In this document: piece after piece, positions 1 to 64,000 of the stretch
How positions within the stretch are numbered: position 1 is the first letter of the stretch
How the letters are laid out: every line of letters starts with the position of its first letter
Source of the DNA: Acidobacteriota bacterium
GTDB taxonomy: Bacteria; Acidobacteriota; Thermoanaerobaculia; Gp7-AA8; JAHWKK01
Assembly (NCBI GenBank): GCA_019347945.1
Contig: JAHWKK010000001.1
Coordinates: 67,299-131,298, forward strand
Direction of reading: 5' to 3'
DNA length: 64,000 nucleotides
Program-made: the position numbers and the translations under genes
The notes under the pieces: generated by a model
Told to the model about the DNA's origin: nothing
Databases searched by the model: none
The model's input: the letters and a program-made list of their open reading frames with translations, nothing else

Positions 1-829
1 TGCCGTCGGGAGAGATGGCGGGGCTTCCGTCGGGTCCGTCGCGGTCGGTGAGGCGGACGATCGCCCCGTCCTCGATCGATACGCGATAGAGCTCGCTCTC
101 CAGCGGGTCGGTCTCCCAGTCCTCGTTTCGATTTGCAGAAACCACGATCGACCGCCCGTCGCTGTCCCAGGCAACCGAGGGGCCGTGATCGAAGTCCCCC
201 GAGGTCAGCTGCCTCGGCGTCCCTCCGTCGGCCGGAACCACGAAGAGGTGATCGAATCCTTCTTCGAGGTATCCGGCGCCATCCGAACGGTATTGGAGCG
301 ACTCGATCACCTTGAGCGGTTCCGCCCACTTCGCTCCTTCGGGCGGTTTAGGCATCTTCGCGAGCGGCTCCCGCTCGCTCGGCACCTTCATCGTGAATGC
401 GATCCAGTTTCCATCCGGCGACCAGGTGACGCCGCGCGGCGAGTCGGGAAGCTGCGTGAGTCGCGCCGTCTCGCCCGAGCCCAGCCATCGGACGAAAAGT
501 TGCGCGGAACCCTCCGACGACGAGACGTAGACGATGCGCCCCCCCTCGGGCGACCAGCGCGGAGAGGTGTCGTTGCGCAGGCCGCTGGTCACCGGACGAT
601 GCCTTCGGCCGTCGAAATCGATTGCCCAGAGATTCGCTCGCCGGCGGTCCGACTGAACGTCCATGAAGTTCCGGACGTAGACGATCGATTGCCCGTCCGG
701 AGACAGCCGCGGATCGGATGCCCATTCGAGCTCGAACATGTCCATCGGCTCGAGCGGTCGGGGAGCATCCGCGCCTGCTGCGGCTCCGGCAGCCATTAGT
801 GAAAAGATCAGCGGTACGAGTCGTTTCAT
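1..829 (-). CDS. S9 family serine peptidase, prolyl oligopeptidase/acylaminoacyl-peptidase-like. Partial: the N-terminal signal peptide and beta-propeller are in the window and the C-terminus lies beyond it.
   Basis: Reverse-complement translation from the ATG at 829-827 gives MKRLVPLIFSLMAAGAAAGADAPRPLEPMDMFELEWASDPRLSPDGQSIVYVRNF...WSPDGNWIAF...ISPDG. The repeated SPDG propeller blades are typical of the S9 N-terminal domain. The frame is open to position 1. The ORF track missed it because it is edge-truncated. Confidence 0.7.
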   Translation of the reverse strand, partial: MKRLVPLIFSLMAAGAAAGADAPRPLEPMDMFELEWASDPRLSPDGQSIVYVRNFMDVQSDRRRANLWAIDFDGRRHRPVTSGLRNDTSPRWSPEGGRIVYVSSSEGSAQLFVRWLGSGETARLTQLPDSPRGVTWSPDGNWIAFTMKVPSEREPLAKMPKPPEGAKWAEPLKVIESLQYRSDGAGYLEEGFDHLFVVPADGGTPRQLTSGDFDHGPSVAWDSDGRSIVVSANRNEDWETDPLESELYRVSIEDGAIVRLTDRDGPDGSPAISPDG

Positions 830-1075
830 CACTATCCCCCTTCGAGCTGGATTCTCATCCGTCTGCGTGACTCTACTTTAACCGCACCTCCGGGAACGGG
901 GAGGCAATCGCCGTCACGGTAGGTCTCTTGCACGCGCCGGGGCCGTGCTGAGTCTGCTGTTTCTCCTCGCGGCGGCGTTGCCCGTTTCCGCTGAAGAGCC
1001 CGATCCGCCGCCGGAGGAGCAGGTCGTGGCGGAGGTGATCGTTGTGACGCCTTCGAAACCGATCGATACCGACCG

Positions 1076-2167
1076 TCAGGCGTGGACCAGGATCTCCCGC
1101 TCCTCGATCCAGTCGGGCCAGCGCGCAATGTCGAGCTGCGTCGTGACAGTCCAGGTCAGACTGTTGCTCGACGCATAGAATGACGGTGACGCGTCCGCCG
1201 GGATCCGGATCGATGCGCCTTCGTTGAATGGCATGTTCGGAGAGAGCGTTCGTGCGCCCGCGACGTTCAGCTGCTGCTCGAAGACGACGTGGCGGTGCGT
1301 GGTTTTGTTCGTGCCGGAGCCGCTGACGACGATCTCGGTCGCCACAACCTTCGCGGTTGCGCCGTTGAGCTCCACGGGGTTCTCCGGCCGGCAACCGATG
1401 CTCACGCGAACCTCTTCGCCCGCCCGGATCAGTGCGGGCTCGACCGTGAGCTTCACCTGACCGAGTTTCTTCCGGGCGACCATGTTCCGGACTACCTTCA
1501 GGAGGATACCGAGGAACAGCGCGATGACCACGAGTCCCCCGACCCCCCACATCAACGCTTCGATGAGTGCGACCTCCCCTCTCGTGAACCCGATTCCCTG
1601 CCGGACCGCCGCCCCCAAAATAAAGACCAACGGTCCCAGAAAAACGAAGAGACAGCCAATTGCCACGAGGTTGCCGACCCAGCCACCCGATATTGTGGGC
1701 GCTGCGGCCGCTCCGCCGGAGGTCTGTTCCTTCAGTTTGGCAGGCAGATACGTTTCCGAGCCGGCAGCGGTGAGCCAGTTTGGTTCCGCCTCCGGGTTGG
1801 GTCTCAACACGACTTCCTCTTCCACCCTCGGATCGATCGCCCAGGGAATATCGGCGGTCGCGTAGACTTCCCAGACGACGTTCAGGAGGGTGCCGTGGTA
1901 GGTGTAGGGGCCTGCCGGAAACTCGAATGCGAAAGGGCGCCGGAAAACCGTACCGGCGGTCCATTCGCCTTCGAAAAGCGTCTCGAACACGATCCTTTCG
2001 GTAACACTGTTGCCCCTGCCGTGGGTGCGCCATCGAAGTCCGACCTCGAGTCCGTCGCACCGGACGTCCTTGTCGATTCGCACGTCGATGATTCCGCGCA
2101 CGGTCTCGCCCGGGCGGAAAGTATTCTTCCCTTCATCCAGATGCAGTGTCAGATCACATTTCGCCAT
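1076..2167 (-). CDS. Membrane protein with two arrestin-like (Spo0M-family) beta-sandwich domains flanking about four TM helices.
   Basis: 363 aa. The N-terminus, MAKCDLTLHLDEGKNTFRPGETVRGIIDVRIDKDVRCDGLEVGLRW, matches the Spo0M/arrestin-N pattern. A central hydrophobic block runs from GGWVGNLVAIGCLFVFLGPLVFILG to LVVIALFLGILL. The C-terminal LTVEPALIRAGEEVRVSIG segment is a second such sandwich. It overlaps the upstream ATPase gene by 19 nt. Confidence 0.6.
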   Translation of the reverse strand: MAKCDLTLHLDEGKNTFRPGETVRGIIDVRIDKDVRCDGLEVGLRWRTHGRGNSVTERIVFETLFEGEWTAGTVFRRPFAFEFPAGPYTYHGTLLNVVWEVYATADIPWAIDPRVEEEVVLRPNPEAEPNWLTAAGSETYLPAKLKEQTSGGAAAAPTISGGWVGNLVAIGCLFVFLGPLVFILGAAVRQGIGFTRGEVALIEALMWGVGGLVVIALFLGILLKVVRNMVARKKLGQVKLTVEPALIRAGEEVRVSIGCRPENPVELNGATAKVVATEIVVSGSGTNKTTHRHVVFEQQLNVAGARTLSPNMPFNEGASIRIPADASPSFYASSNSLTWTVTTQLDIARWPDWIEEREILVHA

Positions 2168-2889
2168 TGCGTCTCCTTCTCGCTGCTGCGCAGCATGTTC
2201 TGATAGTCCTCGTAGAGCTGGTCGAGCAGCGAGCGGAGATCATCGCCGTATTGTTCGACGAGATCGCGGGCGATGGCGCGGCTCATCACCGGCAGGGATC
2301 CGTCACCCGCACGCGCCCGCTCCAGCCTTCGGCTCACGATCTCGAGAAGCAGGTCTTCATCGAGCCCGCTCACCGTGATCGTACGGCTGACCAGACCCTT
2401 CGCGCGCAGTTCGTCGGTCAGATCCTCGTGACTCGCGAGCACGAGTGTCGCACCGGTACGACGGGCCTCGCGAAAGAGCCGGCGGCGCCGGCGCCGTGGC
2501 AGGCGCTGTGCTTCGTCGAGAAGAAGAGCCGGCCCACCCCCCGGTCGGGCCTCGAGGCGGGGGAGCGAAGGTAGGGGCTCGTCTTCCGCGAGATAGACGT
2601 ACGGGGCGCCGCGGAAGCGCCTCTGCAGCAGCCGGAGACGGGCTGTCTTGCCCCGGCCAGCCTCCCCCAGAAACTGGAGAACTGCTCGCGGTTTAGCCAG
2701 CCAGTCGAGCAGTTCGGCTTCGTTCGAAAGTACGATGAGATCGCCCACGACATCCAATGGCGGCTCACCGAACGGGTTCCGGCGGAGATTGAGCCGCGAC
2801 CAGGGAGACACCTCGCCGCGCATGACCGGGGAGAGTAGCACGGCAGCGGCCGTTCCGGGTGCTCGATCTGAACCGGGAGCGGGCGACAC
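2149..2889 (-). CDS. ExeA/GspA-like P-loop NTPase, a small AAA-type ATPase.
   Basis: Walker A is FLGEAGRGKTARL and Walker B is ALLLDEAQRL. The NPFGEPP lead-in resembles the ExeA/AAA_16 N-terminus. The true start may be the internal MRGEV at 2823. Confidence 0.6.
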   Translation of the reverse strand: MSPAPGSDRAPGTAAAVLLSPVMRGEVSPWSRLNLRRNPFGEPPLDVVGDLIVLSNEAELLDWLAKPRAVLQFLGEAGRGKTARLRLLQRRFRGAPYVYLAEDEPLPSLPRLEARPGGGPALLLDEAQRLPRRRRRRLFREARRTGATLVLASHEDLTDELRAKGLVSRTITVSGLDEDLLLEIVSRRLERARAGDGSLPVMSRAIARDLVEQYGDDLRSLLDQLYEDYQNMLRSSEKETQWRNVI

Positions 2890-2910
2890 CTCCGCCAGGA
2901 CGGCGGGGCG

Positions 2911-5181
2911 TCAGTTCCCCTCGAGCACACGCGCCTCGATCGAACGGAACCGAGGGGTGTGCCGGATCGGGTCCCATGCCGCGTCGACCCTGAGGAAGGC
3001 GAGATGAACCTCACGCTCCTCCAGCGCCCTGTCGAGTCGGTCGAGCGCCGCGTCGGTGCTGCCGAGGACGCTTTCGATCCTCGCCACCAACGTCTGGGGT
3101 ACGTAGCGTGGACGTGGCGGTTTGTCGAGCCGCCGGATCGCCTTCGATGCGCCGGCTCGCTTCCCCCACAGCGCGTAGAGCTCCGCGAGCGCGACCTCGA
3201 CTTCCGGATAGTCGGATCTTTCACGAGAGAGCGCCTGCAGCTCGTCATGAGCCTCTTCGAACATTCCCTGTCGCGCCAGTGCCAGCGCCAGAACGATGCG
3301 CGCTCCGGCCGCGGAGCTTCTCTGGATCAGCGTCCGATGCCCGTGCTCCTGTGCGTCGATCCACCGCCGCCCGAAGTAGAGCACTCGTGTCGCGCGCTCG
3401 CCCAACTCCGGGTTCAGACTGTCGAGTACGACCGCGCGTTTGGCGTCGACGACCGCCTCGTCGGGCCTCCCCACGCAGACCAGGATCTCGGCACGGCTGA
3501 TCAGGCTTTCGGGCGATTCCCGAAGGCCGGAGACGATGGTCAGTGCCTGTTCCCACTTCCAGTCCATGAAGGCCCGCATTCGAGCGCAGGCCAGCTTCGT
3601 CTCGTCGCTCGGGTGAATCGCTTCGGCTCTGGAAGCCTCGGAGAGCGCTTGATCTCGAACCGCGGATGTGGGAGCGAAGCCATTCAGTGCTTCCTGAAGC
3701 CGGGCTTCGGCCAGTCTGGCGTGCCCGAGCGCAAATGCAGGCATGCTCGTCACCGCGCGTTCGAGCGCTTCGATCGCGCGTCGAAAGCCGCTGCTGGTTC
3801 CTCGCGAAAGATCGCTGCGCACCGCTCCGAGGATCTCGACGGTTTCGCTCGAAAGCTCCGGCTGCGAGGTCATCTCGACGGTGGCATCGACCGCCGGTCT
3901 GCGAAACGGGAGGTGCGGGCCGAGCGTCTTCACGATGTTCGAGATCAAACCTTCGATTGACGCCTCGCCGGTATCGACCAGACGTTCTCGTCCGCCCCAG
4001 ATCTGTGCGCCGCGGGAAGTATCGATCAGCTGGAGCTGCACGAGAACGGAGCCCGAAGATCTGCGAATCGAGCCGGCGATGACGAGCGTGGCCTCGAGCG
4101 CAGATCCCGCCTCTTCCGGATCGGGTCGGGCGCCAAGCTTTCTGATCCGGCTGCGCGCGACGACCTCCAACGCCGTCTCGTTGGCGAGCCGGTTCTGAAT
4201 CTCCTCGGCGACGGTCATCCCGACCGATTCCAGCTCGGGATCCTCATCCGGCGTCTCCAGATCGAGAACGGCGAGCGTTGCGCGTCCCCGCTTCCTCACG
4301 ACCGGCAGGTAGCCGGAGAGCGTCTCGTGATCCCCTTTCAGAAGCGCGTCGAGGGCCGATCGGAGCTCTTCTCCCTCCGGAAACCGATCCTCGACGTTCT
4401 TTTCGAGACTCTTCATCACGATCGACTCGAGGTCCGACTGAATCGCTGCGTCGATGGCCGGCAGGGGTCGCGGCTCTTCCTTCATGATTGCGTGCATCGT
4501 TTCGGCCGCCGTCTTGCGCGCAAAGGGTCTCGAGCCGACCAGCATCTCGTAGAGCACGCAGCCGAGCGAGAAGATGTCGCTCGCAGGCCCTGTCTCTTCT
4601 CCGGCAGCCTGTTCCGGCGACATGTAACCGACCGTGCCGAGAACAAAGCCTGCCGGCGTTTTCACGATCGTCTGTTCGGTGCTGTTGATCTCCCGCATGG
4701 AGGTGTCGAGCCGCGCAATGCCGAAATCGAGCACTTTCGCTCCGTGTACCGTCAGGAAGATGTTTTCCGGCTTGATGTCACGATGCGTGATTCCGCGGGC
4801 ATGTGCGGCCGCAAGAGCACGCGCGACGTCGAGCGTGATCCTGAGCGCCTCGCGGTAATCGATCCTTCTTTCATCTCCGATGCGCTCCCGAAGAGTCTGT
4901 CCTTCCAGCAGCTCGGTCACGACGTAGCGTAGGTCTCCGTCGTGCCCTACGTCGAAAATCGAGACGATGTGCGGGTGGGAGAGGGCGGCGACCACCTTCG
5001 CTTCCCGCTCGAATCGCTCGAGAACGTCCGCGCGGGAGGTGAGGTGGGGCGAGAGCACCTTGACCGCGACGTCCCGGTCGAGCCGGGAATCATGAGCGCG
5101 ATAGACCTCGCCCATACCCCCCGCACCGAGCAGTCCCTGGATTTCGTAGGGACCGAGCAGTGTGCCTGACTCAATCGGCAT
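2911..5181 (-). CDS. Hanks-type Ser/Thr protein kinase with a C-terminal TPR-like repeat region.
   Basis: Kinase motifs are GxGxxG (LLGAGGMGEVY), VAVK, HRDIKPENIFL, DFGIA and GTVGYMSPEQ. The C-terminal roughly 450 aa are alpha-helical repeats. The start was chosen at MPIESG. Alternative upstream ATGs exist at 5217 and 5268. Confidence 0.85.
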   Translation of the reverse strand: MPIESGTLLGPYEIQGLLGAGGMGEVYRAHDSRLDRDVAVKVLSPHLTSRADVLERFEREAKVVAALSHPHIVSIFDVGHDGDLRYVVTELLEGQTLRERIGDERRIDYREALRITLDVARALAAAHARGITHRDIKPENIFLTVHGAKVLDFGIARLDTSMREINSTEQTIVKTPAGFVLGTVGYMSPEQAAGEETGPASDIFSLGCVLYEMLVGSRPFARKTAAETMHAIMKEEPRPLPAIDAAIQSDLESIVMKSLEKNVEDRFPEGEELRSALDALLKGDHETLSGYLPVVRKRGRATLAVLDLETPDEDPELESVGMTVAEEIQNRLANETALEVVARSRIRKLGARPDPEEAGSALEATLVIAGSIRRSSGSVLVQLQLIDTSRGAQIWGGRERLVDTGEASIEGLISNIVKTLGPHLPFRRPAVDATVEMTSQPELSSETVEILGAVRSDLSRGTSSGFRRAIEALERAVTSMPAFALGHARLAEARLQEALNGFAPTSAVRDQALSEASRAEAIHPSDETKLACARMRAFMDWKWEQALTIVSGLRESPESLISRAEILVCVGRPDEAVVDAKRAVVLDSLNPELGERATRVLYFGRRWIDAQEHGHRTLIQRSSAAGARIVLALALARQGMFEEAHDELQALSRERSDYPEVEVALAELYALWGKRAGASKAIRRLDKPPRPRYVPQTLVARIESVLGSTDAALDRLDRALEEREVHLAFLRVDAAWDPIRHTPRFRSIEARVLEGN

Positions 5182-5297
5182 GCGACGGAGTATAACTTCG
5201 GGGAAGATTCGCATTCGCGGGGCTTGACAGATGGCGATCCCAGGTGTATTAGTACAGCAGTACAGCAACTCACCTCGAAGGAAGGATCCGGCAATTC

Positions 5298-5699
5298 ATG
5301 TTCAGCATCAATCCGGGAGACGCCGTCCCGATCTGGAAGCAGATCGAGCAGGAGATGCGGAGACTTCTCGCGATCGGCCGCCTCTCGCCCGGCGAAGCTG
5401 TACCGAGTGTGCGGGAGGTGTCGAGGGAGCTTCGCGTCAACCCGGCGACGGTTCAGAAGGCCTACCAGCGGCTCTGCGACGAAGGATTGTTGATGGTTCG
5501 CCGCGGAGAGGGAACCTTCGTGGAGGTGCAGCCGGCGAGGCTCGATGGGGCGCATCGCCGGGAAGAGCTCCACGACGCTGCCGTGCGGTATGCCAGTCTG
5601 GCAGCGACGATCGGTGCGACTCCGGCGGAGGCGCAGGGGATAGTGACCAAGGAAATCGAACGAGTCATGAAAGTGGCACAAGGGAGGCGAAATGAGTGA
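5298..5699 (+). CDS. GntR-family transcriptional regulator, short YtrA-like subfamily.
   Basis: The sequence is LSPGEAVPSVREVSRELRVNPATVQKAYQRLCDEGLLMVRRGEGTFV, a winged-HTH GntR signature. The protein is 133 aa and is followed by an ABC transporter, as in ytrA loci. An RBS aaggaagga lies upstream. It diverges from the kinase gene. Confidence 0.85.
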   Translation: MFSINPGDAVPIWKQIEQEMRRLLAIGRLSPGEAVPSVREVSRELRVNPATVQKAYQRLCDEGLLMVRRGEGTFVEVQPARLDGAHRREELHDAAVRYASLAATIGATPAEAQGIVTKEIERVMKVAQGRRNE

Positions 5700-6618
5700 T
5701 CACAACGGAGCTGAACCCGTTCTCGAGCTCGAGGGTCTGAAGGTCCGCTACGGCAAAATGATCGCGGTCAACGACATCTCCATCCGCGCCGAAGAAGGGT
5801 CGGTCTACGCGTTGCTGGGCCGGAACGGAGCGGGAAAGAGCTCGATCGTCCGCTGCCTGCTCGGATTCCAGAGGCCGAATGGTGGCGAGGCGCGGCTATT
5901 CGGCGAATCAGTGTGGAAAAAGCGCGCGAGCCTGATGGACCGGGTCGGCGTGGTTCCGGAAGACCCCGATGCACCGCCCGAGATGAAACCGCGCGAGATT
6001 CTCGAGTTCTGCTCGCGCCTCTATTCGAAGTGGGATCACGACACGGCGATCTCGCGGCTCGACCGGTTCAGAGTTCCGCTGAATACTCCCTTCGGAAAGC
6101 TCTCCAAGGGACAGAAGCGCGAGGTCCTTCTCGCCGCGGCTCTTGCGAGTGAGCCGGAGCTCCTGGTGCTCGACGATCCGACGCTCGGGCTCGACGTCGT
6201 AGCTCGAAAGGAGCTGTTCGAAGAACTGATCTCGGACCTCGCGGATCGGGGGACGACCGTCTTCGTCACGACCCACGACCTTCCCGGAATCGAGGGAATC
6301 GCCGATCGCGTCGGCATCATGCTCGAGGGCGACATGCTGGTCGACGAGGACCTCGAAGCGTTGAAGTGGCGTTTCCGCCGGATTCGCTTCACTGCGGGTG
6401 GCCAGACGAGCGACCAGATCGATCTCGGCTCTCTTCATCCAGTTTTGAGGAAGCGGTGGGGAACGGGGGTCGAGGTCGTCGTTGACAATTACTCGGAGGA
6501 TCGGCTCGACGAGCTCCGAACGAAATCGGGTATTGCCGAGATCGAAGTCAATCCCCTGTCACTCGAAGACATTTTCATCGCGGTCGCCGAGGCCGACCTA
6601 GTGAGGGGCGCGTCATGA
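5692..6618 (+). CDS. ABC transporter ATP-binding protein.
   Basis: Walker A is LLGRNGAGKSS, the ABC signature is LSKGQKREV and Walker B is LLVLDDPTLGLD. It overlaps the GntR gene by 8 nt. Confidence 0.9.
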   Translation: MSDHNGAEPVLELEGLKVRYGKMIAVNDISIRAEEGSVYALLGRNGAGKSSIVRCLLGFQRPNGGEARLFGESVWKKRASLMDRVGVVPEDPDAPPEMKPREILEFCSRLYSKWDHDTAISRLDRFRVPLNTPFGKLSKGQKREVLLAAALASEPELLVLDDPTLGLDVVARKELFEELISDLADRGTTVFVTTHDLPGIEGIADRVGIMLEGDMLVDEDLEALKWRFRRIRFTAGGQTSDQIDLGSLHPVLRKRWGTGVEVVVDNYSEDRLDELRTKSGIAEIEVNPLSLEDIFIAVAEADLVRGAS

Positions 6619-8465
6619 AAAATCTCCTGCTCGTCATTAGTCGAGAACTGGTCGAACGGAAAATGCTGATGATTGGTGCTTTTGCGATCGGCCTGGTCAT
6701 TCTGGCCGTTCCCCTGGTCACCCGCGCACCGGCAAGAGATACCTGGAACATCGCGAGCCTGTACCTGCCGATCATGCTCGGCCTGGGGATCGCTGGTTTT
6801 GCCGCATCATCGTTCGTCGCGAGCGATCTGCGAGAGCAAAGACTCTCGTTCTTCCTCGGGCGTCCGCTGTCGACGGCGAGCGTGTGGGGAGGAAAGATGC
6901 TCGCGGCGTGGCTTCTCGCGATCCTCTGTGCGCTTCTGGTCCTTCTGCCCGCGACTGTGGTCGGCAGCGGGCTGATGTTCTGGCTGACAGCGGGAGAGGG
7001 TGGGCCGATGATGCTCGTGATGTCTCTGGTGGCGTCGGCAGTGATCATCCCCTTCGGCCATGCAGCGGGAGTGGCGCTCAGGGCCCGGTCTCCATGGCTT
7101 CTGGCGGACTTCGTCGCGCTTGCTCTGTTCGGTCTCGTGACGGCAGCGGCGCTCCGCCCCTTGTTTCATCAGTACGCCTTCCGCCTCGTCTACTCGACCA
7201 TTCTCGTGTTGGCGGCGTTTCTGACGGTCACGCTTCTGATTGGAGGATATGTCGGTCTGTCACGCGGTCGGATCGACCTGCGCAGCGCTCACGCGCATCA
7301 GTCGATGATCTCGAGCGGCGCTCTGATCGCTCTCGGCATCGCGGTATCCCTTTTCGTCGTCTGGGTTCGCTCGGTCGATGCTGAGGACCTGACCGAGTTC
7401 CGGCTGATGCCCTGCGTGACGGATTGCGAGCCGATGTTGGTAGGGACTTCCCGCGGGCGGGGAGACTATCGAGCCCATTTTGCGATGAGCGGCGAAGGGT
7501 TCCGTCAACTCGACTTTGCAAGTGAAGTCGGGCAGGCGTCGGATCGGGGCCGGACCGTCTGGCTGTCGGCCGAGTCGATCGAGCCGCCGACGGCTCGTGT
7601 CGGATACCTCGATCCCGGGATGGAGCGATCCGTGCGAACGAACATCCTGGCGCACCCGTACAACTCCTGGATCGCCGTCTCACCCGACGGCGAGCGGCTC
7701 GCGATCGCTGAAGACAGAACGCTTCAGATATTCAACCTCGATGAGGAAAGGGTGATCCGGACGGTTCGTCTCCCGGACGCAGCGGACTCGAGCTTCAGAG
7801 TATGGTTCCTGAACCAGGATCAGATTCTCGTTCTGACACCCCCGGCGGGGAGAGGGCCACTATCACCTGAGGGAGGCCGCAGCACCGGTTGGACCGGCGT
7901 GGTCGCCGACGTCGAGTCCGGCGACACGCGCGAGGTGGAATTTGCGACATATCCGCACGCGATCGATTCCGACCGCGGATTGCTGATGTTCGAAGACGAG
8001 AGTGAGATCACCGTATACCGCGCCGGCTCGTCGGAGCCGTTATTCACGACCGAGGGGACGAGCGCCGTTTCGACTTCTCACGGCGTTTTCGTCACCCGCC
8101 CCAGGAGCCGCCAGGTCGCAGTCGTCGATCCTGGCAGCGGGACCGAAAGAATCTATCCGCTGCCCGCCGACGTCACCGATATCGCGCTCGGGCCGGCCGA
8201 CGAGGAAAGCATGATTCTGGGCCTTACCCGCAGAAGCCAGTTCCAGCGATGGTCGTCGAGCGTTCCCAACGGAGCGCGACTCGTACGGCTCGATCTGACG
8301 ACTGGCGAGCTCGAGGAAATGGAGGAAGGTATCGTCCCGGCGCGGGCATACCAGCCCGGGATCTCGGGACCCTACTTCCTCCGGGATACCCCCTCCGGGA
8401 TGCAGCTGATTCGAATCGATCCGGGTAGCAGCGAAATGACCGTTCTCGCGGGCGGGACGGCGTAA
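6615..8465 (+). CDS. ABC-2-type permease fused to a C-terminal periplasmic beta-propeller-like (TolB-like) domain.
   Basis: 616 aa. The N-terminal roughly 250 aa have about six TM helices and a conserved FFLGRPLSTASVWGGK motif. The C-terminus carries repeated SPDGERLAIA-type blades. It overlaps the ATPase gene by 4 nt. Confidence 0.7.
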   Translation: MKNLLLVISRELVERKMLMIGAFAIGLVILAVPLVTRAPARDTWNIASLYLPIMLGLGIAGFAASSFVASDLREQRLSFFLGRPLSTASVWGGKMLAAWLLAILCALLVLLPATVVGSGLMFWLTAGEGGPMMLVMSLVASAVIIPFGHAAGVALRARSPWLLADFVALALFGLVTAAALRPLFHQYAFRLVYSTILVLAAFLTVTLLIGGYVGLSRGRIDLRSAHAHQSMISSGALIALGIAVSLFVVWVRSVDAEDLTEFRLMPCVTDCEPMLVGTSRGRGDYRAHFAMSGEGFRQLDFASEVGQASDRGRTVWLSAESIEPPTARVGYLDPGMERSVRTNILAHPYNSWIAVSPDGERLAIAEDRTLQIFNLDEERVIRTVRLPDAADSSFRVWFLNQDQILVLTPPAGRGPLSPEGGRSTGWTGVVADVESGDTREVEFATYPHAIDSDRGLLMFEDESEITVYRAGSSEPLFTTEGTSAVSTSHGVFVTRPRSRQVAVVDPGSGTERIYPLPADVTDIALGPADEESMILGLTRRSQFQRWSSSVPNGARLVRLDLTTGELEEMEEGIVPARAYQPGISGPYFLRDTPSGMQLIRIDPGSSEMTVLAGGTA

Positions 8466-8474
8466 GGAAGAACC

Positions 8475-10376
8475 ATGGTGCGAGACATTCTGATCATTGC
8501 TGCCCGCGAGATTCGTGACAAGAAGATCCTCTTCCTCGGAGCTGCGCTCTGTGCGCTGATCGTTCTCGGAACGCCGCTGCTTCCCGGCGCTAGCGGAGAG
8601 AGTCCAACCGACGTGATGACCACGGCCGCGCTCACGCTCTTTCTGGTCGTGATGTTCGCGACGCCGGCGGCGCTCGGGTTCGGCATCATCGGGCGTGACC
8701 TCGAAGAGCATCGGATGGCGTTCTATCTGGCGCGACCGGTCAGCACCTCCTCAGTGTGGAGCGGAAAGACCCTGGGGGCTGTTTGCATCACCTTCGGGCA
8801 GGCGGCGATCATCGTTCTCATTCCCACACTGCTCGGCAAAGGTCTTCTCTCGTTTGGCAACTACGCTGCTACGGTCGGTTTCGAGAGCTTCCTGCTGAGC
8901 TCGTTTCTGAGCTCACCATTGAGAAACTCCATCCTTGCGTCTCTGCTGGTTCTCGCGCTTGCGCAGTTCTGGGCTCTCGGGTTGCGCTCGCGATCAGCAT
9001 GGCTTCTCCTCGACCTGGCGGTCTTCGCGACGGTCGCGACGATCTTCTGGATGAGCCTCCGGCCGTTCCTCCTCAACGGCGCGGAACCGGATGCAGTCCT
9101 CTTCACCTCGATCTCACTCGTCATGCTGGGAATCCTGTTGTTCGCCGGGAGCGCCGCAGGACTGCAGCTCGGGCGCAGCGACCTCCATCGAACCCATCGA
9201 TGGACCGGCATCGTCACCGCCGCTCTGTTGCTTGCAGGATTTCTCGCTCTCGGAATCCTCTCGCACCAGATTCGTTCGCTCGAGCCGAACGAGCTCGAGT
9301 ACACCTCACTCATCGCCGCTCCTAGAGAGGGGCCATGGATCGCACTCGAGGGGGCGAGAAACCGGGAGTGGAATTCCTACCGGGCGTCCTACCTGATCAA
9401 CACCCGGACCGGCAGGTCGGTGAACATCGGCAACAGTAACCCGTCAATCAGCCGTGATGGAACGATCGCCGCGATCTGGAAGCGGGAAACGCTCAATCCT
9501 CCAGTCGCACGGCTTCACTGGATCGATCTGAAAGAGCCAGACGAATTGAACCACACCGACGTTTCGATTCCTCTCGAGGCGAGGGATGATTGGAGATTCG
9601 TCCTGTGGCCGTCGCTTGCAATCTCTCCCGCCGGCGGGCGCGTGGCCTGGCTAGATCGAGGGACTGTTCAGGCCTGGGATCTTCGAAGCGCCACGAGTCT
9701 GTTCAGCGCGAGGCTTCCCGACGAGGATGCCAGACCCAGGGTGCTGTTCGATGGAGAAGACGATCTCTACGTCTTCAGCCGTCCGGCCGGAGACACCGAA
9801 GGCCAGTGGACGATCAGGAAAATCGACTTCGAAGAGAAGTCGTGGGCGATCACCGGGACAATGCCGGATGGTTGGTTTGGCCACGTCGAGGCGGGCGCTC
9901 CGCTACGCTTCACGAGGCGCCCCGCGGACGACGATATGGAAGGCCCGCGGGTCCATGAGCTTCGCGACATCGAGGATGGGTCCGTCATATCGAGCTTCAC
10001 CGCGAGGGGGCGATTTCTAAGCGATGGCCGTTTCGTGGAGATGAGTGGTGAGAGCGGAGCCGCGCTTCGGATTCTCAACCGGGAAGGCGAGCTCGAGAAA
10101 ACGATCGAGCTGCCGCCGGAGGGCACCCCCGTCGGCGCTGCTCAGGTCAGGAGCCAGATGCTCACCGTCCGGCTCGTCCCGGGCCGTGATTACCGCAACG
10201 GAAAGGACTACCTGGTCGATCTGGAGACATCGAAGGTCCGTCAGATAGATTCCGCTTTGCATGTCGTGCATCCGGCGTCCGAATCGGAAAAAGACATCAT
10301 TGTCAGCGACGGGCGGAGCCTCTTTCTCCTCGACCTCGAGACAATGAAGACCGAGCGGATCGCCGGCAGGGGCTGA
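8475..10376 (+). CDS. Paralogous ABC-2-type permease with a C-terminal beta-propeller-like domain.
   Basis: 633 aa with the same architecture as the preceding gene. The matching motif is FYLARPVSTSSVWSGK, and the C-terminus has SRDGTIAAIW and SPAGGRVAWLD blades. Confidence 0.7.
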   Translation: MVRDILIIAAREIRDKKILFLGAALCALIVLGTPLLPGASGESPTDVMTTAALTLFLVVMFATPAALGFGIIGRDLEEHRMAFYLARPVSTSSVWSGKTLGAVCITFGQAAIIVLIPTLLGKGLLSFGNYAATVGFESFLLSSFLSSPLRNSILASLLVLALAQFWALGLRSRSAWLLLDLAVFATVATIFWMSLRPFLLNGAEPDAVLFTSISLVMLGILLFAGSAAGLQLGRSDLHRTHRWTGIVTAALLLAGFLALGILSHQIRSLEPNELEYTSLIAAPREGPWIALEGARNREWNSYRASYLINTRTGRSVNIGNSNPSISRDGTIAAIWKRETLNPPVARLHWIDLKEPDELNHTDVSIPLEARDDWRFVLWPSLAISPAGGRVAWLDRGTVQAWDLRSATSLFSARLPDEDARPRVLFDGEDDLYVFSRPAGDTEGQWTIRKIDFEEKSWAITGTMPDGWFGHVEAGAPLRFTRRPADDDMEGPRVHELRDIEDGSVISSFTARGRFLSDGRFVEMSGESGAALRILNREGELEKTIELPPEGTPVGAAQVRSQMLTVRLVPGRDYRNGKDYLVDLETSKVRQIDSALHVVHPASESEKDIIVSDGRSLFLLDLETMKTERIAGRG

Positions 10377-10434
10377 GAGAGGGCGCACGAAGGAGATTTC
10401 GGGGCAGGCAGGGGAAGCCTTCATCGCAGTCGCC

Positions 10435-10470
10435 GAGAAAAAAGCCCCGGGTTTGCACCCGGGGCTCTCA
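10435..10470. terminator. Bidirectional rho-independent terminator hairpin between two convergent genes.
   Basis: GCCCCGGGT ttgc ACCCGGGGC forms a 9-bp GC stem at 10444-10465. It is preceded by gagaaaaaa, which gives a U-tract for the minus-strand protease transcript. Confidence 0.5.
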
Positions 10471-10491
10471 AGCGACGTCCTTGAAAGAGAA

Positions 10492-12189
10492 TCAGAAGGT
10501 CACTGTGACGCTGTTCGAGCAGGTCGAGGTTCCTGCTTCACAGATCTGGTACGTCAGCGAGCCGCCTCCGACGAAGTTGGTCGCATCGGTGTACGCTCCG
10601 TCGTTCGCCGTCGTCGCAATCACCGATCCGTCGCGGTACACGTCCACATTCGTGGAGCTCGCTCCGCTCCAGCTCAGATCAGTATGCCAGCGGCCTTTCA
10701 CCTTGTATCCGGTGGCCGAGAGCGAGATGCCGTCGGTCGAGCAGCCTTCGTCGACCGAACCGTCGCAGTCGTTGTCGATGCCGTCGCCACAGACCTCGGT
10801 CTCGCCAGGGTTCACGCCCGCGTTGCTGTCGTCGCAGTCGCCATCCTCGGCGCACCATCCGTCACCGTCGGCGTCCGTGCAGGTCGAGCAGCCTTCGTCG
10901 ACCGAACCGTCGCAATCATTGTCGATGTTGTCGCCGCAAACTTCCGACGCGCCTGGATTGACGCTCGCATCATTGTCGTCGCAATCATCGCTGGCGCAGT
11001 AGCCGTCACCATCCGCATCCGTGCAACCGCTTCCGCCGTCGAAGAGGGTGTACAAAAGGTGGTTGTTGGTCGTGCTGGACGAAGTGACGATGTTCTTAGT
11101 GGTCGCGTTGTAGAGCGCATCGCGAACCGTCTGCGGAGAGGCGCCGGAATTCGCGTCGAGATAAAGCGCCGCAGCTCCCGCCACATGCGGAGCGGCCATC
11201 GAGGTTCCACTGATCGTGTTCGTGTCGCTGTCGCTGTCGATCCAGGCCGATGTGATGCTCACACCAGGCGCGAAGAAATCGACGCAGTCGCCATAGTTCG
11301 CCCAGGAGGCTTTCTTATCGGAGCTGTCTGTGGCGCTGATCGTCATCGCTTCCGGAACGCGGGCTGGCGAGTAGTTGCATGCGTCCTGCTGGATCCCGAG
11401 GAAGTTGCCGTTTCCGGCCGCGATGGCGTAACTCACGCCCGCCGCGATCGAGTTGCTCACCGCGCTGTCGAGCGAGTCGGACGCGCCGCCGCCGAGACTC
11501 ATGTTCGCCACGGCCGGCTTGATGTGATTCGCGGTCACCCAGTCGACTCCCGCGATGACGCCCGAGACCGTGCCGCTTCCCTGGCAGTCGAGAACGCGAA
11601 CGGCGATCAGCTTCACGCTTTTCGCCACGCCCCAGGTCGATCCACCGACGGTTCCGGCCACGTGCGTACCATGACCGTTGCAGTCATCGGCCGTTCCGCC
11701 GTCAATCGCGTCGAAACCGCTGACGGCCCGGCCCCCGAAGTCATTGTGCGTGGTACGGATTCCGGTGTCGATGATGTAAGCATTCACCCCGGAGCCGGTG
11801 TGATTGTAGGTATAGCTGCCGTCGAGCGGGAGGTTTCGCTGATCCACACGGTCCAGCCCCCAGGTCGCATTCGACTGGGTCGCGACGACGCGAACCATCG
11901 AGTCCTGTTCCACGTATGCGACTCGAGGATCGGCAGCCATTTTCTCCGCCATCTCTGCGGACAGGCGTATCGAAAAACCCTTGATCGCCGATGAGTAAAT
12001 ATAGCCGATCGTTCCGGCGTGGGTGGAAGCCAGCGCTCTGGCCTCGGCTGCCGGATTCGCGACGTCGTCGTTGAACACGACGATGTACTGGCCCGGAATT
12101 GGATTTTCTGTCTGCCGGACGTCCGGACTACCGAGTACCGAGAACGCCATCAGACAACATATTGCCGCTACAAACAGGTTTCGCTTCAT
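10492..12189 (-). CDS. Secreted subtilisin-like serine protease (S8, proteinase-K-like) with an I9 propeptide and C-terminal Cys/Asp-rich repeats.
   Basis: The signal peptide is MKRNLFVAAICCLMAFSVLGSP. The catalytic triad context is D (AYIIDTGI), H (HGTHVAGT) and S (GTSMAAPHVAG). The C-terminus has two 50-aa repeats, CTDADGDG[YW]C...VNPG..EVCGD.IDNDCDGSVDEGC. Confidence 0.9.
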   Translation of the reverse strand: MKRNLFVAAICCLMAFSVLGSPDVRQTENPIPGQYIVVFNDDVANPAAEARALASTHAGTIGYIYSSAIKGFSIRLSAEMAEKMAADPRVAYVEQDSMVRVVATQSNATWGLDRVDQRNLPLDGSYTYNHTGSGVNAYIIDTGIRTTHNDFGGRAVSGFDAIDGGTADDCNGHGTHVAGTVGGSTWGVAKSVKLIAVRVLDCQGSGTVSGVIAGVDWVTANHIKPAVANMSLGGGASDSLDSAVSNSIAAGVSYAIAAGNGNFLGIQQDACNYSPARVPEAMTISATDSSDKKASWANYGDCVDFFAPGVSITSAWIDSDSDTNTISGTSMAAPHVAGAAALYLDANSGASPQTVRDALYNATTKNIVTSSSTTNNHLLYTLFDGGSGCTDADGDGYCASDDCDDNDASVNPGASEVCGDNIDNDCDGSVDEGCSTCTDADGDGWCAEDGDCDDSNAGVNPGETEVCGDGIDNDCDGSVDEGCSTDGISLSATGYKVKGRWHTDLSWSGASSTNVDVYRDGSVIATTANDGAYTDATNFVGGGSLTYQICEAGTSTCSNSVTVTF

Positions 12190-12402
12190 CCAGAGAGCTC
12201 CTATGTGAAAGGGGAAAGAATGCCGCGCCGTGCCGGACGTGACGGTTTCCTGACGCCTGTTACAAAACTGCCAACGGCGGGGAATCTACCACATCCAGCC
12301 GCTCAACAAAAACGGTGGCAAGGACGGGGATTTTCCGAGAAAATTGCCCTCTCGGTGGGAGCCGATTGGTGCGGACCGCTTGAAAATGGAAAGTTGGCTA
12401 TC

Positions 12403-13440
12403 CTACCGGTAGCGCTCGAGAGCGAGGCCGATTTTGTCGAGAACCTGGCCGGGGGTGATGCGATTCATCCGTGCGCTCTTCTTTCTTCGCGAGATTTTCT
12501 CCCCCGTCGCGGGGTCGGCCCAAGCGTCGATCAGAAGGTCGTGAAACCGCCCGTAGGGTCCGCACCTTCTGGGATCGGAGTAGCCGTAGAGCCCGACCGT
12601 CGGACGGTTCAGGGCGACGGCAGCATGCAGCGGACCGGTATCGGGCGCGACCACCACTCTCGAGCCATGGAGTTTCCAGAGCATCTCCCGGACAGGCCGT
12701 TCGAGAGCAACGACCGGCTCGGAGGTCATTCGCGAAGCGATCTCTCCGGCGATCTCCCTTTCACGGGCCGACGGTCCTCCCAGCAGCATCGGCACGAGGC
12801 CGAACCGCCACCGAGCTTCGTCGGCCACCGCGGCGTAACCGGCGGCGTCCCAGTCCTTATCGGCCGACGATGAAGCCACGACGAGCGCGAGAACCGGCGC
12901 GCCGATGGCGGTGAAAAAGTCACGCTCTCTCTCCATCTCCTCCGCCGTGAAACGGAGGTTCCACTCCGGCTCGTACGATTCGAGCCCGAGATAGTCGAGA
13001 AAGTCGAGAAAGAGATCCTGGGCATGGCGGGGAGGTCCCGGTGGTAGGTGCCGATTGACGAACCACCAGTGCCCCTCCCGCGAGCGGTTCCAGTCGAATC
13101 CGAGCCGGATCCCGGCGTCGACGAGAAGAGAGACGAGGCTCGAGCGGAGGCTGACCTGAGGAACGAGAAGGAGGTCGAATTGGGGACTCGCGCGGAGCCG
13201 GTGGCGAATCTCGCGCCAGCCGGCGAGACCGCTGCCCGGCCTGAAGACGATGAACTCGTCGATCTCGGGTTGCTCTTTTGCGATCTCGTGCGGAACCGGC
13301 TCGAGGATCCAGCTCAGATGTGCGTCCGGATAGAGCCGGCGCAGACCATTGATCATCGAGATCGCATGAATTGTGTCGCCGAACGCTCCGAGACGAAGCA
13401 GGCAGATGCGCTCAGCGGGGATTCTCGGTGAAGTGATCAT
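12403..13440 (-). CDS. Glycosyltransferase family 9, an LPS heptosyltransferase-like enzyme.
   Basis: The sequence is ICLLRLGAFGDTIHAISMINGLRRLYPDAHLSWI...LLGGPSAREREIAGEI...VAPDTGPLHAAVALNRPTVGLYG, the RfaF/RfaC/RfaQ family pattern. The start was taken at MITSP to avoid a long overlap with the upstream gene. Confidence 0.8.
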   Translation of the reverse strand: MITSPRIPAERICLLRLGAFGDTIHAISMINGLRRLYPDAHLSWILEPVPHEIAKEQPEIDEFIVFRPGSGLAGWREIRHRLRASPQFDLLLVPQVSLRSSLVSLLVDAGIRLGFDWNRSREGHWWFVNRHLPPGPPRHAQDLFLDFLDYLGLESYEPEWNLRFTAEEMERERDFFTAIGAPVLALVVASSSADKDWDAAGYAAVADEARWRFGLVPMLLGGPSAREREIAGEIASRMTSEPVVALERPVREMLWKLHGSRVVVAPDTGPLHAAVALNRPTVGLYGYSDPRRCGPYGRFHDLLIDAWADPATGEKISRRKKSARMNRITPGQVLDKIGLALERYR

Positions 13441-14197
13441 AGGCCTGCCTGACCCGCTCGACGACGGCATCGACGAACTGATGAGGCCGACCATGAATTC
13501 TTCCCTGCTTCCGGATCGACCGCTCGAGCCGTGAAAGATTGCGTCGCCGCGCGGCCTCGTCGAGGCCCTCCGGGTGCAGCTCGACCTTGTCGAGGTCGAG
13601 AATGTAGGAAGTTCCATCCTCGGAAAAGAAAATATTCATCATGTTCAGATCGCCGTGCTCGAATCTGCTCTGATGAAGATTTGCCGTCAGCCGGCCGATC
13701 TGCTCCGCCTTCGCTTCACAGTTCTGCGGAGGCTCCTCGCTCTCGAAGAAAAAATGATCCGCATCCTTTCCGAAAATTCTTTCGAAGCCGATCTCCGCGC
13801 GCACGAGCCCGTTCTGCCGGATCCAGCTGAGAAAGAGCAGCTCGGGAGTCGGGATCCCCTGCTCCGAGAGATACTCGACCGCTTCTTTGACGCAGTATGC
13901 ACGGCGGGCGCTGAGAAAACGGTCTTTCCAGAGCGTTGCGGTCGAGCCGCCGTGAAACAGCCGTTTCACCACCACCGGCCGTCCTCCGATCATGCCGGCC
14001 AGGACAGGATGCCTTCCTCGGATTTCCCCGACGTCGGCCTGTTCCTTCACGAGATCGTAGACCCATTCCCGGCTGTTGTAGGTCTCCACGAGCTCCTCTC
14101 TCAGCGACGGGACGCAGAAAAGGTGAAGATCGCTGTCGATGAGCGGAAGACGATGATCGCGAGGAACGATCACTTCCTCGAGGGGTTCCATCGCCAT
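13412..14197 (-). CDS. Lipopolysaccharide kinase family protein, Kdo kinase/WaaP/InaA-like.
   Basis: 261 aa with VVKRLFHGG, HQSRFEHGDLNMMNIF and ILDLDKV, a Kdo/WaaP-type kinase catalytic-loop pattern. It sits next to the heptosyltransferase. Confidence 0.75.
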   Translation of the reverse strand: MAMEPLEEVIVPRDHRLPLIDSDLHLFCVPSLREELVETYNSREWVYDLVKEQADVGEIRGRHPVLAGMIGGRPVVVKRLFHGGSTATLWKDRFLSARRAYCVKEAVEYLSEQGIPTPELLFLSWIRQNGLVRAEIGFERIFGKDADHFFFESEEPPQNCEAKAEQIGRLTANLHQSRFEHGDLNMMNIFFSEDGTSYILDLDKVELHPEGLDEAARRRNLSRLERSIRKQGRIHGRPHQFVDAVVERVRQAYDHFTENPR

Positions 14198-14655
14198 GCA
14201 GTGTAACGGATGGCACGGGATGGAAGGAACGGCATTTCCCGAGTCCGGGCGTGGTCAGAGCTCGACGGCCAGCGACTTTTTCTCGCGCCACGCGGCGAGA
14301 AGCGCCGTTTCATGGCGAGCGATCGCGGGACCGTTGCCCGGAACCGTGAAGTCGAAGTCCAGATGATCTCGGAGAAACGTATCGATCGGGCCGAAGGTCT
14401 CGGCACTCGATCTCGGGCGAAGGCCCGCGGCTCGAGCTTTTTTCGTGCTCGCGTAGAAGAAACCCTTCTCGGTCTCCCTTCTCCACACCCAGAGCGGAAC
14501 ATCGACGAAGGAACGAATCCCGCGCTCGAAGAGAAACTCGGCCGTAGGACGTCGCGTCCCAATGACGCGATAGCTCGCGCCGGCGGCTGGCGGCTTCCAA
14601 CCCTGGCGGCGAACACTTCCTTGAAGCTTTCAGTGGCGCCGGAGGAGCGGGTCGT

Positions 14656-14985
14656 TCAGGCCGTCTCTCTGGACTCGAGGGGATATCCCTTTTCCACCCA
14701 GGCGTCGTATCCACCTCGCAATGCGTGCACGTTCGAGAATCCCTTGTCGATCATCTTTTGCGCCAGACTGGCGCTCGAGCCTTCGCCCGGTCACGTGCAG
14801 TAGGTGACGATCGGGCGGTCTTTCGGGAGCTCGTCGATGTGGTTCTCGAGCTCGTTCGCCGGAACTCTCACGGCTCCGGGAACCTTCTTCGTCGCTTTGC
14901 TCCAGGCCTCTGGATTTCTCGCGTCGACGAAGAGGGCGTCATCCAGGTTGCGGGCTTGTTCTGGCTCGATTCTCAACTCGCTCAC
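14656..14985 (-). CDS. Single-domain rhodanese sulfurtransferase with an in-frame TGA in the active-site loop, a candidate selenoprotein.
   Basis: The translation is MSELRIEPEQARNLDDALFVDARNPEAWSKATKKVPGAVRVPANELENHIDELPKDRPIVTYCT-[TGA 14791-14793]-PGEGSSASLAQKMIDKGFSNVHALRGGYDAWVEKGYPLESRETA*. Read through, the TGA aligns without gaps onto the GlpE active site, C65-YHGNSS-KGAAQYLLQQGY...GGFEAW. Positions equivalent to plus-strand first codon positions show about 74% GC, which supports coding in this frame. Confidence 0.55.
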
Positions 14986-15096
14986 TTCATCCTCGCTTTC
15001 GATCGGGTAAGAGCTTGTGCGTCCTGGCTCACTAACCGTTCGAGAATCGTGCCGCTTATCGCTCGATCACGCGCTTTCCGCCATCCCTTCACGAGC

Positions 15097-15855
15097 TCAG
15101 ACACCGAGGGATCGGAGAAGGTAGCCGATTGCATAGGCGAGCCCGGCCGCGATCGAGCCGATCGCGAGTGTCGAAAGACCGGTCCTCCACCAGGGATGAA
15201 TCGACCAACGGCTTCGGAGCGACCCGATTCCGAAGAAGACGGCGAGAGTCATTCCGACCGACCAGTCGAACGGCGAGGAGATCCCGAGGTACCACGGCAC
15301 GAGCGGAACGATTCCGCAGAGGATGAAGGCAAAAAACGTCGCCGTGGCCGCTCGCAGAGGTGATCGAACTTCGAGGGGGAGGCCGTACTCGTCGGTGAGC
15401 ATCGTATCGACCCACCGATCGTCATCGCCGGTGACGACGCTGACGGCTGATTCGAGATCTTCTCCCTCGAAACCCTTCGACGCGAAAATCTGCCGGACTT
15501 CCTCCCGCTCGCCATCGGGATCCACGCGGATGTGCCGGTACTCGATCTCCCTGATGTGCTCGATCTGCTGCAGCTCGGTCTGCGTGGCCGAGTAGTTCCC
15601 GGCAGCCATGGAAAAACCGTCTCCCACGAGATTGGCGACGCCCAGAATGAGGACCACACGAGCGGAGAGCTCCGCTCCGACGACGCCCGTCACGATCGCG
15701 AACGTCGTCACGGCGCCGTCGATCCCGCCGTAGACCCAGTCGCGAAGATAGCTGTGCGAGGGTCCCGACTCCAATCTTTCCCGGATGTCTTCGGGAGCAT
15801 GGGAGTGCTCGAGGTCTTCGGTGCTCACAGCGCAGAGTTTAGCGTCAATGCGCAC
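15097..15855 (-). CDS. VIT1/CCC1-family Fe2+/Mn2+ transporter.
   Basis: The sequence HSYLRDWVYGGIDGAVTTFAIVTGVVGA plus five TM helices and a central cytoplasmic acidic region match the VIT family. Confidence 0.85.
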   Translation of the reverse strand: MRIDAKLCAVSTEDLEHSHAPEDIRERLESGPSHSYLRDWVYGGIDGAVTTFAIVTGVVGAELSARVVLILGVANLVGDGFSMAAGNYSATQTELQQIEHIREIEYRHIRVDPDGEREEVRQIFASKGFEGEDLESAVSVVTGDDDRWVDTMLTDEYGLPLEVRSPLRAATATFFAFILCGIVPLVPWYLGISSPFDWSVGMTLAVFFGIGSLRSRWSIHPWWRTGLSTLAIGSIAAGLAYAIGYLLRSLGV

Positions 15856-15908
15856 TCGGATTCGAGACCGTATCCGGCGAGTCGCGTGCGGGTGGGAACC
15901 GTCGCGCG

Positions 15909-16334
15909 TTGTCGAACATCGGTTCCATCTCTGGTAGGATCACTTCAATGGCGAAAGAGAAGGCGAAGAAGAAAGCGAAGATCAAGTACGACTGCTCGAA
16001 GTGCCCGGCATACTGCTGCAGCTACGACCGGATCGAGGTGAGCGACTTCGACCTCGAGCGGCTCGCCGCATATTTCGGTATCCCGGTGAAAAAAGCGGAG
16101 AAGAAATTCACCAAGTGGTGGGACGACGATGAGCGAGTTCTTCGCCACCAGAAAGACCACATTTTCGATTCGGTCTGCAGATTTCTCGACAGCGACACCC
16201 GGCAGTGCACGATCTACGAGGCACGACCCGAGGTCTGCCGGGAGTACCCCGATGCGAAGATCTGCGGCTACTACGAGTTTCTGAGGTGGGAGCGGAAGTT
16301 TCAGGAGGATCCGGAGTTCATCCCGCTTTCCTGA
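15909..16334 (+). CDS. YkgJ-family (UPF0153) putative Fe-S/zinc-cluster protein.
   Basis: The N-terminal motif is CSKCPAYCC (CxxCxxCC), and further cysteines follow in CRFLDSDTRQCTIY and EVCREY. An alternative start lies at MAKEK (15948). Confidence 0.7.
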   Translation: MSNIGSISGRITSMAKEKAKKKAKIKYDCSKCPAYCCSYDRIEVSDFDLERLAAYFGIPVKKAEKKFTKWWDDDERVLRHQKDHIFDSVCRFLDSDTRQCTIYEARPEVCREYPDAKICGYYEFLRWERKFQEDPEFIPLS

Positions 16335-16335
16335 C

Positions 16336-17087
16336 GTCGTCGGATACCATGTTTATTGATTGGAGCACCGGCGCGAACGCGTAGAGATGAGGAGTTCTGA
16401 TCGCAGCGGGCTTGCCTCGGATCACCCTACAAGAGCTGTGCTTGGTTGGGGTAGAAAGCCATTGCGAAAGAATGTTCAGATGCCGTTAAAGCGGAACGAA
16501 GTCGAGTGATCGAAGCTGAATGCTGACGCGGTGCTGCCGTACGAGCTGCGGCTCGACGACTTCGTAATCGCGATGCAGGACGTGTGCGACTTTTTCTAAG
16601 ATGTGAATACCGGGGTTCTGGAAAAAGCGCTAGAGCGCTTTGATGACATGCTGCGGCCGCAGAACATGTCGGGCATATCTCGGACATGTTGACTGCAAGC
16701 ATGGCGAGCCACTCGCGGTCCCTGACCCAGAACCAGCAACACAACGGCCATCCGGATCTACTGGTCAAAGGTGTGTATCCGGGCAATGCGGCACGGGCGG
16801 GCTCAGAAGGAGTGGAGATCAAGACCACACGCAAAAAAGGCGGTGCCGTCGATACGCACGGAGCACGGGATCAGTGGATGTGCGTGTTCGTTTACGAAGT
16901 CGACAACAAAACTGAGCCGGCGCGTAATCGGGAACCGATGACCGTCACAGAGGCCTATCTTTGCCAGGTCTGTGTGGCGGACTTTCGAAAGAACCCACGT
17001 AGTGAGCTCGGTACAAGAACAGCAACCCTTCACAAGGAAGGCGTTGCTCGGCTTCGGGAGAACTGGATCTACATGCTGAACAGGTAG
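16336..17087 (+). pseudogene. Decayed PD-(D/E)xK restriction endonuclease, cognate to the adjacent methyltransferase.
   Basis: One reading frame gives protein-like segments, ...AVLPYELRLDDFVIAMQDVCDFF and DVNTGVLEKALERFDDMLRPQNMSGISRT. They are interrupted by a TGA at 16507 and a TAA at 16597. A frameshift around 16670-16690 then leads into an intact 133-aa ORF (16686-17087) that carries HPDLLV...EGVEIK, a PD...ExK motif. GC content falls to about 55% here. It is convergent with the methyltransferase and overlaps it by 19 nt. Confidence 0.45.
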
Positions 17088-18271
17088 CCGCTGTTCGCTC
17101 CGCCGTTCTTGTACTTGATGAGTTTCGGAATCGCTTTGACAGCGAGGTCGAAGTAGCGCGGATCCTTCTCGATGCCGATGCTGCGGTAGCCGACGGCTTC
17201 CGCCGCGGCAAGCGTTGATCCTGAGCCGGCGAACGTATCGAGGATGATGCCTTCGCCGAGCGGAAGCACACCACGAATGAGAGTCCGCAGGAACATCTGC
17301 GGCTTGAGGCTCGGATGCGGCGCCAAATCCTTCTCCTTCTTGTGGGTCGGCGATGACGGGATCACGTCGCCGAACGGCTTGTCAGGTGACGGCCTTCGAA
17401 ATCCTCCCGTCGACCACCTGCGCAGGTTGTCCTGCACGCGACCGTCGATAGGTTTCCGGAAGACGAGCCACGGCTCCCACATCGAGCGCGGCATGACCGA
17501 GACCCCGAAGAACTCGTCGTGAGCCGCCTTCGGGCGATCGCCGCCACGCATCGTCATCACGAGTCGCGCGATCTCTCCGCGCCGCTCGAGTCCCGCTCGT
17601 GCGAGAGCACCTGAGATGACGTAGGAGAGAAGCGGGTTGCTGGCGACTACCACGTTCGCGCCAGGCACGAGAACCGGCAGGAGCGCCTGGCCCCAATCGA
17701 AGAAGAACTTCCCGAGCTGCTCGACATCGTTCTCCGACAGTACCGTGAAGCGGGGGAGGGGAGAGCGCTTGCTGCCATCGAAACTAGGCGGGATCCGCCA
17801 AACACCACCCTTACCATTTCGCAGTTTCTCTTGTTGTGCCGGTTGGTACTCGATGAGCCCGTAAGGTGGATCCGTAACGACCGCGTGGATCGTGTTCGCC
17901 CGTTGCTCCGCGAGCCACTCGAAACAGTCCGTTTGGACGAGCGTGGACGATCGGAACTTGCTCGTCCGGAATTCCCCCCATGCAGGATCGGGATTGTCTC
18001 CATACTCTTCCGCGTGCTGATCCCCGATGGTGTAGATCCCGCGATCTTCGCGCTCGAACAGCTCCCCCAGGTTGAGCCGGAGATAGGATCGGATGCTCGA
18101 GGACGGGATGTCGCCGATGAGACCCTTGACTCCATCTTCGATCTCGGCGACAGATGCTCGCTTCTTAGAAGAGAGAACGGTTATGATCGCGTCCCGTATC
18201 TCGCCGGGCCGGCGACGCTGTTGCTTGGGTTTGCCCGGGGTCTTCTTCGACCGGCGGGATGAGGAGGGCAT
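17069..18271 (-). CDS. Beta-class DNA methyltransferase (N6-adenine/N4-cytosine) with an N-terminal winged-helix-like domain.
   Basis: Motif IV DPPY (AVVTDPPYGLIE) precedes motif I FxGxG (ILDTFAGSGSTLAAAEAVGYRSIGIEKDPRYF). That order defines the beta class. Confidence 0.9.
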   Translation of the reverse strand: MPSSSRRSKKTPGKPKQQRRRPGEIRDAIITVLSSKKRASVAEIEDGVKGLIGDIPSSSIRSYLRLNLGELFEREDRGIYTIGDQHAEEYGDNPDPAWGEFRTSKFRSSTLVQTDCFEWLAEQRANTIHAVVTDPPYGLIEYQPAQQEKLRNGKGGVWRIPPSFDGSKRSPLPRFTVLSENDVEQLGKFFFDWGQALLPVLVPGANVVVASNPLLSYVISGALARAGLERRGEIARLVMTMRGGDRPKAAHDEFFGVSVMPRSMWEPWLVFRKPIDGRVQDNLRRWSTGGFRRPSPDKPFGDVIPSSPTHKKEKDLAPHPSLKPQMFLRTLIRGVLPLGEGIILDTFAGSGSTLAAAEAVGYRSIGIEKDPRYFDLAVKAIPKLIKYKNGGANSGYLFSM

Positions 18272-18409
18272 AGGGAAATCATAAGACGTCCAGACGTCTT
18301 AGTCCACCAAGGCGTGCGAAGTTATTGGCCCGGTGATCGCCGTATACGGCGAATGCAGAGGAACTCATCGGTGACGCAGGTGTCCTCCAGCGCCACGATC
18401 ACTTTGAAA

Positions 18410-20812
18410 TCATCTCCTGACGCGTGAGCGGCGTCTCGCCACCGGCCAGGCGGCGAGTCCGAGAAGGGCGGTGCCCGATACCCAGAGGCCGTGGTAGAAG
18501 GATCGCGGCCTGTAGTCGACCCGAACGTGGGTCGTACCGGGAGGCACGAGGAATCCGATGAACCCGCCGTTCACCTCGCTGATCGGAAGCTCGATGCCGC
18601 TCGATGTCCAGACGCGCCACCCGGGATAAGCGGGAAGGGAGGAGGCGATGACGGACCAGCGCTGCGCGTCGACCTCGATGTCGTAGCGCCGCGGGCTGGA
18701 TCGGAGAATGGTGATCTCCGTCGGCGGAAGCAGATCGGGGCGAGGGCCGAAAATGTCGTCGTGCGCCTGCTCGACGAGACTCGAGTGGATCCGGTTGACG
18801 ACGACCGCATTTCGCCAGTCGATGTGATCGAGAAGCAGCGCCTGCCGTTCTTCCGCATCTCCCTCCATGAGCGTATGGCGAGGTGCAATGAACCTCGGCA
18901 TCGCCTCATCGTTGCGATAGATGCGTGCATCGGACCCCTCCCAGACCATTACCCAGGCGGAATCGTTGAGCTGCACGCCTGGTGGTGTGATGACGTATCG
19001 CACACCCATGAAGTCGAGAATCGGATGATGGTAGCTGCCGAGCATCGCGAAGTAGCTCTCCGCCGTATAGCCGGTGTAAACGCGAAGCATCCCGAGCACC
19101 CTTGCCGTCGACATCGGATCGTGCGCGCGGATGTCCTCGAATCCGTAGATCGCCGATGTATTCGGAAAGAGAGCTCCCGATACTCCGGCGATTCGTGCAG
19201 GTTGGAGATCGTCGCTCGCGATGAGCGCTTCGAGTTTCTGGATCGCGGGGGTCTCCGGATAGAACGCCGAGCTCGGCATGGTCGTGTTCCAGCTCCAGCC
19301 GAAAGCGAGAAGCTCCGCGGTAATCGCCACGATGAGGGCGGCAAACCAGAGGGGGGAACGCGACAGGAAAAGTGCAATTGCGGCGACGATCAGAACGATG
19401 AACGAAGGGATCGCCGCGATGGCCGAGTCGATGAGCACGCGGTCGGCCGGCGTACCGAGCGCGAGCTGATGCCCCAGAAAAACCGCGGCGAAGATCACGA
19501 CCGTGCTGACCACGCCGATCTGAAGAGGACGCCGGTCCCCGTCGAGCGCCCGCTGCACCAGGAGGCCGAGCAGAAGGGCGCCGGTCCAGCAGAAGAGAAA
19601 CCGGAACCTTCCGTTGGCGATCATCGAATAGAGAGGAAGGGACTCGAAAGCCCGGGTCAGCCATGGGGTGTGGATCGCGACCGAACAAAGCAGGATCGTC
19701 AGCAATGAAAAGAAAGTCGCGTCGTGACGCCACAGCCGGTCGCGAACGGCGAGAGCTCCCCAGCCGACGAAAGCTGCAACCGCGAGCACACCGCTCCATC
19801 CCATGATCACTTCTGCGTGCGCCGGCCCCCAGGCCGTGTTCTCGGTAACCGAGCCGAAGAACTCCGGATGCAGGAAATTCATCAGAAAGCCCCAGTAGAA
19901 GCGACCCCCCCGGTGATCGCGGAATGCGTCCAGCTCGACCCATCGCTTCGAGAAGGGGAGGACCTCGAAGAAGGGAAAGAGGAGAGGAGCCGCGATCAGC
20001 AGCGCGAGGATCCCGGCGCCGATTGCCGCGGCGGCCGCGCGCTTCGTCACGGGCCATCCATCCCGAATCATCCTGAAGAGGAGCCATGCGGCCGCGACTG
20101 TGACGATGTGCGCGGCGGACTCCGGATGCCCGTTGATCAGAAGCGAAAGGAAAGCAAACGTCGTGAAGCAGAAGCGGCCCCAGCTGACGCGCTCGAGAAG
20201 GAGGTCGAGAGCGACCAGCGTCATCGGAAGATGGACGAGCGTCGTCGCGAGCGGAAAGTGGAGCCACACCATGATCGCCGTCGAAAAACTCCATGAGACG
20301 GCCGTGATCGTGGCGGCGAGGTCCCCCGCGCCGCGCCGCCTCGCGAATACGAAAGCGAACCAGAGCGCGACGAGGAGCTTCAGGGCGGCCTCGGCGGTCA
20401 TCGCATCTCCGAGATCGAGCGGGAGAGTCACGAGCCGGAAGGGAGAGAAGGCCGAGCTCTGCATGTTTGCCAGAAGCGGGTAACCCCCTTGCGCGGTGTG
20501 ATTCCACAACGGAGCCTCCAGACGCGTCCAGGATTCCCGAACGAGGTGAGCCCACGGAACGATCTGCATCGATACGTCGTTGGTCTGGCTGTTGTGAACC
20601 TCGAAGTCGGGATCGGATCGCCAGGGGGGAAGCCGCTCGAGCTGGTCGACTGGAATCGCCACGTAATCGAGAACCATCGGCCGGAAGAGAAAGACGAGGA
20701 CCGCAGCGTAGAAAAAGATCGCGACCCGCGGCGGAAGGCGGAGAGAAGTAGTCCGCGCCATCAGGACGAAGACCGCGAAGACGGCCGCTACGAGGATGAA
20801 CGTGGGATTCAT
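18410..20812 (-). CDS. GT-C fold polytopic membrane glycosyltransferase, YfhO/ArnT-like.
   Basis: About 800 aa, with more than 12 TM helices followed by a C-terminal globular domain. The ATG at 20812-20810 overlaps the lpxL stop codon in an ATGA arrangement. The ORF-track start at 20875 would overlap lpxL by 66 nt. Confidence 0.75.
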   Translation of the reverse strand: MNPTFILVAAVFAVFVLMARTTSLRLPPRVAIFFYAAVLVFLFRPMVLDYVAIPVDQLERLPPWRSDPDFEVHNSQTNDVSMQIVPWAHLVRESWTRLEAPLWNHTAQGGYPLLANMQSSAFSPFRLVTLPLDLGDAMTAEAALKLLVALWFAFVFARRRGAGDLAATITAVSWSFSTAIMVWLHFPLATTLVHLPMTLVALDLLLERVSWGRFCFTTFAFLSLLINGHPESAAHIVTVAAAWLLFRMIRDGWPVTKRAAAAAIGAGILALLIAAPLLFPFFEVLPFSKRWVELDAFRDHRGGRFYWGFLMNFLHPEFFGSVTENTAWGPAHAEVIMGWSGVLAVAAFVGWGALAVRDRLWRHDATFFSLLTILLCSVAIHTPWLTRAFESLPLYSMIANGRFRFLFCWTGALLLGLLVQRALDGDRRPLQIGVVSTVVIFAAVFLGHQLALGTPADRVLIDSAIAAIPSFIVLIVAAIALFLSRSPLWFAALIVAITAELLAFGWSWNTTMPSSAFYPETPAIQKLEALIASDDLQPARIAGVSGALFPNTSAIYGFEDIRAHDPMSTARVLGMLRVYTGYTAESYFAMLGSYHHPILDFMGVRYVITPPGVQLNDSAWVMVWEGSDARIYRNDEAMPRFIAPRHTLMEGDAEERQALLLDHIDWRNAVVVNRIHSSLVEQAHDDIFGPRPDLLPPTEITILRSSPRRYDIEVDAQRWSVIASSLPAYPGWRVWTSSGIELPISEVNGGFIGFLVPPGTTHVRVDYRPRSFYHGLWVSGTALLGLAAWPVARRRSRVRR

Positions 20813-21738
20813 GGCCGGGAAACAGTCTGGTAACGCGGATCGGACGGGGATCGCTTCCACCTCTCGTGCATCCACAGCCAGAGATGCGGCTCACGTCGGA
20901 TGTGCGTCGAGATCAGCTCGTTGATCCATTGCGTGATCTCCTCGATTTCCTCGGGTGTTCCCGTCATATCCCTGGTTTCACGCAGCTCGGTCAGCTCGAT
21001 CTCCAGCCCTTCATCATCGGATGGATAGCAGAAGGCTCCAATGATGGCTGCTCCGTTGCGGATCGCGAGCTTCGCCGGTGCTGGGGTCGTCCATGCGGGC
21101 TGCGACACGAAGGGGACCAGAAGTCCGTGACGCGGAGCCACGGCCTGATCGGGAAGGACGACCACACCCTTACCCTGCGCGATCCAGTCGCGCATCGTCC
21201 GCGCGGATTTGCGTCGCGCGAGAATCCTGATTCCCGTCCGAGTGCGGGCCCGTTCGATATCGCGCTGGAGTAGCGGATTGTCGAGGGGTCGCGCCACGAC
21301 TGCGAAGGGAATGTCGAGCGTCTCGAGCGCCGCGATCGCGGATTCCCAGTCTCCGAAGTGGGCAGTGAACAGAACGACCCCCCGGCCTTCTCCAATGGCA
21401 CGATCGAGCGCTTCACGTCCGTGCACCCGAATCCCGGTCTTCTCGATTGTCGGCCGGTCCAGGCTTCTCAGATACTGCAGAGACTGACGGGCGAAATGGC
21501 GCCAGCACGCCCGGATCGTCTGTTCGATCATTTCGTCGGTCCGTTCCGGGAAGCAGAGGCGCAGATTTGCGCGTGCGGTGCGCGTCCGAGATCTCGCCAC
21601 GGAAGGGAGAATTCGGGCGAGCGCATCGGCGATGCGTTGCGTTCCGCCCCGTCCGATCAGTCCGACAATCCAGCGGACCACCCGGAAGGCTCCGTACTCG
21701 AGAAGAATCAGCGAGCGTGACTTACGTCTTCTGGCCAT
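20809..21738 (-). CDS. lpxL: Lipid A biosynthesis lauroyl/myristoyl acyltransferase, LpxL/HtrB family.
   Basis: The sequence is VVLFTAHFGDWESAIAALETLDIPFAVVARPLDNP...RKSARTMRDWIAQGKGVVVLPDQ. The HX4D-like FTAHFGNWE region is typical of LpxL/LpxM. Confidence 0.8.
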   Translation of the reverse strand: MARRRKSRSLILLEYGAFRVVRWIVGLIGRGGTQRIADALARILPSVARSRTRTARANLRLCFPERTDEMIEQTIRACWRHFARQSLQYLRSLDRPTIEKTGIRVHGREALDRAIGEGRGVVLFTAHFGDWESAIAALETLDIPFAVVARPLDNPLLQRDIERARTRTGIRILARRKSARTMRDWIAQGKGVVVLPDQAVAPRHGLLVPFVSQPAWTTPAPAKLAIRNGAAIIGAFCYPSDDEGLEIELTELRETRDMTGTPEEIEEITQWINELISTHIRREPHLWLWMHERWKRSPSDPRYQTVSRP

Positions 21739-22693
21739 CGTCCTTTTCGCGCCGGGAAAGCGCCCTCATGAGGAGATCGTGAAACTGGCGCTCAGGCCTG
21801 ATCAGCATCGAGACTTCGAGATAGCCGATCCGGTCCTGCCATGGTCCGATTTTCACCCAATCCTTTTCGGTCGTGAGGATGAGGCTGGCGCTGAGCTCTG
21901 TGGCGGATCGGACGATCGCGTCCAGCTCTTCGTCGGAGTAGCGGTGATGATCATCGAAGCCGTCGAAGCGGACGATCGTCGTGCCGAGGTGCCTCAGTGC
22001 TTCGGCGAACTGAACGTTGTCGGCGAGGCCGCTGAACGCGACGATTCGGAGGCCTGTAAGCGACGCGGTAGGTTTTCTTCCACCGGCAACGACGACGGCG
22101 TCCGGTTCGAGTGTGGCGCGAAAAACTGGAGGGCCATCCGGGAGTCTTTCGATGGTTCCACGTCCTCTTACGAGCACGCCATCGGCCCACCGGAGCGCCG
22201 CCCGGGACTCGCGGTACCATCTGGCCCTTCGGTAGTCGATCACCAGATCGAGGTCACGGTCGAGCTGAAGATGCTGAAAGCCGTCGTCGAGAATGAAGAC
22301 GTCGCAGTCATTGTCCCGGAGCCAGGCCGTGGCGGCGTCGAAGCGTCTCGAGCCGACGATGATCGTGACGCTGTCCGGGAGCCGGCGTCTCATCAGAACA
22401 GGCTCATCGCCGAAGCGAACGGCGTCGAGCGCATCGACCTCAGCCCATCGGTCGCGGCCTCTCCGTCCATAACCGCGCGTGAGGACGACGACGCGAAGAT
22501 TCTGCGAGGCCAGCCATCGAGCGACCGTGATGACCGAGGGCGTTTTTCCGGCGCCTCCCATCGCGATGTTGCCGATGGAAATGACCGGACGAGGAAGCGA
22601 GCTCTGGCGGAAAATCTTCATTCGGTAAAGAGCACGCCGCGACCGGTTGATCCCCCGGATCAGAAGCTGCGCAGGAGTGAAGAGCGGGCTCAC
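21722..22693 (-). CDS. lpxK: Tetraacyldisaccharide 4'-kinase.
   Basis: The P-loop is VISIGNIAMGGAGKTP, followed by VLTRGYGR and ILDDGFQH, which are LpxK hallmarks. Confidence 0.9.
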   Translation of the reverse strand: MSPLFTPAQLLIRGINRSRRALYRMKIFRQSSLPRPVISIGNIAMGGAGKTPSVITVARWLASQNLRVVVLTRGYGRRGRDRWAEVDALDAVRFGDEPVLMRRRLPDSVTIIVGSRRFDAATAWLRDNDCDVFILDDGFQHLQLDRDLDLVIDYRRARWYRESRAALRWADGVLVRGRGTIERLPDGPPVFRATLEPDAVVVAGGRKPTASLTGLRIVAFSGLADNVQFAEALRHLGTTIVRFDGFDDHHRYSDEELDAIVRSATELSASLILTTEKDWVKIGPWQDRIGYLEVSMLIRPERQFHDLLMRALSRREKDDGQKT

Positions 22694-23949
22694 CCGAGCA
22701 ACCCCACCACTCTGCGGGCGGTGTCACCGGCGGCGCCGCGATTCCGTTCGACGCAATCGAGCGCGCGAGTACCGTACTCTTGCCGCAGCTCGTCGTTGCT
22801 GGTCATCCGGGCGAAGAAACTCTCGAGCTCGGCGGCATTGGCGACGACGACGGCGGCGCCGGAAGCGACCAGCTCGGAGGCGATGTCGCGGAAGTTCGTC
22901 ATGTATGGACCGAAGGCGACGGGGCAGCCGCTGGCCGCCGCTTCGACCGGATTCTGGCCTCCATGCGGCACGAGGCTCCCGCCGATGAAAGCCGCGTGAC
23001 ACTCCCGGTAGAGATTCGCGAGCTCGCCGATGCTGTCGAGCAGCAGAACGTCGGACGGACCTGCTTCCGCCAGCCGCGACCGCCGCGCAACGTTCAGGGA
23101 GGAGCTGGAAATGATCTGTGCCACCTGATCGAAACGCGTTTCTTTTCGAGGCGCGACGATCAGAAAGCAGTCGAGATCGACGAGCGATCGCATCATTTCC
23201 AGCAGCATCGCCTCCTCCCCCTCGGCCGTCGATCCGAAGATCACGATCGGGCGCTCGCCGGCCAGCTGATGCAGCTTCTCTGCGAACGACACGGGAGGGC
23301 CTGGAAGCTGGAGATCGAACTTCACGTTTCCAGTGACGACGACACGCTCGGGGAGAGCTCCGATCGCAACGAATCGCTCTCGATCGATCCGCTCGCGAAC
23401 CATGAGCAGATCGAAGCTCCGCAGGACGCGGGCCGCGAGTCTGCGAAACCGGAAATATCGGGGGAACGAGCGATCGGAGAGCCGGCCATTGGCCACCGAG
23501 AGGCGGATTCCTCGCTCGGAGCATGCCCTCGTCAGGATTGGCCAGAGCTCGGTCTCCATGGCGACGTGGACCGAGGGGGAGTAATTCGAAAGGAACCGTT
23601 TGACTGAGAATGTAAAATCGAAGGGAAACCAGGTGATCGTAGCTTCCGAGAAGAGCCTTTTTGCAAGATCCTGCCCCGTGGCCGTCGTCGTGGTGACGAC
23701 GAGCGAGGTTCCGGGACGTACCCGGCGTATGGCGTCAGCGACGATTTTCGCCGCCGCGACCTCGCCGACTGAGACCGCATGAATCCAGACGTCATGACTT
23801 TGACGGACAGCGGCGTAGAAACCGAGCCGGTGGGGGATGTTTCCGAGCTTGCGCCCGCCGAGCAGGCGGCCGAGAGCGTAGAACGGGATGATCGCGACGA
23901 AGGTGATGAACGCAGCGATCTCGTAGAGGAAGAACATCCGCGGCATCAT
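22690..23949 (-). CDS. waaA: 3-deoxy-D-manno-octulosonic acid (Kdo) transferase.
   Basis: The N-terminus MMPRMFFLYEIAAFITFVAIIPFY...RYFRF...IWIHAVSVGEVAAA parallels E. coli KdtA (MLELLYTALLYL...IMLHSVSVGETLAA). Other matches are METELWP and GGSLVPHGGQNPVEAAA. The start is at the MM codons at 23949-23944, not the 567-aa ORF-track start. Confidence 0.9.
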   Translation of the reverse strand: MMPRMFFLYEIAAFITFVAIIPFYALGRLLGGRKLGNIPHRLGFYAAVRQSHDVWIHAVSVGEVAAAKIVADAIRRVRPGTSLVVTTTTATGQDLAKRLFSEATITWFPFDFTFSVKRFLSNYSPSVHVAMETELWPILTRACSERGIRLSVANGRLSDRSFPRYFRFRRLAARVLRSFDLLMVRERIDRERFVAIGALPERVVVTGNVKFDLQLPGPPVSFAEKLHQLAGERPIVIFGSTAEGEEAMLLEMMRSLVDLDCFLIVAPRKETRFDQVAQIISSSSLNVARRSRLAEAGPSDVLLLDSIGELANLYRECHAAFIGGSLVPHGGQNPVEAAASGCPVAFGPYMTNFRDIASELVASGAAVVVANAAELESFFARMTSNDELRQEYGTRALDCVERNRGAAGDTARRVVGLLG

Positions 23950-23982
23950 CCTTCGGGCACCAGCGAGGGTCAAGCCACCGCC

Positions 23983-25194
23983 GAGCGCGTCGTGATCGTG
24001 GGAATCGCCCGGCCGGGGACCGGCCGATTCGGGGCGAACGAGCACCTCGATGAGCTTCACGGTCTGGTCGAAGCCGCCTCGGGAGAAGTCGTCGGCCGGG
24101 TCCTTCAGGAACGAAGGGCGCCCGATTCCGCAACATGGATCGGCAAGGGAAAAGCGAATGAAGTCGCCGCTCTCGTCGCGGAGACGAAGGCGGCGCTCGT
24201 CGTCTTCGATGACGATCTTTCGCCAGCCCAGCTTCGCAACCTCGAGAAAATCGTCGCGGTCAAGGTGATCGACAGAAGCACGCTGATTCTCGACATCTTC
24301 GCCAAACGTGCACGGACGGCCGAGGCGCGGACGCAGGTCGAGCTCGCACAGCTCGAATACATGCTTCCGAGGCTGACGCGCCAGTGGGTCCATCTCTCAC
24401 GTCAGGCCGGCGGAATTGGAACGAGAGGCGTCGGCGAGACGCAGCTCGAGATCGACCGGCGCCTGGTCCGAACCAGGATCCGACGCCTGGAAGAGGAACT
24501 TCGAAAGATCGAGCAGTCACGCCGTCTACGCCGATCCGGCCGGAGCGTTTTCACGGTTGCCCTGGCCGGTTACACGAATGCCGGAAAATCGACGCTCTTC
24601 AACCGTCTGACCTCCGACACGACCTATGCCGCCGACAAGCTTTTCGCAACGCTCGACTCGAAGCTCCGGCGGATGAACGGAGAGATGCCGCTCCAGACCG
24701 TTGCGGCCGACACGGTCGGATTCGTCAGAAAACTTCCGCATCATCTGGTGGCATCGTTCCGCTCGACAATGGCGGAAACGACCGAGGCGGATCTCGTGCT
24801 TCACGTCGTCGACGCCTCACATCCCGCCTCGGACGAGCAGGAAGCGGTCGGGCGGGAAGTCCTTCAGAACCTTGGGGTGGATCAGTCGAATGTCGTGGTC
24901 GTGCACAACAAGGTCGATCGACTTGGAGCCGGGTTTGGTCGTGCGGGGGACGTCGTGCGGGTCTCGGCGCTCGACGGCCGGGGGATCGGAGAGCTGCTCG
25001 CGGTCATCCGGGAGCGGCAGCGGGCTCTGGGGCAGGTGGTCGAGCTGCTGATTCCTCATCATGAGGCAAAGGTACGGGCCAGACTCTACGAGACGGGAAG
25101 GGTCGAGGCGATCACCGAACGGGAAGAGTGTTCGGAGATCCGCGCCTGGATTCCGTCCGCGCAGATCCCGGAGCTTGAACAGTTCCGTAAGTGA
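23983..25194 (+). CDS. hflX: GTPase HflX.
   Basis: G motifs are GYTNAGKSTLFN, DTVGF and NKVD. The HflX N-domain is ...VIVGI...EELAALV..VFDDDLSPAQLRNLE. The start is uncertain. The upstream ATG at 23779 would overlap the waaA 5' end by 170 nt, so an in-frame GTG at 23983 or 23989 is preferred. Confidence 0.8.
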   Translation, partial: ERVVIVGIARPGTGRFGANEHLDELHGLVEAASGEVVGRVLQERRAPDSATWIGKGKANEVAALVAETKAALVVFDDDLSPAQLRNLEKIVAVKVIDRSTLILDIFAKRARTAEARTQVELAQLEYMLPRLTRQWVHLSRQAGGIGTRGVGETQLEIDRRLVRTRIRRLEEELRKIEQSRRLRRSGRSVFTVALAGYTNAGKSTLFNRLTSDTTYAADKLFATLDSKLRRMNGEMPLQTVAADTVGFVRKLPHHLVASFRSTMAETTEADLVLHVVDASHPASDEQEAVGREVLQNLGVDQSNVVVVHNKVDRLGAGFGRAGDVVRVSALDGRGIGELLAVIRERQRALGQVVELLIPHHEAKVRARLYETGRVEAITEREECSEIRAWIPSAQIPELEQFRK

Positions 25195-25225
25195 AGAGGA
25201 GCTGATTCCGCGAAGAGGCGTCGCT

Positions 25226-27394
25226 TCAGGCCGTCGAATGATGCGGGATGTTGAGCACGAGGACGGGGCAGGGGGCGTTCTCGAGGACGTGTTCGATCTT
25301 GGGCCCGAGGAAGAGCCGCTGCGTGCCGGCCTGGACGTCCGACCCGAGGATGATCAGATCGACGTCTCGCCGCTTGGCCAGATCGAGAATGACTCGTTCG
25401 GGATCCCGCCCGACGCGTACCTCGACGTCGGTCCGGATGTTCTGAGCCTCGCCCAGCTCCTCGAGTTGGGTGACGATCTGTCGGGCGTTACCGAACTGAC
25501 GCGTGAAGAGGGTGCTGTCGGGGTCGAGGGAGGCGAGACTCTCCTGCCGGGCGACGACGTTGAGCAGAGTGACGATGTCCTGCTCAGCGTGTGCGATTGC
25601 AAAGGAAAGCTCGGCAGCGCGGCGGGCTGCCATCGACCCGTTGGTCGGAACCAGAATCCGCTCCGGCGACCAGTCGGTGAAATGGCGGCTTCCCGACTGA
25701 ACCACGAGAGTCGGGCATGGGCTCACCCGGACGAGGTAATCGACCAGGGGGTTGAAGAGGACCTGGGACCGGTCCGCTTCCTCGGAAGCTCCGAGCACCA
25801 TCAGATCGAAGCCTCTCGCCGCCTCGTCGAGAATGATCTCGGAAGGAGAGGACCCTTCGACGACCCGCTCGATCAGATCGATCTCGGGGAACAGCTCGCT
25901 GACGCGATCGAGGAACTCCATGCCCTTCGCCTTCTCGCCGCTGCGCGTCACCGTCAGCAGCGTGAGCTCGATCTCATTCTCTTTCGAGAGCCGGGCGAGT
26001 ACCTCTGCTTCCACACGATAAGTCAGCGATGTCGTGTCGCGGAGGCGGATCGGGAGAAGGACGCGATGAATCCGGGCGATCAGACTCGCCTCGGTGCGTT
26101 CCTCACGGGTGAGCCGGTCGAGCTCTTCTGCGCTCGGCTCGACATGGCGGAGTACCCATCGGAGAGCTGAAGGGGCGAGCATCGCGTTGGTCATCGCCAT
26201 CAGGACGATGATCGCGAACATGTCCGGCGAAAAGACCTCCAGGGAAAGCCCGATCGTCGCGATGATGATGTCCATCGCGCCGCGAGTATTGAGCCCCGCC
26301 GCGAATGCGAGGGAGTGCCAGTGGTCCTTTCGACCGATGAAGCGGGCGCCGACATAGGCGCCGACTCCCTTTCCGAACACCGTTGCACCGATGACGGCGC
26401 CGGCAGCTCCCAGCATCGAGGGATTCGACAGATCGGCGAGATTCACCTTCAGCCCCGCCACCGCGAAAAAGATCGGAGCGAAGACGCCGAGCGCGATGCT
26501 CTCGAGCTTTTCCGTGGTCTCCGCAGAGAGTCGTCGCATCTGGCGCAGCACGATTCCGATGACGAACGCGCCGAGAACCGCCTCGAGATGAATCGCCTGC
26601 GCGATCGCTCCCCAGGCGAACATCAGGACGACGACGAGCGTCAGAAAACGGTCTGCGCCCGAGACGTGGTCACCGACGAGATCGATCAGCTTGCGAACGA
26701 TGATGCGACCAAGGAAAAAGCTCAGCACCAGGAACAGCAGAACGCCCCCGGCGCTCTGCACGACACTCGTGAGCCCGATGCCATGCCCTGCCGCGAGACC
26801 CGCGACGACCGAAAGTATGATCCAGCCGATCGTGTCGTCACTCATGCCCGCGGCGATCAGAGTCTGACCGATGTCGCGTCGAATGAGACCTAGGTCGATG
26901 ACCACTTTGGCGATGACCGCAATTGCCGAGATCGACATCGCCGTTCCGAGAAAAAGGGCGAACACCGTTCGCTGGTCCGGGTTCGCGAGCAGAAAATCGG
27001 GAAGCTGCGTCCCGACCAGATAGCCCGTGGTGAAGGTCAGAGCAATCCCGCAAAGGGAGACGCCGAAGGCGGTTCGCGCATGCCTTCGGATCAGCGAGAG
27101 GTCGGTCTCGATGCCGGTGATGAGCATCAGAAACATCGCGCCGATCAGACTGATGACCTCGAGCAGATAGCCCTGAACATCCGTCTGCGGAATGATCCAG
27201 ATTCCGAACGCGGGGATCACCGAGCTCAGCAGCGAGGGTCCCAGAACGATGCCGGCGAGGATCTCGCCGACGACTGCCGGCTGTCCGAGCTTTTTCGACA
27301 CCTCGCCCAACGCCCGTGCCGTGAACAGCAGCACTGCGATCTGAAGAACGAGCTTCAGGATGTCCGCGTGAGGTGCAGCCGTGAAAGTTTCCAT
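25226..27394 (-). CDS. CPA2-family cation:proton antiporter fused to tandem universal stress protein (UspA) domains.
   Basis: The N-terminal roughly 400 aa are polytopic and Kef/NhaP-like (GEILAGIVLGPSLL). The C-terminus has two Usp-like modules, ILVPTNGS...ELSFAIA and PCPVLVL. Confidence 0.85.
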   Translation of the reverse strand: METFTAAPHADILKLVLQIAVLLFTARALGEVSKKLGQPAVVGEILAGIVLGPSLLSSVIPAFGIWIIPQTDVQGYLLEVISLIGAMFLMLITGIETDLSLIRRHARTAFGVSLCGIALTFTTGYLVGTQLPDFLLANPDQRTVFALFLGTAMSISAIAVIAKVVIDLGLIRRDIGQTLIAAGMSDDTIGWIILSVVAGLAAGHGIGLTSVVQSAGGVLLFLVLSFFLGRIIVRKLIDLVGDHVSGADRFLTLVVVLMFAWGAIAQAIHLEAVLGAFVIGIVLRQMRRLSAETTEKLESIALGVFAPIFFAVAGLKVNLADLSNPSMLGAAGAVIGATVFGKGVGAYVGARFIGRKDHWHSLAFAAGLNTRGAMDIIIATIGLSLEVFSPDMFAIIVLMAMTNAMLAPSALRWVLRHVEPSAEELDRLTREERTEASLIARIHRVLLPIRLRDTTSLTYRVEAEVLARLSKENEIELTLLTVTRSGEKAKGMEFLDRVSELFPEIDLIERVVEGSSPSEIILDEAARGFDLMVLGASEEADRSQVLFNPLVDYLVRVSPCPTLVVQSGSRHFTDWSPERILVPTNGSMAARRAAELSFAIAHAEQDIVTLLNVVARQESLASLDPDSTLFTRQFGNARQIVTQLEELGEAQNIRTDVEVRVGRDPERVILDLAKRRDVDLIILGSDVQAGTQRLFLGPKIEHVLENAPCPVLVLNIPHHSTA

Positions 27395-27411
27395 GAAAAA
27401 AACAGCGGAGC

Positions 27412-27855
27412 TCAGCCGCCGGTCGACCGGGCTTCGGTCTCTGCGACGACGGTGCCGATATGGCCGGCGATGTCGTTTCCGGAGTGAACCGCCCGGATCT
27501 TCTTATCACGCCGGATGTAAAAGGTGACCCTTCGAGCCAGACCCAGCAGCGGAATGCCCACCCCGTAGTCACTGATCACGCTGCCGCCGCGATCCCCGAC
27601 GAGCGGATATGGAAGATCGAGGCTTCGCGCGAAGGCGTCGCTCTTTTTCTGTCTGTCGTTGGACACACCAACGACGGCGACACCGACCTTCTTCAGCTCT
27701 TGGTAGATCCGGCGAAACTCGCCGGCCTCGAGCGTTCAGCCGGGTGTAAACGCCTTCGGAAAGAAGAAGACTGCGACGTCGCTGGTCTCGAGCAGCGCAT
27801 GCAGCCGGGTCTCGGCGATCTCGAAGTCGGGCGCCTCGTCACCTCGTTTGAGCAT
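27412..27855 (-). CDS. bcp: Bcp-type 1-Cys peroxiredoxin with TGA in place of the peroxidatic Cys codon, a candidate selenoprotein.
   Basis: The translation is MLKRGDEAPDFEIAETRLHALLETSDVAVFFFPKAFTPG-[TGA 27736-27738]-TLEAGEFRRIYQELKKVGVAVVGVSNDRQKKSDAFARSLDLPYPLVGDRGGSVISDYGV... It aligns colinearly with E. coli Bcp, YPKAMTPGCTVQACGLRDNMDELKKAGVDVLGISTDKPEKLSRF, and the TGA falls exactly on the peroxidatic Cys. The ORF track splits this gene into two fragments, 27736-27999 and 27412-27666. Confidence 0.6.
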
Positions 27856-29824
27856 GGATCGCTTCCTCTCCGCGAATGTGCCGGATGAACGGATCGTTGC
27901 TGATGGGGCGGCCCAGAAACGCTTCGACCGAATCCATCCCCGGGCGCTCCGCTCCCCGGGCCAGAATCTCGTTGCGAAACCTGCGACCGGTTTCTGCATC
28001 CATGAGATCGTCGCCGAAGGCGCTCAGCAGATCGTAGGCGATGGCTTCGGACCAGAGGTAACCGTAATAGCCGGCAGCATAGCCGCCTGCGAGATGACCG
28101 AAGGAGGCGGGAAACCGGGTTTGATCGACGTAGCCGAGAGGAGTCTGCCCCTCCATCTCGGACCAGACATCGCCCGAGGGGGCCGGCGCCGGACCGGAGA
28201 GCCGCATGTCGAATGTTGCGTAGAGGTGCTGTCGGGCATAGTGAACTCCTCGTCCGAGCGACCGCGCGCCGTCGAGGCGCTCGATCAACTCCTGGCTCAC
28301 CCGCGGAGCATGCGGAGCCACCTCGGAAAGGACGGCGAATCCCGCGGGCCGGCGCGCCCACCACTCGAACATCTGCGAAGGGGCTTCGACGAAGTCGCGC
28401 TCGACGCTCGTCCCGGCGTGGTGAACGAACCAGGTCTCGGACAGAACGCCATGAAGGACGTGACCCATCTCGTGAAAGAGGGTCTCCACTTCGGAATGAG
28501 TCAGCCCGCGCCTCTCGAAATTGGCCACGAGAACGCTGATCGGAGTCCGGCCGATCCGCCGGGCAGAGCCGCGCAGTGGCCACGCCGCAGCGTGCTTGAA
28601 TTTCCCCTCTCGCGGGAAAAGGTCGAGGTAGATCGTTCCGATGAAGCCGTGATCCCGCTCGTCATGGAGGTCGTAGGCGATCACGTCCGCCTCCCACAGC
28701 GGCGCGTCGACTCTCTCGAAGCGGACTCCGTAGAGTCTTCGAGCGGTCTCGATGACCCAGTTCACCGACTCCAGCGTCGGAAAATACTGTCGGGTCTCTT
28801 CCTGATCGACATCGTAGACGCGCTTGCGAAGACGCTCGGTGAAGTAGGGGAGATCCCAGCGGTGAAGTTCCACCTCCGCGGGGCTCGCCCGCTCCTGTCT
28901 GGCCATCTCCAGCCGGATCTCGTCGAGATCGGCTTTCTCGCGTTGCCGTACCTGAGCGAATACTTCTTCCAGAAAACGCCTGACCGCCTCGGGCGTCCGG
29001 GCCATTCGTCTGCGAATGACGTGGTCCGCGAACGAAGGTAGCGAGTAGATGTCCGCGAGCTCGGCTCTGAGGCTCGTGAGCTCGTCGAGGATCTCGAGAT
29101 TTCGCTGACCGCCGCGCTGGTGAAACGCCATGTAGAGCCTGCGACGTGCGTCGGCATTGCCGACGTTCATCATGAAGGGGTGATAGTCGGGATAGTCGAG
29201 ACCGACGAGCACCTTGTCACCGTCCTGCTCGAGCCGATCGATAATCACCGGTGGAAGGCCGGCGACCTCCTCTCGACTGAAGGAAAGTTTTGGTGATTCC
29301 TCCCGGATGTTGCGGGCGAATTCCTGCTCGAGCTCGGAAGAGCGGGCGACGATCTCCCGGATTCTCTCGCGACGATCGGCCGGCAGATGAGCTCCATTGT
29401 CCTCGAACTCTTCGAGAAGATCCCGTCGAAGCTTCCGGGAGACGTCGGTCGAGGGATCGGACCGGTCGACGAGCTCGAAGAGCTTCTGGTTCTGAAAAAT
29501 GTCGTTGATGAACGATGCGTATCTGATCAGCGCATCCTCGGCAACCCTCCGGACCTCGGGAGACGGATGAACCTCGGAAAACAGCGACGCCGGGCCGAAG
29601 GCGTCCTCGAGCTCGACCTCGAGATCATCCCAGAGATCGAGGATCTCGGATGGTTCTGCACTTTCGATCTTCGCGACGCGGGCGCGACCATCCGAGAGAG
29701 AGCTTTCGCACAGCCGCGCGAGTGCTGTCGCGTCCGGAATCGGAACTCTCGGCCGCGTGTCGATGGATTCGTTCACAATGGTCATTTTGCCCGATTGTGT
29801 GCCACCTTCCGGCGTAATGTCCAC
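27839..29824 (-). CDS. M3-family zinc metallopeptidase, oligopeptidase A/Dcp-like.
   Basis: HEMGHVLH is the HExxH zinc motif. The protein is about 660 aa and M3 folds align along the whole length. Its 3' end overlaps the bcp start by 17 nt. Confidence 0.9.
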   Translation of the reverse strand: MDITPEGGTQSGKMTIVNESIDTRPRVPIPDATALARLCESSLSDGRARVAKIESAEPSEILDLWDDLEVELEDAFGPASLFSEVHPSPEVRRVAEDALIRYASFINDIFQNQKLFELVDRSDPSTDVSRKLRRDLLEEFEDNGAHLPADRRERIREIVARSSELEQEFARNIREESPKLSFSREEVAGLPPVIIDRLEQDGDKVLVGLDYPDYHPFMMNVGNADARRRLYMAFHQRGGQRNLEILDELTSLRAELADIYSLPSFADHVIRRRMARTPEAVRRFLEEVFAQVRQREKADLDEIRLEMARQERASPAEVELHRWDLPYFTERLRKRVYDVDQEETRQYFPTLESVNWVIETARRLYGVRFERVDAPLWEADVIAYDLHDERDHGFIGTIYLDLFPREGKFKHAAAWPLRGSARRIGRTPISVLVANFERRGLTHSEVETLFHEMGHVLHGVLSETWFVHHAGTSVERDFVEAPSQMFEWWARRPAGFAVLSEVAPHAPRVSQELIERLDGARSLGRGVHYARQHLYATFDMRLSGPAPAPSGDVWSEMEGQTPLGYVDQTRFPASFGHLAGGYAAGYYGYLWSEAIAYDLLSAFGDDLMDAETGRRFRNEILARGAERPGMDSVEAFLGRPISNDPFIRHIRGEEAIHAQTR

Positions 29825-29905
29825 GGCCCCGTGCGACGCTCCGTCGCTCTCGACGAATCGAAAATCGCGAGATCGAGACTCGAGGCGGCCTGAATGCGCG
29901 CCGGC

Positions 29906-32338
29906 TCAGTTGCTCTCGAGTGCAGGCTCGATCGGGCGGCTGGCCCGGGCGGCGCGCTCGACCGTCTTCTGCTGGTCGGCCTCCTTCGCAAGAAGCGCGA
30001 TGTCGAGGACCTGCTCGACGTTCTCGACGAAGTGAAACTTCATGTCTCTCTTCAGCGGCTCGGGTACTTCTACGAGATCCCGTTCGTTCAGCTTCGGAAG
30101 GATGATGGTGTTGAGGCGGGCGGCCCGCGCGGCCATCACCTTCTCTTTGACACCACCGATGGGAAGCACCTCGCCGCGAAGCGTGACCTCGCCCGTCATG
30201 GCGATGTTTCGCCGCACCGGCTGGTGTGTCAGGACGGAAATGATCGCGGCGGTGATCGTAATGCCCGCGGAGGGCCCATCCTTCGGAATCGCACCCGCGG
30301 GAACGTGAATGTGGATGTCGTGCTCCTCGAAAAATCCGGGTGGAATGCCCCGATCCTCTGCATGAACGCGTGCATAGGTGAGCGCCGTCTGCGCGGATTC
30401 TTTCATGACGTCGCCGAGCTGACCGGTGAGCTGAAGCTTCCCCTTGCCCTGAACCGCGGTCGCCTCGATGAACAGAATGTCGCCACCGACGGCGGTCCAG
30501 GCGAGACCGGTCGCGACGCCGATCTGATCCCGCTCCAGAAGCTCCTCCGCATAATGGCGCATTGGCCCGAGGAACTTCTCGACGACGGCCTCGGTGATTC
30601 TGTAGGACTCTTTTGCATTTCCTTCGGCCACCTCGACGGCGATTTTGCGGCAGATCCGGCCGAGCTCACGCTCGAGATTTCGCAGCCCCGCCTCCTTCGT
30701 ATAGCCCGCGATGACGCGCATGATGCCGCTGTCGGTCCAGGTGATCTCGACATCGGCGATCCCGTTCTCGTCTTCCTGTTTGGGAATCAGATGTCGCCTG
30801 GCGATCATGATCTTTTCCTCGTCGGTGTAGCCCGAGAGGCGAATCACTTCCATCCGGTCGAGGAACGCGGGCTGAATCGTATCGAGAACGTTCGCCGTGA
30901 CCACGAACATCACGTTGGAAAGATCGTACTCGACGCCGAGATAATGATCGCGGAAGGAGTCGTTCTGCTCGGGATCGAGAACCTCGAGAAGCGCGGAGGA
31001 GGGGTCGCCGCGGTAATCGGCTCCGATCTTGTCCACCTCGTCGAGCATGAAGACCGGGTTCGACGTTCCGGCCTGATTGATCCCCTGCAGGATGCGCCCC
31101 GGAAGAGCCCCGACGTAGGTCCGGCGGTGGCCGCGGATCTCGGCTTCATCCCGGACGCCGCCGAGCGAAATGCGAACGAACTTCCGGTCGAGCGCGCGTG
31201 CGATCGATTTTCCGAGAGACGTCTTTCCAACGCCGGGAGGGCCGACGAAACAGAGGATCGGTCCCTTCATGTCGGCGCCCTTCAGTTTCCGGACCGCGAG
31301 GTACTCGAGAATCCGTTCCTTGATCTTCTCGAGGTCGTAGTGATCTTCGTCGAGGATTTTCCGCGCCCGCTGGAGATCGAGATTGTCCTCGGACATCACG
31401 CCCCACGGCAGGCCCGTCATCCAATCGAGGTAGGTCCGGATGATCGAGGTCTCCGCGGAGTCCGGATGTGAGCGCTCGAGCCGCTTGATCTGCTTCTCGA
31501 CCTCCTCCTTCGCTCCCTCCGGCATCGCCTTTTCCTTGATCTTCTGGTAATAACCGGCGACCTCCTCAGCGAGATCCTCACCTTCTCCGAGCTCGCTCTG
31601 AATGGCCTTCATCTGCTGGCGGAGGAAGTACTCGCGCTGCGACTTGTTCATCTCCCCCTGAGCCGCCGACGAGATCTCCTGCTGCATCTGAAGGAGATTG
31701 ATCTCGCGGATGAGCAGCTCGTTGACGCGCTTGAGTCGTTCGAGCGGATCGAGAAGCTCGAGCAGCTCCTGGGCTTCTTCGAGCTTGAGGTCGAGATTGG
31801 AAGCGGCCAGATCGGCGAGTCTCGCCGGATCGTCCAGATTCGCAGCGATGACCATCACCTCCGGCGAGACGTTTTTCCCGAGCCCGACCGAGTTGTCGAG
31901 GTTCTGCTTGATGGCGCGGATCATCGCCTCGACCTCGAGCGTTTTCTCCTCGACCTCCCTCTCCTCGAGCCGGGTGATCTTCGCCTTGAAGAATGGTGCG
32001 GTCTGAATGAAGTAGTCGATCCGGGCGCGGCTCAGGCCCTGGACGAGAATTCTGATCCGCCCGTCCGGCAGCTTGAGCATCCGCATGATGATCGCCACCG
32101 TCCCGATCCGATAGAGGTCATCCTCTCCTGGGTCTTCGTGCTGATAGTCCTTCTGAGCAGCGAGCATGATGACGCGGTTTTCGGCAAGCGCCTGGTCGAC
32201 GGCGTTGATCGATTTCTCGCGCGATACCGACAACGGCACAATGATGTACGGGAAGGTCGCGAGATCCTTCAGCGGCAGGACCGGCAGGACGTCGGGGATC
32301 TTGATGGCTTCTTCGGCTGGCGGCTGTTGTTCAGACAT
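29906..32338 (-). CDS. lon: ATP-dependent Lon protease.
   Basis: A LON N-terminal domain is followed by an AAA+ module with Walker A GPPGVGKTS, and then the S16 protease domain with DGPSAGITITAAIIS and PIGGVKEKV. The start is at MSEQQ (32338). Confidence 0.95.
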   Translation of the reverse strand: MSEQQPPAEEAIKIPDVLPVLPLKDLATFPYIIVPLSVSREKSINAVDQALAENRVIMLAAQKDYQHEDPGEDDLYRIGTVAIIMRMLKLPDGRIRILVQGLSRARIDYFIQTAPFFKAKITRLEEREVEEKTLEVEAMIRAIKQNLDNSVGLGKNVSPEVMVIAANLDDPARLADLAASNLDLKLEEAQELLELLDPLERLKRVNELLIREINLLQMQQEISSAAQGEMNKSQREYFLRQQMKAIQSELGEGEDLAEEVAGYYQKIKEKAMPEGAKEEVEKQIKRLERSHPDSAETSIIRTYLDWMTGLPWGVMSEDNLDLQRARKILDEDHYDLEKIKERILEYLAVRKLKGADMKGPILCFVGPPGVGKTSLGKSIARALDRKFVRISLGGVRDEAEIRGHRRTYVGALPGRILQGINQAGTSNPVFMLDEVDKIGADYRGDPSSALLEVLDPEQNDSFRDHYLGVEYDLSNVMFVVTANVLDTIQPAFLDRMEVIRLSGYTDEEKIMIARRHLIPKQEDENGIADVEITWTDSGIMRVIAGYTKEAGLRNLERELGRICRKIAVEVAEGNAKESYRITEAVVEKFLGPMRHYAEELLERDQIGVATGLAWTAVGGDILFIEATAVQGKGKLQLTGQLGDVMKESAQTALTYARVHAEDRGIPPGFFEEHDIHIHVPAGAIPKDGPSAGITITAAIISVLTHQPVRRNIAMTGEVTLRGEVLPIGGVKEKVMAARAARLNTIILPKLNERDLVEVPEPLKRDMKFHFVENVEQVLDIALLAKEADQQKTVERAARASRPIEPALESN

Positions 32339-32449
32339 TTCGATGTGGGTCGATCCCGAGGAGCGGATGAAGTGGCTTTTGCGCTGCAACCGCTGTTCCC
32401 AACAGTAACAGGGAAGCGCGGCGAGGTCTCCTTCCGGTACGGCGAACCT

Positions 32450-32938
32450 TCAATCCGACGATCCCTCGGATGCGTCGGGGCTCCCCGCTTTCTCTCTCAG
32501 CTCTTCGAGCTCTTCGAGAAATTCGTCGACGTCCTCGAACCGTCGGTAAACGGAGGCGAAGCGGATATAGGCAATCTTGTCGAGTGCCTTGAGCCGGTCC
32601 ATGACGATGGTACCGAGCTGGCTGCTCGAGATCTCCCGCTCCGCCGAGTCCTGAATGGTCAGCTCGATGTCGTCGGCGAGCGTTTCGAGGTCGTCGGCCG
32701 AAACGGGGCGTTTTCTGCAGGCGATCATCAGCCCCTGCTTCAGCTTTTCGCGATTCCACGGCTCGCGTCGCTCGTCGCGCTTGATCACGACGAAAGGGGT
32801 CAGCTCGATCTTTTCGTAACTGGTGAAGCGCCGTTCACAGGCGAGGCACTGGCGCCTCCGGCGGATCACGTCTCCTTCGCGGCTCTCGCGCGAGTCGACG
32901 ACCCGGTCGCGGTCAAACCCGCAAAACGGACACTTCAT
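32450..32938 (-). CDS. nrdR: Transcriptional repressor NrdR.
   Basis: The N-terminus MKCPFCGFDRDRVVDSRESREGDVIRRRRQCLAC is the zinc ribbon, and an ATP-cone domain follows. Confidence 0.9.
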   Translation of the reverse strand: MKCPFCGFDRDRVVDSRESREGDVIRRRRQCLACERRFTSYEKIELTPFVVIKRDERREPWNREKLKQGLMIACRKRPVSADDLETLADDIELTIQDSAEREISSSQLGTIVMDRLKALDKIAYIRFASVYRRFEDVDEFLEELEELREKAGSPDASEGSSD

Positions 32939-32945
32939 GGTCTTC

Positions 32946-34034
32946 TTATACCACCGTACCGGCCCCTCCGGGTTTCGGGAGAGTTTCGTCGCCCTTCTCG
33001 GCCTCCGCCTCCGCCTCCTTCTCGATCGTTTCGAGAAGCTTCCAGGAAAGCCCTTCTTTCGCGAACATCATTGTTCCGCAGACGATGACCGGCAGCGTTC
33101 CGACGACGTGATAGACGAGCGCGATCGCTACGGAAGCGTCCACCGTGAAACCGTAGAAATTGACCAGAACGAGCTGACAGATCTTATGGAATCCGCCGAC
33201 GCCGCCTGGGGTCGGTATCGCGAATCCGATGACCGTCATCGCCGTCATGAAAAAGCTGGCCACCAGGGGGAGCGGACGGCCAACCGACAGCATGACGAAG
33301 TAGAACTGCGTCGTCAGGCAGAGCCAGACGCCGAGCGTGAGGACGATGACCGTGATGAATTGCCTTCTCGATCCGCGAAAGCGAAGAGAGGTAATGAAGG
33401 ACTCCGCCATGTTTCCGAGGCTCTCCCGCAGACGAAGGGGGAGAATCTTGCCGAGAAAGGCGATGTGCCGCCGCACGGTGGGCTGAAAAAGAGTGGCCGA
33501 AATGATCACGAAGGCGAGCCCGGCCAGAAGGAGGAGCGCAACCGATCCCGTCGTGCGAATGAAGGAAGCCTTCGCCGGTTCGAGTGGAGGGCCGGACCAG
33601 AGTGTCACCGCTACGAAAATCAGAAAGAGCGAGATGATCGACGTGAGGTCGAGCACGCGCTCGGTGACGACTGTCCCGAGCGCCGAGGAGAATCGAATTC
33701 CGGTTTTCTTGCGAAGCAGCGCCGAACGAACGAGATCTCCTGCCCGCACAGGAAGAATCGCTGACGACATGAACCCGATCGAGGTCGCGAAAAAAGTGTC
33801 GTAAACCCGCGGAGGCTCATCGGGACGGACGATGATTCGCCAGCGCAGAGTTCGGAAAAGAAGCGCAAGGCCATTGATGACGAATGCGATGGCCAGCCAG
33901 AAAGGATTCACGGCGGCGACGACCTCGGCCACCCCCCTGAAGTCGGCGTTGCGGAAGAAGAGATAGAGAAGGCCGATGGTCAGGACCGCGATGACGATCA
34001 GCCTGGTGGTGTGCTTCTGTCTTCGATCGGGCAC
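32946..34034 (-). CDS. Flippase-like membrane protein (lysylphosphatidylglycerol-synthase TM-region family, UPF0104).
   Basis: It has eight or more TM helices, including FGFAIPTPGGVGGF, which is typical of the TIGR00374/LPG_synthase_TM family. Confidence 0.7.
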   Translation of the reverse strand: MPDRRQKHTTRLIVIAVLTIGLLYLFFRNADFRGVAEVVAAVNPFWLAIAFVINGLALLFRTLRWRIIVRPDEPPRVYDTFFATSIGFMSSAILPVRAGDLVRSALLRKKTGIRFSSALGTVVTERVLDLTSIISLFLIFVAVTLWSGPPLEPAKASFIRTTGSVALLLLAGLAFVIISATLFQPTVRRHIAFLGKILPLRLRESLGNMAESFITSLRFRGSRRQFITVIVLTLGVWLCLTTQFYFVMLSVGRPLPLVASFFMTAMTVIGFAIPTPGGVGGFHKICQLVLVNFYGFTVDASVAIALVYHVVGTLPVIVCGTMMFAKEGLSWKLLETIEKEAEAEAEKGDETLPKPGGAGTVV

Positions 34035-34043
34035 GAAGCGTCT

Positions 34044-35219
34044 TCAGACCGACCTGGCGGCCGACGCATCCCTCATGCCGAGCGAGACGCGCTCCGCGAT
34101 CGCCGCTTTGTAGACCATCCCGAGATGGTCGATTCGGTGATCCACTGTGAATCGCCGGAGGATTCGCTCTCGCGCTGCTTGCCCGACGGCTTCCGCGCGG
34201 CCCGGGTCGCGATGAACTTCGATCAGCCCCTGGTAGAGAGCTTCCACGTCGCGCGGTGGCACCATCCATCCAACCTCCGCCGAATTGACGAGCTCGCGAT
34301 TTCCTCCGCAGTCGGTTGCGATCACCGGGATCGATAATGCCATTCCTTCGCGGATCGTACCGGTAATGCCCGTTCCATCCCACGACGCGTCCATGACGAC
34401 GTTGCAGGCGGAAAGCACGCGAGGCATGTCGCTTCGGAAACCGGTGAAGACGGTCGCCTCCCGAATCGCGAGCTCTTCCAGTACTCGCTCCATTCGTCGG
34501 TGCTCACCCGGCTTCGCCGCGCCGATCAGGAGCAGCTTCGCCCCGGGAACCTGCCGGTGAAAGCGTGCGAAGGACTCCATCGCCTCCCGATACCCCTTCC
34601 AGGGCCGGATCCCGACATGTGCGACGACGAAGTCGTCCGCTCCGAATCCCGCTTCCCGCCGGAAGTCGTTGCGATCCCACAGCGCAGGGTCGAACCGCTC
34701 AGGGTCCGTTCCTGCAAACACCGTCACGACGCGATCGGGATCGACCTGCCCGGTTCGTATGACGGTCCGCCGGATGCTTTCGCAGACGGTCACGATTCTC
34801 CCCACACGAGCCGACCGGTATTTCACCGCATTCATCCGGTTCAGCGGAAACGACACCCCTCGATTGACGATCAGTGCCGGAGCCGGATTGCCCGTCAGCG
34901 CCGCCAGGGCGAGCGAGTGGGCGCGCCCTTTGTGAACGTGGATAACGTCCGGCCGAGTCTCGTCGATGAGACGGCGAAGCCGGATCATCGAAACGATGTC
35001 GACGTCATTCCTGAAGGAGATCGCCCTGAACTCCACGCCCGCCTCTCGGCTGGCCTCCTGAAGGGCCCGGTTGAACCGCGTGGCGATGACCGTCCGATGC
35101 CCCGCAGCGGCCATGGCCGCCGCCGCCTGGAACATCTGGTTGACCGAGCCCGTGGAAAAACTGCTCTTGACGTTCAGATGAAGGACCGTCAGAGGAGTAA
35201 GATGGCCTGCCATTGACAT
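34044..35219 (-). CDS. Glycosyltransferase family 4 (GT-B, group 1).
   Basis: The C-terminal domain has the EGMALSIPVIATDCGGNRELV motif (E-x7-E region). Confidence 0.85.
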   Translation of the reverse strand: MSMAGHLTPLTVLHLNVKSSFSTGSVNQMFQAAAAMAAAGHRTVIATRFNRALQEASREAGVEFRAISFRNDVDIVSMIRLRRLIDETRPDVIHVHKGRAHSLALAALTGNPAPALIVNRGVSFPLNRMNAVKYRSARVGRIVTVCESIRRTVIRTGQVDPDRVVTVFAGTDPERFDPALWDRNDFRREAGFGADDFVVAHVGIRPWKGYREAMESFARFHRQVPGAKLLLIGAAKPGEHRRMERVLEELAIREATVFTGFRSDMPRVLSACNVVMDASWDGTGITGTIREGMALSIPVIATDCGGNRELVNSAEVGWMVPPRDVEALYQGLIEVHRDPGRAEAVGQAARERILRRFTVDHRIDHLGMVYKAAIAERVSLGMRDASAARSV

Positions 35220-35294
35220 TATTATGTGCGAACTCGGTTCGGTTGTTGGGGGCTCGGCCGCTCCCGGAATGCCGAGCCGAGGGTCAAACGTCTA

Positions 35295-36590
35295 ATGTCG
35301 CTGCTCAGAAAGAGGTTCCTCATTCGCACGCTCGCTGCCTCACTCGCCATGTTGATCCTGCTCGGCGGTTGCGCGATCTCCGATCGCACTCGCCGCAATC
35401 TGGTTGCGGAGATTGCGAGTCATCTGCCACCTCCGCAGCGGCCGCTCGTCATCGTCCCCGGCTTCGGTCAGTCGAGGCTCTGGAACCCCGAGACGAGCGA
35501 GTTTGTCTGGGGGACTGCCCACTCCACGATCGTGCGCGGTTACGAGGAAGACCTCGATCTTCCACTCGTATCGACCGCGCTGGAAATGCCGATGGATGCC
35601 CTCGAACCCAACGGGTACACGGGAAAGTGGGGCCCGGTCGATTTTGCCTGGAATCTGGCCAAGCCGCTCGTCTCTCACGGAGGTTACAGTCTCGAGCCGG
35701 GACTGCGCTCGGTCTACTTCTTCGAGTACGACTGGCGCCTCGGAACCGATCACAACGCGAAACGGCTGGATGCGTATCTCGACGAGATCCGGCTCGATCT
35801 CGGCCAGCCCACGCTTCGATTCGACGTCCTCGGCCATTCGCTCGGCGCGATGGTCGTGACTACGTGGCTCGCCATGGGGGATTCCGGCGTCGATCAGCCG
35901 GAGCTGTGGGAGGAGGGATCGAGGCGCGCCCGGGAGAAGACTGAAAAAGTCGTGCTGATCGCCAATCCCTCGGCCGGAGTGACCGAGTCCATCCGTTTCC
36001 TCGCGCGCGGTGAGAAGTTCCTCAGACGCGAGATCGACCCTGCAACGGTCGCCACCTTCCCGGTCATCTACGAGCTGCTCCCCGACGAGGATGACCTCTT
36101 CGTCCGGTGGGACCGGCGCGTCGTGCGGGCAGCTCCCGGGTCGGACCGCTTCTGGGAGATCCTCGGCATCGGCACCGACGACCCGGAGATCCGCCGCAGC
36201 CGGCAGATTCTCCTCCAACGCGGACGCGAGATCCGGAAGGCGCAGCGAATGTATCCCCCCGACGCGTCCCGCCTTGTCCAGATCGGAGGCGACTGCGTGC
36301 CAACCCCGCGACGCGTATTCATCCGGGAAAACGGGACGCTGCTCTTTGCCGCTGACGAGCTCGACCCCGTCGAGCTCCAACGGATGAGTGGGCTGGTGTT
36401 CGTTCCCGGAGACGGCAGTGTTTCACGCCAGAATGCCGTTCAATTCGAGTCCGAGAGAGTCATTCTCTGTGACGGTCACCATGCACTCACCAGCGATCCC
36501 GACGTTCACCGAACTCTGCTGCGGACATTTGTTGAAAGCCGGCCTGCGGGCCCCGGAAGCGTTTCCGCCGTCGCCGCTGCCGGCAACTGA
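35295..36590 (+). CDS. Lipoprotein alpha/beta-hydrolase lipase, LCAT/PGAP1-like.
   Basis: The signal peptide and lipobox are MSLLRKRFLIRTLAASLAMLILLGGCA. The nucleophile elbow is GHSLGA. Other conserved segments are PLVIVPGFGQSRL and YFFEYDWRL. Confidence 0.7.
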   Translation: MSLLRKRFLIRTLAASLAMLILLGGCAISDRTRRNLVAEIASHLPPPQRPLVIVPGFGQSRLWNPETSEFVWGTAHSTIVRGYEEDLDLPLVSTALEMPMDALEPNGYTGKWGPVDFAWNLAKPLVSHGGYSLEPGLRSVYFFEYDWRLGTDHNAKRLDAYLDEIRLDLGQPTLRFDVLGHSLGAMVVTTWLAMGDSGVDQPELWEEGSRRAREKTEKVVLIANPSAGVTESIRFLARGEKFLRREIDPATVATFPVIYELLPDEDDLFVRWDRRVVRAAPGSDRFWEILGIGTDDPEIRRSRQILLQRGREIRKAQRMYPPDASRLVQIGGDCVPTPRRVFIRENGTLLFAADELDPVELQRMSGLVFVPGDGSVSRQNAVQFESERVILCDGHHALTSDPDVHRTLLRTFVESRPAGPGSVSAVAAAGN

Positions 36591-36708
36591 CGCCGGAGCC
36601 CGCCCCAGTCACCGATCTCCCGCCTCGACTCGGGCAGCTGCCTGCGTTCGACGGAACCTTTTCGACCTTCCTCGGCCCAATGATAAGATTCGCCATCGGA
36701 TCTGAGAG

Positions 36709-37239
36709 ATGATCCGCGACGAAGGTGCATCAGGGTCGCGGTTGCCTCACCGGGAGGTCGTGTTGTCCGAGAGTTCCAGAAAGAGCTCGATCAGAGTCAC
36801 TGACAGGAGGTTATTCACTCCCGACGGAGATGTGCGCGAGGAGATCGAAGAGGAGATCGAAGCCAGAGAGAGGGAAACTCCCGAAGCAACCGTAAAAAAG
36901 CCCACTCCTCCGGAGGCGTCTTCGGAGCGCCCGACTCCTGGACCGGAAGCCCCGGGGCGAGGGGCGGGAGAAGCCCCACGGGAGGCGGCGGAGGAACCGA
37001 CTCTGTTCATGGCGCTCCTCGACAACTTCGTCGTGAACGCATACGCAGCGATGGGGATGGTCGGCGGACCCTACCAGCAGAGTGAGCCGGATTACCGCGC
37101 CGCACGCCAGATGATCGACATTCTCGAGATGCTCGAAAAGAAGACGAAGGGGAATCTCGAACCGGCCGAGGAGAAGTACCTCCGCACTCACCTCGGGGAT
37201 CTGAAGCTCGCATTCGTCAGGAAGAACAAATCGATCTGA
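36709..37239 (+). CDS. DUF1844-like protein.
   Basis: The C-terminal block is PTLFMALLDNFVVNAYAAMGMV. The N-terminus is acidic and low-complexity. The start is uncertain. Confidence 0.55.
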   Translation: MIRDEGASGSRLPHREVVLSESSRKSSIRVTDRRLFTPDGDVREEIEEEIEARERETPEATVKKPTPPEASSERPTPGPEAPGRGAGEAPREAAEEPTLFMALLDNFVVNAYAAMGMVGGPYQQSEPDYRAARQMIDILEMLEKKTKGNLEPAEEKYLRTHLGDLKLAFVRKNKSI

Positions 37240-37240
37240 G

Positions 37241-39085
37241 ATGATGCGGAACGACTTCAGATTCATCACCCTCGCAGTGGGAATCATGGCCTTTGCGACG
37301 AGTGTCCTGGGGCAGGTGACCGGACCCGCAATCGGCGAATCGTGGCAGATGGCGACACAGTTTGCTGCGACGGGGGATCTCGAGCAGGCCGAGCAGAGCC
37401 TCGGCGAGGCGATGGCGATGGCTTCGCAGCTCACCATCTTGCGGATGCCCGCCTACGCAAAGGCGGCCGCCGGTCTGGCAATCGAGTCGGAGATGGCCGG
37501 GAGCAGCGACATCGCGGACTGGGCGATCGACGCCGCCTATCGGCTCGATCCGGAGAGCCCGGATGTCGCTTTCGCACATGCGGATCTTCTGCGGATCAGG
37601 TCCGGCCTTGGCGGAGCAATTTCGCCCCTCTCGAGAGGAATCTCGTCGGTTTTCGGCTCCCGCACGGCGTCGACGATCGCGCGCAGCGATTTCCTGGTCT
37701 CGCTCGCGGTCGCGATCCTGCTGATCGGCGCAGGCTTTGGCGTCTCCATGGTCACGCGATACGGTCGCTCGATCATGCACGACTGGCGCGAGAGCCTCTC
37801 GGGCAGAGTCAGCGCCGGTACTGCGACGATCCTGGCATTCGCCCTTCTGTTTCTTCCAGTATTTCTCTGGCTGAATCCCCTCTGGCTGATCCCGTGGTGG
37901 TTCCTGATCTCGATGTCCTACGCCGGAAGGATGGAGAGGATCGCAATCGTCATCGTCCTGATCGGCATCGGGCTCACCCCGCTGTTGATGGCCTGGTCGG
38001 CTTACAAAATCGTCGAATCGCGAAATCCCGTCGTCCGGGCGGTCGAAGCGACCTACGAAGACATCTGGGATCCGGAGATCATGAAAGCCGCTTCCGAGCT
38101 CACGCAGTCGCTGCCGGACGAGGCGCGGATTCAGGTGCTCGCGGGCGACCTCGCGCTGATTGCCGGCGCCGAGAACCAGGCAATGATTCATTTTCAGAGA
38201 GCTGTCGAGCTCGACGATACCCATGCAGGGGCCCATCTCAATATCGGGAACATCCATTTTCTTCATCAGGACTTTCCGGCGGCGACGTTTCGATACGAGC
38301 GTGCGGCCGAGCTCGATCCAGGAATGGCCATTGCGTTTCTCAACAACTCCATCGTGGCTGGTGAGACGTTCCAGTTCGAAAGGCAGTCCGAGCAGATTGC
38401 ACTGGCGAGGGCCGCGAACCGGGAAGTTGCAGACCGGCTGAGGAATCCCAAGCGGAAGGTCTTTCTCTACAGGATTCCGTGGGAAGAGGTTGATGAGCTG
38501 GTCGCTCACGCGCGCGCATCCGACAATCCTCTGTTCGGGAGCTATGCGAGACTCGATGTCACGGCTGCACTGCTGCACCCGGTGGCGCTCGGATCGGCGG
38601 CAGTCCTCGCCATCGGATTGCTCCTCGGGGTGATGCGGAACCGGAAAGGTCTGGCGGGTCAGTGCGTCAAGTGCGGACGGACCTTCTGTTCAAGGTGCAA
38701 GTCCTCCCGCGAAAGCGCGACGTATTGTACCCAGTGCATTCACATTTACATCAAGCGTGACGGAGTCATCGCGGACGCAAAGCGCCGCAAGATGGACGAG
38801 ATCATGAAGTACCATCGCGGCACGGTACGGACGAAAAGCCTGATGTCGGCTTTCATACCCGGATCGGCTTCCGTGGTGGGAGGGCGGCCGTTCCGAGGGC
38901 TGCTTCCGATGTTCCTCTTTGCGCTCGCGGTGGCAATCGCTTTTCTGACTGGAAGGCTCGCCCCGATCGCGACACCCGCAGAAACGATGCAGCAGGTCAT
39001 GCGCTACGCTTTCATTGCTCTCGCGGCCATCGTCTGGCTCGTCGCATTCATCCCGGCGCTTCGCGCGAAAGTGCAGGCAGGCTGA
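37241..39085 (+). CDS. TPR-repeat membrane protein with a C-terminal Cys4 zinc ribbon.
   Basis: TPR-like helices AENQAMIHFQRAVELDDTHAGAHLNIGNIHF occur in the middle. Several TM segments are present. The zinc ribbon is CVKCGRTFCSRCKSS...YCTQC. Confidence 0.65.
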   Translation: MMRNDFRFITLAVGIMAFATSVLGQVTGPAIGESWQMATQFAATGDLEQAEQSLGEAMAMASQLTILRMPAYAKAAAGLAIESEMAGSSDIADWAIDAAYRLDPESPDVAFAHADLLRIRSGLGGAISPLSRGISSVFGSRTASTIARSDFLVSLAVAILLIGAGFGVSMVTRYGRSIMHDWRESLSGRVSAGTATILAFALLFLPVFLWLNPLWLIPWWFLISMSYAGRMERIAIVIVLIGIGLTPLLMAWSAYKIVESRNPVVRAVEATYEDIWDPEIMKAASELTQSLPDEARIQVLAGDLALIAGAENQAMIHFQRAVELDDTHAGAHLNIGNIHFLHQDFPAATFRYERAAELDPGMAIAFLNNSIVAGETFQFERQSEQIALARAANREVADRLRNPKRKVFLYRIPWEEVDELVAHARASDNPLFGSYARLDVTAALLHPVALGSAAVLAIGLLLGVMRNRKGLAGQCVKCGRTFCSRCKSSRESATYCTQCIHIYIKRDGVIADAKRRKMDEIMKYHRGTVRTKSLMSAFIPGSASVVGGRPFRGLLPMFLFALAVAIAFLTGRLAPIATPAETMQQVMRYAFIALAAIVWLVAFIPALRAKVQAG

Positions 39086-40365
39086 TGGCGCTCGAGGGAA
39101 CACTCAAGGATTTCAGTCTCGCCGATATCTTTCAGCTGATCGGCCTTCAGCGGAAGACCGGTGTGCTGCGGCTGACTGGAAGCAGTGACGCGGTCACCGT
39201 GACGTTTCTCGACGGTCAGGTCGTTGCCGCCGATTCGGAGAACAAGCGTATCGAAAACCGCCTTGGCCACGTGCTGGTCAAGAAGGGCAACATTACCGCC
39301 GAGCAGCTCAACCGCGCGCTGGAAATCCAGAAGGAAACTCTCCAGCGGCTCGGCTTCATTCTCGTCAACAACAACTTCATTTCGCGCGACCAGCTTCGAG
39401 AGGCTCTGCAGATGCAGATCCTCGGTACGATCTATCGCCTCTTTCGCTGGCAGGACGGCGAATACCACTTCTCGCAGGAGTCGACCATCGAGTACGACCG
39501 CGAGAACGTCCTGCCGATAACAGCCGAATCGATTCTGATGGAAGGCGCGAGGATGATCGACGAATGGCCGATCATCGAAAAGCGCATCCGCTCGTACGAC
39601 ATGGTGTTCCGCAAGAAGCCGGTCGACCAGCAGATCGTCGTCGTCGACGAAGAGGATGCCGACGAGCTCGATTTCGACATGGGGGATGGGCCTGCCGCGG
39701 CAAACGTGGCCGATGCGGGCGACCAGATCAGAATCACCGCGGAAGAGAAGGCAACTTACGATCTGGTGGACGGCGTTCGGAACGTCGGCGAGATCGTCGA
39801 GATGAGCCGGCTCTCCGAGTTCGACACGAACAAATACCTGTACGAGCTCCTCACCAGAGATCTCATCGAAGAGGCCCGCAAAGTCACGGAGAAGACAGGG
39901 CCGGCGAGAGAGACTGTCGGGCAGACGGCCGCCACCGAGGTCCCGACGGCGCTTTCTCTGCCCCTGATTCTCGTCGTCGCGGGGCTGGCAGCCGCATCAC
40001 TCCTGACGTTCTACAAGAACCCTGTGAACGCGATCGGCCACGAGGTCGTCGCCGAGCTCAAGAAGGCGATCTCGCTCGAGCGAATCGCGAGGCTCGGAAA
40101 CGGGATCGATGCCTGGTCGGCCATTCATGGAACGCCTCCCGATGAGCTCGAGGATCTCGTGCCGGCGTACGTTTCGGATAATCTCCTCCAGGATCCGTGG
40201 GGCCGGACCTACAGCTACCTGTCGAAATCGGCTCCCGTCAGTCAATACATCATCAGCGGCTCCGACGGGGACAACAATACCGATACCGATCTGTTTCTTG
40301 CACGCAATCTGGACGAGGCGCCGACCGAGCAGGTCCAGGCGGGCGGAATCGAGCTCGTCGATTAG
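39085..40365 (+). CDS. DUF4388 domain protein with a C-terminal type-II-secretion GspG-like domain.
   Basis: The N-terminus is GTLKDFSLADIFQLIGLQRKTGVLRL, the DUF4388 signature. A TM segment LILVVAGLAAASLL follows. The C-terminus LQDPWGRTYSYLSKSAPVSQYIISGSDGD matches the T2SS-G C-terminal motif. Confidence 0.65.
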   Translation: MALEGTLKDFSLADIFQLIGLQRKTGVLRLTGSSDAVTVTFLDGQVVAADSENKRIENRLGHVLVKKGNITAEQLNRALEIQKETLQRLGFILVNNNFISRDQLREALQMQILGTIYRLFRWQDGEYHFSQESTIEYDRENVLPITAESILMEGARMIDEWPIIEKRIRSYDMVFRKKPVDQQIVVVDEEDADELDFDMGDGPAAANVADAGDQIRITAEEKATYDLVDGVRNVGEIVEMSRLSEFDTNKYLYELLTRDLIEEARKVTEKTGPARETVGQTAATEVPTALSLPLILVVAGLAAASLLTFYKNPVNAIGHEVVAELKKAISLERIARLGNGIDAWSAIHGTPPDELEDLVPAYVSDNLLQDPWGRTYSYLSKSAPVSQYIISGSDGDNNTDTDLFLARNLDEAPTEQVQAGGIELVD

Positions 40366-40422
40366 AAGTCCCATCCATTCGCCGCGGAGCCCAAAGCTCC
40401 GGCTGGGATATTCTTCGCCGCA

Positions 40423-42207
40423 GTGCGTATGATCGGAGCGAACTGCCGGCTGACGCGGAAACTGGCTGTCGGCATCGCCATTTTCGGGGGTGGACTGATG
40501 GCGTGCGCTTCCTCGACCCAGGATGCCGAACCTCTGACGATCGACGAGAAGATCGGTCAGCTCGTCGTGGTTGCGGCGCAGGGCTCGTTCATGAACGAGA
40601 GCTCGTCTGCGTATCAGCGGCTTCTGAGGCTCGTTCGCGACGAACACGTCGGCGGCATCATCTGGTACGGCGCGGACGTCTACGAGACGGCATGGGTCAA
40701 CGACCGCCTGCAGGCGGCGGCCTCGATTCCTCTTCTCATCAGCGCCGATCTGGAGTCCGGCCTCGGGATGAGGTTCGACCACACGACGTTCTGGCCGTGG
40801 GCGATGGCGATGGCCGCAACCGGAGACCCCGCGCTGGTCGAGATGCAGGGCCGGATCGTCGCGCGGGAAGCGAAGCTCCTCGGGATCAACCACATCCTCG
40901 CTCCCGTCGCCGACGTCAATGGCAACCCCGACAACCCGGTGATCAACGTCAGGAGTTACGGAGAGGATCCGGTCGAGGTCGGCGAGCTCGTCAGCGCGTT
41001 CATTCGAGGAGTGCAGTCGGAAGGCGTGCTCGCGACCGTCAAGCATTTCCCGGGACACGGCGACACGCGGACGGATTCGCATCGCTCGCTTCCCACCTTC
41101 GACGTCGATCGCGACAGGCTCGATCGCGTCGAGCTTCTCCCGTTCCGCGCCGCCATTCGCTCGGGTGTCGGCTCGGTGATGCTCGCTCACCTGTCGATCC
41201 CGGAAGTCGAGCCGGAGAAGCTTCCGCGCGGCCGGCGTGCCGATCCGAATCCCTACGCGGACGACGAAACCGAAGTGAATCCGAATGCGACGCTGCCGGT
41301 CTCCCTTTCCCCCGTCGTCGTCGACGGACTTCTCCGGCGGAGCCTCGGGTTCGACGGTCTGGTGATCACCGATGCGCTCGACATGGGCGGGATCAGCGAT
41401 TACTTCAACGCGGGCGAAGCCGCCGTCCGCGCGATCGAAGCGGGAGCCGACCAGGTTCTGAAGACCGCGGATACGGATCGCTCGCTCCGCGCGCTGAAGG
41501 AAGCCGTCGCGACTGGCCGCATTTCGATGGAGCGGCTCGATCGCTCAGTCGACAGGATTCTCGCCGCGAAACGCCGTGTGGAGATCCACGAGTTCACTCC
41601 GGCCGAGATCTTCCGGGAGGTCGATCGGCCTGAGAACCGGAAGTTTGCGCAGGAGGCCGCCGAGAAAGCGATCACTCTCGTCCGGATGAGCGAGGCGCAC
41701 CTTCCTCTGCGGCCGGAACTGCGAATCGTCCAGGTCACGGTTGGCGACTTCCGCGACGAGCCGGGAGTGCTTTCGACGTTTTCGAGGGCGCTCGACGAGC
41801 GCGTTTCGAGCCCGGTCCGACGTTTCCGCCTCGACCGGACGTCCTCGACTGCCGACACCGACGAGGTGATCGCTGCCGCGGCCGTAGCGGACCTGGTTCT
41901 TTTTACATTCACCGTGCGGACCCGCTCCGGCCAGGGATCGGTGGCGGTTCCGGCTCCCGCTCGCAAGCTCATCGCGACCCTCGCCGGCCGCGATGTCCCG
42001 ATGATTGGGATCTCGTTCGGAAATCCCTACCTCTTGCGCGAGATCCCGGAGCTCGGGACGTACGTCGCGGCTTACGGAGTGCAGCCTGTGATGCAGCTGG
42101 CGGCAGCCAGGGCAATCTTCGGGGAACGGCGGATCGGCGGACGACTTCCGGTCACGATCCCCGGCATCGCGCCCCGGGGGACGGGGCTGACTCTCGAGAA
42201 GCCCTGA
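40423..42207 (+). CDS. Glycoside hydrolase family 3, beta-N-acetylhexosaminidase/beta-glucosidase-like, with a signal peptide.
   Basis: GH3 signatures are KHFPGHGDT, the catalytic nucleophile in GFDGLVITDALDMGG, and AGADQVL. Confidence 0.85.
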   Translation: MRMIGANCRLTRKLAVGIAIFGGGLMACASSTQDAEPLTIDEKIGQLVVVAAQGSFMNESSSAYQRLLRLVRDEHVGGIIWYGADVYETAWVNDRLQAAASIPLLISADLESGLGMRFDHTTFWPWAMAMAATGDPALVEMQGRIVAREAKLLGINHILAPVADVNGNPDNPVINVRSYGEDPVEVGELVSAFIRGVQSEGVLATVKHFPGHGDTRTDSHRSLPTFDVDRDRLDRVELLPFRAAIRSGVGSVMLAHLSIPEVEPEKLPRGRRADPNPYADDETEVNPNATLPVSLSPVVVDGLLRRSLGFDGLVITDALDMGGISDYFNAGEAAVRAIEAGADQVLKTADTDRSLRALKEAVATGRISMERLDRSVDRILAAKRRVEIHEFTPAEIFREVDRPENRKFAQEAAEKAITLVRMSEAHLPLRPELRIVQVTVGDFRDEPGVLSTFSRALDERVSSPVRRFRLDRTSSTADTDEVIAAAAVADLVLFTFTVRTRSGQGSVAVPAPARKLIATLAGRDVPMIGISFGNPYLLREIPELGTYVAAYGVQPVMQLAAARAIFGERRIGGRLPVTIPGIAPRGTGLTLEKP

Positions 42208-42289
42208 GATCGACGGTGGCCAGCGCCGGCAGCTGCGCCGAAGAAGACTTGCCCTCTCCGTCTGTGACACGAATAATGTCCCGATCATC

Positions 42290-43084
42290 ATGGATGCCGG
42301 AGGAGATATGTCGGTCGACTCGCGCGAAGGGCGGCGTTATCAGGTAGAGCTTCAGCACGGAGTAGAGGAATTTGATTTTCGGCAACTGCGCGATCTGATC
42401 CGGAGCGGGATCGTCGGCGCGACGACCTTCGTCGCGGAGGCCGGCGGCGAGGAGTGGAAGATGGCGGCGGATCATGAAGCTCTGCGTCGGTACATCGAAC
42501 TGGCCGGGGCAGCACGCGAAAGCGCGGCCGTGGCGCCTCCATCGGTGAGCGCGAAACGCCTGATCATCTACCTCGCCCTGGGCGGTCTCGTGGCGGGCGC
42601 GATCATGTCGATTCTCGCGCCGATCTGTCTCGTCATCGGGGTTTTCGCCAAGTTCGTGGTCAGCTTCGCCGCTTTCGGTGCGGTGCTCGCACTCGGTATC
42701 AATTCAGCGGTGAGAGAGGAAGATACGCGGCTGATCGGGATCACCGCCGCGTCCTTTGCTGCGGGAGGTCTCGTCGCGTGGCTGATACGCGGGACCGCTC
42801 AGTTCACGGCCATGCATTTCGCGATCATCGGGCTGATTGGCGCGGCCGGCCTTTGCTGGGGCCTCGGTTTCGGGCTCCGTCGCGCCATCCCGGTCGTGGT
42901 CGCCGCGCTGGTCTTCTTTCCGCTCGCAGTTGCGATGCTCGGGAGATTTCTTCCGGAAGGACAGATTTCTCCGATCCTGGCGCTCCTGATTCTGCCGCTA
43001 TCCATCTTCCTCCCATCGATTCCCTTCGCCTTCTTCGGCGGGATTCTGGGCGGGGTGATGGCGATGACCGAGGAGAAAGCGTAA
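42290..43084 (+). CDS. Hypothetical membrane protein with an N-terminal GYF/DUF4339-like domain and about five TM helices.
   Basis: The sequence RYQVELQHGVEEFDFRQLRDLIRSG is followed by hydrophobic helices. Confidence 0.55.
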   Translation: MDAGGDMSVDSREGRRYQVELQHGVEEFDFRQLRDLIRSGIVGATTFVAEAGGEEWKMAADHEALRRYIELAGAARESAAVAPPSVSAKRLIIYLALGGLVAGAIMSILAPICLVIGVFAKFVVSFAAFGAVLALGINSAVREEDTRLIGITAASFAAGGLVAWLIRGTAQFTAMHFAIIGLIGAAGLCWGLGFGLRRAIPVVVAALVFFPLAVAMLGRFLPEGQISPILALLILPLSIFLPSIPFAFFGGILGGVMAMTEEKA

Positions 43085-43106
43085 GGAAAGTGTCCGAACA
43101 ACGCTT

Positions 43107-43502
43107 TCATCGGACGAGCGTGATCTCCGCTTCGTGACCGGATGATGCCGCGAGTCGCGCATCGCAGGTGACCAGAGTCGCGTCGAGAGTCTCCGCCAGA
43201 GCCACGTAGGCGGCGTCATATGCCGTCAGGCTTCGGCGCAGCGCCCAGATTCGTCCCAGGAACAGGTCGTGCGGGTACCGTTCAATGGAAAAGGCGCGGA
43301 AATCGCTGATTGCCTCGAATCCTCTCGCGTCGTCGAGACGCCCGTTGATCTGGTAGCGGCGAAGCACCTGAGTGACCTCGAGATCGATCAGGTGCGGCGC
43401 GTGAAGCGTCTCGTCATCAACGAAGATCAGTGATTCCACCTCCTCTGCCATGGATGTTCGCAGAAGAACTTCGAGAACCGCCGAAGCATCGATGACGATC
43501 AT
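43107..43502 (-). CDS. vapC: PIN-domain toxin VapC.
   Basis: The N-terminus is MIVIDASAVLEVLL. Acidic residues are in PIN positions (D5, E, D...D). The protein is 131 aa. Confidence 0.85.
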   Translation of the reverse strand: MIVIDASAVLEVLLRTSMAEEVESLIFVDDETLHAPHLIDLEVTQVLRRYQINGRLDDARGFEAISDFRAFSIERYPHDLFLGRIWALRRSLTAYDAAYVALAETLDATLVTCDARLAASSGHEAEITLVR

Positions 43503-43717
43503 CGCTCACGTTCTTCTCGAACTGCCTTCGCAGGAGAGACGTCGGTTTGAACGGTTTCTCTTGCCTGAAGGCGCGCCCGCAGATCGCTCTGGGAAGGTCG
43601 ATCTGCAGACTTTCGAATCTCCTCGAGAAGGAAATCGGAGAGTGATCTTCCATCCATGGCTGCTCTGGCCTTCAGTTTTCGATGGAGGCGATCAGGAACA
43701 TTGCGGATCTGAATCAT
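43499..43717 (-). CDS. vapB: Antitoxin VapB, FitA/StbC-like ribbon-helix-helix type.
   Basis: MIQIRNVPDRLHRKLKARAAMDGRSLSDFLLEEI is an RHH fold. It overlaps vapC by 4 nt. The start was chosen at the internal M, residue 19 of the ORF. Confidence 0.7.
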   Translation of the reverse strand: MIQIRNVPDRLHRKLKARAAMDGRSLSDFLLEEIRKSADRPSQSDLRARLQARETVQTDVSPAKAVREERER

Positions 43718-43792
43718 CTTCGACATGCAGAAATTATAATTGCATGTGCTGCACATGTCACGTCGCAACAAAAGGCACGGCCTTTCGGCCGA

Positions 43793-45580
43793 TCAGAGCT
43801 CGATCTGCGCCCCGAGCTCGACGACGCGATTCGGAGGGAGCCTGAAGAAATAAGCAGCCGGCAGCGCGTTGCGCGACATCCAGGCGAAAAGCCGCTCGCG
43901 CCAGATGGCCATGCCCGGCCGCTTCGTGGCGAGGAGGGTCTCCCTGCCGAGAAAATATGAGGTGTTCTCCGGGGCGAAGCTCACCCCTTCGAGCTGGAGG
44001 CTCGCGAGCAGTTCCGGGATGTCGGGATCTTCCATGAACCCGTAACGGGCGGTGATCGCGAAGATCCCCTGGCCGTGATCCACGATTTCCGCCCGATTCT
44101 CCGGCTCGACGTACGGGACTTCCTCGGTCTGAATCGCGAGCAGGACGACTCTCTCGTGGAGGATCTTGTTGTGCTTGATGTTGTGAAGGAGACTCGGCGG
44201 AGTGGAACCGGCGCGCCTGAACATGAAGACCGCGGTTCCCGGAACTCGCGTCAGAGGCATCTTCGCGAGAGACTGCAGGAAGAGATCGAAGGGGAGAGAA
44301 TCCTCACGGAGACGGTCGTCGAGAATTCCACGGCCGCGTTTCCATGTCGTCATCGCGACGAAACAGAGAGCTGCGACGACCAGCGGAAACCAGCCTCCCT
44401 GTGGCACCTTGTAGATGTTCGCACCCCAGAATGCGAGGTCGACGATCAGGAAAACGGCTGCCATGCCGATAACGAGCCCGCGTCTCCACTTCCAGCGCAT
44501 GGCGGCGACGACCGCGAAGAGGATCGTCGTGAGAACCATGTCGCTCGATACCGCGACGCCGTATGCAGCCGCCAGGTTACTCGAGCTCCGGAATCCGAAT
44601 ACCAAACCGATGCAGGCAACCATCAGCACCCAGTTGACGAACGGGATGTATACCTGGCCTATCTCTCTCTCCGAGGTGTGCTCGATGCGGAGCCGGGGCA
44701 TGTATCCGAGCTGGACGGCCTGCCGCGTCAGCGAAAAGGACCCGGAGATCACGGCCTGTGACGCGATCACGGTGGCGGCGGTTGCAATGATCACGAGAGG
44801 GTAGAGAGCCCACTCCGGAGCCATGTTGTAAAAGGGGTTGACCGCCGCGGCCGGATCGCGCAGGAGAAGAGCTCCCTGCCCGAAGTAGTTGATCACGAGC
44901 GCCGGAAGGACGAACGTGAACCACGTCAGCCGGATCGGGCGAGTGCCGAAATGTCCGATGTCCGCGTAGAGCGCCTCGCCACCGGTTGCGACGAGAAAGA
45001 CGGCGCCGAGGATCAGGAAGCCCTTCCATCCGTTGAGCACGAAGAACTGAAACCCGTACCAGGGATTGATTGCCGCGATGATCTCGGGATGGTGGACGAT
45101 CTGGGAGGCACCGAGGACGATCAGAGTCGTGAACCATACGAAGGTGACGGGACCGAAGATCGCGCCGATCCCCGCGGTTCCTCGTTTCTGAGCGAGAAAA
45201 AGCACGATGAGAATCGCGACTGTGATCGGAATGACCCAGGGAGTGAAGAATGGGGTGGCGACCTCGAGACCCTCGATCGCGGAAAGTACGGAGATCGCCG
45301 GGGTGATCATCCCGTCGCCGTAGAGCAGCGAGGCGCCGAAAAGTCCCATCATCACGAGGATGATTCGCCGTGTGCGCGTGGTCTGGTCCATCTTCGCGGG
45401 GCGGATCAGCGACATCAGCGCGATGATGCCTCCCTCGCCGCGGTTGTCCGCCCTGAGAACGAAGATCAGATACTTGATCGAAATGACGATGACCAGCGCC
45501 CAGAGGATCAGCGACAGAACGCCGAAGATGTTCGCCTCGGTCGTGGGAATCGCAAGCGGACCGTGGAAACACTCGCGCAC
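43793..45580 (-). CDS. kup: KUP/HAK/KT-family potassium transporter. The 5' end is disrupted or its start is unresolved.
   Basis: It matches E. coli Kup along its length, for example SIKYLIFVLRADNRGEGGIIALMSL. The conserved N-terminus [28 protein letters not shown] continues upstream of the GTG at 45580. That frame has no ATG, GTG or TTG before it. The only upstream ATGs (MMTRRSG at about 45771) are in another frame. Confidence 0.8.
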   Translation of the reverse strand: MRECFHGPLAIPTTEANIFGVLSLILWALVIVISIKYLIFVLRADNRGEGGIIALMSLIRPAKMDQTTRTRRIILVMMGLFGASLLYGDGMITPAISVLSAIEGLEVATPFFTPWVIPITVAILIVLFLAQKRGTAGIGAIFGPVTFVWFTTLIVLGASQIVHHPEIIAAINPWYGFQFFVLNGWKGFLILGAVFLVATGGEALYADIGHFGTRPIRLTWFTFVLPALVINYFGQGALLLRDPAAAVNPFYNMAPEWALYPLVIIATAATVIASQAVISGSFSLTRQAVQLGYMPRLRIEHTSEREIGQVYIPFVNWVLMVACIGLVFGFRSSSNLAAAYGVAVSSDMVLTTILFAVVAAMRWKWRRGLVIGMAAVFLIVDLAFWGANIYKVPQGGWFPLVVAALCFVAMTTWKRGRGILDDRLREDSLPFDLFLQSLAKMPLTRVPGTAVFMFRRAGSTPPSLLHNIKHNKILHERVVLLAIQTEEVPYVEPENRAEIVDHGQGIFAITARYGFMEDPDIPELLASLQLEGVSFAPENTSYFLGRETLLATKRPGMAIWRERLFAWMSRNALPAAYFFRLPPNRVVELGAQIEL

Positions 45581-45852
45581 CGCGTAGAGAGGACTCGTGC
45601 CGATGTCGCCGTATACGATCCCGAGGGCGCCAATCGAGAGGAGCAGCAGATATTTACCGCGCGGCTTTTCGTCTCCGTGAGCCAGAATGTTCCCCTGTCC
45701 GAAATCCCCGTCGAATGCTGTCCGGATTCGCTCTCGTCTCCGGAGCCGGTGGCCCCCGATCGGCGAGTCATCATAACAGAGAGGTTTTTTCGGTCGAGTG
45801 AGCCCGGTCGGCCCCCGAACGGTCTCAACGACGATGCTTTACCGTATCGGCT

Positions 45853-46920
45853 TCACTCCGAGACATCAGACTGGCCGCCGTCATAGACCGCGGCGATTCG
45901 ACGCGCGAGCTCGATCGGTTCACCCTCGTTGCGATTCGTCAGAACGATGACCGTCAGTCTGCGACCCGGATCTCGAAAAATCGCGGTGCGGAAGCCCCGG
46001 GTCTCGCCGGTATGCCATTGCGTTCGGTTCTCGAGACGCCAGCCGAATCCATAGCTCACACCGCTTCGATCGGTCGCCGTTGCGGGTGTGAAGGCGAGCT
46101 GCTGGAACGTCGCTCCCAGCAGGCTGCCGGTGGTGAGAGCAGCGTCCCACTTCGCGAGATCGTCAATCGACGAATAGATTCCGCCATCACCGAGCACCGC
46201 GCTGGTGAGGCTCTGATCGTCGAGCTTCCACACCTCGCCGTCGCGGCTGTAACCGTATGCACGGTCCGAAACCGTCGAGATGCCGCGCTCGAATGCCACG
46301 GAGCCGTTCATTTCGAGAGGCTGGAAGATGCGCTCACGAAGGAACGTCGCGAACGGCTTGCCGGAAACCTCCTCGACGACGAGCGCGAGAAGCGCATAGC
46401 CGGAGTTGCTGTACCGATACGCTGAGCCCGGAGGAAAGTATGTTTTCTCCACGCTCTCGAGGAGCTTCAGAACGTCGACGTCCCGGAGCTGCCGGGTGGT
46501 GTTGGCGGGAATGAGATCCTCGTAGTCGACGAGTCCGGACGTGTGCGTCAGAAGATGGTGGATCGTGACGGGCTCGACCGACGGAGGAAGTGAAGGGAGC
46601 CAGACGCGAATGCCGTCAGCGAGATCGAGTACCCCGTCCCTTGCGAGCATGAGGATCGCGGCCGCCGTGAACTGCTTGGTGACCGAGGCGAGGCGGTAGT
46701 TCGTGCCGGAGTGCGCAGCATCGCGCTTTTCGAGGTTGGCATAGCCCCAGGATTCGCGGAGAACGGGGTCGCCGTCTCGGAGTACTAGAACTGACGCGCC
46801 CGGAACTTCGCCCGAATACGCTCTCATGACGTCGTCGATTTGATGCGCCAGGTCGTCACCTCCACTCGCGCAACCGAAAAATACGAGAAACAGGGTCCAC
46901 AGCGTCGTCGATCGTCGCAC
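45853..46920 (-). CDS. Serine hydrolase, beta-lactamase/esterase (class C-like) family. Probable lipoprotein.
   Basis: The SxxK motif is ASVTKQF, and a YxN segment follows (YRYSNSGY). The GTG start at 46920 gives the signal peptide VRRSTTLWTLFLVFFGCASG. The ATG at 47067 would overlap the upstream gene. Confidence 0.75.
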   Translation of the reverse strand: MRRSTTLWTLFLVFFGCASGGDDLAHQIDDVMRAYSGEVPGASVLVLRDGDPVLRESWGYANLEKRDAAHSGTNYRLASVTKQFTAAAILMLARDGVLDLADGIRVWLPSLPPSVEPVTIHHLLTHTSGLVDYEDLIPANTTRQLRDVDVLKLLESVEKTYFPPGSAYRYSNSGYALLALVVEEVSGKPFATFLRERIFQPLEMNGSVAFERGISTVSDRAYGYSRDGEVWKLDDQSLTSAVLGDGGIYSSIDDLAKWDAALTTGSLLGATFQQLAFTPATATDRSGVSYGFGWRLENRTQWHTGETRGFRTAIFRDPGRRLTVIVLTNRNEGEPIELARRIAAVYDGGQSDVSE

Positions 46921-46930
46921 GGAAAAGATT

Positions 46931-47476
46931 CTACGGCGAGAGCTCGCCGCGATCCCGAATGAGACGTCCGCGAACGCCCGCCCAGTAGGTGAAGTAATAA
47001 CCGAGGACGACGGCTCCGAAAGCGAGAGACGTCGAGACACCGGCCGCAGCGAGCCATGACTCATCACTCGTGGTACCCCACGCGTGCCATCCCCGGTAAA
47101 AACCGTAGGTGATCCGAGTGACGACGACGATCGAGATCATGAGGATCAGCACCCGGTTCGGAGTGTAGTAGACGGTCTCCGGGGTCGCCTCCCACCGGGT
47201 GAGTGCGAGCCCGAGCAGACCGAGCAGCCCCCCCACCGCGAGCCCGATCAGCGAATAGGAAAATGCTCGCGGCGCGGAAATACCGATGATTGCCGCGGAG
47301 GTGAGGAACATCGCGATCGAGATCGCAATGCTGACGAGGTTGACGCTCGCCACCCATTTTCGCGCCCGCCTTCGGCTGGTCCCGCGCCGGAATCGCTGCA
47401 CGAGCGAGAACGGAATGCTGAGGAGCAGTAACAGAAACAGCGCGAACAGGGCGAGGATGGCGGCGAGAAGAGGCAC
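46931..47476 (-). CDS. Hypothetical membrane protein.
   Basis: 181 aa with four predicted TM helices. No recognisable family. Confidence 0.5.
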   Translation of the reverse strand: MPLLAAILALFALFLLLLLSIPFSLVQRFRRGTSRRRARKWVASVNLVSIAISIAMFLTSAAIIGISAPRAFSYSLIGLAVGGLLGLLGLALTRWEATPETVYYTPNRVLILMISIVVVTRITYGFYRGWHAWGTTSDESWLAAAGVSTSLAFGAVVLGYYFTYWAGVRGRLIRDRGELSP

Positions 47477-47646
47477 GCGGATGGGAGTGTAACCCCTGCA
47501 GGGCGCGGTTCAGAGCGGGGTTCCGGGTAGGCGACGACCGCGGGATCCGTCGGCCAGAACCGCCGAGTTGGGCGGGCCTGGAGAAGCCCTACCGAGCTCC
47601 GGGTCGTTCGTCCCCGCTTCGTCCCGGCAGGTCGTATGATGGCACC

Positions 47647-48690
47647 GTGGAAATGAAAGCTTTCGGACGCGACCGGCTCGAGATCGGCGACGATGGTGTC
47701 TTTCATCTGACTTGCCTCCACGCCAAACCGGGGTGGGTGGCTCGAAGGGTTGCAGACGGAGTCCGCCGGGACTTTCCGGGCACCTGCATCCGATGGCATG
47801 ACCAGTATTACGAGATCCGTGCGATCGAGCAGATGCCGGCAGGAGTGAGATACGCGCTGACGCCGTGGAGCGACGCTCACACGATGCGGACGATTCTCGA
47901 CTACGACGATGCGAGCGAACTACAGCGAGAAGCCGACCGGAAGGCGGAAAGAACGCGGAACACGAAGGCTGCCGGTTTCACCCTCGGCTCGATCGTCACC
48001 GGTTTTCTCCCCGCCGAGGTCCAGCTCGAGATGGAAAGCGACCTCGGCGTCTCGGGAGCACGCGCGACCCTCATTTCGGCAATCATTCCTTTCTTCGTCG
48101 GAGGCGTGGCGCTGATCGCGTTCATCTCCATCGCGTTCGGCGGAACCGCGTTCAGCTCTCCTCCATTGTTCTATCTGCCCGGGGTGTACTTTTTCTTCGA
48201 GTCTCTTGTGCGCGCGGGAGTGGCAATCGCGATGTCCCGGCCGATGGGATCGCTCCCGGTCGTGATCGTCTGGGAGATGGTCGCGGCCCTACGGGGAAAG
48301 CGGCCCGTCAGAGCGCCCGAGCCGCGATGGAAAATGGAGATCGACGAAGCGACCATCGATCGCGATGCTTACATTCAGAGAGAGCCCTTTCTCGCCTTGC
48401 TCTCCCCGAGAGAACAGCTCGCGCTTGCCGATCGTTACGGATTCGACTGGCAGGCGAAGGGAAGATCGAGCGCACTCTTCCTGCTCGTGTTTGCGGTGTT
48501 CGTCATCGTGGTGACCCTCGTACGACTCATGTCGAAGGCCATGGTTTTCAGCGACGTGGTGACGCTGATGGTGATGGGATATCTGATCTGGGAGCAGCTC
48601 GTTCGATTTCAGCGGCTTGCCGCGGGACATCCCGCAGGAAGCGTGTTCGGATTCCTGGTTCGTCTCTTTTCGCGCCGCTTGGTGCGCTGA
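47647..48690 (+). CDS. Hypothetical membrane protein.
   Basis: 347 aa with a soluble N-terminal domain and several TM helices. No recognisable family. Confidence 0.5.
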   Translation: MEMKAFGRDRLEIGDDGVFHLTCLHAKPGWVARRVADGVRRDFPGTCIRWHDQYYEIRAIEQMPAGVRYALTPWSDAHTMRTILDYDDASELQREADRKAERTRNTKAAGFTLGSIVTGFLPAEVQLEMESDLGVSGARATLISAIIPFFVGGVALIAFISIAFGGTAFSSPPLFYLPGVYFFFESLVRAGVAIAMSRPMGSLPVVIVWEMVAALRGKRPVRAPEPRWKMEIDEATIDRDAYIQREPFLALLSPREQLALADRYGFDWQAKGRSSALFLLVFAVFVIVVTLVRLMSKAMVFSDVVTLMVMGYLIWEQLVRFQRLAAGHPAGSVFGFLVRLFSRRLVR

Positions 48691-48744
48691 AAGCGACGAT
48701 TCAACGCTGTAATGAGCTCTTCATGCACTCTATGGGACAACTCA

Positions 48745-49536
48745 TCAACACTGAGTGCGGCGGCGAAGTTCGCCCGGAGTGACTTTCGAGGCGGCGCGGA
48801 GTGCTCGCGTGAGATGAGCCTGATCGAAGAAGCCGCAGTCGTGTGCGATTTTCGCGATCGGCTCGTTCGTCTCGAGGAGAAGACGCTCGGCTTCGAGCAG
48901 ACGCCGCCTTCGAATCTCTTCGCCGACCGATCGTCCGACCCACCTCCGGAACCCGGCGCTCAGGGTGGAGCGCCCCACTCCGGCCTGATCGGCGACTGTC
49001 TCCAGGCTGATTCGGCGGGCGTACGAGCGATCGATGAAAGCAACCGCCTCGGAAATCCATGGCGGAGGATCGTTCCGATGACCGAACCGGGAGAGCTTGA
49101 TCGAAAGGAGGATCGCCAGCGATTCCAGTGCCGGGTGGAAACCGGGCTCGCCGTACTTCAGCTCGGCTTCGAGCTCGAAGCGAAGACTTCGAAGCCACAA
49201 TGCCGGGAAGGGTGAGGGCTCGATCCGGGAGAGCTCGGGAAACCGCCCGGGAGCGAACGAAACGAGCAGTGCCAGCACTTCAACGTCAGACCGAAACTCG
49301 TTCTCGTGAGGGAGCGAGGGCGGTCGGAAAAGACTCGATCCGGGTCCAAGGCGGATGTCACGGCCATACCATCGCTCCACATAGTGCCCTTCGAGTATGA
49401 AGCACACCTGAGCCGAATCGTGCGCGTGCTCCGAAAGCCGGAGACCGCGAGGCATCGACACTTCGCCGACGCCGAGATCGTTGAGATCGTGCCATCGCAG
49501 CGTCGTTCCGAAACTATGATCTCCGGTCTGTTCCAT
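48745..49536 (-). CDS. AraC-family transcriptional regulator, cupin plus HTH.
   Basis: The C-terminal HTH_18 region is ISLETVADQAGVGRSTLSAGFRRWVGRSVGEEIRRRRLLEAERLLLETNEPIAKIAHDCGFFDQAHLTRALR. Confidence 0.8.
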   Translation of the reverse strand: MEQTGDHSFGTTLRWHDLNDLGVGEVSMPRGLRLSEHAHDSAQVCFILEGHYVERWYGRDIRLGPGSSLFRPPSLPHENEFRSDVEVLALLVSFAPGRFPELSRIEPSPFPALWLRSLRFELEAELKYGEPGFHPALESLAILLSIKLSRFGHRNDPPPWISEAVAFIDRSYARRISLETVADQAGVGRSTLSAGFRRWVGRSVGEEIRRRRLLEAERLLLETNEPIAKIAHDCGFFDQAHLTRALRAASKVTPGELRRRTQC

Positions 49537-49653
49537 CCTGCTGGAAGCGTCAACTGAATTCGTCGTTCACAACTTTCCCTCCGCCGTGAGAAGGAGGACT
49601 TTCCCGGCCGATCGTACAAAGGGCTCCGACGCCCGTCCAATCAACCGTCTGGT

Positions 49654-50118
49654 GTGGCGCCTATACTGGATGTGATCCTCCGGTCAGGAGAGGCGAAGAT
49701 GAAAAACCGGATTGTTAATTTTCTCGTCGGAGTGGGTGCGATGCTGGGTGGCTATCACGTGATCGTCGCGCTGACGATTCTCGGGTTCAACGGATGGCTC
49801 GAGGGTCGGAACCTCTACGGCGGAGGCGGAGCGCTTCTCCTGAAGGGGACTCTCGTGGCGGTGGTCGCGGGTCTCGCGGGAGGTATGGCGGCGGGGCTGA
49901 TCGGCTGGCGGTGGCCGGTGGTCGCGGCGTCGCTCGTTCTCCTGCCGCTCGCTCTCGACACGACCTACGTGCTGTTCATCGCGGAACGAAGCAGTCCTCT
50001 CTGGTTTGAAGCGATGGGGAGTCTCGCCCTGATGCTCTTCACCGTCGGAGGCGGGGTGATCATCGGACTTCTGAAGTCGCGCCTCGGCAGGGAAGAGAAG
50101 GCTCTCAGTCCGGCGTAA
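49654..50118 (+). CDS. Small hypothetical membrane protein.
   Basis: 154 aa with four TM helices and Gly-rich helices. Confidence 0.45.
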   Translation: MAPILDVILRSGEAKMKNRIVNFLVGVGAMLGGYHVIVALTILGFNGWLEGRNLYGGGGALLLKGTLVAVVAGLAGGMAAGLIGWRWPVVAASLVLLPLALDTTYVLFIAERSSPLWFEAMGSLALMLFTVGGGVIIGLLKSRLGREEKALSPA

Positions 50119-50135
50119 CCTCGATTTTTCCGCGC

Positions 50136-52304
50136 TCAGTCGGATTCAGGGGTGACGTAGATACCCGAGGGAGCACGGACGGGACGGCCCTGCTCGGTGA
50201 TCTCGATCGCCCGCCAGGAAGGAAGAGCCGGATTCGGCGAATAGACGACGAGGGCCTGCTTGCGGAGATCGTCGGCGATCTGTTCGAGAATTTCGGGGAG
50301 GTTGTCGAGCGAGTTGAGCCGGAACGATTTCGCGCCCGTGGCCCGGCTGAAATCGAGAAGTTTCTGCTGGGTCATCGAGCCGGACTCGGACGAACGTGCC
50401 CGCTCGCCGGAGTCGGAAAATGCGAGCACGTACACCGGGGCGCCGCTGCGGCGCGCGACTTCCTCGACGACGTCGAGGCCGAAGACGCTTCCGTTGTCGA
50501 TCCCGTCGCTGAGGACGACGAGCGCCCGGCGGGAGCCCGTCGAGCGGACGGCGAGGAGTGCTCCGATCATCGCGTCGTGAAGGACGGTCGCACCACCCGA
50601 ACTGAGCGAGAGAATCGTCCGCTCGATTCTACCCCGGTCGGAAACGGGCCACAGAACGCGAGAGCTCGACCGGAACGGCACGACCATGACGCGATCGCGC
50701 GAATCGAGATTCTTCTCCACGAACTGCAGCGCCGCTTCCTGAACGTCGAGGATGTGTTCGTTCATGCTCGCCGATGCATCGAGAAGCAGTGCGATCAGAA
50801 GCGGCGAGTCGTGAGAGGGGACGATCCGGTTGACAGGCCGAGTCTCGCCGTTTTCGCGTAGTGTGATGGCCGATGGGTCGGTCCGCTCGAGGTAGGCGGG
50901 TACCTCGACGAGATGCCGACCGGCCTGCAGCGGCCGATCCGCATAGTTGACGATCCGCACGTCCTCGGTGATGGTACCGTCGGTGAGGCGGAGCTCTGCT
51001 CGGAGATAGCCTTGTTCTCCTTGTGGAATCGTGAGCGTCGTGCGAAACGGAGGGGAGTCGAAGCGGGCGACCGGCCGGCCGTTCCATTCGACCGTCACCC
51101 GTTCGATTTCCTGCCCGGCCCCGGCGCGTACCATGACATCCACGTCGACCGGGCCCGAGAGTGTCGTCTCGACGGGAGAAACGATTCTGATCCACGGCGA
51201 ATCGTTCCGATCGTTGACGACTACGACATCCCGCTGGATCACATCTCCTTTCCTGTTGGAAGAAACGATCTCGAGCACGTGCCGGTCGGGCACTTCCCCG
51301 AAATCGACCGATGCGGTGAAAGGGGGCGACGTAGCGGTACCGACGAGCTTTCCGTCCAGCGAGTACTCGACCCGCGCCGTTTGCGGGTGAGGTTGTTCGG
51401 GTGCGATTGCGTGACGTCCGAAAACGATCCCGTCGGGATCTTCGAGGCCGGCGATTGCAGAGGGAAGATTGCGGGATCTCCGTAGTGCTTCTTCCGCTCG
51501 GGAAGTTTCGGCCGGCCTACGAGCGAACCGGAGTGCCCGCTCGAACGAGACGGCAGCCCCCGCGGGCTCCTCTCCGAGAAGCATCTCTCCGATCGCCATC
51601 AACGTCTCGTACCGGACGGCGTCGGATGCACCCTCGCGAGCGAGATATTCGAGCCGCCTGAGCGATCCGTCGAGACCGGTGGCTTCCGATGCGAGCACGT
51701 GAAGATGAACCTCTGCAAGCTGGCTGGTTTCCGCCGGCGCGTCCTCTCGGATCGATTCGAGAAGCTCGATCCCCCGGTCGCGATCTCCGAGTGTGATCAG
51801 CGCAAGCGCCATCTCGAGCTCCGATCGCTGGGAGTCCGCCGGCGCGCGAGCATGCATCTCCAGCAGGTGCGGGGTCGCATCGATCACGCGATTCAGAATA
51901 TCGGCGAGGCGGGCGCCGTCCGGAATCCCGTGCCATCGATGAACGAGCCGGCCCCCCGGGTCATGAACCGTGATGTGCGGAATGTCGCGGTCATCAAAGA
52001 TCGTCGTCGTGAAAACCATGTGGCGCAGACGTCTCCCGATCGACGGATGCAGGGCTGTCTTCGCAAAACGCTCACAGCGGTCGGCCCCACGTGCGCCCGC
52101 GCAATCCGCCGGGCGATGAAAGACGACGATCGGCTTTGCAGTTCTCGTCGCTGCTGCGATGAGCTCTTCACCGATGTGAATGTCCTGCGCTGCCTGAGCC
52201 GAGGCCGACGGCGTGACGGCGAGGAGCATGACGATCAGAGGGATTTCGGAAAACCGCCGCAGCGACGAAAAGGTCGCGGGACGCGCGTGATTGAATCGGC
52301 TCAC
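50136..52304 (-). CDS. Secreted multidomain VWA (von Willebrand factor A) domain protein.
   Basis: A signal peptide is followed by a thioredoxin-fold-like N-terminal domain, TPR-like helices and Ig-like domains. The VWA MIDAS region is LLIALLLDASASM...VVPF and VLSDGIDNGS. Confidence 0.7.
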   Translation of the reverse strand: MSRFNHARPATFSSLRRFSEIPLIVMLLAVTPSASAQAAQDIHIGEELIAAATRTAKPIVVFHRPADCAGARGADRCERFAKTALHPSIGRRLRHMVFTTTIFDDRDIPHITVHDPGGRLVHRWHGIPDGARLADILNRVIDATPHLLEMHARAPADSQRSELEMALALITLGDRDRGIELLESIREDAPAETSQLAEVHLHVLASEATGLDGSLRRLEYLAREGASDAVRYETLMAIGEMLLGEEPAGAAVSFERALRFARRPAETSRAEEALRRSRNLPSAIAGLEDPDGIVFGRHAIAPEQPHPQTARVEYSLDGKLVGTATSPPFTASVDFGEVPDRHVLEIVSSNRKGDVIQRDVVVVNDRNDSPWIRIVSPVETTLSGPVDVDVMVRAGAGQEIERVTVEWNGRPVARFDSPPFRTTLTIPQGEQGYLRAELRLTDGTITEDVRIVNYADRPLQAGRHLVEVPAYLERTDPSAITLRENGETRPVNRIVPSHDSPLLIALLLDASASMNEHILDVQEAALQFVEKNLDSRDRVMVVPFRSSSRVLWPVSDRGRIERTILSLSSGGATVLHDAMIGALLAVRSTGSRRALVVLSDGIDNGSVFGLDVVEEVARRSGAPVYVLAFSDSGERARSSESGSMTQQKLLDFSRATGAKSFRLNSLDNLPEILEQIADDLRKQALVVYSPNPALPSWRAIEITEQGRPVRAPSGIYVTPESD

Positions 52305-52385
52305 GAATACCTGAACAGGAAGAGTGGCCCCAGCGTTTCGTCGTGGCTGAAATGTGACCAGCGCATGCGCGCGACTGCGCGAATC

Positions 52386-53063
52386 TCAGGAGGAGACTCG
52401 TGCGACGAGCTTCCCGAATGGCCCTTCGATACGCTCGGCCATGACCGAGTATCCGGCGGCGTTCGGATGAATCTCGTCGCTCTTGAGCGAAGGGTTGCTG
52501 AGTATTCCGTCGAGCAGATCAGGGACGAACAGGCAGCCTTCGTCATCGGCAATCCGTTCGTACATCGCTCCATAGTTCGCGCTGATGCTCGGAAACTGGA
52601 AGCCGAGCAGGACGACCGCGGCACCCCGTTCCTGAATTCTGCGGATGATCGTTCGGAGGTTCTCTTCAGTCGTCGCGATCGGTACACTCCGCAGATAGTC
52701 GTTGCCGCCGAGGCCGATGATGACGATTCCGGGGTCCTGCGAGAGAACATCCTCTTCGATCCGCGCGAGCGCCGACTCGGTCGTATCGCCGCTGACGCCG
52801 GCGTTGATGATGGGGACTCCGGTGATTGCGGACAGCTTCGTCGGATAGTCGCCGCCCGGTCCGGCGCCGTAACCGGCCGTCAGCGAATCTCCGAAAGCGA
52901 TGATGGACGTCCCCGACGTATCGAGATTTCGCACGCCGGAAAGCGAAGACGGCCAGAGGAGGAACGCGATGACCAGGACCGCAGCAATCGACGCGATCGC
53001 AACGGGTCGTCTGTACCACGGCGTCTCCGTCGGACGTACAGGTCGTGATCGAACCGCGCTCAT
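52386..53063 (-). CDS. SGNH/GDSL-family hydrolase, arylesterase/lysophospholipase L1-like.
   Basis: Block I is IIAFGDSLTAGYG, block III is GGNDY and block V is DEIHPNAAGYSVMAERI. The start was chosen at MSAVRS (53063), which overlaps the upstream stop in an ATGA arrangement. The longer 447-aa ORF-track call is an Arg-rich artefact. Confidence 0.8.
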   Translation of the reverse strand: MSAVRSRPVRPTETPWYRRPVAIASIAAVLVIAFLLWPSSLSGVRNLDTSGTSIIAFGDSLTAGYGAGPGGDYPTKLSAITGVPIINAGVSGDTTESALARIEEDVLSQDPGIVIIGLGGNDYLRSVPIATTEENLRTIIRRIQERGAAVVLLGFQFPSISANYGAMYERIADDEGCLFVPDLLDGILSNPSLKSDEIHPNAAGYSVMAERIEGPFGKLVARVSS

Positions 53064-54373
53064 CGGTTCTCGGCGACGATTACGCTCCGGTCGATGCGTT
53101 GATTCGCGCGGACGGAGGCTTCTGAATCCTCTGAAAGATCGGTCGCTCCATTCTTCAGGCGGGCCCGAAAGATCTCGACGGCGGGCTCGCCCCCGGGCAC
53201 GGTGAGTGCGAGCCAGAGAAATCCATCGGCGACAGTCGCCCGGGGGAATCCGGATGTACGGCCTGCGTCGGTCGACCGGATGACGCGAGAGGGCCCCGGC
53301 GCGCCGCGGCTCGTCACGGACCGGGCCATGATCGCTGCGCCTTTTCCGTTTTCCTCGAGCCAGGTCACGACGGCCTCGTCGTCGGAGATCATTTCGACGT
53401 CGACGCGACCGAGGGGGCTTCTCTCGTCCACGCGGATCGGATCTCCGAACGTGCGGCCTCCGTCGGCCGAGAACGCAACGTTCACGCGCGGATCGCCATC
53501 CGCCTCGGTGTACCATGCAACTGCGAGCGCGTTCTCGCTGGCCGAGACCTGCGGACCGTTGACCGGGCACGCGTTGATGGTCCATCCGTCGTCGAAGAAG
53601 ATCGCTTCGCTGACGGAGCCGCCACGTTCCACTCGGGCCACGGCGATGTCGCGAACCTCCTCGTCGGAGCGGTCTCGCCAGGCGATCACGCTCGTGTCCC
53701 CGGTGATCGCCATTCCCGTAGTGCAGCATTCACACGTTCGCTCGTCGATGACTCTGGATTCGCGGACGGTTCCGTCGGGATCGACTCTTGCCCAGCGGAT
53801 CGTCATGTCCCCTCCACCGTGACCGTGGCCTCCGCTTCCCATCTCGCGACCGTCGAGCCAGGTGACGGCGATGCCACCGTCCGGATGAGGAGACATCGAC
53901 GCGAAGCCGTGCTCGGTGGGGGTGCCGTCATCATGTAGGACGAATGGTTCGGACCAGGTTTCGCCCCCATCTCCGGAGACTGACATCGTCACATCGTAGG
54001 CGTAGGTGGCTGGTGCCGACTTCTGCAGCCAGTGAGCGTAGAGGGTGCCGGAATCGTCGGCGATGAGGGATGGGAAGTCTGCCCAGTTCACGAAGAGGTC
54101 GGAGCGTTCGACGATCGTGATGGGATCGCTCCATCCGGTGGCGGAACCGTACCGCGCGAAGCGCACTCTGGCCGAGTCCTCGGAGCGTTCGATCCAGCTG
54201 AGAAGAGCCTGTCCGTCTGAAGAGGAGAAGTTCGGCGCCATTGAGCCCGGCCCGGCCGGGGAGGCGACCGGTTCGAATGAGATCTCCGTGGGCGGGAGAG
54301 TTGCGGAAAGAGACTGCTCCGAGTTGCAGGCAAGGGAGCCGGCCAGAACGAGAAGGACAGCGAAGATTCTCAC
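53060..54373 (-). CDS. BNR/sialidase-fold (exo-alpha-sialidase-like) lipoprotein.
   Basis: The signal and lipobox are LAGSLAC. BNR motifs SxDxGxTW are SVSGDGGETW and FSADGGRTF. Confidence 0.65.
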   Translation of the reverse strand: MRIFAVLLVLAGSLACNSEQSLSATLPPTEISFEPVASPAGPGSMAPNFSSSDGQALLSWIERSEDSARVRFARYGSATGWSDPITIVERSDLFVNWADFPSLIADDSGTLYAHWLQKSAPATYAYDVTMSVSGDGGETWSEPFVLHDDGTPTEHGFASMSPHPDGGIAVTWLDGREMGSGGHGHGGGDMTIRWARVDPDGTVRESRVIDERTCECCTTGMAITGDTSVIAWRDRSDEEVRDIAVARVERGGSVSEAIFFDDGWTINACPVNGPQVSASENALAVAWYTEADGDPRVNVAFSADGGRTFGDPIRVDERSPLGRVDVEMISDDEAVVTWLEENGKGAAIMARSVTSRGAPGPSRVIRSTDAGRTSGFPRATVADGFLWLALTVPGGEPAVEIFRARLKNGATDLSEDSEASVRANQRIDRSVIVAENR

Positions 54374-54422
54374 GGGAGGAGTTTATCAGGCTCGATGTGT
54401 CGCCCGGATGGACAACCCCTTA

Positions 54423-55730
54423 CTACCTCGTGGCGCAATGGACGCGTCGACCTCGAACATAGGCGGCGGCGACGGTTCGATCGTCGCCGGCGAAGATGCA
54501 TCCGGCGAGGAGGTCCTCGATCGATTCGGCGTTCCGGGTGCGCATTGCGAGAAGGTCGGTGGCTTCGAGATCGAGTGCGATGAAATCGGCTTCCTTCCCT
54601 GGCTCGAGGCTTCCGGTGACGTCGTCGAGATCGAGGAGCCGGGCGCCGTCGAGAGTTGCGAAGCGCCAAAGTCGCGCAGGATCGAGCGACCTCCCGCGAA
54701 CCTGCTGGACCTTGTAGGTGTCGGCCATCGCCGCGAGCATCGACGGAGTCGTTCCGGCTCCGACGTCGGTACCGAGGCCGATCCGGATGCCGGCGGACTC
54801 GATTCTGTCGAGAGGGAAGAGGCCGCTACCGAGGTAGAGATTGGAGTTCGGACAGTGAGAGATTCCGGCGCCTCGAGTTGCGATCGTGCGAAGCTCGGAG
54901 TCGTTGAGATGGATGCCGTGAGCCAGCACGGTTCTTTTTCGAAGAAGTCCGAAACGGTCGTAGACGTGGGTGTAGTCGATTTCGTCGGGGAAGAGCTCTC
55001 GGACGAGATCGAGCTCGGGAAGGCTCTCGGAGATGTGAGTCTGAATCCAGCAGTCGGGAAACTCTCGAGCGAGCGTGCCGGCCGCTTCGAGCAGATCCGG
55101 AGTGGAGGTGGGGCCGAAGCGGGGAGTGATGGCGTAACCGATGAGTCCTTCTGCCGCGCCGTGCCATTCTTCGAGCACCGCTCGGCTTCGCGCTATCGAT
55201 TCTGATGGGGTTTCGAGAAGGGAGTCGGGAGCATTCCGGTCCATCATCGTCTTGCCGATGATTGCCCGGATGCCGGAGTCTGCTGCGGCGCGGAAGAAAC
55301 GGTGCGTTGCCGCTTCGTGCACGGACGAAAAGAGCATGGCCGTAGTCGTACCGTGGCTCAGGAGAATCGGGAACAGCAGGCGCGCGATCTCCGATGCGTA
55401 CTCGGGATCGGAGAACTTCGCTTCGGTCGGGAAGGTATGTCGTTCCAGCCATTCGAGGAGGTGGCCTCCGTAGGAACCGATCATCTCGATCTGCGGAGCG
55501 TGAAGGTGCGTGTCTATGAAGCCGGGCGAGATGAGGTACCGGGAGGGGAGGTGGTGCACTGGTGCGCCGGTCTCGCTGTCCGGACCATCGCCCCAGGGAC
55601 CGACCGAGGAGATGCGACCCTGATCGACGGCAATCCGGCCATCCTCGAGCGAGAGGTGAGTGCCGTCGGAAAGGGGGGTGTAGATCCGGCCTCGTATCTG
55701 ATAGGAGCCGGAGGACGGGAAATGGTTCAC
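54423..55730 (-). CDS. guaD: Guanine deaminase, amidohydrolase superfamily.
   Basis: Signatures are ISPGFIDTHLHAPQ, HISE, GTDVGAGT and the spacing of the metal ligands. Confidence 0.8.
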   Translation of the reverse strand: MNHFPSSGSYQIRGRIYTPLSDGTHLSLEDGRIAVDQGRISSVGPWGDGPDSETGAPVHHLPSRYLISPGFIDTHLHAPQIEMIGSYGGHLLEWLERHTFPTEAKFSDPEYASEIARLLFPILLSHGTTTAMLFSSVHEAATHRFFRAAADSGIRAIIGKTMMDRNAPDSLLETPSESIARSRAVLEEWHGAAEGLIGYAITPRFGPTSTPDLLEAAGTLAREFPDCWIQTHISESLPELDLVRELFPDEIDYTHVYDRFGLLRKRTVLAHGIHLNDSELRTIATRGAGISHCPNSNLYLGSGLFPLDRIESAGIRIGLGTDVGAGTTPSMLAAMADTYKVQQVRGRSLDPARLWRFATLDGARLLDLDDVTGSLEPGKEADFIALDLEATDLLAMRTRNAESIEDLLAGCIFAGDDRTVAAAYVRGRRVHCATR

Positions 55731-56683
55731 GGAGTCTCGACGCTCTCGAGATCGTCCTCTTCGGAGTCGTTCTCCCGGACGAGCTTCTCGAAGGCGTGGG
55801 CCTGCTGGCGGCGATCCGCGTCATCAGGCTTTGGAGTGGTATCCGCCTGCGGTTCATCAATCGAGGACGAGAGCTGGGCGGATGACTCCTCGACACCGCG
55901 CATGAACTCACTCTCGTCGGGTAGTTCGCTCTGCGTGCGTGAGGCGCGTGCAGTCCGGGCCTCGGCGATTTTCTCCGCGCGGGAGAAATCGTCGTTCCAG
56001 CAGAGAATTGTCGGTGCGAGCTTCAGGTAGAGCTCGCCCGTGGCCCGTACGTCCTCGAGGCAGTAGTCTGCGATTTCGCGGTGCATCCCACTGCGGTACA
56101 TCGTTTCCACCGAGCGTCCGTCCATTCCTTCGGTTTTCGAGCTGTCGACACCGAAAGTCTTGCAGGCGAGGTCGAGATTGAACCGCATCTGCCTCGAGTA
56201 GACCGTTCCCATGAAGTTGAGCGCTTCGCGAAGGTCGCAGTTGGGGTGATAGCTGTAGCGTCGGCCGATCAGATCCCGACGTGGAATCACTCCGTTGACG
56301 GCGGAGCGAATCATCAGGAAGGGGCCGTCGAACTGGCGGCCGTTGAAGGTGATGAATCGATCCACCGGGGCGAAGAACTCCCAGAACTTTTCGAGGATCT
56401 GCTTCTCGGTTCCGGTGATGTAGGTGCGGTCGTCCTCTTTCCACATCTGAATCTCGCGACGTCCGGGCATTTCGATCAGTGCCGCGCGCCGACCGTCGTC
56501 GACGTTGAGGACGCCGATGACGGCAATCCGACCCGTGAATGGAGAGAGAGCTCCTCTTCGCTTTTCTTCTTCCGCCTCGGCTTCACCCATTCCCTTGATC
56601 AGGTATTCGCGAACGTACGTATCGTGCTCTTCCCAGGGGATACCGACCGTTTCGATGTCGATCACGAGCCGCTTCATGGTCAA
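55727..56683 (-). CDS. DEDD-type 3'-5' exonuclease, DnaQ/PolB-exonuclease-like.
   Basis: Exo I is VIDIETVG. Conserved Asp/Glu positions lie at FNGRQFDGPFL and YCLEDVRATGELY. Confidence 0.65.
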   Translation of the reverse strand: MTMKRLVIDIETVGIPWEEHDTYVREYLIKGMGEAEAEEEKRRGALSPFTGRIAVIGVLNVDDGRRAALIEMPGRREIQMWKEDDRTYITGTEKQILEKFWEFFAPVDRFITFNGRQFDGPFLMIRSAVNGVIPRRDLIGRRYSYHPNCDLREALNFMGTVYSRQMRFNLDLACKTFGVDSSKTEGMDGRSVETMYRSGMHREIADYCLEDVRATGELYLKLAPTILCWNDDFSRAEKIAEARTARASRTQSELPDESEFMRGVEESSAQLSSSIDEPQADTTPKPDDADRRQQAHAFEKLVRENDSEEDDLESVETP

Positions 56684-57303
56684 TTCTCGGCGTCCGTGAT
56701 GCTGTCGCGTCTGGCTCCGCGGTTTTTCCGGTACTTCTCGAGCCGCTTGTTGAGGTTGTGAAGATCGTAGGTCATTCGCATGACGGTGCGACGCAGCTTG
56801 TACTTGATGCGGCGGAAGCTCGAAAAGTCGTCGTTCCGGAGCGTCGGGAGAAAGCCGTGCAGTTCGCGCATTCGCGTGCGGAGCTTCTCGATGTCCTTGT
56901 CGCGGATGTTGAGCATCACCTCTTCGCCGTCGATGAACAGAGGCTCTACACCGCTGATCAGATCATCGAACCAGCGCCAGACCTCGACGACATTGACGCG
57001 ACGACCGCGGTCCACGATTCGTGTCTCCAGCAGATCCTGCTTGAAGTATCCGAAGAGTCTCTCGTCGGAGACCTGCTTGAACTCGTCTTCGGTCAGATTG
57101 CGGTTGTTCCACGCGCCGAAGTGAAGCAGGTCGTTGCGTACGGCACGAAAATGCCGGATGACTTCGGCGAGCTCGTCGCGGTCCAGATCCGCCAGCGAAA
57201 CCGCCTCGGTCGTCTCCTCGACCGTCATTGCGGACGGAGCAGCGCCCTGTTCGATCGTCGCAGTCTCTTCAGTCGGTTCCTGTACTTCCGAATCCACCGT
57301 CAC
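56680..57303 (-). CDS. Hypothetical protein.
   Basis: 207 aa with an acidic N-terminus and a basic C-terminus. No recognisable family. It sits within the overlapping dut-exonuclease-guaD operon. Confidence 0.45.
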
Positions 57304-57715
57304 CTCTCAGTGTATCGTCCAGCTCGGCGACGAGCCGGATCTCGAGTCGGGCAAGCTCTGCGAAAACGAGCTGGGCGATGCGATCGCCCCGCCGAATCGT
57401 GAAATCCGAATCGCCGTGGTTGATGAGTATCACCTTGATCTCTCCGCGGTAATCGGAGTCGATTGTACCGGGAGCGTTGAGAACGGTAACCCCGTGGCTC
57501 ACAGCGAGACCGCTCCTGGGACGAACCTGACCTTCGAACCCGGCGGGTAGCGCGATCGCTATTCCTGTGGGAACGAGCGCCCGGGCGCCCGATGAAAGTA
57601 CGAGCGGTTCGTCAATCGCCGCCCGAAGGTCGTAACCTGAGGCGAGCTCGGATCCTTTCGCCGGATGCGGGAGGTCATTCGCGAAACTCCTCACCGAAAC
57701 GGTCGCTGCGGTCAT
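57269..57715 (-). CDS. dut: dUTP diphosphatase.
   Basis: dUTPase motifs are [29 protein letters not shown] and RIAQL. The start is at MTAATV, which overlaps the upstream stop in an ATGA arrangement. Confidence 0.9.
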
Positions 57716-60700
57716 GGTGTGTCTCTCCCGGTGATCGGCATGAAGACGGGATCGCCGCTCAGGTTGTCGACCACGGATGCCCACCCGACCACCGAACCGT
57801 CTCCCGAAACCTTGGTCAGAACCACGTAACCTCCCGGAGTCGTCCTGCAACCCATCGAAGGGAGTGAGACCTGTCTCTGCTCGCGGGGAGCCAGGCCGAA
57901 CCGGGCGGTGCAGAGCATCGCCCCTCTCTCTCCGAAGACGGTGACGTCGAACACCGCGAATCCGTCACCGATCTCGACGAGCCCCACGTTCGTCCGGAAA
58001 TGGTCGCTCTGTTCCACGCCGATCGCCACGCCCGACTGGCCGAGCTCGGTGATCCCATCCCCGGTTGCGACGCTTGCGACATTCTGTCCGAAGCTGCCGT
58101 TTCCACGGTCATTCCACGTTCTGCTCGAGACGATTGCGCTTCCGGGTGTGATCTCGAGGTGGCCGCCGCCGGACGCCCCGAACCAGCTTTCCACCACGTC
58201 CATGACGAACGCCGACGAGTACGGACCGAGAGTCCCCTCCACCCTTCCGGATACGGCCCCCGAGACTCCCCGATACCGAATCGACAGCTCGAGCGGCTCG
58301 TCGAGAGGATTCGAAAGATAGAGATCGCTTCGCCACTTGGAGCCGCCGGCCCCGTCGAGATGTGCCACGACCGGAATGATCTTCGAGTCCGTCGCCTCCG
58401 CTCGCGCTGCGGGGAGGTAGATCGGATCGCCCGTCCGGTTGTCGATGATCGAAGCGTACGCGGCCAGACTTCCCTCCCCGGACTCGTATCGAAGCCGCGC
58501 CATTCCTGCTTCGTATTCGTTTGCCAGCCCGCGGGTCGACACCTGACGATGCTCCCATGGACGAAATGACAGCGACATCGTTCCGAGCAGGTCGCCATCG
58601 GCTCCGACGACCTCGAGCGTCATCGTCACTGGCTGCCCCGACGTTTCAGTGAAGCCGACGTTGGACCGGAACTCGAGCGTCTCGCGCAGACCCGGGATGA
58701 ACAGAACGGGATCGGCGCTGCCGAGGGTCGGTGCCCGATAGGTCGGGATCGATTGGCCGAACGTTCCGAGGGGCGAATCGTTGTAGGTTCGACTGGTCGC
58801 CGTGAGCACGTTCTGCGGACCCCGAATGTCGAGAGAACAGGCTCCCTCGAATCCGAAAATCGTCTTTGCCACGTCGCGAAGAGTGAGCGTCTGAGCCGGC
58901 TCGATGAACAGGCGTGTGATCATCGCAGATTCATCCCCGTTCGTGCCGGCCGGGGTGAGGATGAGGAAGATGTGCTGAGGAGAGTTGGTGAGATTCCTCA
59001 GCGTCAGATCGGTGATCCAATGAGTCGAGTTCGCGCCCGGACTGTGACCCGCGGCGGGAATCAGCGCGATTCGCGGACCGCTTTCCCGCCTCGAGACGGG
59101 GGCCTGGCCCTGGTGGGTAGCGAATGCGAGATTCCATCCGTGAAGGATGCCCGTCTGGGAGCTCTCCGAGTGAATCAGCAGGGTCCACTCCCCCTGAAGC
59201 TCGTGTCCGTCGAGCGAACCGAGTGGCTCCGAGGAGGGAATGTCGAGTCCGAACGTCCGGACCAGCGATGAACCGGAGAGCGATCCTCTTCTCGCCAGCA
59301 GAACCCGGGTGTCGTCGGGCGCAATGATGGAGATTTCCAGATCCCTGAGGTCCGGATGATCCAGCCGGATGGAAACTCTCGTGTCCCGAACGCTTCCCCG
59401 AAGCGGCACCCAGTGGGTGGACCGAATCGAGCCAGTCCCCGGCATGAGGGTACCTGCGGCAGGAAAAACCGTGTGAGCACCCTTCCATGGCCGGTGGCAG
59501 CGCGAGACCTCGACGCCCCGTGAGAGGAGCGCTCCGCACAGCATGATCCGGGTCGCTCCGTCGTACATCGCATCGTCGGCGTCGATCAATCCGTCTGCGG
59601 CATTCTGGAGGGTCGGCATGAAGGGGATGCCGACCATCCCTTCGAGTACCAGCATGTCGGCCCGACGCTTTCCTTCATTCTCTCCATGAAGGCGGGAGAG
59701 GCCGAGAAAGAGCTCTCGAAGCGTCGAGGACCACAGCCGCCCGTTCTGATGTTCGGTTCCGGCGTGACCGCTGCGGTCGAGCTCGTCGAGGACGACACTC
59801 GCATCCGTTCGGCGCAGGCAGTCGGCGTCTGCCGGATATGAGCAACCCGAGGAGGCTCCGAGTCCGCAGCGTGCGTCCCAGTCGCCGATGCATGCCGGGT
59901 CTCGTCCATTCGATACGCTCTCGGCCAATCCCTCGCTGAATGCCCAGTAATCCGAGAAGCCCTCGGAGATTGCCCGCGCATCCGAGGCGGACGTTCCGAA
60001 GAGAATCGAAGGGGCGATCCCGTCGTGGATCGCATGCCCCAGCTCGTGATAGATGATGTCGGGATCCTCGGCGTCGTCGACACCCCCGTCGCCGAAGACG
60101 AGCACCGGCCCGGTCGTCCGCTTGGTGTAAAACGAATTGTCGCTTCCGTTGCCACCATGAGCGTCGACCGTAATGCTGGTGTTGACGATCTGGTTCGTGC
60201 CGGTATACCCGAGAGATTCGAGATATGCGAGCGAGCGGTCGATGTGCCACACCGCCATCACCTCCTCGAATCGGGGATCGCTTCGATCGAAGATCAGATC
60301 GGGGGAGGCAGGATCGACGCCCAGGGTCGCCGGGGCATCGAGATCGGCGATCGCGACGCGGGAGGTCGCCAGGGACGAGCTCGCTTCGTCAATCTCCAGC
60401 GAATTCTCCTCGTACGCGGCGGCGGGCACGGCCGCCGCGGCATCGTTCTCGTCGCGCAGTTCCGCATTGTTGAGCTTGGTCACCGGATTCGAGCGGAAAA
60501 TGGAAACCTCACGGCTCGAGTGGAACCAGAGAGGGATTCGGAGAACGAGTGAACCGTCGGCGTCGTAATAGTGAAGCGCCTCTTTGAGCGGCGATTCCTC
60601 GATCCGCAGTTCGAGAGCCCGGATCACCCCATCGTCGGTGACCAGGAGCACCTCGCGTGCAGGAGCTACGTTCGCGCCGTGGCCGGAGCGGAGGGCGGAG

Positions 60701-61104
60701 CGGCGTATCGGCGGCGGCGCGGCGAGAGCCTTCCGGAGCTCGTCGATCCTCGCGATCCGGGCGTCGAACCCGGTGACCTCGTCGCCCGAAAGCCGAAGGA
60801 CAGCGCCCGTCCCGACGATCTCGAGTCCATCCGCGATCTGAACGAACCGCCGCGCTTCGGTGAGTCGTCCGCGCTGGCGGCTGGTTTCCTCGAGCTCAGC
60901 CCCCGTCTCCGCACGCAGCATCGCGAGAACGGATTCGGGTGAAGGTGGATTGACCGCTGGGGAGAACCTGCCGTCGACGCGGAGGACGGCAGCTTCGCTG
61001 CGGATGCGAAGCTTCTCCGCAGGATCGCCCATGTCGTCACGGGCGAGCGCGGGGGTCACGGCCAGGGCCAGCGCCGCAAAGAGGAAGTTGAGCCGAACTC
61101 TCAT
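57712..61104 (-). CDS. Secreted thermolysin-like (M4/M36-related) zinc metalloprotease with a P-domain and C-terminal beta-rich domains.
   Basis: The signal peptide is present. The zinc-binding region is [12 protein letters not shown]...[11 protein letters not shown], which parallels thermolysin HELTHAVTD...NEAISDIFG. A proprotein-convertase-like P-domain follows, [24 protein letters not shown]...[10 protein letters not shown]...[10 protein letters not shown]. Confidence 0.8.
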
Positions 61105-61136
61105 AGAGCGCCATTGCTAACGACGGACATGGCGCA

Positions 61137-61784
61137 ATGTTTCCCGGGAAGGGGGCGGTGGCGTGCGAGAATTGGACGGTGAACGACTCTTTCGAGACCC
61201 TCGAATCGGAAACCCGTGCTTCGATCAGGGTGAAGCGGTCGGAGTTCATCGGAATCGCGTTTCCCGTGACGAGCGAGGTCGAATTTCGTGGACGGCTCGA
61301 CGATCTCCGGAAGGAGATGCATTCGGCGCGACATCACTGCTGGGCGTTCGAGGTTTCGGAGGATGGGGTCGAGCTCGCGCGCAGCTCGGATGATGGTGAA
61401 CCGGCGGGCAGCGCGGGCCGCCCGATCGCGTCTGCCATCGAGGGATCGGGATTGCGCAACGTTGGCTGTGTCGTTGCGCGGTGGTTCGGCGGAGTGAAGC
61501 TCGGAACGGGCGGGCTCGGTCGCGCGTACCGCGAAGCCGCGGCGGAAGCGCTCGATCTCGGGCCTCGTAAGACGATCATTGCGTACAGTCGGATCCGGGT
61601 CGACGCTCCCTTCGAGATGCTCAATGAGCTGTATCGCATGGTCGATCCGCCCGACGTTGTTCTGGTGCACGAGCAGTTCGGACCGGAAGGGAACCGGTTC
61701 GACCTCGATATCCGGAAGGGGAGGGTCGAGCAGATGACTCGAATGCTCGAGGAGAGAATGCTCCGATGGATGCAAACCGGTTGA
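61137..61784 (+). CDS. IMPACT/YigZ-family protein (UPF0029).
   Basis: Signatures are SEFIGIAFPV, HHCWAF and GEPAGSAGRPI. Confidence 0.8.
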   Translation: MFPGKGAVACENWTVNDSFETLESETRASIRVKRSEFIGIAFPVTSEVEFRGRLDDLRKEMHSARHHCWAFEVSEDGVELARSSDDGEPAGSAGRPIASAIEGSGLRNVGCVVARWFGGVKLGTGGLGRAYREAAAEALDLGPRKTIIAYSRIRVDAPFEMLNELYRMVDPPDVVLVHEQFGPEGNRFDLDIRKGRVEQMTRMLEERMLRWMQTG

Positions 61785-61821
61785 AATGAAACGCGGGCTG
61801 TTTCGAATATAGACTCTCGAA

Positions 61822-63453
61822 ATGAAGCGCTCCCTTCTGATTCTCTCGCTGCTGCTCACGTTCTCGTGCTCGACCACGCCGGCCGTCGTCGCCGCCCCTC
61901 CGTCTTCACCGGAGTTCTCGGCGGATCGGATCGAGGCGGATATCCGCTTTCTGGCCGACGATCTGCTCGAAGGGCGGGATACGGGAAGTCGCGGACACGA
62001 GATTGCGGCGCGATACGTCGCGGCTGAGTTTGCGAAGATGGGGATCGAGCCGGCGGGTGACGATGGATGGTTCCAGCGCGTTCCCTTCGTTCGCGCGACC
62101 GCAACGGATGTCTCGTTCGAGCTGAGAAGTGCCGAAGGTGTGATCACGATGACGCCCGCAGAGGATTTCAGCGTGGTCCCGAGTGCGTCGCGGCCCGAGC
62201 TCAACGTCGCGGGTCCCATCGTGTTCGCGGGCTACGGCGTCATCGAGCCGGATCAGGACTGGAACGACTACGAGGGACTCGACGTCGATGGCGCGATCGT
62301 TCTGGTGATTCGCAACGCCCCTGAATCGTTTCCTTCGACGCTCCGCGCGGTGAATGCGAGCACACTCCGGAAGCTCGAGCTCGCGAGTGAGCGCGGCGCC
62401 GTCGGCATGATCGAGGTCACTGCAAGAACCCGTGACGGAGATTCGTCGACGCGGAGGCCGCGTTCGCTCGGCTGGCCATCGGTCCGGTGGGTCGAGCCCA
62501 CCGGTAGAGTTCACGATGAGGAAGGCCTTCCCGCCCGGATCCGTCTGAGCGACGACGGCGCGGCCAAACTGTTCGAGGCCGCCGGCCGGGATTTCGACGA
62601 TCTCGTCGTTGATGTCGAAGAAGGTAAAGTCGCCGGATATCCGCTCGGCATCTCCGGACAGCTTTCGATCACCAGTGAGATCGAGGGATTCGCGAGCCCC
62701 AACGTGCTCGGGATGGTGCGCGGAACGAAATGGCCGGGCGAATCGCTGATCTACCTCGCGCATCTCGATCACGTCGGCATCCGCGAGTCCGAAGACGACG
62801 AGGACCACATCTACAACGGCGCGTACGACAATGCATCGGGAGTTGCGTCGATGCTCGAGGTCGCAAGGGCATTTGCGGAGAGCGAGGAGCGTCCGGAGCG
62901 TTCGATCGTTTTCGCAGCGGTGACGGGCGAAGAGAAGGGCCTGCTCGGTGCCGATTATCTGGCGATCAACCCGACCGATCCGATCGGTGAGCCGATCGCT
63001 GCGATCTCGATCGACATGTTCCTGATGCTGTATCCGCTGCACGACGTCGTCGGCTTCGGAGCCGAGCACTCGACGCTGGGGACGGCGTTGGATCGCGCCG
63101 CCGAGTCGATGGGGATCGTCACGAGTCCGGACTACGCTCCGGAGCAGACGCTATTCGTCCGAACCGACCACTACCCCTTTGTACGGCAGGGTGTTCCGGG
63201 ACTCTTTCTCGTGCACGGTGTGCAGGATGGAACTCCGGAGACCGGGCGCGAGGCGATGACCGAATGGCTGCGCACCCATTACCATCGTCCTTCCGATGAT
63301 CTGAACCAGGAGATCGACTTCGATGCCGGAGCCCGGTTCGCGGAGCTGAACTACAGGCTCGGACTCGAGATCGCCAACGCCCCCGACCGCCCTCGATGGA
63401 ACGAGGGTGACTGGTTCGGCGAGCATTACGGAACGATGAAGAGTGAAGAGTGA
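61822..63453 (+). CDS. M28-family aminopeptidase with a PA domain. Secreted lipoprotein.
   Basis: Signal is LLLTFSCS. The M28 zinc-ligand regions are YLAHLDHVGI, YNGAYDNASGVASMLEVARAF and FAAVTGEEKGLLGADY. Confidence 0.85.
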   Translation: MKRSLLILSLLLTFSCSTTPAVVAAPPSSPEFSADRIEADIRFLADDLLEGRDTGSRGHEIAARYVAAEFAKMGIEPAGDDGWFQRVPFVRATATDVSFELRSAEGVITMTPAEDFSVVPSASRPELNVAGPIVFAGYGVIEPDQDWNDYEGLDVDGAIVLVIRNAPESFPSTLRAVNASTLRKLELASERGAVGMIEVTARTRDGDSSTRRPRSLGWPSVRWVEPTGRVHDEEGLPARIRLSDDGAAKLFEAAGRDFDDLVVDVEEGKVAGYPLGISGQLSITSEIEGFASPNVLGMVRGTKWPGESLIYLAHLDHVGIRESEDDEDHIYNGAYDNASGVASMLEVARAFAESEERPERSIVFAAVTGEEKGLLGADYLAINPTDPIGEPIAAISIDMFLMLYPLHDVVGFGAEHSTLGTALDRAAESMGIVTSPDYAPEQTLFVRTDHYPFVRQGVPGLFLVHGVQDGTPETGREAMTEWLRTHYHRPSDDLNQEIDFDAGARFAELNYRLGLEIANAPDRPRWNEGDWFGEHYGTMKSEE

Positions 63454-63476
63454 AGAGTGAAGAGTGAAGAAGTGAA
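63437..63476. repeat. Heptanucleotide microsatellite (TGAAGAG) of about five copies spanning the M28 peptidase stop codon.
   Basis: The sequence is tgaagag tgaagag tgaagag tgaagag tgaagaag tgaa. The stop codon at 63451-63453 lies inside the third unit. Confidence 0.6.
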
Positions 63477-63629
63477 CTTGGCGACTTAACCTGAGTCCGT
63501 CGTTGCTCGGATCGAACACGGCCAGGCGCGCCGGGAGGGCGAAGCTCCTGCTGAGCCGCATCGCCGCATCTCACCAGAAAGCCACCTGAAACCGCCCCGT
63601 TCTTGCCCTCCCAATGCACACATTGACGA

Positions 63630-64000
63630 TCAGTGAGTTGAGTTGCCAGGTTCAGAGCCGACCCCGGCGCTCCCGAGGTGAGCCTTCGCCGCGGCTCGCG
63701 TGAAATGGAGCCTCCGGGAAGCCTCCCAGATCACGATGGCGAAGACGAGCCAGGTCACGCCCGCTGCGAGACCGGCGGCTACATCCGTCAACCAGTGAAC
63801 CCCGAGATAGATGCGCGATGACGAGATCGCGAGGATGGAAGAGATTCCTGCGGCGAGGCTGAACGTTTTCGCAGCCCGGGAGTGCGACAGTCTCAGAATG
63901 GCCCAGACGATCGAACCGATGACGATCATCGATCCCATCGTGTGGCCGGATGGAAATGAATAACCTGGAGCGTCACTGAGGGCAACCGCGAGATCCGGCC
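63630..64000 (-). CDS. PAP2-family phosphatase, partial. The N-terminus lies beyond the window end.
   Basis: Reverse-complement translation shows SFPSGHTMGSMIV...SRIYLGVHWLTDVAAG, which are PAP2 motifs II and III. The frame is open to position 64000. Confidence 0.7.
   Translation of the reverse strand, partial: PDLAVALSDAPGYSFPSGHTMGSMIVIGSIVWAILRLSHSRAAKTFSLAAGISSILAISSSRIYLGVHWLTDVAAGLAAGVTWLVFAIVIWEASRRLHFTRAAAKAHLGSAGVGSEPGNSTH

Follow-up and report, generated by a model that had tools for sequence, protein, structure and literature searches.

Organization of the locus

The window (the whole 64,000-nucleotide stretch of an acidobacterial MAG that was analyzed) contains three minus-strand genes encoding a Hanks-type Ser/Thr kinase, an AAA+ ATPase and a predicted arrestin-fold membrane protein, all of which are present in the list of open reading frames (ORFs) where they had originally been predicted. 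The genes diverge from a module consisting of a GntR regulator followed by an ABC ATPase, as had also been proposed. The features considered below are:

1076-2167, minus strand: gene for the predicted arrestin-fold membrane protein, 363 aa (ORF list)
1079-1462, minus strand: predicted C-lobe beta-sandwich, residues 236-363 (model strands within 239-362)
1463-1681, minus strand: predicted transmembrane (TM) helical hairpin at the inter-lobe hinge, residues ~163-235 (model helices 163-195 and 201-235)
1793-2167, minus strand: predicted N-lobe beta-sandwich, residues 1-125 (model strands within 4-121)
2149-2167, minus strand: 19-nt overlap of the ATPase stop with the start of the arrestin-fold gene, ATGGCGAAATGTGATCTGA, with GGAG upstream
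2149-2889, minus strand: AAA+ ATPase gene, longest ORF, 246 aa, GTG start
2506-2526, minus strand: Walker B motif LLLDEAQ, followed by an invariant Arg (D109, E110 and R113 invariant)
2644-2667, minus strand: Walker A motif GEAGRGKT (G59, G62, G64 and K65 invariant in 40 homologues)
2911-5268, minus strand: Hanks-type Ser/Thr kinase gene, 785 aa, TTG start
5298-5699: divergent GntR regulator
5692-6618: ABC ATPase, next after the GntR gene

As predicted, the membrane-protein gene begins 19 nt before the ATPase gene ends; the junction on the other side of the ATPase gene is less well defined. The NCBI gene model (P0121, 230 aa) starts the ATPase at GTG 2841 and its homologues align from about ATG 2823 in the family alignment; one of these is likely to be the real start, rather than the GTG of the longest ORF, and the length of the protein is 224-246 aa depending on the start chosen. 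The kinase stop lies 21 nt (not 22 nt, as first given) from the longest-ORF GTG. Owing to the uncertain ATPase start, the kinase–ATPase spacer measures 21-87 nt, and translational coupling of the ATPase to the kinase cannot be taken as established. Of the arrangement for coupling proposed for all three genes, the data support the ATPase–arrestin overlap, which is kept across phyla. No terminator-like site was seen in the kinase–ATPase gap of the window. The likely start of the kinase is ATG 5181 or 5214, given that residue 41 of the ORF is the first of the Pkinase domain.

The 363-aa protein is predicted to combine two arrestin-like lobes with a TM hairpin

The 363-aa protein (identical to P0001 and named 'sporulation protein' by NCBI) scores 27.0 bits against Pfam Arrestin_N, above the gathering score of 24.9, which places it in the arrestin clan (CL0135); its score against Arrestin_C is sub-threshold (17 bits). 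It has 308 homologues, among which Arrestin_N scores rise to 65 bits (L027). The AlphaFold (AF2) model (pLDDT 91.8, pTM 0.82) comprises two beta-sandwich lobes, and its best 50 Foldseek matches in the PDB are all arrestin-fold structures (probability 1.00) covering both lobes, including Vps26 (5f0l_B, E 2e-15), ARRD-6, alpha-arrestin, TXNIP, beta-arrestin and Rgp1. The N- and C-lobes are also homologous to one another (hhalign probability 94.7%, E 6e-8). The model therefore identifies a two-lobed arrestin/Vps26-fold protein. The arrestin-like character originally suggested for both terminal regions is upheld by the Arrestin_N score together with the AlphaFold and Foldseek check proposed alongside it, which returned arrestin-like sandwiches in both lobes. 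In bacteria the arrestin clan is known from its Spo0M branch, the only prokaryotic one recognized before (PMC2515105).

Conserved motifs occur in each lobe. The N-lobe carries MxKC, WRTHGRGN, PxGPxTYHG and DIPWAxDP, with invariant columns at W46, T48, G50, P87, G92, N96, D106, P108, W109, D112 and P113, and the C-lobe carries ExxVSGSGTNxTTH, PxDAPPSF and DIxRWPDW, with invariant columns at E278, G283, G285, T286, P323, N335, W339 and D352. In the model, a low-confidence linker (residues ~122-162) leads from the N-lobe into the TM hairpin. The family members scanned likewise contain two hydrophobic segments, in most cases with 3-6 K/R residues directly past TM2, and the loop between the two helices is short and weakly charged; together, the K/R stretch and the loop point to an N-in/C-in topology. 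The membrane region had been thought to contain about four TM helices, but both the model and the hydrophobicity scan give two, forming a hairpin. With this hairpin in place of the inter-lobe hinge, both lobes would lie on the cytoplasmic face of the inner membrane. The hairpin is the least conserved part of the protein, with conservation strongest in the loops of the cytoplasmic lobes.

In its two tandem, mutually homologous beta-sandwich lobes the protein resembles Vps26, the alpha-arrestins (ARRDC, TXNIP) and the beta-arrestins, although its sequence identity to the Vps26/arrestin structures is only ~10%. Where arrestins have a short inter-lobe hinge, it has a ~40-residue linker and the two-helix TM hairpin, making it an integral membrane protein, unlike the soluble, cytosolic arrestins. 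It further differs from the eukaryotic arrestins in being paired with a dedicated AAA+ ATPase and in belonging to bacteria without retromer, clathrin, ubiquitin-ligase or GPCR partners.

The ATPase is a minimal, stand-alone AAA+ protein

The P-loop ATPase motifs in the original prediction (GEAGRGKT and LLLDEAQ) are both found and do not vary within the family; residues H138, R172 and R203 are likewise invariant. The AF2 model (pLDDT 92.3) shows an alpha/beta base with a helical lid, and its Foldseek matches are the T4 clamp-loader subunit gp44, Hda, DnaA domain III, RFC and the AAA+ modules of Lon (best matches E 6e-6 to 1e-4, TM about 0.5); a PDB profile search gave P-loop-level matches only. 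Nothing follows the AAA+ lid in the 230-aa protein, and hydropathy over 19 residues peaks at 1.06. The family contains 101 homologues, or 472 representative clusters at E ≤ 1e-30, and each of the best 150 representative matches is a stand-alone protein (158-284 aa) not fused to any other domain. By its model, the ATPase is thus a minimal, stand-alone AAA+ protein whose nearest structural relatives are clamp-loader subunits, Hda and DnaA. It shares with them the base-plus-lid architecture and has nearly the size of Hda (about 230 aa); its N-terminal PWxRLNLRRNPFGE motif presumably resembles clamp-loader box II (PWVEKYRP), and we take its GDDLR to resemble a sensor-2 motif. It differs from all of them in lacking sequence-level membership and any DNA-binding or clamp-binding context, and in having a membrane-protein gene alongside.

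The description of the ATPase as ExeA/GspA-type holds no further than a weak resemblance to AAA_22, which falls below the cut-off (20.3 bits against 27; weak in 29 of 40 family members), and hhalign against E. coli GspA aligned the P-loop only (31 columns, probability 30%). The pairing of an ATPase with a membrane protein does recall GspA–GspB, but the window ATPase lacks the TM segment and the C39-like and peptidoglycan-binding domains of GspA, and no T2SS genes were found adjoining it. Some family members show weak AAA_16, nSTAND and NACHT-type similarities.

The ATPase and arrestin-fold genes form a conserved two-gene cassette

Because the genome scan searched for the DIPWAxDP motif, copies that retain it are overrepresented in the sample. 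Adjacency was counted among full-length arrestin copies with at least 900 nt of upstream sequence (n = 63), and an ATPase homologue is encoded directly upstream and co-oriented in 45 of them; ORF-level searches (phmmer/hmmsearch) place an ATPase homologue in 48-50 arrestin-bearing loci. The 18 copies without an adjacent ATPase include tandem paralogue arrays (L028, L019 and L043) and indicate that the arrestin protein can occur with no ATPase encoded in cis. The ATPase/arrestin junction overlaps in 44 of 54 pairs, most commonly by 14 nt (27 pairs) and in 8 pairs by 19 nt, and an SD-like GGAG often precedes the arrestin start; the overlap implies translational coupling. Linkage is kept where the gene order is reversed (L041) and where the arrestin gene is split, permuted and convergent with the ATPase gene (L075). 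Pairwise distances for the two proteins are correlated (r = 0.64, reached in 0 of 2000 permutations), a value that does not separate co-evolution from shared species phylogeny. Among 109 immediate neighbors of the cassette no Pfam family occurs more than 4 times, the most frequent being arrestin paralogues, and no conserved third gene was found. The conserved unit is an autonomous two-gene cassette, an AAA+ ATPase and a hairpin-anchored arrestin-fold protein, present in at least six phyla. It is undescribed: a literature search found no account of it, consistent with the original view that this is not a described module.

The kinase is a lineage-specific neighbor

The kinase matches its description as a Hanks kinase with a TPR tail. 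Its Pkinase domain (E 3.5e-47, residues 41-296) retains all catalytic motifs (GAGGMG, conforming to GxGxxG; VAVK; HRDIKPEN; DFG; SPE), and its C-terminal half scores 38 bits against NCBIfam TPR_END_plus (cut-off 32), with individual Pfam TPR matches below threshold. No TM segment was found in its sequence. A kinase adjoins the cassette in 2 of 67 related loci from at least six phyla, where the local density of kinases predicts 1.7 (P about 0.5). In the closest relative (L069, 82% identity) the upstream gene is instead subtilase-like, and L070, L072 and L001 (55-57% identity) have no kinase beside the cassette. No other neighboring kinase resembles the window kinase in its C-terminal half, so the juxtapositions are independent. 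Elsewhere, the genes upstream of the cassette encode GH127, an ABC transporter, a TonB-dependent receptor, HrpB, a K+ channel, an amidase or a histidine kinase-GGDEF protein. The kinase is therefore a lineage-specific upstream neighbor that lies outside the conserved module. The original prediction named loss of co-conservation as grounds for abandoning the three-gene unit; the kinase is not co-conserved, and only the ATPase–arrestin pair is.

Discussion

Taken together, the results are best read as a self-contained, translationally coupled cassette in which the AAA+ protein serves as a switch for an arrestin-like adaptor tethered by its hairpin, an interpretation that we consider reasonably probable. 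Three other explanations were weighed against it.

An anti-phage or abortive-infection system is unlikely. In it, the NTPase would be the infection sensor and would activate the membrane protein, with the TM hairpins then oligomerizing and damaging the membrane. A compact pair of NTPase and membrane protein with patchy distribution, a context that differs in nearly every genome and local paralogue expansions would suit such a system, as would the nSTAND- and NACHT-type similarities (with AAA_16) of some ATPases. However, the hairpin that would do the damage is the least conserved element and the lobe loops the most conserved, and the identified neighbors are ordinary metabolic, transport and regulatory genes, with no defense-island signal among them. 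No PADLOC-DB v2 family matched the ATPase or the arrestin protein at E ≤ 1, the kinase matched the PD-T4-6 and mad6 models only via its generic kinase domain, and no cassette homologues were found in 72,556 plasmids, 50,697 phages or IMG/VR contigs.

We consider it distinctly unlikely that the three genes form a signaling operon analogous to GRK–arrestin logic, with the Hanks kinase phosphorylating a membrane client, the hinge or the ATPase, and the arrestin-like protein reading the phosphorylation. Eukaryotic arrestins bind phosphorylated clients, which counts for this scheme, and in the window the genes are co-oriented, with the 21-87 nt spacer free of terminator-like sites. A planctomycete locus (L007) also has a co-oriented Hanks kinase directly upstream, and a PP2C phosphatase (L065) and an FHA-sigma54 activator (L051) each occupy that position at one locus. 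Against it stand the nearest relatives, all four without a kinase beside the cassette, the number of adjacent kinases, which matches expectation, the otherwise unrelated upstream genes and the independence of the juxtapositions. As a conserved system, the triad is largely refuted.

It is very improbable that the protein is a membrane-anchored regulator of stress or development of the Spo0M type and the ATPase a housekeeping factor that is unrelated to it or simply co-expressed: the NCBI name and the PF07070 (Spo0M) matches of many relatives in precomputed Pfam annotation ('faint' in encoding-contig listings; several reach 26-33 bits, cut-off 23) speak for it, but the window protein has no Spo0M match at E ≤ 1, the hosts are Gram-negative non-sporulators, and the overlap and rearrangement-resistant linkage favor a dedicated ATPase partner over incidental co-expression. 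Spo0M is a soluble protein in which a single arrestin-like domain is joined to a C-terminal domain of another kind, in contrast to the two lobes, TM hairpin and ATPase partner found here.

For the favored adaptor–switch cassette, the ATPase (about 215-230 aa, Walker A and B intact) and the arrestin-fold protein would form a stoichiometric, membrane-associated complex in which the latter serves as a membrane-tethered adaptor or scaffold. By analogy with clamp-loader, Hda and initiator AAA+ proteins, the ATPase may act as a nucleotide-dependent switch or assembly factor, and is unlikely to be an unfoldase. Strand order alone would place the Trp-rich loops (DIPWAxDP, DIxRWPDW) toward the membrane and the Gly-rich hairpins (THGRGN, SGSGTN) toward the cytoplasm, where the latter could provide a docking face for the ATPase or for clients. 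The ATPase would then regulate the adaptor's conformation, its oligomeric state or its binding of partners. The kinase is possibly co-transcribed with the cassette, and may add lineage-specific regulation to it in this acidobacterial MAG.

Gene organization around the cassette

Three co-oriented ORFs occupy the minus strand, as originally predicted, and a GntR–ABC module diverges from them.

Genes at and next to the cassette in the window
1076-2167 (-), ORF of the arrestin-like membrane protein, 363 aa
2149-2889 (-), longest ORF of the ATPase, 246 aa
2911-5268 (-), kinase ORF, 785 aa
5298-5699, GntR regulator, divergent from the kinase
5692-6618, ABC ATPase, divergent from the kinase

The 19-nt overlap of the ATPase gene with the 363-aa gene is borne out. 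The spacer between kinase and ATPase, predicted at 22 nt, measures 21 nt if the ATPase begins at the GTG of its longest ORF; however, the NCBI model of the ATPase (P0121, 230 aa) places the start at GTG 2841 and the alignment of homologs begins only at about residue 24 of the long ORF. Because the ATPase start is uncertain, the spacer spans 21-87 nt over the candidate starts, and the translational coupling proposed for all three genes holds for the ATPase–arrestin overlap but is not established from kinase to ATPase. The kinase itself likely starts at ATG 5181 or 5214. A simple scan, uninformative overall, found no terminator-like site between the genes; it returned one promoter-like and one terminator-like site, both within coding sequence and not above shuffle expectation.

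An antisense ORF at 1289-2203 (+) (304 aa) appears "conserved" in 37 loci, but in this high-GC DNA it only shadows the arrestin gene and is not a gene itself. Beyond the GntR regulator and ABC ATPase lie two paralogous membrane proteins of ~620 aa (6615-8465 and 8475-10376, both (+)), of which one matches ABC2_membrane_3 weakly and the other has no match; the arrangement looks like an unusual large-permease ABC export module. Further along, 10492-12189 (-) encodes a secreted subtilase. Besides Peptidase_S8 and an I9 propeptide, it has putative metal-binding motifs of the MopE type and a C-terminal region resembling ChitinaseA_N.

The 363-aa protein is a two-lobed arrestin-fold membrane protein

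The 363-aa protein had been proposed to contain arrestin-like N- and C-terminal regions separated by about four transmembrane (TM) helices. Pfam Arrestin_N matches at 27 bits (gathering score 24.9) and Arrestin_C matches weakly. The AlphaFold model, which rests on 37 homologs (pLDDT 91.8, pTM 0.82), contains two arrestin-type sandwiches.

Elements of the AlphaFold model of the 363-aa protein
Residues 4-121, N-lobe beta-sandwich
Following the N-lobe, a linker of low confidence
Residues 163-195 and 201-235, two long helices
Residues 239-362, C-lobe beta-sandwich

The top 50 Foldseek matches in the PDB are exclusively arrestin-fold proteins and cover both lobes, led by Vps26 (5f0l_B, E 2e-15), the alpha-arrestin ARRD-6, TXNIP, beta-arrestins and Rgp1, confirming both arrestin-like regions. 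The two lobes also align with one another as homologs (hhalign probability 94.7%, E 6e-8, 112 columns), with WRTHGRGN aligned to VSGSGTN and DIPWAxDP to DIxRWPDW. The predicted four TM helices give way to two, as hydropathy identifies two hydrophobic segments across the family; in most members a K/R-rich stretch directly follows the second, and the loop between them is short and weakly charged. Together with this pattern, the absence of a signal peptide and an N-lobe that begins at residue 1 lead to an N-in/C-in topology, in which both lobes are predicted to be cytoplasmic and tethered through the position of the inter-lobe hinge of eukaryotic arrestins. Within the protein, conservation is lowest in the TM hairpin.

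Two cysteines at the starts of N-lobe strands 1 and 3, C4 and C37, are near-invariant, and C35 is present in most homologs; these residues may be joined as a disulfide or bind a metal. The upstream gene terminates within the codons that include C4. Planctomycetes also encode "long forms" of 504-586 aa (P0045, P0043, P0080, P0100; loci L016, L023 and L027, e.g., L027:8001-9761), which are extended by a linker rich in Pro/Ala and by a conserved domain of ~110 aa at the C terminus; this domain has recurring YG.ERD, RNGRT and WN..YDR motifs and no Pfam match.

The ATPase is a minimal AAA+ protein

The Walker A (GxxGxGK) and Walker B (DE) motifs are invariant in the ATPase family, as are R113, H138, R172, R203 and Y210, and an NPF motif is conserved at the N terminus; the catalytic motifs are intact. 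The AF2 model (pLDDT 92.3) comprises an AAA+ base and lid, with best Foldseek matches (E 6e-6 to 1e-4, TM ~0.5) to the T4 clamp-loader subunit gp44, Hda, DnaA domain III, RFC and Lon/ClpB AAA+ modules. Sequence similarities are all sub-threshold (AAA_22 in 29/40 members, AAA_16 in 16/40, and nSTAND/NACHT), and a PDB profile search gave generic P-loop-level matches alone (best E 0.0017). The original assignment as a minimal ExeA/GspA-type P-loop ATPase thus stands for its minimal size and its P-loop, but not for its type: profile comparison with E. coli GspA aligns 31 columns, all in the P-loop, and membership of ExeA/GspA was rejected. GspA has TM, C39-like and peptidoglycan-binding parts, whereas the window ATPase has none of them, so that "ExeA-like" is at most a loose superfamily pointer. 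On the basis of the model, the most apt description is a minimal AAA+ ATPase that stands alone and is of the clamp-loader/initiator structural type. At E<=1e-30 the family comprises 472 representative clusters, rising to 858 at E<=1e-10; its 150 best representative matches are all unfused (158-284 aa), and hence include no Rosetta-stone fusions.

The ATPase and arrestin-TM genes form an autonomous cassette

The 363-aa protein and its relatives (arrestin-TM proteins; 308 homologs in the protein collection) constitute a well-conserved branch of at least 300 protein clusters in at least six phyla. With one genome taken per species, a scan seeded by a motif yielded 67 loci, and the cassette is concentrated in Planctomycetota, Myxococcota and Acidobacteriota.

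Taxonomic distribution of the 67 loci
Planctomycetota, 23/67
Myxococcota, "Deltaproteobacteria" and Bradymonadales, 25/67
Gammaproteobacteria or other Pseudomonadota, 8/67
Acidobacteriota, 4/67
Elusimicrobia, Lentisphaeria and Verrucomicrobia, 1/67 each
Unclassified, 4/67

The ATPase gene is directly upstream and co-oriented in 45 of the 63 full-length arrestin-TM copies with at least 900 nt of upstream sequence. Expression of the pair is coupled: the genes overlap at 44 of 54 junctions examined, by 14 nt in 27 and by 19 nt in eight. In the former class the TGA that ends the ATPase gene falls within the codons for Cys4-Asp5 of the conserved start MSKCDL; the latter corresponds to the acidobacterial clade to which the window belongs. 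An SD-like GGAG is frequent upstream of the arrestin start. Linkage persists with reversed gene order in L041, and in L075 a split, circularly permuted arrestin converges on a distant ATPase homolog.

Features of locus L075
5001-5681 (+), ATPase homolog P0220
5647-6645 (-), arrestin parts: a 197-aa TM-plus-C-lobe gene, then a 133-aa N-lobe gene

Pairwise distances of the ATPase and arrestin-TM proteins correlate (r = 0.64; reached by 0/2000 permutations). All-versus-all ORF clustering over the 67 loci revealed no conserved third gene, returning only the arrestin, the ATPase, the antisense shadow ORF, and scattered occurrences of kinases and ABC ATPases. Among 109 immediate neighbors no Pfam family occurs more than four times, arrestin paralogs being the commonest. 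The ATPase–arrestin pair is a robust, autonomous cassette.

Some loci depart from this arrangement. Tandem arrays of two or three arrestin-TM paralogs occur with no adjacent ATPase (L028:5533-9026, and in L019 and L043), and the MAG RFHU01 has one linked (L053) and one unlinked (L008) copy. At L077:5938-6361, a short single-lobe arrestin-like ORF, the only one detectable downstream of the 314-aa ATPase homolog P0202, may be either a reduced variant or a copy that has decayed. C4, N53, N96, T290, N335 and W353 are somewhat less conserved in unlinked than in linked copies; these modest sequence differences give a weak hint that they may be partner-contact residues.

The kinase is not a conserved partner

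As predicted, the upstream gene encodes a eukaryotic-like kinase with a TPR tail: Pkinase matches residues 41-296 (E 3.5e-47) with a complete set of Hanks catalytic motifs, and the C-terminal half is TPR-like by NCBIfam TPR_END_plus (38 bits, cut-off 32), single Pfam TPR matches being sub-threshold. No TM segment was found in it.

The proposed kinase–ATPase–arrestin triad did not survive comparison of neighborhoods, in which only the pair is co-conserved. The closest relative, L069 (82% identity), has a subtilase-like gene upstream, and relatives at 55-57% identity neighbor a histidine kinase–GGDEF protein, a divergent carboxyltransferase operon or HD-domain genes. Other upstream genes encode GH127, an ABC transporter, a TonB-dependent receptor, HrpB, a sigma54–FHA activator, a K+ channel and an amidase. 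A co-oriented upstream kinase occurs in L007 alone, its non-catalytic region unrelated to that of the window kinase, whose C-terminal half has no homolog among the neighboring kinases. Two kinases were observed as immediate neighbors against 1.7 expected from the local kinase density (1.4% of genes), and the kinase was rejected as a conserved partner. A triad reminiscent of GRK and arrestin could still represent lineage-specific wiring, but is not supported as a conserved system.

Cyclic-di-GMP-type signaling genes flank the cassette in two acidobacterial relatives, as a histidine kinase–receiver–GGDEF protein (L001/L002:4670-7285) and as HD_5 proteins on both sides (L072:4609-5241 and 7161-7760); with so few cases, no association is claimed.

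Discussion

Arrestin-clan proteins are central adaptors in eukaryotic membrane traffic and receptor signaling; to our knowledge, the clan is known in bacteria only through the soluble, poorly understood Spo0M. As bacterial and archaeal Spo0M already belong to the clan alongside arrestins and Vps26 (PMC2515105), a bacterial arrestin fold is not new per se. In contrast to soluble Spo0M, the arrestin-TM protein is integral to the membrane and two-lobed, with a dedicated AAA+ partner. We found no description in the literature of a complete two-lobed arrestin whose hinge carries a TM hairpin and which has an AAA+ protein as its obligate partner; searches combining bacterial arrestins with AAA+, operon or immunity returned only false positives ("arresting"), and Pfam, NCBIfam and PADLOC hold no specific model for either protein. 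The cassette is real and uncharacterized, while its most eye-catching element, the pairing of kinase and arrestin, is not supported.

The ATPase and the arrestin-like protein would form a stoichiometric membrane-associated complex, in which the latter may serve as a tethered adaptor or scaffold. Clamp loaders, Hda and DnaA, the nearest structural kin of the ATPase, are ATP-gated assembly switches, not unfoldases, and the AAA+ protein would be a nucleotide-dependent switch of the adaptor. Three residues separate the end of TM2 from the first strand of the C-lobe, so that, given the up-and-down strand order, the Trp-rich loop DIxRWPDW should be membrane-proximal, as should DIPWAxDP of the N-lobe by the pseudo-symmetry of the lobes; the Gly-rich hairpins THGRGN and SGSGTN would then face the cytoplasm. 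A speculative reading, to which we assign a low probability, is a prokaryotic device for membrane-protein sorting or turnover: an arrestin/Vps26-like adaptor, tethered by its hairpin, would capture clients in the membrane or cytoplasm, be cycled by its dedicated AAA+ switch and, in a few lineages including that of the window, be wired to Ser/Thr phospho-signaling.

An anti-phage defense system is conceivable from the compact design of an NTPase with a membrane protein and from the variable genomic context. We down-weight it, since neither protein matches a PADLOC model, the 109 neighbors gave no meaningful PADLOC match, no homologs occur on plasmids, phages or IMG/VR contigs, and conservation is lowest in the TM hairpin. 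That the 363-aa protein is a Spo0M-type regulator is countered by its lack of a match to the Spo0M model and by its non-sporulating hosts; the NCBI name "sporulation protein" is misleading for the family.

The cassette is tractable, with two genes only, predicted 1:1 expression and clear catalytic residues, and Persicimonas caeni and Plesiocystis pacifica are among its cultured hosts. It could reveal the role of arrestin folds before eukaryotic trafficking and, if the sorting or turnover reading were true, would be a bacterial equivalent in function, and perhaps a relative by descent, of the eukaryotic arrestin-type trafficking adaptors.

Follow-up and report, generated by a model that had tools for sequence, protein, structure and literature searches.

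The question raised by this locus is whether an in-frame TGA in the middle of a small rhodanese gene ends the gene, as the public record has it, or is read as selenocysteine (Sec). The gene lies on the minus strand of a 64-kb stretch of DNA, referred to hereafter as the window (the whole stretch that was analysed). In GenBank, where the source MAG is named Acidobacteria bacterium and the contig is 325 kb long, it is entered as a 64-residue hypothetical protein (locus tag KY459_00335), and GenBank and NR hold only this N-terminal fragment (P0001) of it. As delimited from ORFs, translation, and Pfam and NCBIfam matches, the complete gene occupies positions 14656..14985 (minus). Its frame opens with a GTG start codon at 14985..14983, preceded by AGGA 6–9 nt upstream, and encodes VSELRIEPEQARNLDDALFVDARNPEAWSKATKKVPGAVRVPANELENHIDELPKDRPIVTYCT (beginning VSELRIEPEQ and ending DRPIVTYCT) before it reaches the internal TGA at 14791..14793 (codon 65, minus), which sits in the motif Y-C-T-U-P-G-E-G-S-S-A. 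Past this codon the same frame encodes PGEGSSASLAQKMIDKGFSNVHALRGGYDAWVEKGYPLESRETA and closes at a second TGA, the terminator, at 14658..14656 (minus).

Read through, the gene gives a single-domain product of 109 residues (110 codons including the stop). With Cys in place of Sec in the query, as in all our Pfam and NCBIfam searches of this product, it matches Pfam Rhodanese PF00581 with E=8e-15 and a score of 55.5 bits, against a gathering threshold of 22.2, and solved rhodanese domains, including 3TP9, 5VE3, and 1GMX, are matched in HMMER pairwise comparisons. GC content at codon positions 1, 2, and 3 of the ORF is 0.60, 0.45, and 0.75 overall; at the third position it is 0.78 upstream of the internal TGA and 0.73 downstream, and at the second position 0.41 upstream and 0.50 downstream. 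A first-pass annotation of this DNA had placed a minus-strand gene with an in-frame TGA at 14791–14793 here, and our coordinates and translation agree with it. It had also held that the coding frame runs on through the TGA, with ~74% GC at third positions, which is borne out by the values on either side, and that the product is 110 residues long, where the read-through gene stands while the length is corrected to 109 residues, the 110th codon being the stop.

A search of protein collections returned eight truncated homologues (45–100% identity), every one of which ends at ...YCT. Full-length homologues carry Cys at the Sec site (YCT-C-PHEASSA) and read ITYCTCPHEASSA. In the DNA encoding the truncated proteins, TGA is present at the Sec codon in all cases, and the remainder of the rhodanese follows in frame wherever the contig continues. 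A further 160 loci were gathered by scanning GTDB species genomes and JGI metagenomes, the patterns used on the GTDB genomes being motif-neutral, with the Cys/Sec site left out. Taking all loci together, Y-C-T is followed by TGA in 111 and by TGT or TGC in 42, with 16 left unclassified; pairing of Sec and Cys at the same codon spans 153 loci, and the residue aligned with the TGA in relatives is always Cys. The GTDB species genomes contribute 77 classified matches to this set, with TGA in 68 and Cys in nine. Most carriers belong to the Acidobacteriota (Pyrinomonadaceae, Blastocatellia, and Terriglobia) and some to the Gemmatimonadota; one TGA copy (L063) is on the complete acidobacterial chromosome OY969418.1. 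Downstream of the TGA and outside the hairpin described below, entropy among 101 distinct Sec forms is 1.48 bit at codon position 3, compared to 0.76 and 0.87 bit at positions 1 and 2, and the frame typically closes ~41 codons on (~41 codons in 64 loci). We regard both the Sec/Cys pairing and the translation of the downstream half as established.

Starting exactly 16 nt past the UGA, and within the coding sequence, the transcript contains a SECIS-like core hairpin, GCGCC-AGUCU-GGCGC (14760..14774, minus), in which GCGCC corresponds to positions 14774..14770, AGUCU to 14769..14765, and GGCGC to 14764..14760. The 16-nt spacer between UGA and hairpin (14775..14790, minus) comprises the codons of P-G-E-G-S plus the first base of the Ser codon that follows, and the apical loop lies 21 nt from the UGA. 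The same hairpin can alternatively be drawn with a 6-bp stem and a GUC loop. Published criteria for bacterial SECIS elements (bSECIS) comprise a loop of 3–9 nt with a G within its first two positions and the pattern N1-G-[G/U]-N-N2, an upper stem of 4–16 bp, a UGA-to-loop distance of 16–37 nt, and an MFE of ≤ -7.5 kcal/mol (PMC13188914). The rhodanese hairpin falls within these bounds, having the loop AGUCU (or GUC), a stem of 5 (or 6) bp, the 21-nt spacing, and A:U as its N1:N2; its consensus folding energy is about -9.0 kcal/mol. This hairpin, at this distance from the UGA and at plus-strand positions 14760–14774, had already been drawn in the first-pass annotation; we confirm its coordinates and find the suspected SECIS to fit the published constraints. 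An Rfam scan of the 64-kb window matched no family, bacterial SECIS included.

The hairpin is short (5–6 bp), and the support for it is comparative and not thermodynamic, since the single-sequence fold of this region is unexceptional (z = -0.37 over 71 nt and z = -1.9 over 46 nt). Across a gapless alignment of 101 distinct Sec-form sequences (72 columns), the spacing between UGA and hairpin is constant, and 99.6% of the cells for the five hairpin positions are standard pairs, a value that none of 500 shuffles reached. Compensatory changes are seen at pairs 30/42 and 33/39 of this alignment, one of the two changing from C-G to U-A in five sequences and the other being U-A in one sequence and G-C in one. 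When RNAalifold was run on the Sec forms it predicted, unprompted, this hairpin as the sole consensus helix, and detected no longer SECIS with a conserved lower stem or a bulged U. All Sec forms have G as the second base of the loop, whose observed sequences are CGUGU, CGGGU, AGUGU, AGUUU, AGUCU, GGUCU, and CGUGC.

The Cys forms, which encode nearly the same peptide (S-S-A-x-V-A-x), served as the control. All five pairs are intact in 99/101 distinct Sec forms, compared to 5/39 Cys forms. Third-position entropy within the hairpin is 0.33 bit in the Sec forms versus 1.61 bit in the Cys forms, and outside the hairpin it is similar in the two (1.48 and 1.39 bit, respectively). This combination of low third-position entropy and an intact stem, found only in the TGA forms, shows selection on the RNA, by which the synonymous sites of the hairpin are frozen in the UGA forms only.

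We suggest that the gene encodes a Sec-containing single-domain rhodanese in which UGA65 is recoded as Sec, and we put the probability of this reading at about 90%. During translation, the GC-rich hairpin 16 nt downstream, with its apical loop A-G-U-C-U, would act as a bacterial SECIS and recruit SelB carrying Sec-tRNA(Sec) to the ribosome, so that selenium would be incorporated at residue 65 in a SelB-dependent manner; at the second UGA (14658..14656), which is followed by no such hairpin, termination would take place. The gene had been put forward as a selenoprotein candidate in the first-pass annotation, which also judged sequencing errors to be less likely than Sec decoding; the former proposal is now backed by the 153-locus Sec/Cys pairing and a covarying hairpin, and the latter by the occurrence of TGA at the same codon in 111 related loci.

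A second candidate in the window points the same way. A 147-residue peroxiredoxin of the Bcp/PrxQ type (27412..27855, minus), identified from its ORF and NCBIfam matches, the best of which is thioredoxin-dependent thiol peroxidase, under the cutoff, contains an in-frame TGA at 27738..27736 (minus) in the motif F-T-P-G-U-T, at what we take to be the position of the peroxidatic Cys of the Bcp family. Ten nucleotides past this UGA lies the hairpin CCGGCGA-GUU-UCGCCGG (27725..27709, minus), whose apical loop, A-GUU-U, is of the same type as A-GUC-U in the rhodanese gene (shared A-GUY-U). The motif of the candidate also fits the TxxU pattern of Prx (Bcp), which is among the selenoprotein families listed in PMC9312934. 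The presence of a second catalytic-site TGA in the window, in a Bcp gene, had been noted before, and we recover both the codon and a hairpin downstream of it. Two active-site UGAs with like hairpins only 13 kb apart support Sec decoding in the source organism and mark its MAG as that of a probable Sec user.

Components of the Sec machinery were sought in the window and around the related loci. A Pfam scan of the 50 called genes across the 64-kb window gave no SelA, SelB, or SelD, and a tRNA scan found no tRNA-Sec in the window (which has no tRNA at all) or in 60 related loci. When 1.4 Mb of related-locus DNA was searched with regular expressions for motifs of SelD and of EF-type factors, an IF2-like match was the only one returned, and a search for flanks beyond the window through its edge genes gave only short Logan contigs of SRR15827330 and no new flanks. 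As selA, selB, selD, and tRNA-Sec are absent from the window and the related-locus flanks, Sec decoding by the source organism is something that we infer from its genes with UGA codons. Acidobacteria are known to include Sec users (PMC1794560, PMC12013277).

Among the alternatives, the one that survives best, improbable as we consider it, is that UGA65 is recoded as Cys and not as Sec. A selC*-type opal-suppressor tRNA-Cys (UCA), maybe acting through a SelB paralogue that recognises the hairpin, or an acidobacterial allo-tRNA would be needed for this. Neither is without precedent: selC* tRNA-Cys(UCA) with SelB* is known in Deltaproteobacteria and other phyla, and allo-tRNAs able to act as nonsense suppressors are known in Acidobacteria (PMC5389517). 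The sequence data, which show recoding and a hairpin, are compatible with insertion of Cys as well. However, selC* has been reported from anaerobes of other phyla and not from Acidobacteria, and always beside a full Sec apparatus (PMC5389517), and the documented use of Sec by Acidobacteria disfavours this route further (PMC1794560, PMC12013277). Further to that, a UGA with a hairpin for the sake of mere Cys would offer no obvious gain over TGY, and yet in species genomes TGA outnumbers Cys by 68 to 9.

Less probable still, to the point that we give it very little weight, is that the TGA is a true stop, created by a sequencing or assembly error or by decay into a pseudogene, so that the gene is either broken or yields a 64-residue product. 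This is how the public annotation of P0001 has it, and the lack of visible Sec machinery in the 64-kb window would agree with it. Set against this, the TGA recurs at the identical position in 111 loci, which come from independent assemblies and represent several phylum-level lineages; the downstream half is conserved in frame, with a coding pattern of substitution and a consistent stop ~41 codons on; and the hairpin is under RNA-level selection in the TGA forms only. Besides, a 64-residue product would be half a rhodanese domain, with neither the active-site loop nor the C-terminal half. The conserved TGA and the coding-type variation downstream therefore exclude, for all practical purposes, that the TGA is a sequencing error, that the gene is a pseudogene, or that the 64-residue fragment is its real product; fragmented pseudogenes, which the first-pass annotation had named as what homologues might turn out to be, are not what the related loci look like, their downstream halves being in frame and varying as coding sequence does. 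Genome-wide reassignment, with UGA as an ordinary sense codon for Trp or Gly, is the other known source of in-frame TGA, examples being Mycoplasma and SR1/Gracilibacteria. Nothing specific speaks for it, and its probability is next to negligible, as UGA is not reassigned as a general sense codon here: the same rhodanese gene ends in it, and so do the Bcp gene and 44/108 related Sec-form genes. Homologues invariably have Cys, and never Trp or Gly, at the aligned position, and genes called with table 11 throughout the window look normal.

Returning to UGA65 as a Sec codon, the question of where Sec sits in the protein can be approached through its Cys homologues. An AF2 model of one of these, P0002 (pLDDT 84), has the rhodanese fold, with a TM of 0.73–0.78 to 3TP9, 3NHV, and 6MXV; together with the Pfam and structure matches given above, we take this to establish the fold of the family. 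In the model, a central strand (65–69, TVITY) leads into a loop (70–75, C-T-C-P-H-E) that holds both chalcogen residues and is followed by a helix; the active-site loop is the least confident part (pLDDT 74). By analogy, Sec would be placed in the active-site loop, directly behind the central beta-strand, where a single residue separates it from a preceding Cys that does not vary. In this Cys-x-Sec site, U+2 is His, Asn, or Gly, U+3 is always Glu, and U+5 to U+7 are Ser-Ser-Ala, giving the clade motif Y-C-T-U-P-x-E-x-S-S-A.

Which of the two residues corresponds to the catalytic Cys of canonical rhodaneses depends on the alignment. In the hhalign profile–profile alignment to what we take to be the sequence of E. 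coli GlpE, an assumption consistent with the 1GMX match, the Sec column falls on catalytic Cys65 and C-T becomes a two-residue insertion, with D-R-P-I-V-T-Y paired to D-T-P-V-M-V-M of GlpE and U-P-G-E-G-S-S-A laid without gaps on C-Y-H-G-N-S-S-K. HMMER pairwise alignments to 3TP9 and 5VE3 instead set Cys63 on the catalytic Cys, and so does MAFFT with the canonical homologue P0014. Both placements had been offered in the first-pass annotation, the TGA on GlpE Cys65 or the upstream Cys as the catalytic residue, and each is returned by some of these alignments. Its description of a single-domain rhodanese with UGA at the Cys position of the active-site loop agrees with the PF00581 match and the Cys present in 42 loci. 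The label GlpE-like, on the other hand, holds only loosely: size and fold are those of GlpE, whereas the NCBIfam GlpE model NF001195 gives 44.4 bits, short of its equivalog cutoff of 102.

Of the two, we favour Sec65 as the putative catalytic residue, which would then replace the canonical rhodanese Cys. The helix and the G-[FY] motif follow U65 at canonical distances, and Sec usually takes the place of a catalytic redox-active Cys. In one likely scheme, the chalcogen in transit would be bound to Sec in a Se-S adduct, equivalent to the cysteine persulfide of rhodaneses but with selenium; in another, Sec and Cys63 would undergo a selenenylsulfide redox cycle. The surroundings of the gene vary between loci. 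In the window, VIT1 and a CxxCxxCC-domain gene lie upstream, an arrangement shared by no locus except that of the closest homologue (L001); elsewhere the neighbours include AraC regulators, an ion channel, and a MoaA-like radical SAM gene or ferredoxin, and no conserved operon context that might point to a substrate emerged from the neighbourhoods compared.

The public records mis-annotate the window gene as a 64-residue hypothetical protein, as they do at least seven diverged homologues, and the Sec codon has gone equally unrecognised in more than 100 related loci. A profile search gave more than 3,000 relatives; the 120 matches listed are all full-length (102–140 residues), and none of these 120 is named a selenoprotein, the names among the matches listed being rhodanese-related sulfurtransferase or rhodanese-like domain-containing protein. 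The existing NCBIfam model for the nearest catalogued family, NF041203, misses the clade by 13–24 bits, and extending it slightly, or adding a sister model, would bring in a selenoprotein that is widespread in soil Acidobacteriota and Gemmatimonadota.

As the hairpin is essentially restricted to the Sec forms, the matched Sec/Cys set also constitutes an unusually clean natural experiment on how a coding sequence accommodates a SECIS, and it could help to show what Sec contributes to rhodanese chemistry. The case leaves the current understanding of Sec decoding unchanged. A further-reaching proposal, which we hold to be rather doubtful, is that the Y-C-T-U-P-(H/N/G)-E-x-S-S-A clade is functionally distinct from the catalogued LYCAU family. 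On this view its active-site loop, with Cys, Sec, an invariant Glu, and in many cases His, would resemble a site for handling metals, metalloids, or selenium, or a C-x-U redox site, more than the classical cationic sulfurtransferase loop. With the TGA form predominating among species genomes of soil Acidobacteriota (68 of 77 classified matches), the proposal would, if true, mean that Sec decoding is a widespread and largely unannotated trait of aerobic soil Acidobacteriota.

As regards known systems, the putative SECIS resembles that of E. coli fdhF and the bSECIS consensus in that a stem-loop with a GC-rich upper stem and a small, G-U-containing apical loop follows the UGA closely on its 3' side, within the coding sequence. 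Unlike them, the rhodanese element conserves a helix of 5–6 bp only, and its loop G-U presumably lies one codon further from the UGA (G26 U27) than that of fdhF (G23 U24).

The protein shares its fold and its domain size of ~108 residues with Cys-containing rhodaneses such as GlpE (PDB 1GMX), PspE, and the domains in 3TP9, 6MXV, and 5VE3, but differs from them in having Sec for Cys and an extra C-T before the presumed catalytic position. The loop of sulfurtransferases is usually neutral or cationic, whereas that of the window clade has the invariant Glu, often preceded by His.

Rhodanese selenoproteins have been catalogued since 2005. A rhodanese-related sulfurtransferase is included in the Sargasso Sea set (PMC1088965) and, with a UxU form among others, in that of the Olavius symbiont metagenomes (PMC1976440). 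Reviews count five rhodanese selenoprotein forms. Forms 1, 2, and 4 and TsoB share with the window protein the rhodanese fold, the location of Sec in or beside the active-site loop, and prediction through Sec/Cys pairing and a bSECIS. The Sec flanks of the other forms are UxxS, UxxG, or UxU, in contrast to CxU in the window protein, and TsoB (UxxxxU) is a 572-residue fusion, against whose cutoff of 805 bits the window protein scores 27.

One of the five, form 3 or COG0607 form 2, has the motif CxU and is represented by NF041203 (rhodanese_LYCAU, rhodanese-related (seleno)protein; exemplar TKB26178.1). This C-x-U form was first predicted with bSECISearch (Zhang & Gladyshev 2005), and the class of C-x-U rhodanese selenoproteins is therefore not new, being already catalogued. 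NF041203 is by far the best NCBIfam match of the window protein (E=1e-29), with a score of 102.4 bits against the curated cutoff of 115; three relatives score 91.3–97.3 bits, also under the cutoff. The alignment covers profile positions 35–126 of 126, the N-terminal ~34 positions being absent, and Y-C-T-U in the active-site region agrees with the Cys-x-Sec motif of the family. Given a score below 115 and partial coverage of the profile, we did not assign the protein to NF041203; it would work as the members of that family do.

Common to both groups are one rhodanese domain, a Sec located two positions past a conserved Cys (YC-T-U here and LYC-A-U in the model), the existence of Cys homologues, and a SECIS within the coding sequence. 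The window clade differs in its motif, TYCTU-P-x-E-x-SSA, and in its hosts, among which soil Acidobacteriota dominate, with some Gemmatimonadota, and its public records stop at the UGA. On these sequence comparisons, the window protein is best described as belonging to a sister clade of NF041203, another C-x-U rhodanese selenoprotein.

Immediately upstream of the window rhodanese, on the same (minus) strand, lies a gene for a VIT1-family (Fe/Mn) transporter (15097-15855), which is adjoined in divergent orientation by a plus-strand gene for a CxxCxxCC (putative Zn/Fe-chelating) protein (15909-16334). The same three-gene arrangement occurs on the contig of the closest rhodanese homologue (L001, positions 100-1359, 84% identity) and is absent from the more distant related loci.

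On a Gemmatimonadota-type contig (L006, 2374-3513), the Sec-rhodanese is adjoined by a gene for a release-factor-like protein, with Pfam matches to baeRF family 10/2 and acVLRF1; a neighbour of this kind beside a recoded UGA gene is curious, and was seen at this one locus only. In a Pyrinomonadaceae MAG (L038), ARAGORN reports an odd tRNA-like gene at 13399-13477, labelled 'tRNA-???' and with a two-base anticodon, ~3 kb from a rhodanese with TGA at the Sec codon. Irregular allo-tRNAs are known from Acidobacteria (PMC5389517).

One Pyrinomonadaceae MAG, SMAG_U2584, carries two TGA-form rhodanese copies on separate contigs (L023 on DASVXV010000060.1 and L026 on DASVXV010000061.1), which shows that a single genome can hold this selenoprotein gene in duplicate.

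Elsewhere in the window, genes for a GntR regulator and an ABC ATPase are followed downstream by two large adjacent plus-strand ORFs of 616 (6615-8465) and 633 residues (8475-10376). Neither ORF has a Pfam match, and their products may be uncharacterised ABC permease-like membrane proteins. Further along, a plus-strand ORF of 133 residues (16686-17087), with no family match and a lower third-position GC (0.64), is converged upon by a minus-strand N6/N4 DNA methylase gene (17069-18271) that overlaps its 3' end by 19 bp; the pair may represent a small restriction-modification or mobile insert.

The window also holds the Bcp gene that the first-pass annotation had named as its other selenoprotein candidate, a minus-strand Bcp/PrxQ-type peroxiredoxin gene (27412-27855). 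Its in-frame TGA, a candidate Sec-UGA (27736-27738), falls in the motif F-T-P-G-U-T, presumably in place of the peroxidatic Cys. The hairpin CCGGCGA-GUU-UCGCCGG (27709-27725, minus strand) lies 10 nt 3' of this UGA and shares its type of apical loop with the rhodanese SECIS.

Follow-up and report, generated by a model that had tools for sequence, protein, structure and literature searches.

A predicted selenocysteine-containing Bcp/PrxQ-type peroxiredoxin with an in-frame UGA at the peroxidatic position in an Acidobacteriota genome

Introduction

Among bacterial selenoproteins, Prx (COG1225/Bcp, PF00578, TxxU) is a well-established family (PMC1794560, PMC1088965, PMC9312934, PMC13188914). It ranks among the most widespread selenoprotein families in genomes (PMC1794560, PMC5029168), and recent reviews give it as experimentally supported (PMC9312934, PMC13188914). 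Recognition of the family goes back to the early selenoproteome surveys of prokaryotes and to PrxU of Eubacterium acidaminophilum (Soehling et al. 2001, cited in PMC9312934). Cysteine (Cys) homologues of Prx (TxxU) are widespread, and the interleaving of selenocysteine (Sec) and Cys forms has been described (PMC1794560; PMC1088965; PMC9312934; PMC13188914). Sec use is also documented in Acidobacteria/Acidobacteriota (PMC1794560, PMC12013277).

In this study, we analysed a stretch of 64,000 nucleotides from an Acidobacteriota bacterium (GCA_019347945.1, JAHWKK010000001.1:67299-131298), hereafter the window. A reading of the sequence alone had proposed that a Bcp-type peroxiredoxin gene in this window carries TGA at the codon of its peroxidatic Cys, followed by a hairpin resembling a selenocysteine insertion sequence (SECIS). 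Our analysis supports this interpretation. We conclude, with a probability of roughly 0.9, that the locus is a functional selenoprotein gene whose UGA at codon 40 would be read as Sec. Judged by its sequence, the gene displays every feature by which members of the Prx (TxxU) selenoprotein family are recognised.

Results

The peroxiredoxin gene, of the Bcp/PrxQ type, occupies positions 27412..27855 of the minus strand, with its ATG at 27855 and a TGA stop at 27414-27412, and encodes 146 amino acids. Translation of the frame (27855..27412, 147 codons with the stop) shows a sole internal stop at codon 40, a TGA at 27736..27738 of the same strand. The frame reads MLKRGDEAPDFEIAETRLHALLETSDVAVFFFPKAFTPG up to this codon and TLEAGEFRRIYQ after it, ending in STGG before the terminal stop, and the residues that flank the internal stop are FFFPKAFTPG and TLEAGEF. 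The start is shared with the homologues, which begin with the same MLKxGD. Hence, the gene is a single continuous frame free of frameshifts, as originally claimed.

With C in place of the internal stop in the query, the Pfam domain AhpC-TSA (PF00578) spans the TGA, covering residues 5-122 (E=1.8e-27, 96 bits, cutoff 26). The TGA (27738-27736) falls on the peroxidatic-Cys position of the PxxxTxxC motif, and the alignment places the predicted Sec codon in the arrangement P33-x3-T37-x2-U40. By sequence alignment, the closest solved structures are BCP/PrxQ proteins (5epf, 5enu, 3drn and 3gkk). In this alignment the TGA coincides with the catalytic Cys of 5epf and 5enu in TPGCT, which bears out the proposal that it replaces the peroxidatic Cys of the TPG-C-T motif of Bcp. 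P33, T37 and R109 align with the remaining active-site residues of the solved proteins, R109 being the Arg of 'KRTTF' in 5epf. The best NCBIfam model is the Bcp-type thiol peroxidase, the equivalog model for E. coli Bcp (NF006960), which gave 70.3 bits, under its cutoff of 140, and we therefore assign the protein to Bcp/PrxQ at the subfamily level only. A resolving Cys had been predicted to be missing, and the translation agrees: position +5 relative to the TGA is Gly, and the whole protein is free of Cys. On this evidence the predicted protein is of the 1-Cys/1-Sec type and lacks the second Cys of an atypical 2-Cys mechanism.

Public and mechanical annotations present this gene in pieces. The mechanical ORF list divides it into 27736-27999 and 27412-27666, the same split that had been pointed out beforehand, and the GenBank entry (MBW3563165.1) is a 98-aa C-terminal 'peroxiredoxin family protein'. 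The annotation could be taken at face value, with the locus making a 39-aa N-terminal peptide and a separate, internally initiated C-terminal protein; this is exactly what the gene callers predict. However, the C-terminal piece would be devoid of the active site (P33, T37 and residue 40) and of the first beta-strands of the thioredoxin fold. Moreover, the internal starts are not conserved, with called fragments of 84, 87, 94 and 98 aa. We give the two-product explanation a very slim chance, and favour translation through the UGA as Sec.

Related loci were collected by a genome scan with one genome per species, which yielded at least 40 loci, and by a metagenome scan that added at least 74 more, mostly from soil. 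Among the listed related loci, the codon in question is TGA in 77, TGC in 29 and TGT in 5 (77/111 TGA, 34/111 Cys), a ratio that is no estimate of abundance because the scans were seeded with peptide patterns. TGA and TGC/TGT thus occupy the same alignment column. The TGA loci come mostly from metagenome-assembled genomes (MAGs) of Acidobacteriota/Vicinamibacteria and from soil metagenomes, and their frames are intact on both sides of the codon. All 15 of the closest among the listed genome matches (Acidobacteriota/Vicinamibacteria MAGs, 47-60% identity) have TGA there, and beyond it their frames stay open to a normal length. In homologues that are more distant (Sorangium, Heimdallarchaeota and others) the codon is one for Cys, and the full-length database homologues at 50-58% identity were confirmed at the DNA level to be true TGC forms. 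By nearest-neighbour identity, Sec and Cys forms are interleaved.

The nearest relative, L001, stems from an independent sequencing run (SRR34348016), which is also the source of the closest database protein, a 94-aa C-terminal fragment. At about 94% nucleotide identity, L001 shares the TGA, an identical hairpin and the gene order with the window. The bare presence of the in-frame TGA is all that speaks for an error of sequencing or assembly, or for a variant code that assigns an amino acid to TGA (table 4 or 25). Independent read sets and assemblies concur on this TGA, so that a base-call error is excluded. Furthermore, TGA is the stop of 36 of the 45 predicted window genes, including the peroxiredoxin gene itself and its upstream neighbour; the genetic code is therefore the standard one, and a variant code was rejected. 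The G+C content of the genome, 62%, is also unlike that of the known TGA-recoding lineages. Altogether, an error or a variant code has next to no chance of being correct, and the TGA is best taken as a genuine codon that is read as Sec.

The part of the gene that lies 3' of the TGA is under purifying selection, as indicated by the codon changes between the window and L001, which are mostly synonymous there (16 synonymous and 8 non-synonymous). The frame is intact in every complete Sec-form locus. Many of the 76 complete Sec forms have a Cys elsewhere, either at +98, near the C-terminus, in the context EACA (55/76) or at +19 in the context SGCE (31/76). We regard these two positions as candidate resolving residues. 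Only five of the 76 Sec forms are Cys-free, namely the window protein, L001, L015, L083 and L096.

Two further observations concern the wider distribution of such genes. One Acidobacteriota MAG contig (CAVPGH010000001.1) has two Sec-peroxiredoxin paralogues, L007 and L011, which lie about 2.4 Mb apart and both show the TGA and the hairpin. In addition, TGA was found at the peroxidatic position of three distant peroxiredoxins, from a Korobacteraceae MAG (L041), a Polyangia MAG (L034) and a metagenome (L114). Their flanks differ, with NWTPV-[TGA]-T in L041 and FTYG-[TGA]-N in L034, and so do the downstream hairpins of all three. From these differences, they look like separate Sec-Prx lineages.

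The SECIS-like hairpin is located at 27709..27725 on the minus strand. It is 17 nt long and begins 10 nt 3' of the UGA, with CCGGCG (27725-27720) pairing with CGCCGG (27714-27709). The position is as originally predicted, including an apical loop about 18 nt from the UGA. In the computed fold an A-U pair closes the loop, so that the G+C-rich stem has 7 bp (27725-27719 with 27715-27709, CCGGCGA/UCGCCGG) and the loop is GUU (27718-27716), the G of which lies 18 nt past the UGA. The fold of this single sequence is only modestly significant (z=-2.1, with 4 of 200 shuffles as stable), and the significance of the hairpin hence derives from the comparison with relatives.

For this comparison, 59 distinct Sec-form sequences were aligned gap-free from the UGA. 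The loop (G21-U22-U23) and the stem pairs 18-26 and 19-25 are invariant. Standard pairs occupy 92.7% of the cells, compared with 30-56% when the 3' partner is slid by 1-3 columns. Changes on both sides of a pair occur in three of the seven pairs (15 cells), from C-G to A-U or U-A, from G-C to C-G, and between G-C and A-U at the closing pair. None of 500 shuffles reaches the observed covariation score, which has to be read in the light of two invariant pairs, few independent events and a confounding coding constraint. Indeed, each pair joins the third position of one codon to the second position of another and much of the stem is invariant, so that the pairing follows in part from the conserved peptide and the preference for G+C-rich codons. 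Among the Cys forms, close ones whose peptide is similar still show 5-7 of the 7 pairs.

Sec and Cys forms were also compared with each other. Their mean local minimum free energies (MFE) were -17.8 and -10.2 kcal/mol, respectively, but the Cys set behind the latter value included low-G+C archaeal forms, and we therefore replaced this comparison by a pair count in the same register, in which the Cys forms were restricted to a similarly high G+C content. At least six of the seven pairs are present in 46 of 51 distinct Sec forms, as against 4 of 25 high-G+C Cys forms (Fisher p=2e-10). The peptide AG[EG]FRR is kept in 44 of the 51 Sec forms and in 2 of the 25 Cys forms. In these alignments, the hairpin is conserved specifically in the UGA forms, as is expected if an RNA element restricts the coding sequence only where a UGA has to be recoded.

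The 7-bp/GUU hairpin is complete in one TGC form, L065 (Ga0210377_10035849), which also encodes EAGGFRR and shares 74% identity with a Sec form. In L065 the hairpin may be the remnant ('fossil') of a SECIS after a recent switch from Sec to Cys.

A covariance-model search for a SECIS, which had been suggested as a check, did not bear out the prediction: no Rfam SECIS family matched, either in the whole window at the gathering score or in the two UGA regions of the window at E<=10, and only chance snoRNA-like matches were returned. This null result carries little weight, given how short and lineage-specific the SECIS elements of bacteria are.

The data on relatives and on the hairpin bear directly on whether the locus is a pseudogene, that is, a Cys-peroxiredoxin lost to a TGC-to-TGA nonsense mutation, with the hairpin as a by-product of G+C-rich codons. 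Such a mutation is a single-base change, GenBank holds only a 98-aa fragment, and the single-sequence fold is of modest significance. Against this, the TGA is found in 77 listed loci that span about 50-93% identity at the protein level, and in these loci the halves before and after it are intact and conserved; homologues that end at the TGA as truncated genes were looked for, and the homologues instead continue in frame. The changes 3' of the TGA are mostly synonymous, and the hairpin and the peptide it encodes are kept in the TGA forms and relaxed in the Cys forms. This conservation already effectively refutes a pseudogene, which we consider very improbable. A functional gene with a UGA decoded as Sec accounts for the same data.

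A scan of the window for other coding frames with one TGA interruption revealed a single-domain rhodanese gene (14656..14985, minus strand), which is separate from the peroxiredoxin locus and lies 13 kb from it. Its frame of 109 codons reads IVTYCT-[TGA]-PGEGSS around the UGA (14793-14791), corresponding to the predicted CxU form TYCT-U-PG, and the Pfam Rhodanese domain spans the TGA. The best NCBIfam model, NF041203 'rhodanese-related (seleno)protein', gave 102.4 bits, under its cutoff of 115, over profile positions 35-126 of 126, with C-T-[UGA] present. Full-length Cys homologues read TYCTCP, and the called proteins of several relatives end exactly at TYCT; in two of the latter, L127 and L128, the frame continues after the TGA. 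A hairpin, GCGCCA-GUC-UGGCGC, lies at 14760..14774 on the minus strand, with 16 nt between the UGA and the stem; nt 20 is the first of the stem when the U is numbered 1. L127 has kept this hairpin, and in L128 it is one pair shorter with a GUU loop. The CxU rhodanese is a form listed in selenoprotein reviews (PMC9312934, PMC13188914). In GenBank, the gene is represented by a 64-aa 'hypothetical protein KY459_00335'. The other in-frame TGA junctions in the window that were considered under a GC3 filter proved to be adjacent same-frame genes or non-coding frames, and only the rhodanese was real.

Since two unrelated genes within 64 kb show the same signature, the organism very likely decodes Sec. 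ARAGORN found no tRNA of any kind in the 64-kb window and no tRNA-Sec in 119 fetched loci (0.93 Mb in total). Pfam searches of 20 of the larger ORFs and tblastn with E. coli SelA, SelB and SelD retrieved no selA, selB or selD from the window, and tblastn of the same three proteins against all fetched loci returned only GTPase-domain matches in Sorangium loci. Searches with the genes at the window edges led only to short Logan contigs of the same sample, which added no useful sequence.

The UGA might, in principle, be read through as an amino acid other than Sec, by near-cognate insertion of Trp or Cys or by Cys carried on tRNA(Sec) at low selenium, which would yield a thiol or an inactive peroxiredoxin. 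DNA does not reveal the chemistry of incorporation, and the Sec machinery was not found within the window. Nevertheless, Cys codons are the only ones with which the UGA alternates at the catalytic position, the SECIS-type hairpin that follows it at the canonical distance has a GU loop that is conserved, and the window contains another gene, also of a known selenoprotein family, with the same signature. Trp at the peroxidatic position would, moreover, give an inactive enzyme. We therefore consider read-through without Sec unlikely, and insertion of Sec at codon 40 remains our preferred explanation.

The peroxiredoxin gene is flanked on the same strand by an upstream gene for an M3-family Zn oligopeptidase (27839..29824; MBW3563166.1) and a downstream gene (25226..27394; MBW3563164.1) whose product combines a CPA2 cation:proton antiporter with Usp domains in one protein. 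The original prediction had stated that the peroxiredoxin gene overlaps the M3 peptidase gene at the latter's 3' end and is co-transcribed with it. The overlap is there and amounts to 17 nt. A Shine-Dalgarno-like sequence, GGAGAGGAAG (27862..27871, minus strand), can be read 6 nt 5' of the ATG, within the 3' end of the peptidase gene, and the antiporter gene begins 17 nt past the peroxiredoxin stop. The overlap, this sequence and the short gap together suggest co-transcription; the gene is probably co-transcribed with the oligopeptidase and possibly with the antiporter. The order of the three genes is kept only in the two closest relatives, L001 and L003, and the remaining relatives examined have neighbours other than an M3 peptidase and a CPA2-Usp antiporter. 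The overlap thus stands as claimed, and co-transcription stays at the level of a probable arrangement. Elsewhere in the window, two ordinary-looking genes of the minus strand encode a subtilase with two MopE-type putative Cu-binding motifs (10492-12189) and a stand-alone N6/N4 DNA methylase (17069-18271).

Discussion

The results of our study point to a peroxiredoxin gene that is translated through an internal UGA. The 17-nt hairpin located 10 nt 3' of the UGA would act as a bacterial SECIS. By analogy with the mechanism in E. coli and Moorella, it would recruit SelB·GTP·Sec-tRNA(Sec) to a ribosome that has stalled on this codon. The predicted protein, a Bcp/PrxQ-type peroxiredoxin of 146 aa, has P33...T37..U40 and R109 as its active site. 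If it follows general peroxiredoxin chemistry, T37 and R109 would activate the selenolate of U40, which would attack the peroxide and be converted into a selenenic acid. An external thiol, such as thioredoxin, glutaredoxin or a small thiol, would then reduce the selenenic acid directly, making the protein a '1-Sec' enzyme; such recycling by an external partner is proposed because the protein has neither a resolving Cys nor any other Cys.

Both predicted selenoproteins of the window are truncated in the public record, and dozens of related genes from Acidobacteriota and soil metagenomes are split likewise. With the genes called correctly, the antioxidant enzyme is recovered in full and the organism is recognised as one that uses selenium. 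Our findings also lend further support to the view that soil Acidobacteriota commonly have Sec-peroxiredoxins. They leave the knowledge of Sec decoding and of peroxiredoxin chemistry unchanged, and their main value lies in the correction of the annotation and in the pointer to a populous Sec-PrxQ clade in soil Acidobacteriota.

A broader and more tentative interpretation is that the window gene represents a large, mostly unannotated clade in soil Acidobacteriota (Vicinamibacteria and relatives), whose members would be PrxQ peroxidases that depend on Sec. We see this as a possibility that is rather less than even. Within this putative clade, Sec forms appear to outnumber Cys forms, and the compact 17-nt putative SECIS may fix the downstream peptide as AG[EG]FRR. 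Under the same interpretation, some members, including the window protein, would have lost every Cys and would therefore depend on an external reductant. If true, selenium would be a routine need for peroxide defence in abundant aerobic soil bacteria.

Comparison with known systems places the locus within described biology. Relative to Cys-type BCP/PrxQ proteins (E. coli Bcp, NF006960; 5epf, 5enu, 3gkk and 3drn), the fold and the P, T, catalytic and Arg positions align, whereas the window protein has a predicted Sec in place of Cys and, at +5, a Gly where 5epf has its resolving Cys. The hairpin, in turn, resembles bacterial SECIS elements of the E. coli fdhF type and the bSECISearch consensus, which has a small apical loop with a G shortly after the UGA, in its location within the ORF, its G+C-rich stem and its small loop starting with GU. 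It differs from them in having no bulged U, a loop of 3 nt instead of 4 nt and no match in Rfam, and its SECIS role is putative. In E. coli, a minimal upper stem-loop of 17 nt at about 11 nt from the UGA is reported to suffice (Liu et al. 1998). The window hairpin has the same length as that minimal element.

The experimentally characterised PrxU of Eubacterium acidaminophilum shares with the window protein the replacement of the peroxidatic Cys by Sec. PrxU is also reported to lack a second redox Cys (Soehling et al. 2001). It is, however, a longer AhpC/Prx1-like protein of about 200-230 aa, and the 146-aa window protein is of the BCP/PrxQ type, a different subfamily. Membership in PrxU (NCBIfam NF040737) was rejected at 32.6 bits against a cutoff of 270.

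The closest match is the Prx (TxxU) family itself, as defined in the surveys of Kryukov, Zhang and Gladyshev: the domain, the TxxU motif, the Sec predicted at the peroxidatic position and the presence of a hairpin after the UGA are shared. The interleaving of Sec and Cys forms among the relatives of the window gene also matches the pattern described for this family (PMC1794560). What sets the locus apart is that its sub-clade comes from soil genomes of the Acidobacteriota/Vicinamibacteria type, that the window protein is Cys-free, and that it is only 50-60% identical to anything beyond its near-strain relatives. The Sec-Prx family has been known for about 20 years and is abundant in bacteria, and the window gene adds one member to it.
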